The translations under genes and the position numbers were made by a program. A model generated the notes under the pieces. It was not told the origin of the DNA. It saw only the letters and a list, made by a program, of their open reading frames with translations, and made no database searches. Source: a virus. Taken from it: DNA of 5,669 nt. Positions within the stretch are counted from its first letter, which is position 1. Every line of letters starts with the position of its first letter. The stretch is from positions 1 to 5,669 of the IMG/VR virus record IMGVR_UViG_3300045988_000381. One strand, 5' to 3'. Positions 1-5,669 of the stretch are shown here, piece after piece.

Positions 1-70
1 ATTTTTTTTCAAGGAGGCGTTTTAGTGATTCTTCGGGCTGGTCTCGTATATTCCATGTTTTGTGCATCAT
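1..70 (-). CDS. Duplicate copy of the 5' part (first 23 codons) of the 75-aa ORF annotated at 5423..5650; an artefact of the circular overlap, not a separate gene
   Basis: ATG at 70..68 corresponds to 5650..5648. The SD AAAGGAA (GG at 81..80) lies 8 nt upstream, in unique sequence 71..90. Confidence 0.6.
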   Translation of the reverse strand, partial: MMHKTWNIRDQPEESLKRLLEKK

Positions 71-89
71 TGTTGTGTTCCTTTCCAGG
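1..89. repeat. Terminal redundancy, copy 1 (identical to 5581..5669); overlap of a circular contig
   Basis: Base-by-base comparison shows 1..89 equals 5581..5669. The repeat falls inside an ORF rather than flanking an element. Confidence 0.95.
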
Positions 90-108
90 TCGGTTGTCAT
101 TCGTTTGA

Positions 109-213
109 TTAGTGCTTGTCGTGTAGCACGTGATAGATCTGGTCCAGTTTTTCCAGGATCTCGCGCATTACTGCAATTGCAGCTTTCAGGTCTTTGATGG
201 TTATTAGTGCCAT
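109..213 (-). CDS. Hypothetical 34-aa protein (MALITIKDLKAAIAVMREILEKLDQIYHVLHDKH), translationally coupled to the peptidase gene
   Basis: Hand translation gives ATG 213..211 and TAA 111..109. A strong SD, AAGGGGG (G-run 225..221), sits 7 nt upstream inside the last peptidase codons. The peptidase stop (218..216) is 2 nt from this ATG. The ORF is below the ORF-track length cutoff, and I recognise no family. Confidence 0.5.
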   Translation of the reverse strand: MALITIKDLKAAIAVMREILEKLDQIYHVLHDKH

Positions 214-215
214 TT

Positions 216-608
216 TTACACCCCCTTTCTGTATGTTTTGGTACGTGTGTCGATGTGTACCCATGTATTGTATACGATTATGCCACATCCAAGTGGAATG
301 ATTTTGTTCAGTTTGTTGGCAATTTCTTTTGCGGTCATGCCTCCAATCCGAATGTCTGCCGCCATTCCTCGCATGTGGTATGAGTACTTTGCACCACCTA
401 CCTCTTTATTCCTTGTCGGCGTCCTGTATCCGCTGTTTATGTATACCGGTTTTCCGACTTGGTTTCTAAGGATATCTAGAATGGATACTAAATAGTCATC
501 GATGAAAACTACTTGCGAACCGTCTTTGCACGCAAATTCTCGTACTTTGAAGTGCTGCCCTACTTTTTCATTTGCGTCTGTATCCATGATATAGCATTTG
601 ATCGCCAT
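216..608 (-). CDS. Zinc D-Ala-D-Ala carboxypeptidase-fold peptidoglycan hydrolase, Peptidase_M15_3-like (probable endolysin), 130 aa
   Basis: Signature SGYRTPTRNKEVGGAKYSYHMRGMAADI followed by WVHIDTR, matching the M15 H-x6-D ... H-x-D metal-ligand pattern (H78, D85, H118). SD GAGAGG (622..617) lies 8 nt before the ATG. There is no N-terminal signal peptide or transmembrane segment. Confidence 0.85.
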   Translation of the reverse strand: MAIKCYIMDTDANEKVGQHFKVREFACKDGSQVVFIDDYLVSILDILRNQVGKPVYINSGYRTPTRNKEVGGAKYSYHMRGMAADIRIGGMTAKEIANKLNKIIPLGCGIIVYNTWVHIDTRTKTYRKGV

Positions 609-632
609 GATGTTTACCTCTCTTCGTTTCGT

Positions 633-661
633 ATTTTACCATTTTTTTAATTGCTTGTCAA
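633..661 (-). promoter_or_regulatory. Near-consensus sigma70/sigmaA promoter with extended -10, driving the peptidase gene and probably the whole genome transcript
   Basis: The minus strand reads TTGACA (661..656), a 17-nt spacer AGCAATTAAAAAAATGG (655..639), then TAAAAT (638..633). TGG immediately before the -10 gives the TGn extended -10. An A-rich UP-like tract CAAACCAAAAAACAA lies just upstream (676..662). The predicted start is near 625..628, leaving a leader of about 18 nt that contains the SD. Confidence 0.7.
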
Positions 662-752
662 TTGTTTTTTGGTTTGAATGGCGCTTTAGCGCCTTGCCGT
701 ATGGAGCGTAGCGGAATTCGGCTTAATCCATTCCTTTTTAGCGCTGTGCGCG

Positions 753-791
753 TTTTCAACACTTTCAACACTTTCAACAGGTTTTCAACAA
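753..791. repeat. Iteron cluster A: four copies of TTTCAACA (TGTTGAAA on the coding strand)
   Basis: Exact octamers start at 754, 763, 772 and 783, with spacing 9, 9 and 11 nt. Segment 761..791 is identical to 825..855. Confidence 0.9.
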
Positions 792-824
792 AATGTTGCA
801 CAATGATTTTCGTCATTTTGACGG

Positions 825-866
825 ACTTTCAACACTTTCAACAGGTTTTCAACAATTTTTTCAACG
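825..866. repeat. Iteron cluster B: three copies of TTTCAACA plus one TTTCAACG
   Basis: Octamers start at 827, 836, 847 and 859, with spacing 9, 11 and 12 nt. Segment 825..855 is a perfect 31-bp copy of 761..791, offset by 64 nt. Confidence 0.9.
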
Positions 867-962
867 CTGTTTTTTGCTTGTTTTTAACGTATTATCTTTA
901 TAAATTTATATTTTTTAACTTTTCCACGTACTCTACTACTACGTCTACAACAAGTTAATATA

Positions 963-1008
963 ATATACGCGTGCATGCGTGCGCGTTACGTGCGCGCGTG
1001 CGCGCGTA
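963..1008. repeat. CG-rich alternating purine-pyrimidine tract (24 + 22 nt, one phase shift at T986/T987) with three copies of CGTGCGCG; Z-DNA-prone and hairpin-forming
   Basis: Perfect Pu-Py alternation over 963..986 and Py-Pu over 987..1008. CGTGCGCG occurs at 978..985, 989..996 and 997..1004. Positions 966..985 pair with 989..1008 (16 Watson-Crick pairs plus 4 G.T). Confidence 0.8.
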
Positions 1009-1012
1009 GAGT

Positions 1013-1046
1013 CTAGCCCAGTCCTACTTGATAGGTACTGGGCTAG
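1013..1046. other. Stable stem-loop 10 nt downstream of the VP4 stop (14 bp, one bulge, 5-nt loop); candidate replication or priming signal, or a transcript 3' end structure
   Basis: CTAGCCCAGT (1013..1022) pairs with ACTGGGCTAG (1037..1046). The inner CCTA (1023..1026) pairs with TAGG (1032..1035). T1036 is bulged and the loop is CTTGA (1027..1031). Confidence 0.75.
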
Positions 1047-1055
1047 GTGACACCA

Positions 1056-2075
1056 TTAGAGTGTTCCTTTCTTCTTCGTTTGCTTCTTGATCACCCTTTC
1101 TTTTGTCTTGCATTGCTCTGCAAAGTCTGCATTTTCATACTTTAGCCGGCTTTCTGCTATGGCTGCTGTTTGTCTGTTTTGTTTGATTCTCCATAGCCTT
1201 TGTGGGTTTTCGGTTTCCATCATTTTTTCATAATAACGTGGAATTTGTGCGTGTTTTCCGTTTGTACATTGGATGTATCCTTGTCTCCATATTTTTTCTT
1301 TGTGCTCTTGGTAATAGTGGTCTCCCAGTCCTGGTTTCAGGCTCATACATGCGAACGGCTTTTGTTGGCCTAGTTCGTAGTATTGGTTTGCTTTCTTTCC
1401 GTCTATTTCGTACATTTTTTTCGTGACGTATCCCGCAACATATCTGTATGTTTCTGGTACTGCTTGTGCTATCTGTATTTGACCCATGCCCCATAGATCT
1501 GTTAGCCATTTACTTTTGAAGTATCCGTTGTGTTGTATCTTGTACAGGTGTTTCAGGTCTGTTGGTTTCCATCCATACAATATCATGTGGTAGTGCGGTC
1601 TCGCTGTCTGTTCTCCATACTCTCCCGCTATAAAATAGCGTAATTTGCCCCTGTAAGCCTTTCTGAGACGTTTTAGGAACTTTTGAACGTCAGTATATAG
1701 TAACGTTTGTACGCTTTCAGGCGTTTTTTCTCCCGGCTTCCAGACGTATTGCACTTTTCGCATGAGTTCACCTGTTTTGATGATCATACCTGGTACATGG
1801 TCATCATCATACGTTAGCGTTATAAACCATACTTCTTCTTCTGGATAGTCTCGTGCTTCTAATTCTATACGTGTTGCCCAGTCCTCTCTTTGTCTTATTC
1901 TGCATCCGATGCACTGCCCGCATGGTATCAACATTACATCTTTTCGAAACATTAGGTCTTCATATTTTACCTGTCTTCCCGCTAACTGAGAATAGCGGGA
2001 GAGTGAATACACCCTCCCGCTAATGTCTTTGTCGTTAGGGTTGTACAGCCGTATTAACGGTTTGTAACAACTCAT
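1056..2075 (-). CDS. VP4: Replication initiator protein VP4 (HUH rolling-circle endonuclease, phiX174 gpA-like), 339 aa
   Basis: Motifs present are FITLTY, the HUH motif [10 protein letters not shown], and the double-tyrosine motif YVAGYVTKK (as I recall it, phiX174 gpA has YVAKYVNK). The Cys cluster CGQCIGCR is typical of gokushovirus VP4. The ATGA overlap with the VP2 stop spans 2075..2072. Confidence 0.93.
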
Positions 2076-2965
2076 TTCAGATAGTCACCCGGCTTTCTCT
2101 TTTCTCCATATGATCCTGTTTTGTCTTGTGGTTTCATTTCTCGGCTTTCTCCTGTTTTTGGCTTGTTTCTTCCAGCGCCTCCGGCCGCTCCCGGCACTGT
2201 GTCTTCTGTCTTTTGCATTTGCTTGTATGTTTTGAGTAAATCTTCTGTTAGTTGTTTTGGGCTGCTGTAGCTTGTGCTCATTTGGCTTCCCACGGCTTCA
2301 GCGAGTTGATACCATTGGCTTTGGCTTTCTGATTTGCTGTAATAGCTGTTTGGTACGTTGCCTGACATTGTTGACACGCCCAGTGCACTTGCTGATGGCA
2401 TTCCCATGCTTGCACCTGTAATGGTTGCGCCTGCTCCGCCCGGCGTGCTTGCTCCACCTTGTGCGTATGCTAGGATAGGGTTTAAGCCTGCTTTTTTCAT
2501 GTCTTCTACAGCTCTTTGATAGCTTGTGTTGCTCATGCGCTCTTGGAACTGCCTGTTTGCTAGCGCTTCTGCGCTGTTGTAGTTCATTGCCGCATTTTGC
2601 TCGATATGGTTATAAATGCCCTGCTGGATTGCTCCTAACGTATTATAACCCATCTGGAGTAACATATTTTGGCGGTTTGTTTTGCTCTGGAAGTCGTTTT
2701 GACCGCCTTGCCAATTATAGAATTGTTTTAGGTATTCTTGAATCTGCTGGTCATTAGTTCCACCTTCGCTACTGCTGCTGCTTTGTCCTCCCCCTTGGCT
2801 TTGGCTTTGGTTGAACCCTTGGCTTTGGCTTTGGCTTTGCTGTCCGTATAGTCCTTGAAGGCCTTTTCCTGCTAAGGTCATTGCTCCTGTGATCAGTTGC
2901 GGATTTGCTGCTGCCCATTGTAAGCCTTTTGCAGCTATTCCGCCGATTGTTGATAGTACTCCCAT
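2072..2965 (-). CDS. VP2: Minor capsid / DNA pilot protein VP2, 297 aa
   Basis: Contains the gokushovirus VP2 motif [20 protein letters not shown]. The N-terminus is Gly/Ala-rich, followed by an SQ low-complexity linker. The gene sits between VP1 and VP4. Confidence 0.85.
2792..2840 (-). repeat. Tandem GGCTTT hexamers and a 19-nt direct repeat inside VP2, encoding the (SQ)n/Gly/Ser low-complexity segment
   Basis: CCCTTGGCTTTGGCTTTGG occurs at 2792..2810 and again at 2816..2834, a 24-nt (8-codon) period. It translates to [18 protein letters not shown] (VP2 residues about 43-60). Confidence 0.85.
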
Positions 2966-2993
2966 TTTAAAATAGGCCGGATTTCTCCGGCCT
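2966..2993 (-). terminator. Probable leaky intrinsic terminator between VP1 and VP2
   Basis: The coding strand reads AGGCCGGA-GAAA-TCCGGCCT (stem 2993..2986 / 2981..2974, 8 bp, GNRA loop), followed by ATTTTAAAA. The U-run is only 4 nt, so partial termination is expected. Confidence 0.55.
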
Positions 2994-2994
2994 T

Positions 2995-3000
2995 CCTCCT
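2995..3000 (-). promoter_or_regulatory. Shine-Dalgarno AGGAGG for VP2, located 5' of the terminator hairpin
   Basis: This is the only SD-like sequence upstream of the VP2 ATG (2965). It is 29 nt away in linear sequence but 9 nt away if the 20-nt hairpin 2974..2993 is folded. Confidence 0.5.
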
Positions 3001-3003
3001 TTC

Positions 3004-4671
3004 TTACAGTTTATACAGCCCAGGTACGCTGTACAACGGCATGCAGCGTGTGGTTTTGTTCGCCACGCGGATTGCTCCGAAGAATTGCGGCTCGTTCTGT
3101 ACGATGAGTGTTCTTGCGATTTCGGTTTTTTCTTCTGTCATCCATTCCTGAGACAGTGTTGGTACGGTTTTGTAGTTGTCTGCATAGTGCCAGAAGTCCA
3201 ACGTGCCTGTTGCGTTGCTTCTCATGAGGCCGCTTACTCGGTTGGGCTTCATTCGGTAATCGGCCCATGCTTCCTGATAGCCAAATGTCTCTTCGTCACT
3301 TGACGTGCCAGTTAGCATGATTTCCTTTTTCTTTACCGGCTGTTCGCCGAGGTTTGCAAACTGTGGTACGTAGTAGTCCAGACGGTCTATTCTGCTCCAG
3401 AATCGTTCAAGGCCTTGCTGGTACGTTCTGCTGTGACGTACGCACATGACGCCAATAACAAATCCGTGTTCTTCAAAGCTCTTCGTGAAGGAGCTTTCGT
3501 TGATAGGTGTTACGGACATTGCGCCGGTTTCACCAATTGGCGTATCGTTTGCACTCTGCTGTCCGCTTGTCTGCACGATCTGGTTCATTCCAACTCGATA
3601 TCGTCCACCGCCCAGGTATTCCGGAATCTGTACCGTTTTGTCGCTGATGGTTACATTCCACAGTGTCTGTACCTGTTCACGGTATCTACTGCCGCCTCGT
3701 GCCATTGCTTCATAGTACTGCTGCACTGCAATTGCGTTTCGCAATTCGTTGATGGTTGCTGCTGTGATGCTTCCAAGGTCTGTTCCGAGATATGCCGTTT
3801 CGGTGCTTTGAAGCGAGGTGCTCGATACTATTGCCGGTCTTTTTCCGGCTGTTTCTACCGTATTGTAAATTTCTCCGTTCTGGTACAGTTTGATTGTGTC
3901 TGCTCCAGCCTTTTCTTGGGTCAGTCCGATATCTTCATACAGTTTTACTGCCGCATTGCCTTGCATTGGTAGTGCCACTTCCGGCCCTCGCTGAGGATAA
4001 GGCAAACAGCTCGAAAAGTAGTCGTGGAAACGGTTCACAGGCAGGCAAAAGCCTCCTTTGATTGCGTTTTTCAGAATCGTTTCTAGGCTTACCCCTTCTT
4101 CTGACCCTCCTGTTCCTCCTCCTACCGCAAACTCTTGGTTTGCGCTTTTTGTTTCTAACACTGCTTCATTTTCTACGTTTTGATCTCTGAAAAATTCGTT
4201 CCAGATCTTTACGTATGCTCTTACTGGCAATGCGTTGACGCTGAATGTTCCTTTAACTTTTGTCGGAATTCCCATGTAGTCCAGTATTGTTCGTTCGTAC
4301 GGTTTTGGCTGTTCGTTTGTTCCTTTGATTACGATTTGCGGTACACTGTACGTTGTTGTGGGCATCCATGGCTTATTATCCACTTCCCCCATGAACCGTT
4401 TGAAGTCGTCCCACAGGATACGGTTTGGACAATAGAAGTAGTAGAAATCGATGAAAGCGTCATCCATCACCGGATATTTCGGTGTGGTCATGCGGATGAT
4501 TGCACTCGTATCGATTTGGAATGTGTCTCCCGGCAACACCTCGTCTACAAAGAACGGAATAAGTTTGCCGCTGTCGAATGTGGTCAGAATTGTCTGATCA
4601 CGGTTGAATCGTGTTCGGCTTGTGTGCATCTGCGGCACTTGCAAGAAGTGTCTTTCATTGTTTCTATTCAT
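3004..4671 (-). CDS. VP1: Major capsid protein VP1 (Microviridae F-like capsid protein), 555 aa
   Basis: The N-terminal region [12 protein letters not shown] ... [24 protein letters not shown] matches the conserved microvirus capsid pattern. The size is typical of gokushovirus VP1. SD AAAGGAGTG lies upstream, and the ATGA overlap with the VP3 stop spans 4671..4668. Confidence 0.95.
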
Positions 4672-5066
4672 TCTGCTGTTTCACTCCTTTCTGCTGGTTT
4701 TTCTTCCTGTACTTTGCTCTGTTCTTCCAGCTTTTTGAGCTTCATTGCGTTTACCTGTGCGGTCGCTACCATCTGATGATATTCATGGATGTTCTGCGGC
4801 CATTCGGTCGTGTCCATTTCTACGCCATCCATAGCGCCTTGCGACAGGCTTTTCAGGAATTCCGGGTCGAAACTTGCCTTCCGGACAATGTTTTTGATGT
4901 CGCATTCGTCCGAATAGCTTTCAATTTCCTGCTGGATGTCGATTGGTTCGGTTTCCTGCAGTACTTCCTGGTCTTTTTCGTTCTTCGTCCAGACGTATTG
5001 CCTTCGTTTCTTTTCGCCTGGATTCGAAAAAAAGGGCTCTCGCCCTTTTTCGTATCGTTTATTCAT
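4668..5066 (-). CDS. VP3: Internal scaffolding protein VP3, 132 aa from ATG 5066
   Basis: The conserved scaffold motif SDECDIKNIVRKA is present and the gene lies immediately upstream of VP1. The ORF-track start at 5171 is a TTG codon with no SD and a 113-nt overlap with the upstream gene. ATG 5066..5064 has the SD GGGAGGG (5081..5075) and overlaps the upstream stop as ATGAATAA. Confidence 0.8.
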   Translation of the reverse strand: MNKRYEKGREPFFSNPGEKKRRQYVWTKNEKDQEVLQETEPIDIQQEIESYSDECDIKNIVRKASFDPEFLKSLSQGAMDGVEMDTTEWPQNIHEYHQMVATAQVNAMKLKKLEEQSKVQEEKPAERSETAE

Positions 5067-5298
5067 TTGGTCTGCCCTCCCATACCTTTTCGGTATCGTT
5101 TGTGAACGTTCCAAGCTCGTCTTCGAACGTTGCCAGCTTAAAGCCGGTGTAATCCTCAGGACTCTGCCCAATGAACGTTGCCTTGTCCTTTGCCATCACG
5201 TTGCACATGCGTGCAAAGGTTTCGTTGTTTTTGCTTTCGCCTACCCATGCGTAGCATTTTGCTACGTTGTCCCATACGCCATAGTATTCATGTTTCAT
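5059..5298 (-). CDS. Small non-structural protein, 79 aa, in the position of gokushovirus ORF5/VP5
   Basis: SD AAAGGGA lies 8 nt upstream of ATG 5298. The N-terminal pattern YGVWDNVAKCYAWV...NNETFARM resembles the small protein found between VP4 and VP3 in gokushoviruses. That similarity is from memory and was not searched. Confidence 0.55.
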   Translation of the reverse strand: MKHEYYGVWDNVAKCYAWVGESKNNETFARMCNVMAKDKATFIGQSPEDYTGFKLATFEDELGTFTNDTEKVWEGRPNE

Positions 5299-5316
5299 TA
5301 TATCCGTCCCTTTCTT

Positions 5317-5439
5317 TTACAGCCGGATGCCGCCCCGCATGGGCTTCTGACTGAGGTTGATCGTTTTGGTTTTTCGTGCTGTTACGTTGAACATACGGCG
5401 GTCTTTTGCGCCGTTCATCTTCTTACGATGCTGTGCCAT
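5317..5439 (-). CDS. Small basic DNA-binding/packaging protein (ORF8 / phiX174 J-like), 40 aa: MAQHRKKMNGAKDRRMFNVTARKTKTINLSQKPMRGGIRL
   Basis: Hand translation gives ATG 5439..5437 and TAA 5319..5317. SD AAGGGAG lies 7 nt upstream. The protein has 11 Arg/Lys in 40 residues and a C-terminal MRGGIRL motif, which I recall from small basic proteins of gokushovirus-like genomes. It overlaps the end of the 75-aa ORF by 17 nt and is below the ORF-track cutoff. Confidence 0.7.
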   Translation of the reverse strand: MAQHRKKMNGAKDRRMFNVTARKTKTINLSQKPMRGGIRL

Positions 5440-5650
5440 CGGTGTACTCCCTTCTGATCAGTTCCATTTCGATTGCGTTTGCAAAACTTTTCTCCCGCCA
5501 GATTTCTTCCAGCACAATTTTTGCATCTTCTATGTTGCTTAGCTTTCGTAGCATTTTATATCCAGCGTTGATTTCTTTGTATTTTTTTTCAAGGAGGCGT
5601 TTTAGTGATTCTTCGGGCTGGTCTCGTATATTCCATGTTTTGTGCATCAT
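5423..5650 (-). CDS. Hypothetical 75-aa protein, predicted all-helical, charged, no transmembrane segment; spans the circular junction
   Basis: The ORF begins MMHKTW with an SD AAAGGAA 8 nt upstream (seen in the copy at 71..84). Its 3' end is coupled to the basic-protein gene. I recognise no family. Confidence 0.55.
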   Translation of the reverse strand: MMHKTWNIRDQPEESLKRLLEKKYKEINAGYKMLRKLSNIEDAKIVLEEIWREKSFANAIEMELIRREYTDGTAS

Positions 5651-5669
5651 TGTTGTGTTCCTTTCCAGG
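5581..5669. repeat. Terminal redundancy, copy 2 (identical to 1..89)
   Basis: Same comparison as for copy 1. Confidence 0.95.

Follow-up and report, generated by a model that had tools for sequence, protein, structure and literature searches.

A putative M15_3 endolysin without a recognisable membrane partner in a clade of gut gokushoviruses

Introduction

Gokushoviruses rank with the most numerous ssDNA phages in the mammalian gut, and the locus studied here puts the question of how they lyse their hosts in a particular form: how would a small peptidase that carries no export signal reach the cell wall? As long as the membrane is intact, canonical phage endolysins build up harmlessly in the cytoplasm; phiX174 E, Q-beta A2 and M Lys starve wall synthesis by inhibition. 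The virus examined here resembles phiX174 and the other phages with single-gene lysis proteins in having to accommodate a putative lysis function in a small phage without a temporal gene programme. It differs in the means, since E is a small transmembrane (TM) protein that inhibits MraY and is not enzymatic, whereas the present virus encodes an enzyme and no TM protein.

Peptidases themselves are familiar in the family. Roux et al. (2012; PLoS One 7:e40418, PMC3394797) described M15_3 peptidases from gokushoviruses of human origin (five) and from alpaviruses (six), showed that these had been acquired horizontally, reported Faecalibacterium-type relatives, holins adjoining the bacterial and prophage homologues and one complementary-strand ORF beside a peptidase, and proposed an endolysin role. 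Peptidases were also noted in metagenomic microviruses (Kirchberger and Ochman 2020, PMC7062461), represent one of only two recurrent accessory gene classes in microviruses (Kirchberger et al. 2022), and peptidases or endolysins have been reported from cultured roseobacter, Rhizobium and Sulfitobacter microviruses. A previous sequence-only reading of this DNA had mentioned such sporadic occurrences, rightly as these papers attest, and the gene is no discovery: as an accessory gene of gut gokushoviruses it is known already and annotated in many records. In Ebor, the peptidoglycan hydrolase Gp7 degrades peptidoglycan in zymograms (PMC11980548, mBio 2025) and was detected in trace amounts in virions (PMC11980548, Table 1); the same microvirus has a 45-aa product, Gp1, that is predicted to be a membrane protein (PMC11980548). 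In the literature that we searched, we found no paper that explicitly takes up the lack of a holin in microviruses with a peptidase, nor were the clade-wide lack of a TM partner and the conserved promoter documented.

Results

Genome and Gene Order

The window, that is, the whole stretch of 5669 nt that was analysed, opens and closes with the same 89 nt, positions 1-89 being identical to 5581-5669. This exact direct repeat is a circular-assembly overlap, and the true genome is therefore 5580 nt long: a complete circular gokushovirus genome with every gene on the minus strand. Its features, the VP genes being those assigned by profile searches, are as follows.

1..89, no strand: terminal direct repeat from assembly overlap (exact 89-nt end-to-end match)
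109..213, minus strand: 34-aa ORF, MALITIKDLKAAIAVMREILEKLDQIYHVLHDKH, amphipathic helix with a strong Shine-Dalgarno GGGGGTG (conservation; starts 3 nt after the peptidase stop)
216..608, minus strand: 130-aa Peptidase_M15_3 (MEROPS M15A-like, LAS fold), putative endolysin without export signal (ORF and profile matches)
617..622, minus strand: Shine-Dalgarno GAGAGG, 8 nt upstream of the peptidase ATG (sequence reading)
633..661, minus strand: sigma-70/sigma-A type promoter TTGACA-17-TAAAAT with extended -10 TG (motif scan)
1056..2075, minus strand: VP4/Rep
2072..2965, minus strand: VP2 pilot protein
2909..2965, minus strand: Gly/Ala-rich, weakly hydrophobic N-terminal segment of VP2, the closest approach to a membrane segment anywhere in the proteome
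3004..4671, minus strand: VP1 capsid protein
4668..5171, minus strand: VP3 scaffold protein
5059..5298, minus strand: VP5
5317..5439, minus strand: 40-aa basic protein, likely J/VP8-like and DNA-binding (phrog_10695, E=1e-11)
5423..5650, minus strand: 75-aa orphan ORF, soluble two-helix hairpin (through the terminal repeat, its start recurs at window position 70)

Read in the sense direction with the repeat removed, the order is promoter, peptidase, 34-aa ORF, 75-aa ORF, J-like gene, VP5, VP3, VP1, VP2 and VP4, followed by an intergenic region of ~450 nt. Of 80 relatives, 79 keep the small J-like ORF intact.

An Intact Peptidase of the M15_3 Family

The peptidase matches PF08291 (Peptidase_M15_3) with a score of 79.2 bits (cut-off 23.2; E=3.1e-22) over profile positions 2-108 of 108, and among PHROGs it matches phrog_894, annotated 'endolysin', with E=1.3e-42. 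The residue numbers given in the sequence-only reading for the metal ligands, H78, D85 and H118, are correct, and in an alignment of 51 homologues with identities down to ~40% all three are invariant, together with S59, R62 and D120, which likewise count as catalytic, and with N67 and S76. H78 and D85 (H-x6-D) align with the motif SRHMYGHAAD (S-x-H...A-A-D) of the Zn DD-peptidase 1LBU; because this sequence alignment stops short of H118, the role of the latter as third metal ligand is based on family invariance and on the fold match. In the AlphaFold2 model (pLDDT 97.2, pTM 0.90), which adopts the LAS/DD-peptidase (Hedgehog) fold, H118 sits in strand 117-120. A Foldseek search of the PDB with this model returned 1LBU (E=3.6e-5) and then VanXY, VanY, ChiX, LdcB and Ply500, with LysB4 also matched. 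In BFVD the matches were tailed-phage and microvirus 'peptidase' or viral M15 models at TM-scores of 0.93-0.96, and Gp5-type fold matches place the M15A domain inside tailed-phage baseplate and tail proteins as well. The similarity to VanXY is weak (TM ~0.45).

By both sequence and fold, the best solved-structure match is thus 1LBU, the Zn D-Ala-D-Ala carboxypeptidase (M15A) of Streptomyces albus G. That enzyme is bacterial and secreted and has an added PG-binding domain, and at 24% identity and a TM-score of 0.63 its substrate specificity is not transferable to the viral protein. Sequence and structural model together identify the protein as a genuine, intact LAS-fold M15_3 zinc peptidase, as the sequence-only reading had proposed, and it would putatively cleave peptide bonds of peptidoglycan in a Zn-dependent manner. 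The gene is under purifying selection, with a rough dN/dS of ~0.21 over 81 genomes.

Human-associated Gokushovirinae and Alpavirinae and the GenBank relatives carry an equivalent protein, annotated 'peptidase M15' in the Human gut gokushovirus records KX513868, KX513876 and KX513877 and in pig-faeces Microviridae (MG945xxx). These share the Pfam family, the ~130-aa single-domain architecture and the locus between VP4 and VP5, are 61-91% identical to the present protein, and differ from it in nothing substantive. Ebor Gp7 is likewise a small (146-aa) microvirus peptidoglycan hydrolase, the only one reported with experimental muralytic activity. Ebor differs in belonging to the Tainavirinae, in its Gram-negative host and in having the predicted membrane protein Gp1.

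Nothing in the peptidase suggests export. Its N-terminus, MAIKCYIMDTDANEKVGQHFKVREF, has ~8 charged positions in the first 30 residues and no hydrophobic core; the peak Kyte-Doolittle (KD) value of the protein, 1.11, falls on an internal strand. Hydropathy revealed neither a signal peptide nor a SAR domain, and N-terminally extended variants in the databases are hydrophilic too.

A Conserved Promoter ahead of the Peptidase

The promoter at 661..633 on the minus strand is the sole 11/12 consensus match in the genome and lies ~25 nt upstream of the peptidase. An equally good match arises in 9% of dinucleotide shuffles, which makes this one only mildly unusual by itself. Across the clade, 39 of 82 relatives have an exact consensus promoter upstream of the peptidase, with a median of 24 nt between it and the ATG, and the position of the promoter ahead of the peptidase is conserved. 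The gene is therefore promoter-proximal, as the sequence-only reading had it. That reading also treated the early, abundant expression expected from such a position as an oddity, a view that we do not share, given that canonical endolysins are harmless in the cytoplasm and that, to our knowledge, microviruses have no early/late transcription switch.

Search for a Membrane Partner

All ORFs of at least 17 aa in the six frames of the circularised genome were scanned with a Kyte-Doolittle window of 19 and with a Hessa-type scale, a KD(19) of ~1.6 being the usual threshold for TM grade. None of the 37 sense-strand ORFs qualified: the KD(19) maximum was 1.27 over all frames of this strand, and the Hessa-type sums were all at least 7 kcal/mol. 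In the positive controls, phiX174 E reached 2.8 and the small ORFs directly downstream of Faecalibacterium tailed-phage endolysins 2.5-2.6; the membrane-inserting N-terminus of phiX174 H scored 1.40 in the same scan. No overprinted membrane protein of the phiX174 E type was present in any sense-strand frame of the circular genome, and the hydropathy scan found no TM segment or lipobox-bearing ORF that could represent a spanin.

One overprinted ORF within VP1 (4329..4463, minus strand) was considered as a membrane protein and rejected, its peptide following from a conserved VP1 motif, its length varying between 27 and 69 aa and its KD not exceeding 1.5. In several genomes it starts at VP1 +208.

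The antisense strand has 77 ORFs of at least 17 aa, and 31 of them reach KD 1.6, as would be expected from composition, this strand being 37.6% T. Of the hydrophobic ones, a 36-aa ORF at 3041..3151 on the plus strand is the best kept, 68 of the 80 relatives (85%) having it open. For the long antisense ORFs the figure is 0-1 of 80, against 93-99% of genomes with an intact copy in the case of true genes. An antisense holin was rejected on these two grounds, T-rich composition and poor ORF conservation.

What comes nearest to a membrane segment is the N-terminus of VP2. It scores a KD(19) of 0.97 in this genome, and relatives cover 1.1-1.57, a range that brackets phiX174 H, and in most of the 89 genomes compared below it is the most hydrophobic segment.

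Clade-Wide Comparison

We compared 89 genomes: 80 came from IMG/VR and have a VP1 that is 70-94% identical, eight are relatives in GenBank, and the last is the window itself. The peptidase is carried by 85 of them, the four exceptions being short contigs without terminal repeats; the 34-aa ORF is found in 86 and the 75-aa ORF in 83. A sense-strand ORF of TM grade (at least 17 aa, KD at least 1.6) is absent from 87 of the 89, the remaining two being the distant Dulem virus 195 and an 8.8-kb contig that is possibly chimeric. The holin-less state is clade-wide. Hence the sequence-only reading, which had seen no holin and no signal peptide, was right for the coding strand, where a SAR domain and an E-like membrane ORF are equally missing, here and across the clade.

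Two Small Backbone Genes Downstream of the Peptidase

Directly behind the peptidase come the 34-aa ORF and, adjoining it, the 75-aa ORF. The former is without annotation in almost every public record, as a tblastn search of annotated phage records showed. Its rough dN/dS, ~0.10, reflects the strongest constraint of the module, and the hydrophobic moment of the peptide, 0.60, is like that of delta-lysin and melittin; a coiled coil or a membrane-active peptide would fit the helix equally. The 75-aa ORF (rough dN/dS ~0.20) has relatives in 676 database clusters, all from microvirus-sized contigs, and no match in Pfam or PHROGs. The protein is highly charged, and its model (pLDDT 92, helices at 12-35 and 39-72) has no significant fold match in the PDB. 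Both ORFs are real conserved genes.

Among ten distant gokushoviruses that lack the peptidase (VP1 42-52% identical), the 34-aa ORF is present in all ten and a 75-aa-like ORF in eight, in the same order and upstream of the J-like gene. The two thus belong to the backbone of a wider lineage and did not arrive with the peptidase as its partners, and the suggestion in the sequence-only reading that the downstream orphan ORFs control the enzyme is unlikely as a dedicated mechanism. On the same evidence, the backbone position in 10/10 peptidase-free genomes, we rejected the 34-aa ORF with its ILEKLD motif as a dedicated peptidase partner; that idea had arisen because the two adjoin in every close relative and also in L011, a distant genome.

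Homologues, Origin and Probable Host

The closest non-microviral homologues of the peptidase are endolysins of Faecalibacterium tailed phages, 40-46% identical over the full length. Those of FP_Toutatis, Lelie, FP_oengus and Aster are likewise single-domain M15_3 proteins of ~134-138 aa. The difference lies in the surroundings: these phages have classical lysis cassettes, with small hydrophobic ORFs (KD 2.5-2.6) adjoining the endolysin, one of them annotated as a holin, and the present microvirus has none. Other homologues, 44-56% identical, have signal peptides or are joined to a GH25 muramidase, PG_binding_1, SH3_3, Phage_lysozyme2, NAGPA or dockerin module; such fusions and signals place the family outside the cytoplasmic membrane and speak against a cytoplasmic substrate.

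The most likely reading is that the peptidase was horizontally acquired, with the endolysins of Faecalibacterium tailed phages presumably constituting the donor pool. To judge from these closest homologues, the host is probably monoderm, of a Clostridium type such as Faecalibacterium, and with a monoderm host no spanin is expected. The missing spanin that the sequence-only reading pointed out is real, given the lack of any TM or lipobox-bearing ORF, yet in such a host it would be no oddity. We know of no cultured gokushovirus isolate that infects Gram-positive Clostridia. Scans of VP1 and the peptidase against 185,579 bacterial species genomes, which detect close relatives only, yielded no prophage or close homologue.

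Discussion

In this study, we asked how a gokushovirus peptidase might meet its substrate. With moderate confidence, we favour a model where an M15A/M15_3 endolysin, acquired by a clade of gut gokushoviruses, stays in the cytoplasm until the membrane is breached by something other than a holin. The gene would be transcribed from the adjoining upstream promoter, at the head of an apparently single long unit that continues through the small ORFs, VP5, VP3, VP1, VP2 and VP4. The soluble product, having no export signal, would accumulate harmlessly in the cytoplasm and meet the wall only once the cytoplasmic membrane has been opened by a source that is not a classical holin. As candidate sources we rank surplus VP2, inserting through its Gly/Ala-rich N-terminus, ahead of the amphipathic 34-aa peptide and of non-specific late membrane failure. 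In this way, within a large clade of gokushoviruses from the mammalian gut, the peptidase would supply the wall-degrading part of host lysis, the endolysin, and a spanin would be unneeded with the probable Clostridium-type monoderm host. Release of the enzyme by the VP2 N-terminus is suggested by hydropathy and by the analogy with phiX174 H, and as triggers both VP2 and the 34-aa peptide are conjectural; since each also occurs in peptidase-free gokushoviruses, neither candidate is peptidase-specific.

Other explanations share out the same evidence differently. The 34-aa peptide could be more than one candidate among several, a TM-less substitute for a holin that once acted as the ancestral release factor of gokushoviruses and now serves the acquired peptidase. 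It lies immediately 3' of the enzyme, apparently translationally coupled and with a strong Shine-Dalgarno sequence; it is nearly universal in the clade, a divergent copy adjoins the peptidase in L011, its constraint is the strongest of the module and its hydrophobic moment is comparable with those of delta-lysin and melittin; and it persists in peptidase-free gokushoviruses. The heptad pattern and zero net charge suit a soluble coiled coil just as well, however, and across lineages the peptide shows no linkage to the peptidase and has no homologue of known function, which leaves this role distinctly unlikely. A membrane protein proper, hidden on the complementary strand or in an overprinted short ORF, would restore a conventional holin or E-like factor. 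The many hydrophobic antisense ORFs, the well-kept 36-aa one included, the complementary-strand ORF noted beside a peptidase by Roux et al. (2012, PMC3394797) and the small TM ORFs of other microviruses (L010, L096, L100 and, as Gp1, Ebor) would all accord with it. Yet antisense hydrophobicity is what a T-rich strand should yield, no such ORF is kept open as real genes are, and the sense strand is devoid of TM-grade ORFs in nearly every genome of the clade; we regard a hidden holin as exceedingly improbable.

The enzyme might also act elsewhere than in release from a breached cell. Packaged sparsely or borne on the capsid, it could open the wall locally at genome delivery, a role in keeping with the M15A domains of tailed-phage baseplate and tail proteins and with the trace of Gp7 in Ebor virions (PMC11980548). 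Against this, a 5.6-kb genome leaves scant room in a T=1 capsid, the peptidase sequence hints at no capsid-targeting or scaffold-like extension, distant gokushoviruses with the same backbone genes do without the peptidase, and its nearest homologues belong to lysis cassettes as free-standing endolysins, so that we consider an entry enzyme quite improbable. Alternatively, the peptidase could lyse the cell catalytically from inside, as a single gene, by hydrolysing D-Ala-D-Ala, UDP-MurNAc-pentapeptide or lipid-linked stems and so starving wall synthesis. Such a target would account at once for the lack of a holin, the lack of a signal peptide and constitutive promoter-proximal expression, and the best solved-structure matches are indeed D-Ala-D-Ala carboxypeptidases and dipeptidases, the cytoplasmic VanXY among them. 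The D-Ala-D-Ala-directed activity of these closest structures, in part cytoplasmic, also counts against the endolysin model that we favour, in which the substrate is putative. But the resemblance to VanXY is slight, sequence homologues are secreted or fused to wall-binding or muramidase domains, the nearest phage homologues adjoin holin-like ORFs, and no sequence feature sets the microviral copies apart from tailed-phage endolysins; a cytoplasmic target accordingly has a very low probability in our view. Taken as one broader proposition, truly holin-less lysis, with the endolysin freed by a TM-less factor (the 34-aa peptide or VP2) or with catalysis on cytoplasmic wall precursors, is unlikely but well short of far-fetched.

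Our preferred reading thus remains that of an acquired, probably cytoplasmic endolysin awaiting membrane breach. A peptidase that is kept under purifying selection in 85 of 89 genomes without a convincing membrane releaser, when its tailed-phage counterpart adjoins holin-like ORFs, sharpens the question of gokushovirus lysis and narrows that of the trigger to a short list of candidates: the VP2 N-terminus, the 34-aa peptide and a cytoplasmic substrate. The homology with Faecalibacterium phage endolysins, in turn, supports Gram-positive Clostridia as hosts of these gokushoviruses. Were lysis to prove truly holin-less, it would represent a strategy undescribed for ssDNA phages, and it would bear on the way in which gokushoviruses exit their hosts, among which there are probably Gram-positive gut bacteria.

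Genome ends and accessory region

The window begins and ends with the same 89-nt sequence, an exact direct repeat (1-89 and 5581-5669). This terminal repeat is an overlap left by circular assembly, the actual genome being 5580 nt long, and because of it ORFs close to the ends appear split or twice in the raw window. Between the gene for the replication protein VP4 and that for the M15 peptidase, a putative endolysin, lies a hypervariable accessory slot, in which two features overlap:

754-854, minus strand: TGTTGAAA repeats, seven exact copies
658..816, minus strand: conserved ORF of 48-58 aa, overlapping the TGTTGAAA repeats and terminating at the promoter

Seven exact copies of TGTTGAAA in 100 nt compare with 0.26 expected, and copies are harboured by a pair of direct repeats (761-810 and 825-874). 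At least three are found in 69 of 86 genomes of the peptidase-bearing clade, and in 6 of 10 peptidase-free genomes. These repeats look like iterons, perhaps with a role in replication or regulation. In four comparison genomes (L004, L005, L006, and L007), VP4 and the peptidase are about 370 to 990 nt apart, and the small ORFs upstream of the peptidase are hydrophilic, 54-77 aa long, and differ from genome to genome; in L005, a terminator-like hairpin separates the promoter from the peptidase start. Elements of a different kind lie just 3' of the VP4 stop:

1013-1022 / 1037-1046: perfect 10-bp hairpin
970-1004: GC-rich CGTG/CGCG repeats, following the hairpin

Folded as ssDNA, positions 960-1046 give z = -3.9, and relatives seem to have a similar hairpin sequence; this stretch could serve as an origin or as a terminator.

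Small ORFs and membrane candidates

Downstream of the peptidase lies a small ORF:

109-213, minus strand: conserved 34-aa ORF with a strong SD, encoding an amphipathic helix (motif ILEKLDxIYHA)

It is under strong purifying selection, lacks annotation in nearly all of the 36 GenBank records containing it, and is also carried by peptidase-free gokushoviruses. Two further ORFs overlap the capsid gene, VP1:

4329-4463, minus strand: alternative-frame ORF, starting at VP1 +208 in several genomes
3041-3151, plus strand: 36-aa antisense ORF opposite the conserved VP1 3' end, with an uncharged run of 18 residues and a peak Kyte-Doolittle hydropathy (KD, 19-residue window) of 1.82

The former is unlikely to be a gene, since it mirrors a conserved 11-residue VP1 motif and its length ranges from 27 to 69 aa between genomes; its N-terminus is rich in Ser and Thr and weakly hydrophobic (KD 0.75-1.5). 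The latter, open in 68 of 80 relatives, is the best conserved of the antisense candidates, probably as a by-product of VP1 conservation. Strongly hydrophobic ORFs occur in more distant microviruses:

L100 (KX513873), 1841-1933, sense strand: 30-aa ORF MNEVQLIIKIVTLSLLIADLYMIVKMIRRK in the J-like gene/VP5 interval, KD 2.28
L096 (KT264799), 3972-4046, sense strand: 24-aa ORF, KD 2.42
L010 (PP511409, Dulem virus 195), 2593-2700: strong TM segment (KD 2.92) in a 35-aa protein that is annotated as hypothetical and encoded directly after VP2

L100 and L096 are peptidase-free gokushoviruses, and their short ORFs are possible E-like lysis peptides; no counterparts of these were found in the peptidase-bearing clade. 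L010 itself bears a peptidase; thus, in some microviruses a membrane protein may be the partner of the peptidase, a role that Gp1 perhaps has in Ebor.

Follow-up and report, generated by a model that had tools for sequence, protein, structure and literature searches.

What does a gokushovirus do with the sole long non-coding gap in its genome? The window examined here (the whole stretch of 5,669 nucleotides, IMG/VR record IMGVR_UViG_3300045988_000381) holds a circular gokushovirus genome of ~5580 nt, whose positions 1-89 recur at 5581-5669. All long open reading frames (ORFs) are on the minus strand, and the gap, at 609-1055, lies between the gene for VP4, whose stop codon adjoins it, and a gene for a peptidase of the M15 type (Table 1). 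Gokushoviruses are among the most abundant gut phages; to our knowledge, their replication origins are undefined and their hosts almost all unknown. On balance, we favor the view that the gap is a composite region formed by a candidate VP4 rolling-circle origin, a putative DnaA-dependent mimic of a chromosomal origin (oriC), and the promoter of a probable lysis gene, that of the M15 peptidase. Uptake of M15 genes by gut gokushoviruses has been reported previously (PMC3394797). Pfam also recognizes the scaffold protein VP3 and ORF5, and the VP4 proteins of 80 IMG/VR loci are 87-99% identical.

A preliminary description of this DNA had proposed a single long non-coding gap with an ordered set of modules, and had named conservation in relatives as the check on its proposal. 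Gap and modules indeed lie where they were placed, and conservation of the region extends to 53 relatives in GenBank and at least 70 in IMG/VR. Specifically, the hairpin 3′ of the VP4 stop, the CG-rich alternating tract, the GC hairpin and the consensus-like promoter all proved to be real. The remark that the genome is free of gaps elsewhere holds only if a 59-amino-acid ORF at 109-288, a putative gene only, is counted as a gene; otherwise 71-215 is uncovered.

Table 1. Features of the gap and of neighboring genes (positions in the window).
Feature	Position	Strand	Remarks
Peptidase M15 (cell-wall hydrolase)	216..608	-	Pfam Peptidase_M15_3, E = 3e-22
Sigma-70/sigmaA-type promoter	609..661	-	TTGACA 661-656, 17-nt spacer, TG-extended TAAAAT 638-633
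Shine-Dalgarno sequence AGAGAGG, strong	623-617	-	Before M15 peptidase start codon
Conserved element of fixed orientation, three small hairpins	666..751		GCGCTAAA twice
GC hairpin GGCGC-TTTA-GCGCC	680-693		94-98% conserved
GTGCGCGTT, direct repeat of 979-987	746..754	+	Repeat family D7
Distal array of eight putative DnaA boxes, (T/C)TTTCAACA, in two blocks of four	753..866	+	Repeat and motif searches
Conserved 35-nt spacer between the two box blocks	791-825
Degenerate inverted box TGTTGCACA	794-802		In inter-block spacer
Palindrome CGTCATTTTGACG	811-823		In inter-block spacer
AT-rich spacer, distal to proximal boxes	867..919		63-88% conserved
Proximal putative DnaA boxes and spacer	912..932	+
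DnaA-trio array CTA CTA CTA CGT CTA CAA CAA G	933..954	+
AT-only run TTAATATAATATA, 13 nt, distal to trios	955..967	+	Candidate DNA unwinding element
CG-rich alternating purine/pyrimidine tract (Z-DNA-prone), CGCGCAC-type 8-mers	968..1008		Tandem Repeats Finder, period 8
Conserved hairpin	1013..1046	+	Arms 1013-1022 / 1037-1046, perfect 10-bp stem, two further pairs
Hairpin loop TACTTGATA	1025-1033	+	Holds nick core CTTG/ATA
GTGACACC motif directly 3′ of hairpin	1047..1054	+	Candidate Rep recognition sequence
VP4 / Rep (HUH rolling-circle initiator)	1056..2075	-	Pfam REP_ORF2-G2P, E = 2e-17
Capsid VP1	3004-4671	-	Pfam

The gap might instead be a small-protein gene, a structured RNA, an integration site or an invertible switch. 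It does contain ORFs of 52 and 98 codons (658-816 minus and 662-958 plus, respectively), and a segment of it is inverted in one clade. Neither ORF belongs to a Pfam family, and the longest ORF of the interval keeps neither length nor strand among 55 relatives. A search against all Rfam families (E up to 1) returned only a sub-threshold match of the CG tract to a microRNA model (29.7 bits against a gathering score of 100), and a tRNA and tmRNA search found none. An exact 28-mer scan for the array in 185,579 species genomes yielded only one free, microvirus-sized contig of 5.7 kb and no prophage copy. The six inverted loci form one diverged clade (73-82% versus 84-92% identity), which indicates a single old event rather than active switching, and the genome encodes no recombinase. 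A coding, RNA or switch function would therefore be most surprising. A prophage or XerCD-dif attachment site, modeled on the 28-bp dif-like motif and dif-flanked prophage copies of Enterogokushovirus (PMC7062461), was likewise rejected, given that no integrated copy was found in those genomes and that the best XerD-arm-like match found by eye covers 9 of 11 positions, with no XerC arm.

The box array and its counterparts in host chromosomes

The repeats at 754-866 comprise seven exact copies of TTTCAACA and one with a single mismatch, all on the plus strand and organized as two four-copy blocks that keep a 64-nt register. The genome has nine DnaA-box-like 9-mers, every one of them within 753-928, whereas dinucleotide shuffles average 0.84 and never exceed 4. 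Each of the 55 relatives with a complete interval carries 4-9 copies of the box.

Bacterial chromosomes offer a context in which to interpret these repeats. A three-box pattern is matched by at least 120 bacterial contigs where ~0.07 would be expected by chance in 596 Gb, and about half of these contigs are from Ruminococcus, Oscillospiraceae or other Clostridia. Thirteen of the 120 matches lie no more than 1.5 kb from dnaA or dnaN, and 12 of these 13 come from this same bacterial group; Pfam confirmed dnaA at each of six loci and dnaN at each of the four examined for it. Four of five host dnaA-dnaN gaps contain 17-23 TTTCAACA boxes and the fifth contains five, together with 0-9 canonical boxes. 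Moreover, of the five host gaps that the data cover in full, four terminate in a box, a 4-nt spacer, (CTA)5 and AT-rich DNA. The host spacers (cccc, gccc, tacc) have the same length as that of the phage, and the phage trios share their polarity with six host origins.

From this position and context in host origins, we infer that the TTTCAACA repeats are host-type DnaA boxes. The eight "iterons" of the preliminary description are thus real repeats at the place given, but their identity appears to be different: they correspond to the DnaA-box variant of Ruminococcus/Oscillospiraceae dnaA-dnaN origins rather than to iterons for a phage Rep. A classical iteron origin, in which VP4 would bind the repeats as the initiators of pMV158, geminiviruses and iteron plasmids do, would account for direct repeats near a nick-site hairpin and beside a rep gene. 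However, chromosomal origins of the hosts, which encode no VP4, are filled with the identical 8-mer, arranged in the same way, and VP4 is absent from all 120 bacterial array loci. Furthermore, the distance and orientation of the repeats relative to the hairpin vary (through inserts of up to about 190 nt and in the inverted clade), distant gokushoviruses with the hairpin do not have the repeats, and a better candidate Rep site, GTGACACC with its GTGTCA repeats, abuts the hairpin. Iteron-type plasmid origins have repeats of 17-22 bp and an element-encoded RepA-type initiator, whereas the repeats here are 8-9 bp long and identical to host origin boxes, and the only initiator encoded is an HUH Rep. 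We therefore regard an iteron origin as very unlikely; the trans-acting factor for the repeats is likely to be host DnaA rather than VP4.

The similarity to host origins is confined to box arrays of 30-60 nt, with no extended homology to any of them, which argues for mimicry at the level of motifs and against the recent capture of a host origin. Likewise, the module resides on a 5.6-kb phage genome between the VP4 and M15 genes, and not on a bacterial chromosome flanked by dnaA or dnaN, and so is an oriC mimic rather than an oriC. Because the phage copies the unusual TTTCAACA box and 4-nt spacing of Ruminococcus/Oscillospiraceae, the data suggest that the host belongs to this group.

The putative unwinding unit and its conservation

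A basal unwinding system was scored as a DnaA box, a spacer of no more than 16 bp and at least three DnaA-trios, following a published definition in which trios read 3′-NAN-5′, preferably 3′-GAT-5′, and lie within 16 bp of a box (PMC8287927). The box-spacer-trio core of the gap is the sole match in the genome, and none of 2000 shuffles produced one. Its proximal box, TTTTCCACG at 920-928, differs at two positions from the consensus TTATCCACA; in relatives it reads TTTTCCACA/T or TTTTCAACA, identical to boxes of the host dnaA-dnaN gaps, which places it among species-specific variants of the consensus. A degenerate proximal box, TTTTTAAC, is also present, for which most relatives carry TTTTCAAC. 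After the 4-nt spacer TACT (929-932), which varies in sequence, three CTA units at 933-941 form trios on the correct strand, and the complement of the array reads 3′-GAT-5′ three times, then GCA, then GAT. A pMV158-type nick motif, TACTACG, at 936-942 was judged to be a by-product of these CTA trios.

AT-rich DNA distal to the trios is found at 955-967, although it is shorter than in hosts, and a second, distal box subregion is provided by the eight boxes that lie 55-170 bp from the proximal box. Thus, the claim of a chromosomal- or plasmid-origin-like layout with a promoter attached is strongly borne out, in that the gap contains a complete DnaA-box/DnaA-trio/AT-rich unit whose layout is identical to that of host dnaA-dnaN origins. 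The unwinding segment itself had been misplaced at about 867-962; the trios and short AT run at 933-967 fit that role. The AT-rich stretch and its palindrome do exist, but 867-919 is a spacer, and the palindrome TATAAATTTATA (899-910) occurs in the closest subclade only. Counted against the proposed unwinding function, the AT-only run is just 13 nt long and has a GC-rich tract beside it, such that opening may stop at about 35 nt, a borderline length for loading the helicase.

None of the 65 relatives aligned lacks the box, the spacer, the trios or the AT run. CTACTACTA is intact in 62 of them (of the other three, two differ by a single substitution and the third has its array rearranged), CTACAACAAG is unchanged in 64, and an AT run of the type TTA(A)TATA(A/T)TA follows the trios in all. 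The pattern is one of invariant functional elements and free spacers, with variation in the box-trio spacer and the fourth trio. In one monophyletic clade the 214-nt module is inverted with every element retained, which indicates an autonomous unit that works on double-stranded DNA. CGCGCAC motifs bracket the module; GTGCGCGTT marks the boundary of the inverted segment (the inversion breakpoints), and almost every relative has AACGCGCAC at the module's far end.

These observations bear on the proposal that the array is a decoy, in which boxes on the multi-copy replicative form titrate host DnaA, as do datA or the DnaA-box clusters of B. subtilis. Initiation on the host chromosome would then be delayed or blocked, or DnaA-regulated genes perturbed, and no origin would fire on phage DNA. 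Nine host-type boxes per genome copy, with a number kept at 4-9 in relatives, would serve this purpose, as would a module that is independent of orientation and accessory among gokushoviruses. Yet titration requires boxes alone, whereas 65 of 65 relatives have kept the trios, the AT run and the 4-nt distance from box to trio nearly unchanged, and trios and AT DNA are also present in the phage phi-CA82. The retention of these elements points to selection on unwinding and not on binding alone, and we consider a decoy function doubtful.

The flanks of the module are also distinctive. The CG tract, situated between the module and the hairpin, is found in 54 of 56 relatives, with a median longest alternating run of 21 nt compared to 10 nt in shuffles. 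On the other side, the element at 666..751 is about 75-98% identical per 10-nt block. A consensus fold was obtained for it, but without covariation, and its single-strand folding is no better than that of shuffles (z about -1.2); a single-strand structure for 666-751 was therefore rejected. The promoter at 661..633 matches the consensus at 11 of 12 positions, carries the TG extension and is the best in the genome. The M15 gene lies downstream of it, and it is conserved in the ~40% of relatives in which M15 directly follows. No intrinsic terminator was predicted on the coding strand within the gap.

Because the array is upstream of the strongest promoter of the genome, it might alternatively be a set of transcriptional operators through which DnaA, or another factor for TGTTGAAA-like sites (of the Spo0A type, for example), would link M15 or VP4 expression to the growth state of the host. 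The TTGAAA within every box does resemble a -35 hexamer, and weak promoter-like sites occur inside the 753-967 module. However, the module remains intact where promoter distance or orientation has shifted, as it has in the inverted clade and wherever relatives carry additional inserted genes, and operators would leave the trios and AT run without a role. The 0A box of Spo0A is TGTCGAA, to which the match is imperfect. An operator array seems to us unlikely.

The hairpin beside VP4 and the possible polarity of the genome

The hairpin has a folding energy of -13.2 kcal/mol (z = -4.0), and none of 200 shuffles folds as well. Its arms pair at 11-13 of 13 positions in most relatives, and the loop sequence does not vary among 77 of 80 loci. 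The stem, in turn, shows compensatory changes from CCC/GGG to CCA/TGG in about 17 loci, as well as to CCT/AGG and GTGCC/GGCAC. On the plus strand the loop contains CTTGATA (1027-1033), 23 nt from the VP4 stop codon. Thus, the CTTG/ATA core of phiX174- and pC194-type origins is found beside the cognate HUH Rep gene, and we predict that VP4 nicks the plus strand between G1030 and A1031. The two strands of the loop read TACTTG/ATA and TATCAAGTA. The preliminary description had called the region unlike the origin of phiX174, which does not hold for this loop.

Analogous hairpins with unrelated stems occur in distant gokushoviruses (CPG1, Dulem161, mar30, OP971936, MG945540, PQ006695, MG945319, MG945145 and phi-CA82). 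Similarly, in Dulem161, mar30 and OP971936, whose VP4 proteins are 33-41% identical, the hairpin with the CTTG loop is followed by GTGACACC, and in relatives the coding strand at this site shows one to three direct repeats of GTGTCA. A relaxed hairpin search on both strands of nine genomes found no origin-like element, a result that was counted neither for nor against. Of 19 sampled gokushovirus lineages, 17 do not have a box-trio module, which is therefore accessory and not core; among 18 further gokushoviruses, only phi-CA82 has an iteron array. The presence of both an oriC-like module and a nick-core hairpin indicates two different origin-like elements rather than one iteron origin.

In this genome the nick core lies on the strand that is antisense to the genes. 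The hairpin is recognizable in ten independent lineages: it is on the sense strand in six genomes, in which that strand is T-rich or neutral, and on the antisense strand in four, whose sense strand is A-rich. Without exception, then, the T-richer strand carries the origin motif (Fisher exact, 1 in 210), which lends support to antisense packaging; microviruses may thus exist whose virions contain the antisense strand. More tentatively, we suggest as possible rather than probable that this clade combines two replication modes, a DnaA-dependent, cell-cycle-coupled mini-chromosome and VP4 rolling circle, with a polarity opposite to that of the textbook microvirus. If true, VP4 would nick the strand complementary to the mRNAs and virions would package antisense (negative-sense) DNA, while the phage could be carried like a plasmid, without integration, in its Ruminococcus/Oscillospiraceae hosts.

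Proposed mechanism and comparison with known systems

How might these elements act together? Most likely, VP4 would nick the CTTG/ATA loop, and rolling-circle synthesis would both begin and terminate there. Once the replicative form is double-stranded, DnaA-ATP of the host would occupy the proximal box as well as the eight distal ones, then oligomerize along the adjacent trios and open the short AT-rich stretch, through which the helicase and replisome of the host could enter in a DnaA-dependent manner. Such an oriC mimic would most plausibly serve to amplify the replicative form or to maintain it like a plasmid, and the strong sigmaA-type promoter would drive the M15 gene. Against this scheme, we know of no need for DnaA in rolling-circle phages. 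Cumulative GC skew, moreover, declines monotonically over the whole circle and does not switch at the module, and thus bidirectional replication leaves no compositional trace.

No published account of such a region was found in the literature searched; going by that literature, this would be the first time that an unwinding module of the chromosomal type is described from a single-stranded DNA virus. It would provide a concrete mechanism by which phages tap the initiator of their host, with possible consequences for how they persist in the gut over the long term. In addition, the module yields a host prediction (Ruminococcus/Oscillospiraceae) from sequence, and the CTTG-loop hairpin becomes a candidate rolling-circle origin for the subfamily.

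The origin of phiX174 is CAACTTGATATTAATAAC, and the origin core of pC194/pUB110 is ...TTATCTTGATA. As in phiX174 (gene A) and pC194/pUB110, a CTTG/ATA core is found beside an HUH Rep gene of the same broad family. Here, however, the core is presented in the loop of a 12-14 bp stem and followed by GTGACACC, and, unlike that of phiX174, the element is intergenic rather than within the rep gene and, in this clade, on the antisense strand.

The origins of P1 (oriR), F, pSC101 and RK2 combine DnaA boxes with Rep iterons; they have their own iteron-binding initiator and no DnaA-trio unit. E. coli datA is a DnaA-titration locus that does not unwind. Each of these resembles the phage region as extrachromosomal or non-origin DNA that recruits host DnaA via clustered boxes, whereas the phage module looks like a self-sufficient unwinding unit of the chromosomal type. 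The pMV158 origin is described as a nick hairpin with a distant "bind" locus of direct repeats (PMC1851628). It is similar in pairing a nick-site hairpin with a separate direct-repeat array tens of base pairs away, but its repeats bind the plasmid's own RepB, whereas the phage repeats match host DnaA boxes and are accompanied by DnaA-trios.

A viral parallel is that of phi-CA82 (NC_015785), which has its own box-trio-AT module directly downstream of its Rep gene, as in the present phage, with a cluster of DnaA boxes, (CTA)6 and AT-rich DNA in the region 3685-3850. It differs in having canonical TTATCCACA boxes, no spacer and a sense-strand location, and its VP4 is only 29% identical. The phi-CA82 paper does not mention the box-trio module, and the ORF annotated across it, p4, is probably spurious; ORFs called over such modules are probable mis-annotations. 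The canonical box and trio pattern gave 17 matches in IMG/VR; every contig concerned is 8 kb or longer, and none has the size of a microvirus.

Among cellular systems, the incC region of B. subtilis (Richardson 2019, PMC6669920; Pelliciari 2021, PMC8287927), with its boxes, short spacer, at least three trios, AT-rich DNA and distal cluster, has the layout of the phage module, which mirrors both the proximal and the distal box subregions described there (PMC6669920). The likeness to the dnaA-dnaN origins of the predicted hosts extends to the box variant (TTTCAACA/TTTTCCACA), the 4-nt spacer, and the order and orientation of the elements. In contrast to those origins, the phage version is found in a 5.6-kb single-stranded DNA phage rather than beside dnaA or dnaN, and is squeezed into 214 nt, with 3+1 canonical trios, a 13-nt AT run and CG-rich motifs on either side.

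Two unlike origin-like elements beside a lysis-gene promoter

The non-coding gap between VP4 and the M15 peptidase gene (609-1055) places two unlike origin-like elements side by side, together with a strong lysis-gene promoter. The gap belongs to a circular gokushovirus genome of ~5580 nt, which the 5669-base window covers in full with an 89-nt terminal overlap and whose genes all lie on the minus strand. Every module listed for the gap in the preliminary description was found there. Specifically, TTTCAACA occurs as seven exact copies and one with a single mismatch, arranged as two four-copy blocks in a 64-nt register. The two ORFs within the gap match no protein family in Pfam, the longest ORF of the VP4-to-peptidase interval differs in strand and length between relatives, and Rfam and tRNA scans of the gap were negative. 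The genome had also been described as gap-free elsewhere, which is perhaps not quite so: the 145 nt at 71-215, which separate the M15 stop codon from the next confident gene, are spanned by a single putative 59-aa ORF (109-288, minus strand). Separately, the VP2 gene carries a tandem hexamer repeat, TTGGCT (7.5 copies), which would give the pilot protein a repetitive peptide segment.

Features of the genome and its gap, with CTTG-loop hairpins of other gokushoviruses (positions in the respective genome)
Feature	Position	Strand	Remark
M15 peptidase	216-608	-	Pfam/ORF calling
Promoter with TG extension	661..633		11/12 consensus matches
86-nt element	666-751
GC hairpin	680-693		confirmed in window
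TTTCAACA copies	754-866	+
Proximal box TTTTCCACG	920-928	+	followed by TACT
DnaA-trio array	933-954	+	CTA CTA CTA CGT CTA CAA CAA G
AT run TTAATATAATATA	955-967	+
CG-rich alternating tract	968-1008		confirmed in window
Hairpin arms	1013-1022 and 1037-1046
Rep/VP4	1056-2075	-	Pfam/ORF calling
VP2	2072-2965	-
TTGGCT repeat	2795-2839		within VP2
Capsid VP1	3004-4671	-	Pfam/ORF calling
Scaffold VP3 and ORF5		-
CTTG-loop hairpin	L315 ~3023, L317 ~2924, L318 ~2534, L319 ~2783, L338 ~1730, L339 ~3014	sense
CTTG-loop hairpin	L320 ~5228, L340 ~2998, L316 (phi-CA82) ~2472, window 1013-1054 (+)	antisense

The gap sequence matches 53 GenBank gut gokushoviruses (human, pig, monkey), and in several of these it is 86-88% identical, versus ~80% for coding sequence. 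IMG/VR holds 80 loci with a VP4 87-99% identical, and four to nine repeats are present in each of the 55 whose VP4-to-peptidase interval is complete. Position-wise identity is 97-100% in the hairpin loop, ACTTGTTGTA, the repeats and AAACGCGCAC. The CG-rich tract is present in 54 of 56 relatives, the 86-nt element is nearly invariant, and the 35-nt spacer separating the two repeat blocks is conserved. Relatives lacking the region or its modules would speak against the origin originally proposed; instead, the modules are conserved in both collections. The promoter part is common only to ~40% of relatives, those in which the peptidase follows directly. An operator role of the repeats at the peptidase promoter is a weakened explanation, since neither the distance to the promoter nor the orientation is constant.

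Between the hairpin and the CG tract, an additional 50-190 nt are inserted in most relatives (e.g. IGR ~45-145 of locus L005), and some of these inserts include a GC hairpin resembling a terminator (AAAAGGGGTTGAC...GTCAACCCCTT); the minimal form is seen in the window and locus L001. An 8781-nt contig (L014) continues into unrelated sequence past the conserved hairpin, with no oriC-like module found within 2.5 kb, and points to a sizeable insertion or else to a chimeric assembly.

An oriC-like module with host-type DnaA boxes

A search for three TTTCAACA copies separated by 1-4 nt, a pattern expected ~0.07 times by chance in 596 Gb, matched at least 120 bacterial contigs; roughly half belong to Ruminococcus, Oscillospiraceae or other Clostridia. 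In host genomes, the TTTCAACA boxes are densely clustered and mixed with the canonical DnaA-box core TTTTCCACA. Pfam searches of flanking ORFs place DnaA upstream of the clusters in six loci and DnaN (beta clamp) downstream in all four tested, and therefore the clusters occupy the dnaA-dnaN gap, where Firmicutes have their chromosomal origin. Among the 120 matches listed, 13 arrays are no more than 1.5 kb away from dnaA or dnaN; all but one of the 13 come from the Ruminococcus/Oscillospiraceae/other Clostridia group. Per host gap there are 5-23 TTTCAACA boxes (four of the five loci have 17-23) versus 0-9 canonical boxes; loci that include the upstream flank of dnaA have 2-5 more there, and at most one lies inside dnaA. 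These counts argue that TTTCAACA is the main origin box of these bacteria, and in several host origins the DnaA-trios directly adjoin a box of this type. The earlier view of the repeats as iterons, in the sense of VP4-binding sites, is contradicted by these host origins. The box type instead predicts Ruminococcus/Oscillospiraceae as the host group, in agreement with the sigmaA-type extended -10 promoter and a strong Shine-Dalgarno sequence.

A whole microvirus genome of the same clade (L081, CAVKUS010000079.1, 5739 nt) is binned in the MAG "Bacteroides sp. CAG:545"; this label is at odds with the Oscillospirales host that the box type suggests, and binning is probably at fault. Mesoaciditoga MAGs (L107, L142 and L169; Thermotogota) have TTTCAACA arrays too, L107 with a box and (CTA)4 unit, so the variant is not exclusive to Oscillospirales. 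Dense arrays (9-12 copies per 400 nt) also occur in six viral contigs of 9-77 kb (L255, L257, L266, L302, L303 and L313), with no dnaA or dnaN near them. Such box clusters may also serve further phages or plasmids of these hosts, though some arrays are perhaps unrelated tandem repeats.

In four of five complete host gaps, the end is formed by a box and (CTA)5, set 4 nt apart (cccc, gccc or tacc), and then AT-rich DNA. This matches the basal unwinding system, defined as a box separated by no more than 16 bp from three or more DnaA-trios, preferably 3'-GAT-5' (Pelliciari et al., PMC8287927). In the phage, the eight TTTCAACA boxes stand upstream of the proximal box in the same orientation, a layout like that of B. 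subtilis incC, in which proximal and distal box subregions are both needed (PMC6669920). The box-spacer-trio unit occurs once in the genome and in 0 of 2000 dinucleotide shuffles, and all nine box-like 9-mers of the genome fall within 753-928 (shuffles: mean 0.84, maximum 4). The box, first three trios and AT run are almost unchanged in all 65 aligned relatives, inverted clade included (CTACTACTA intact in 62, CTACAACAAG in 64); the 4-nt spacer and fourth trio vary freely, and in most relatives the proximal box is a tandem pair, TTTTCAAC-TTTTCCACN. The main rival explanation, that the array purely titrates DnaA, leaves the conserved trios, spacing and AT run unaccounted for. Recent capture of a host origin was rejected in favor of mimicry, since similarity to any single host origin is restricted to the box arrays.

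CGCGCAC motifs bracket the oriC-like module, and motifs of this type contain the breakpoints in six loci (L002, L005, L019, L026, L027 and L030) in which the 214-nt segment with AT-rich stretch and repeats (~752-965) is reversed relative to VP4, the hairpin and right flank keeping their orientation. A tree of the segment joins the six in one diverged, monophyletic clade; an invertible switch was thus rejected in favor of one old inversion. Retention in either orientation marks the segment as an autonomous unit, and fits a double-strand-acting element rather than a strand-specific one.

Among 18 other sampled gokushoviruses, only phi-CA82 (NC_015785), whose VP4 is 29% identical to that of the window, has an analogous module. 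Located directly after the Rep stop codon (3685-3850), it comprises TGTGGATAA, two TTATCCACA, TTATCAACA and GTTTCAACA abutting (CTA)6, then AT-rich DNA; its boxes are the canonical TTATCCACA, whereas those of the window are TTTCAACA. The phi-CA82 paper does not mention the module, which is annotated as ORF p4 (3674-3889), its trios translated as LLLLLL. This ORF is probably spurious.

The hairpin beside VP4 and the packaged strand

The second element, a hairpin with perfect 10-bp arms, folds at -13.2 kcal/mol (z = -4.0; 0 of 200 shuffles as good). An identical loop is found in 77 of 80 loci, and the stem changes in a compensatory manner: CCC/GGG becomes CCA/TGG in ~17 loci, and CCT/AGG and GTGCC/GGCAC are also seen. 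On the window's plus strand the loop is TACTTGATA, containing CTTGATA and followed by GTGACACC. CTTGATA is the core of the pC194/pUB110 origin and also of the phiX174 origin (CAACTTG/ATA). The VP4-adjacent hairpin composite recurs in CPG1, Dulem161, mar30, OP971936, MG945540, PQ006695, MG945319, MG945145 and phi-CA82. Each of these hairpins has a long stem, unrelated in sequence, and a loop bearing (A)CTTG(A/T)T, after which GTGAC(ACC) usually comes; in nine further genomes no CTTG-loop hairpin could be recognised. As the VP4 rolling-circle origin, the CTTG-loop hairpin is the strongest candidate. One to three short GTGTCA direct repeats (GGTGTCAC; e.g. loci L004, L032 and L039; window 1047-1055) separate the hairpin from the VP4 stop codon on the coding strand; they differ in copy number among relatives and are a candidate Rep-binding site.

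Six genomes with a T-rich or neutral sense strand (AT skew -0.32 to -0.02) carry the motif on that strand. In the other four, among them the window (A 0.376, T 0.172), the sense strand is A-rich (+0.28 to +0.37) and the motif lies on the antisense strand. This association is perfect across the ten lineages (Fisher exact, 1 in 210). The simplest reading would be that the packaged strand is the T-rich strand with the nick motif. If so, the window's clade, like the other A-rich lineages among these ten, may package the antisense strand, complementary to the mRNAs.

Working model and relation to known systems

In our working model, VP4 would nick the hairpin loop for rolling-circle synthesis. Host DnaA-ATP would occupy the boxes on the double-stranded replicative form, extend onto the trios and open the AT run, giving the host helicase and replisome an entry point for replicative-form amplification or plasmid-like maintenance. 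The variable distance and orientation between hairpin and module argue against tight mechanical coupling. As caveats, the AT run is short (13 nt), cumulative GC skew has no switch at the module, and most gokushoviruses lack the module.

Full-text searches of the Microviridae literature on iterons, DnaA, DnaA boxes or origins turned up no such module, and the Kirchberger and Roux papers treat only dif motifs and M15 acquisition. The DnaA-box and DnaA-trio unwinding system is itself known, and what is new is its setting and its compact form.

Follow-up and report, generated by a model that had tools for sequence, protein, structure and literature searches.

The stretch of DNA analysed here, which we call the window (5,669 nt; IMG/VR record IMGVR_UViG_3300045988_000381), is the complete circular genome of a gut gokushovirus, in which positions 5581-5669 duplicate positions 1-89. 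All of its genes lie on the minus strand, hereafter the coding strand (Table 1). The gene for VP4, the rolling-circle initiator, is intact and contains the HUH and YxxxY motifs, so rolling-circle replication is presumably retained. VP4 and the peptidase gene are separated by 447 nt of non-coding DNA, and an array of short direct repeats is located in this spacer. The window's best promoter match (TTGACA-17-TAAAAT plus an upstream TG, 661-633 on the minus strand, 11/12) lies nearby, with the array 92-205 nt upstream of its -35 element. This bears out an initial reading of the DNA, made from its sequence alone (the sequence-only reading), which had placed the array upstream of a strong promoter. 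Two open reading frames overlap the array, 658-816 on the minus and 662-958 on the plus strand. Neither has a Pfam match, and a coding role was rejected because the region accommodates inversion as well as indels whose length is not divisible by three. Elsewhere in the window, a TTGGCT hexamer repeat of 7.5 copies within VP2 (2795-2839) gives rise to a low-complexity QSQSQ stretch.

Table 1. Genes of the window, parts of the oriC-like cassette and neighbouring features.
Feature	Position	Strand	Description
Peptidase M15 gene	216-608	-	
Sigma-70-type promoter of the peptidase M15 gene	633..661	-	Cassette neighbour, outside the cassette
Whole oriC-like cassette	752..965	+	214 nt; delimited by the segment inverted in close relatives
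Distal cluster 1 of putative DnaA boxes	753..790	+	TTTTCAACA 753, CTTTCAACA 762, CTTTCAACA 771, TTTTCAACA 782
Inverted half-box CAACA-aaa-TGTTG	786..798		Inner edge of cluster 1
Small palindrome CGTCAttttGACG	811..823		Between the box clusters
Distal cluster 2 of putative DnaA boxes	826..866	+	CTTTCAACA 826, CTTTCAACA 835, TTTTCAACA 846, TTTTCAACG 858
A/T-rich spacer, distal clusters to proximal boxes	867..910		Length of about 45-50 nt conserved in alignment
Putative proximal tandem DnaA-box pair TTTTTAACT / TTTTCCACG	912..928	+	8-nt phase, one T common to both
Spacer TACT, proximal box to first trio	929..932	+	4 nt
Putative DnaA-trios CTACTACTACGTCTA	933..947	-	Plus strand CTA CTA CTA CGT CTA; minus strand 3'-GAT GAT GAT GCA GAT-5'
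AT-rich zone	948..967		85% A+T, begins with CAACAAGTTA; predicted duplex-opening site
GC-rich alternating purine/pyrimidine tract	968..1006		Borders the cassette; pairs with 745-752 (TGTGCGCG) as an imperfect inverted repeat
Hairpin directly 3' of the VP4 stop codon	1013..1046	-	Likely terminator; cassette neighbour
VP4 gene (rolling-circle initiator)	1056-2075	-	
VP2 gene	2072-2965	-	
VP1 capsid protein gene	3004-4671	-	
Scaffold protein gene	4668-5171	-	
ORF5	5059-5298	-	

Seven exact copies of TTTCAACA, all on the plus strand, start at 754, 763, 772, 783, 827, 836 and 847, and there are none elsewhere in the window; an eighth repeat, TTTCAACG, starts at 859. Shuffled sequences contained TTTCAACA 0.36 times on average, and none of 200 shuffles reached seven copies. 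Start-to-start spacings are 9, 9 and 11 nt in the first cluster and 9, 11 and 12 nt in the second, with Tandem Repeats Finder reporting a period of 9 at 754-779 and of 12 at 836-873. The eight phased repeats are therefore present as the sequence-only reading had described them, together with the inverted half-site it had pointed out at 786-798 (CAACAaaaTGTTG). The 31-bp duplication on which it had also remarked is real: segment 761-791, the first 31 nt of repeat family D1, is identical to 825-855. This duplication is private to the window genome, however. Two perfect copies occur in no other fetched genome, and L001, with a VP4 99% identical to that of the window, already shows one mismatch. 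The perfect identity is thus a recent conversion over an old, conserved eight-box layout.

A duplication found in a single genome, and a copy number that ranges from 4 to 9 among relatives, could be taken to mean that the repeats are functionless products of recent replication slippage. We find this barely credible, given that the eight-position layout and the box sequence are kept in more than 130 genomes, at VP4 identities down to 36%. Absence of the repeats from near-identical relatives had been named as the sign of such slippage; it is only the perfect 31-nt copy that is missing from these relatives, while the array itself is kept.

The repeats form part of a larger element. The coordinates first assigned to the array (753-866) cover only a portion of a structure that extends from 752 to about 967, and the proximal box pair, the DnaA-trios and the AT-rich zone (912-967) had been overlooked. 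The limits of the element follow from comparison with close relatives: in blastn against L005, L030 and L026, the segment at coding-strand positions 136-349, corresponding to window 752-965, aligned in the minus orientation with 73-79% identity, between flanks that are collinear at 86-95%. On the plus strand, the parts occur in relatives in a constant order of three to four boxes, the inverted half-box and palindrome, a further three to four boxes, an A/T-rich spacer of about 45 nt, the tandem box pair, 4 nt, CTACTACTAC(NN)CTA, CAACAAGTTA[AT]AT and more A/T-rich sequence; the corresponding parts of the window are 753-790, 786-823, 826-866, 867-910, 912-928, 929-932, 933-947 and 948-967. When 33 diverse modules are aligned, conservation reaches at least 90% in the boxes, proximal pair, trios and CAACAAGTTA, as against 30-70% in spacers and flanks.

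Cluster 2 consists in relatives of four boxes at the same positions in other variants (ATTCAACA, TTTTCCACA, TTATCCACA), and at the iteron positions TTTTCCACA and even the canonical DnaA box TTATCCACA are encountered. The palindrome is kept in many relatives, for example as CGTCATAATGACG. The proximal pair conforms to T[TA][TA]TCAAC-TTTTC[CA]AC[ATG] in 83 of 93 genomes, with the box at the 920-928 position reading TTTTCCACA or TTTTCAACA, and relatives carry five or six trios. In the window, the upstream proximal box TTTTTAACT is degraded and the fourth trio (CGT) has no central A when read on the trio strand. One relative, L259, contains a tandem duplication of the proximal box-pair region (alignment columns 340-400), which shows the cassette to be prone to internal duplication.

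Conservation extends well beyond the closest relatives. The spacer is kept in 49 GenBank gokushoviruses of faecal origin (human, pig, monkey, mink and others), in whose records the matching region either has no annotation or is called no more than hypothetical. The comparison with IMG/VR covered 80 relatives whose VP4 is 87-99% identical to that of the window; with one exception, every locus that reaches far enough holds 4-9 copies of the repeat. The exception is L014, an 8.8-kb contig without boxes that runs into unrelated DNA from about 120 nt after the VP4 stop (4110-4900); it reflects an insertion in the spacer or else a chimeric assembly, and is consequently uninformative. A scan of IMG/VR for triple TTTCAACA recovered at least 119 contigs, most of them microvirus-sized, in which the boxes and unwinding module are the same at VP4 identities of 36-92% and VP1 identities of 38-91%. 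Altogether, the cassette was found in over 130 microvirus genomes, among which identity to the VP4 of the window ranges from 36 to 100%. The array is far above chance and present in essentially all relatives that reach the region, and it is under selection. This conservation supports the proposal, made in the sequence-only reading, of a phased protein-binding array.

The position and orientation of the cassette are less constant than its content. It adopts three arrangements, for which the counts include some duplicates as some contigs were fetched twice: in about 112 genomes it follows VP4 in the orientation of the window, the trio strand being the coding strand; in 11 genomes it follows VP4 in inverted orientation; and in 15 genomes it is found in the VP2-VP4 interval, some 100 nt upstream of where VP4 starts. 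VP4 of this last clade is only 36-41% identical to that of the window. Inversion in place has occurred in relatives with VP4 about 90% identical (L002, L005, L019, L026, L027 and L030), where the inverted segment is bounded by the imperfect inverted repeat TGTGCGCG / CGCGTGCA. Two orientations and two positions imply a function that is independent of the neighbouring promoter and of the direction of transcription, and argue for an autonomous, portable cis module. The suggestion that the element is tied to the promoter is accordingly abandoned. Of the surrounding sequence, the interval between the M15 promoter and the cassette (662-752) is kept in relatives whichever way round their cassette lies, and includes at 680-693 a GC hairpin, GGCGCTTTAGCGCC, without a T-run on its 3' side. 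On the other side, the Z-DNA-prone tract CGCGTGCATGCGTGCGCGTTACGTGCGCGCGTGCGCGCG (968-1006) abuts the AT-rich end of the cassette; some relatives have other GC-rich sequence in its place.

Portability also bears on whether the region might be read by another host regulator, or serve in single-stranded form. The repeat core TGTTGAA is one mismatch from the Spo0A box TGNCGAA, as had been noted, and a non-coding region in an ssDNA phage is a plausible place for a single-strand origin of complementary-strand synthesis. Yet TGNCGAA occurs in the window at chance level (4 found against 3.0 expected) and on none of the iterons. Furthermore, the sequence from 745 to 970 is not unusually structured as single-stranded DNA (z = -1.35), no known RNA family from Rfam was matched in the window, and inversion of the cassette would destroy a strand-specific element. 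The strong folding of the spacer as a whole is probably an effect of the VP4 terminator hairpin, which persists in the centroid structure. We therefore consider Spo0A-type boxes or a single-strand origin highly improbable.

The classical gokushoviruses Chp2, phiMH2K and SpV4 contain no boxes, trios or CAACAAGTTA, so that the module counts as an acquisition of the gut lineage and not as an ancestral or universal gokushovirus origin. A version of the module with canonical TTATCCACA was not seen in microviruses: all 17 of its IMG/VR matches lie on contigs of 8.7-162 kb. Additionally, eight non-microvirus IMG/VR contigs of 8-77 kb (L226, L231, L266, L268, L277, L313, L314 and L324) carry 10-15 TTTCAACA boxes and have neither a trio module nor dnaA or dnaN in the vicinity; DnaA boxes may also be collected by other phages that share these hosts.

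Motif searches of the kind originally proposed recovered arrays from bacterial genomes as well as from related microviruses. With one genome per bacterial species, three adjacent copies of TTTCAACA were found at a minimum of 120 loci, many of them in Oscillospiraceae, Ruminococcus, Ruminococcaceae and other clostridia. None of the 120 loci listed encodes VP1 or VP4, and hence they are not prophages; dnaA is encoded at 13 of them. In L102, L111, L121, L142 and L165 the arrays fill the dnaA-dnaN spacer, with both genes confirmed by Pfam. Such spacers hold from 3 to about 21 copies, L121 having five and L111 and L165 20-21 within 600 nt. The box variants occur at similar frequencies in phage and host (TTTTCAACA, 29% versus 45%; CTTTCAACA, 26% versus 21%; TTTTCCACA, 8.8% versus 8.1%), and spacings of 9-12 nt are common to both, with the phage set also containing many 8-nt spacings. 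The half-box has its analogue in host origins, where a direct box is followed by an inverted TGTTGAAAA box and a small hairpin. The sequence-only reading had raised the possibility of DnaA boxes and counted the mismatch at a normally conserved C against it. These data support the DnaA reading, and the objection loses its force, since the same variant is used in the dnaA-dnaN origins of Ruminococcus and Oscillospiraceae.

Resemblance to these origins extends past the boxes. The ends of three bacterial origins read TTTTCCACA-GCCC-CTACTACTACTACTA-AAATAAATA (L142), GTTTCAACA-CCCC-CTACTACTACTACTA-TTTTATAAA (L165) and GTTTCAACA-TACC-CTACTACTACTACTA (L102), and the phage counterpart is TTTTCCACG-TACT-CTACTACTACGTCTA-CAACAAGTTAATATAATATA. 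Of 120 bacterial matches to the signature TTTC[AC]ACA-N4-CTACTACTAC, 108 are no more than 1.5 kb from dnaA or dnaN, comprising 11 of 14 for the A variant, mostly in clostridia, and 97 of 106 for the C variant, where Streptomyces and cyanobacteria are prominent among the matches listed. A comparable signature arose in one of 2000 shuffles of the window.

The initiator of the bacteria concerned differs in a corresponding manner. DnaA from bacteria with TTTCAACA-rich origins (L102, L111, L134, L142, L211, L212, L343, L362 and L371) has the recognition helix DHST(I/V)VY, whereas origins with TCCACA boxes are accompanied by the canonical helix DHTTVxH. In these genomes, the host initiator co-varies with the box variant. 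The DHST(I/V)VY helix is a possible structural basis of the C-to-A change at box position 6; the helix positions are ones that we take to correspond to the base-contacting Thr435 and His439 of the E. coli DnaA domain IV-DNA structure. The A-variant box is not confined to clostridia, as Mesoaciditoga/Athalassotoga MAGs of the Thermotogota (L118, L153, L180 and L146) contain 12-15 TTTTCAACA boxes within 600 nt, L118 and L153 also with a trio module such as TTTTCAACAGCCTTTACTACTATTACTA. A 36-nt tandem repeat with 21 copies of TTTCAACA in a Nitrosopumilus sequence (L144, 895-1142) appears unrelated to origins.

Short direct repeats about one helical turn apart and near the initiator gene are familiar from rolling-circle plasmids (the bind locus of pMV158) and CRESS-DNA viruses, where they serve as Rep iterons. 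The window could be read in the same way, as a small replicon that encodes an HUH Rep, with repeats of this spacing close to rep and an invariant phage-specific motif beside them; its likeness to host origins would then be coincidental, and VP4 or another phage protein, such as the orphan ORF products once put forward as binders, would recognise the repeats. Rep iterons normally co-vary with their Rep, however, and the cassette repeats do not: they stay constant while VP4 ranges from 36 to 100% identity. They equal the host DnaA box, and bacterial dnaA-dnaN origins are filled with this motif at the same spacing and in the same trio context, while classical gokushoviruses have a homologous VP4 without the repeats. 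We regard binding by VP4 or another phage protein as very unlikely. Both the constancy of the boxes against a changing VP4 and their occurrence in two orientations and two positions point to a host factor as the reader of the boxes.

The arrangement of the cassette corresponds closely to the bacterial basal unwinding system (BUS). This consists of a DnaA box with up to two mismatches, most often in a tandem pair, a 4-bp spacer element (4 bp on average, and most commonly about 13 bp from the upstream box), and at least three DnaA-trios with a central adenine and the consensus 3'-GAT-5', followed by an AT-rich region (Pelliciari 2021, PMC8287927). A distal box cluster raises the local concentration of DnaA (Richardson 2019, PMC6669920). 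In Clostridium difficile, DnaA-dependent melting has been shown at oriC2 in the dnaA-dnaN spacer, where the sequence CACCTACTACTATTACTACTA places CTA repeats after the boxes; oriC2 alone, without oriC1, did not melt in vitro (PMC7561715).

Each sequence-level feature of the BUS has a recognisable counterpart in the cassette. The proximal box TTTTCCACG (920-928) has two mismatches to TTATCCACA and is oriented towards the trios. Its tandem partner TTTTTAACT (912-920) has two mismatches to TTTTCAACA, and T[TA][TA]TCAACT is found in this place in 83 of 93 genomes. TACT separates the trios by 4 nt from the proximal box and by 12 nt from the end of the upstream box (920), within the 0-16 bp allowed for a BUS. 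Trios are consecutive (GAT GAT GAT GCA GAT, 933-947, against a minimum of three), and they are followed by a zone of 85% A+T (948-967). The location departs from the definition. A chromosomal BUS lies by dnaA and dnaN; the window element lies between phage VP4 and the peptidase gene, and so is a mimic or captured copy and not a chromosomal oriC.

In comparison with bacterial examples (B. subtilis incC DnaA-box#6/#7 with its trios, and clostridial oriC2), the phage cassette is alike in its same-sense boxes, tandem proximal pair, spacer of about 4 nt, three or more 3'-GAT-5' trios, AT-rich zone and distal cluster (PMC8287927, PMC6669920, PMC7561715). The Ruminococcus and Oscillospiraceae origins share with it the same box variant, the 4-nt spacer and CTA trios. 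It differs in belonging to a 5.6-kb ssDNA phage instead of a dnaA-dnaN interval, in being compressed to 214 nt, in an 8-nt phase of the proximal pair where host origins have 9, in the phage-only CAACAAGTTA after the trios, and in being portable, with both orientations and two positions.

Taken together, we interpret the TTTCAACA repeats as DnaA boxes of the variant used by the probable host group, forming the distal cluster of a 214-nt cassette (752-965) that mimics a bacterial origin, and we assign this reading a probability of about three in four. The host group is probably Oscillospiraceae/Ruminococcus clostridia. The sole copy of such a phage in the bacterial collection is a 5.7-kb contig binned with "Bacteroides sp. 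CAG:545"; the strong Shine-Dalgarno sites of the window (e.g. AAAGGAG before VP1) and its extended -10 promoter fit better with Firmicutes than with this label. If the repeats are read by DnaA, changing TTTCAACA to TTTGTTCA should abolish DnaA protection of the ten boxes.

DnaA might nonetheless bind without firing an origin, the cassette then acting as a DnaA sink that turns off initiation in the host, in the manner of datA titration, or as a DnaA-dependent switch for neighbouring phage promoters. Ten boxes on each replicative-form molecule at high copy would make a strong sink, and in the window a distance of 92 nt separates the array from the strong M15 promoter. A sink or operator, however, needs no conserved spaced pair, 4-nt spacer, five or more trios or AT-rich zone, and the position and orientation of the cassette relative to promoters are not conserved. 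We judge titration or switching unlikely. Against the origin-mimic reading itself stand the imperfect fourth trio, the degraded TTTTTAACT, the 8-nt phase, the dependence of oriC2 on oriC1, and the classical gokushoviruses that do without a cassette; nor does rolling-circle replication obviously need one.

One component of the cassette has no bacterial parallel. C..CTACAACAAGT follows three trios in 73 of 78 distinct phage cassettes, while CAACAAG was found in none of 42 bacterial origin tails, and in bacterial genomes the phage-specific motif was matched only by one phage-sized binned contig and one chance occurrence within a gene. As CAACAAGTTA falls in the predicted opening zone, it is the best candidate for a site of a phage protein such as VP4. 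In phiX174, another member of the Microviridae, the cis-acting replication elements are the 30-bp gpA site origin and the PriA assembly hairpin. The cassette differs from these, as phiX174 has no such repeats and the cassette is not a structured single-strand element. The best match in the window to the phiX174-type gpA origin CAACTTGATATTAATAAC is 12/18, which 193 of 200 shuffles equalled or exceeded. CAACAAGTTA could not be linked to the phiX174 nick site, since the AACTTG that the two share on the complementary strand is too short to serve as evidence.

We are able to propose a mechanism for the cassette. From the identity of the boxes with those of host origins, host DnaA would be expected to occupy them on the double-stranded replicative form. 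By analogy with B. subtilis and C. difficile, DnaA-ATP would then nucleate at the proximal pair and extend as a filament along the trio strand (the minus, coding strand of the window), and established origin biology predicts that this filament would open the adjoining AT-rich zone at 948-967. Speculatively, opening could start replication of the replicative form through host helicase loading or, alternatively, could expose single-stranded DNA to the HUH endonuclease VP4 at CAACAAGTTA. Side effects would include coupling of phage replication to the host DnaA-ATP level and titration of DnaA off the host origin, and plasmid-like persistence is a further, speculative by-product. More tentatively, and with rather less confidence than in the assignment of the boxes, the cassette may be a captured, working and portable host unwinding module, in which DnaA opening licenses a VP4 nick at CAACAAGTTA or DnaA controls persistence as a mini-chromosome. 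Under the first version, the orientation of the cassette would decide which strand is packaged; the second would give a plasmid-like carrier state without an integrase. Under either version, the box variant of an uncultured microvirus would be a tag from which its host could be read.

Among phages, the closest precedent comes from the T5-like group, in which the injection-stop region contains a conserved set of about eight DnaA boxes, including TTATCAACA variants, that has been described as reminiscent of oriC (bioRxiv 10.1101/866236). Both are phage-borne and conserved sets of similar size. The T5 boxes, however, form pairs within inverted repeats in a dsDNA phage, no trios or unwinding module have been described for them, and their proposed role is injection arrest and not replication. 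DnaA-recruiting box clusters outside oriC are well known from datA, the DnaA-box clusters of B. subtilis, and the P1 oriR, pSC101 and R6K A site. These titration loci and plasmid origins are not known to contain the module of box, 4-nt spacer, trios and AT-rich zone, and the P1, pSC101 and R6K origins also depend on an iteron-binding initiator of their own. In the literature accessible to searching we found no prior report of a DnaA box, DnaA or oriC in gokushoviruses, Microviridae or microviruses, and a search with the motif itself returned primer-type noise only. The kind of element is thus known, while a conserved, invertible Microviridae cassette with an added phage-specific motif appears to be undescribed.

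Microviruses serve as textbook examples of rolling-circle replication, for which their own Rep and a host helicase are considered sufficient. A conserved, host-matched DnaA module in a large gut gokushovirus group implies that replication or persistence includes a second step, dependent on the host initiator, and phage replication would be tied to the growth state of the host. The cassette could also explain long-term persistence in the gut without integration. The box variant and trio signature offer a clue, from sequence alone, to gut gokushovirus hosts, few of which have been identified, and for the window phage this clue points to Oscillospiraceae/Ruminococcus. Finally, the 214-nt candidate origin could serve as a minimal replicon for genetically recalcitrant clostridia.
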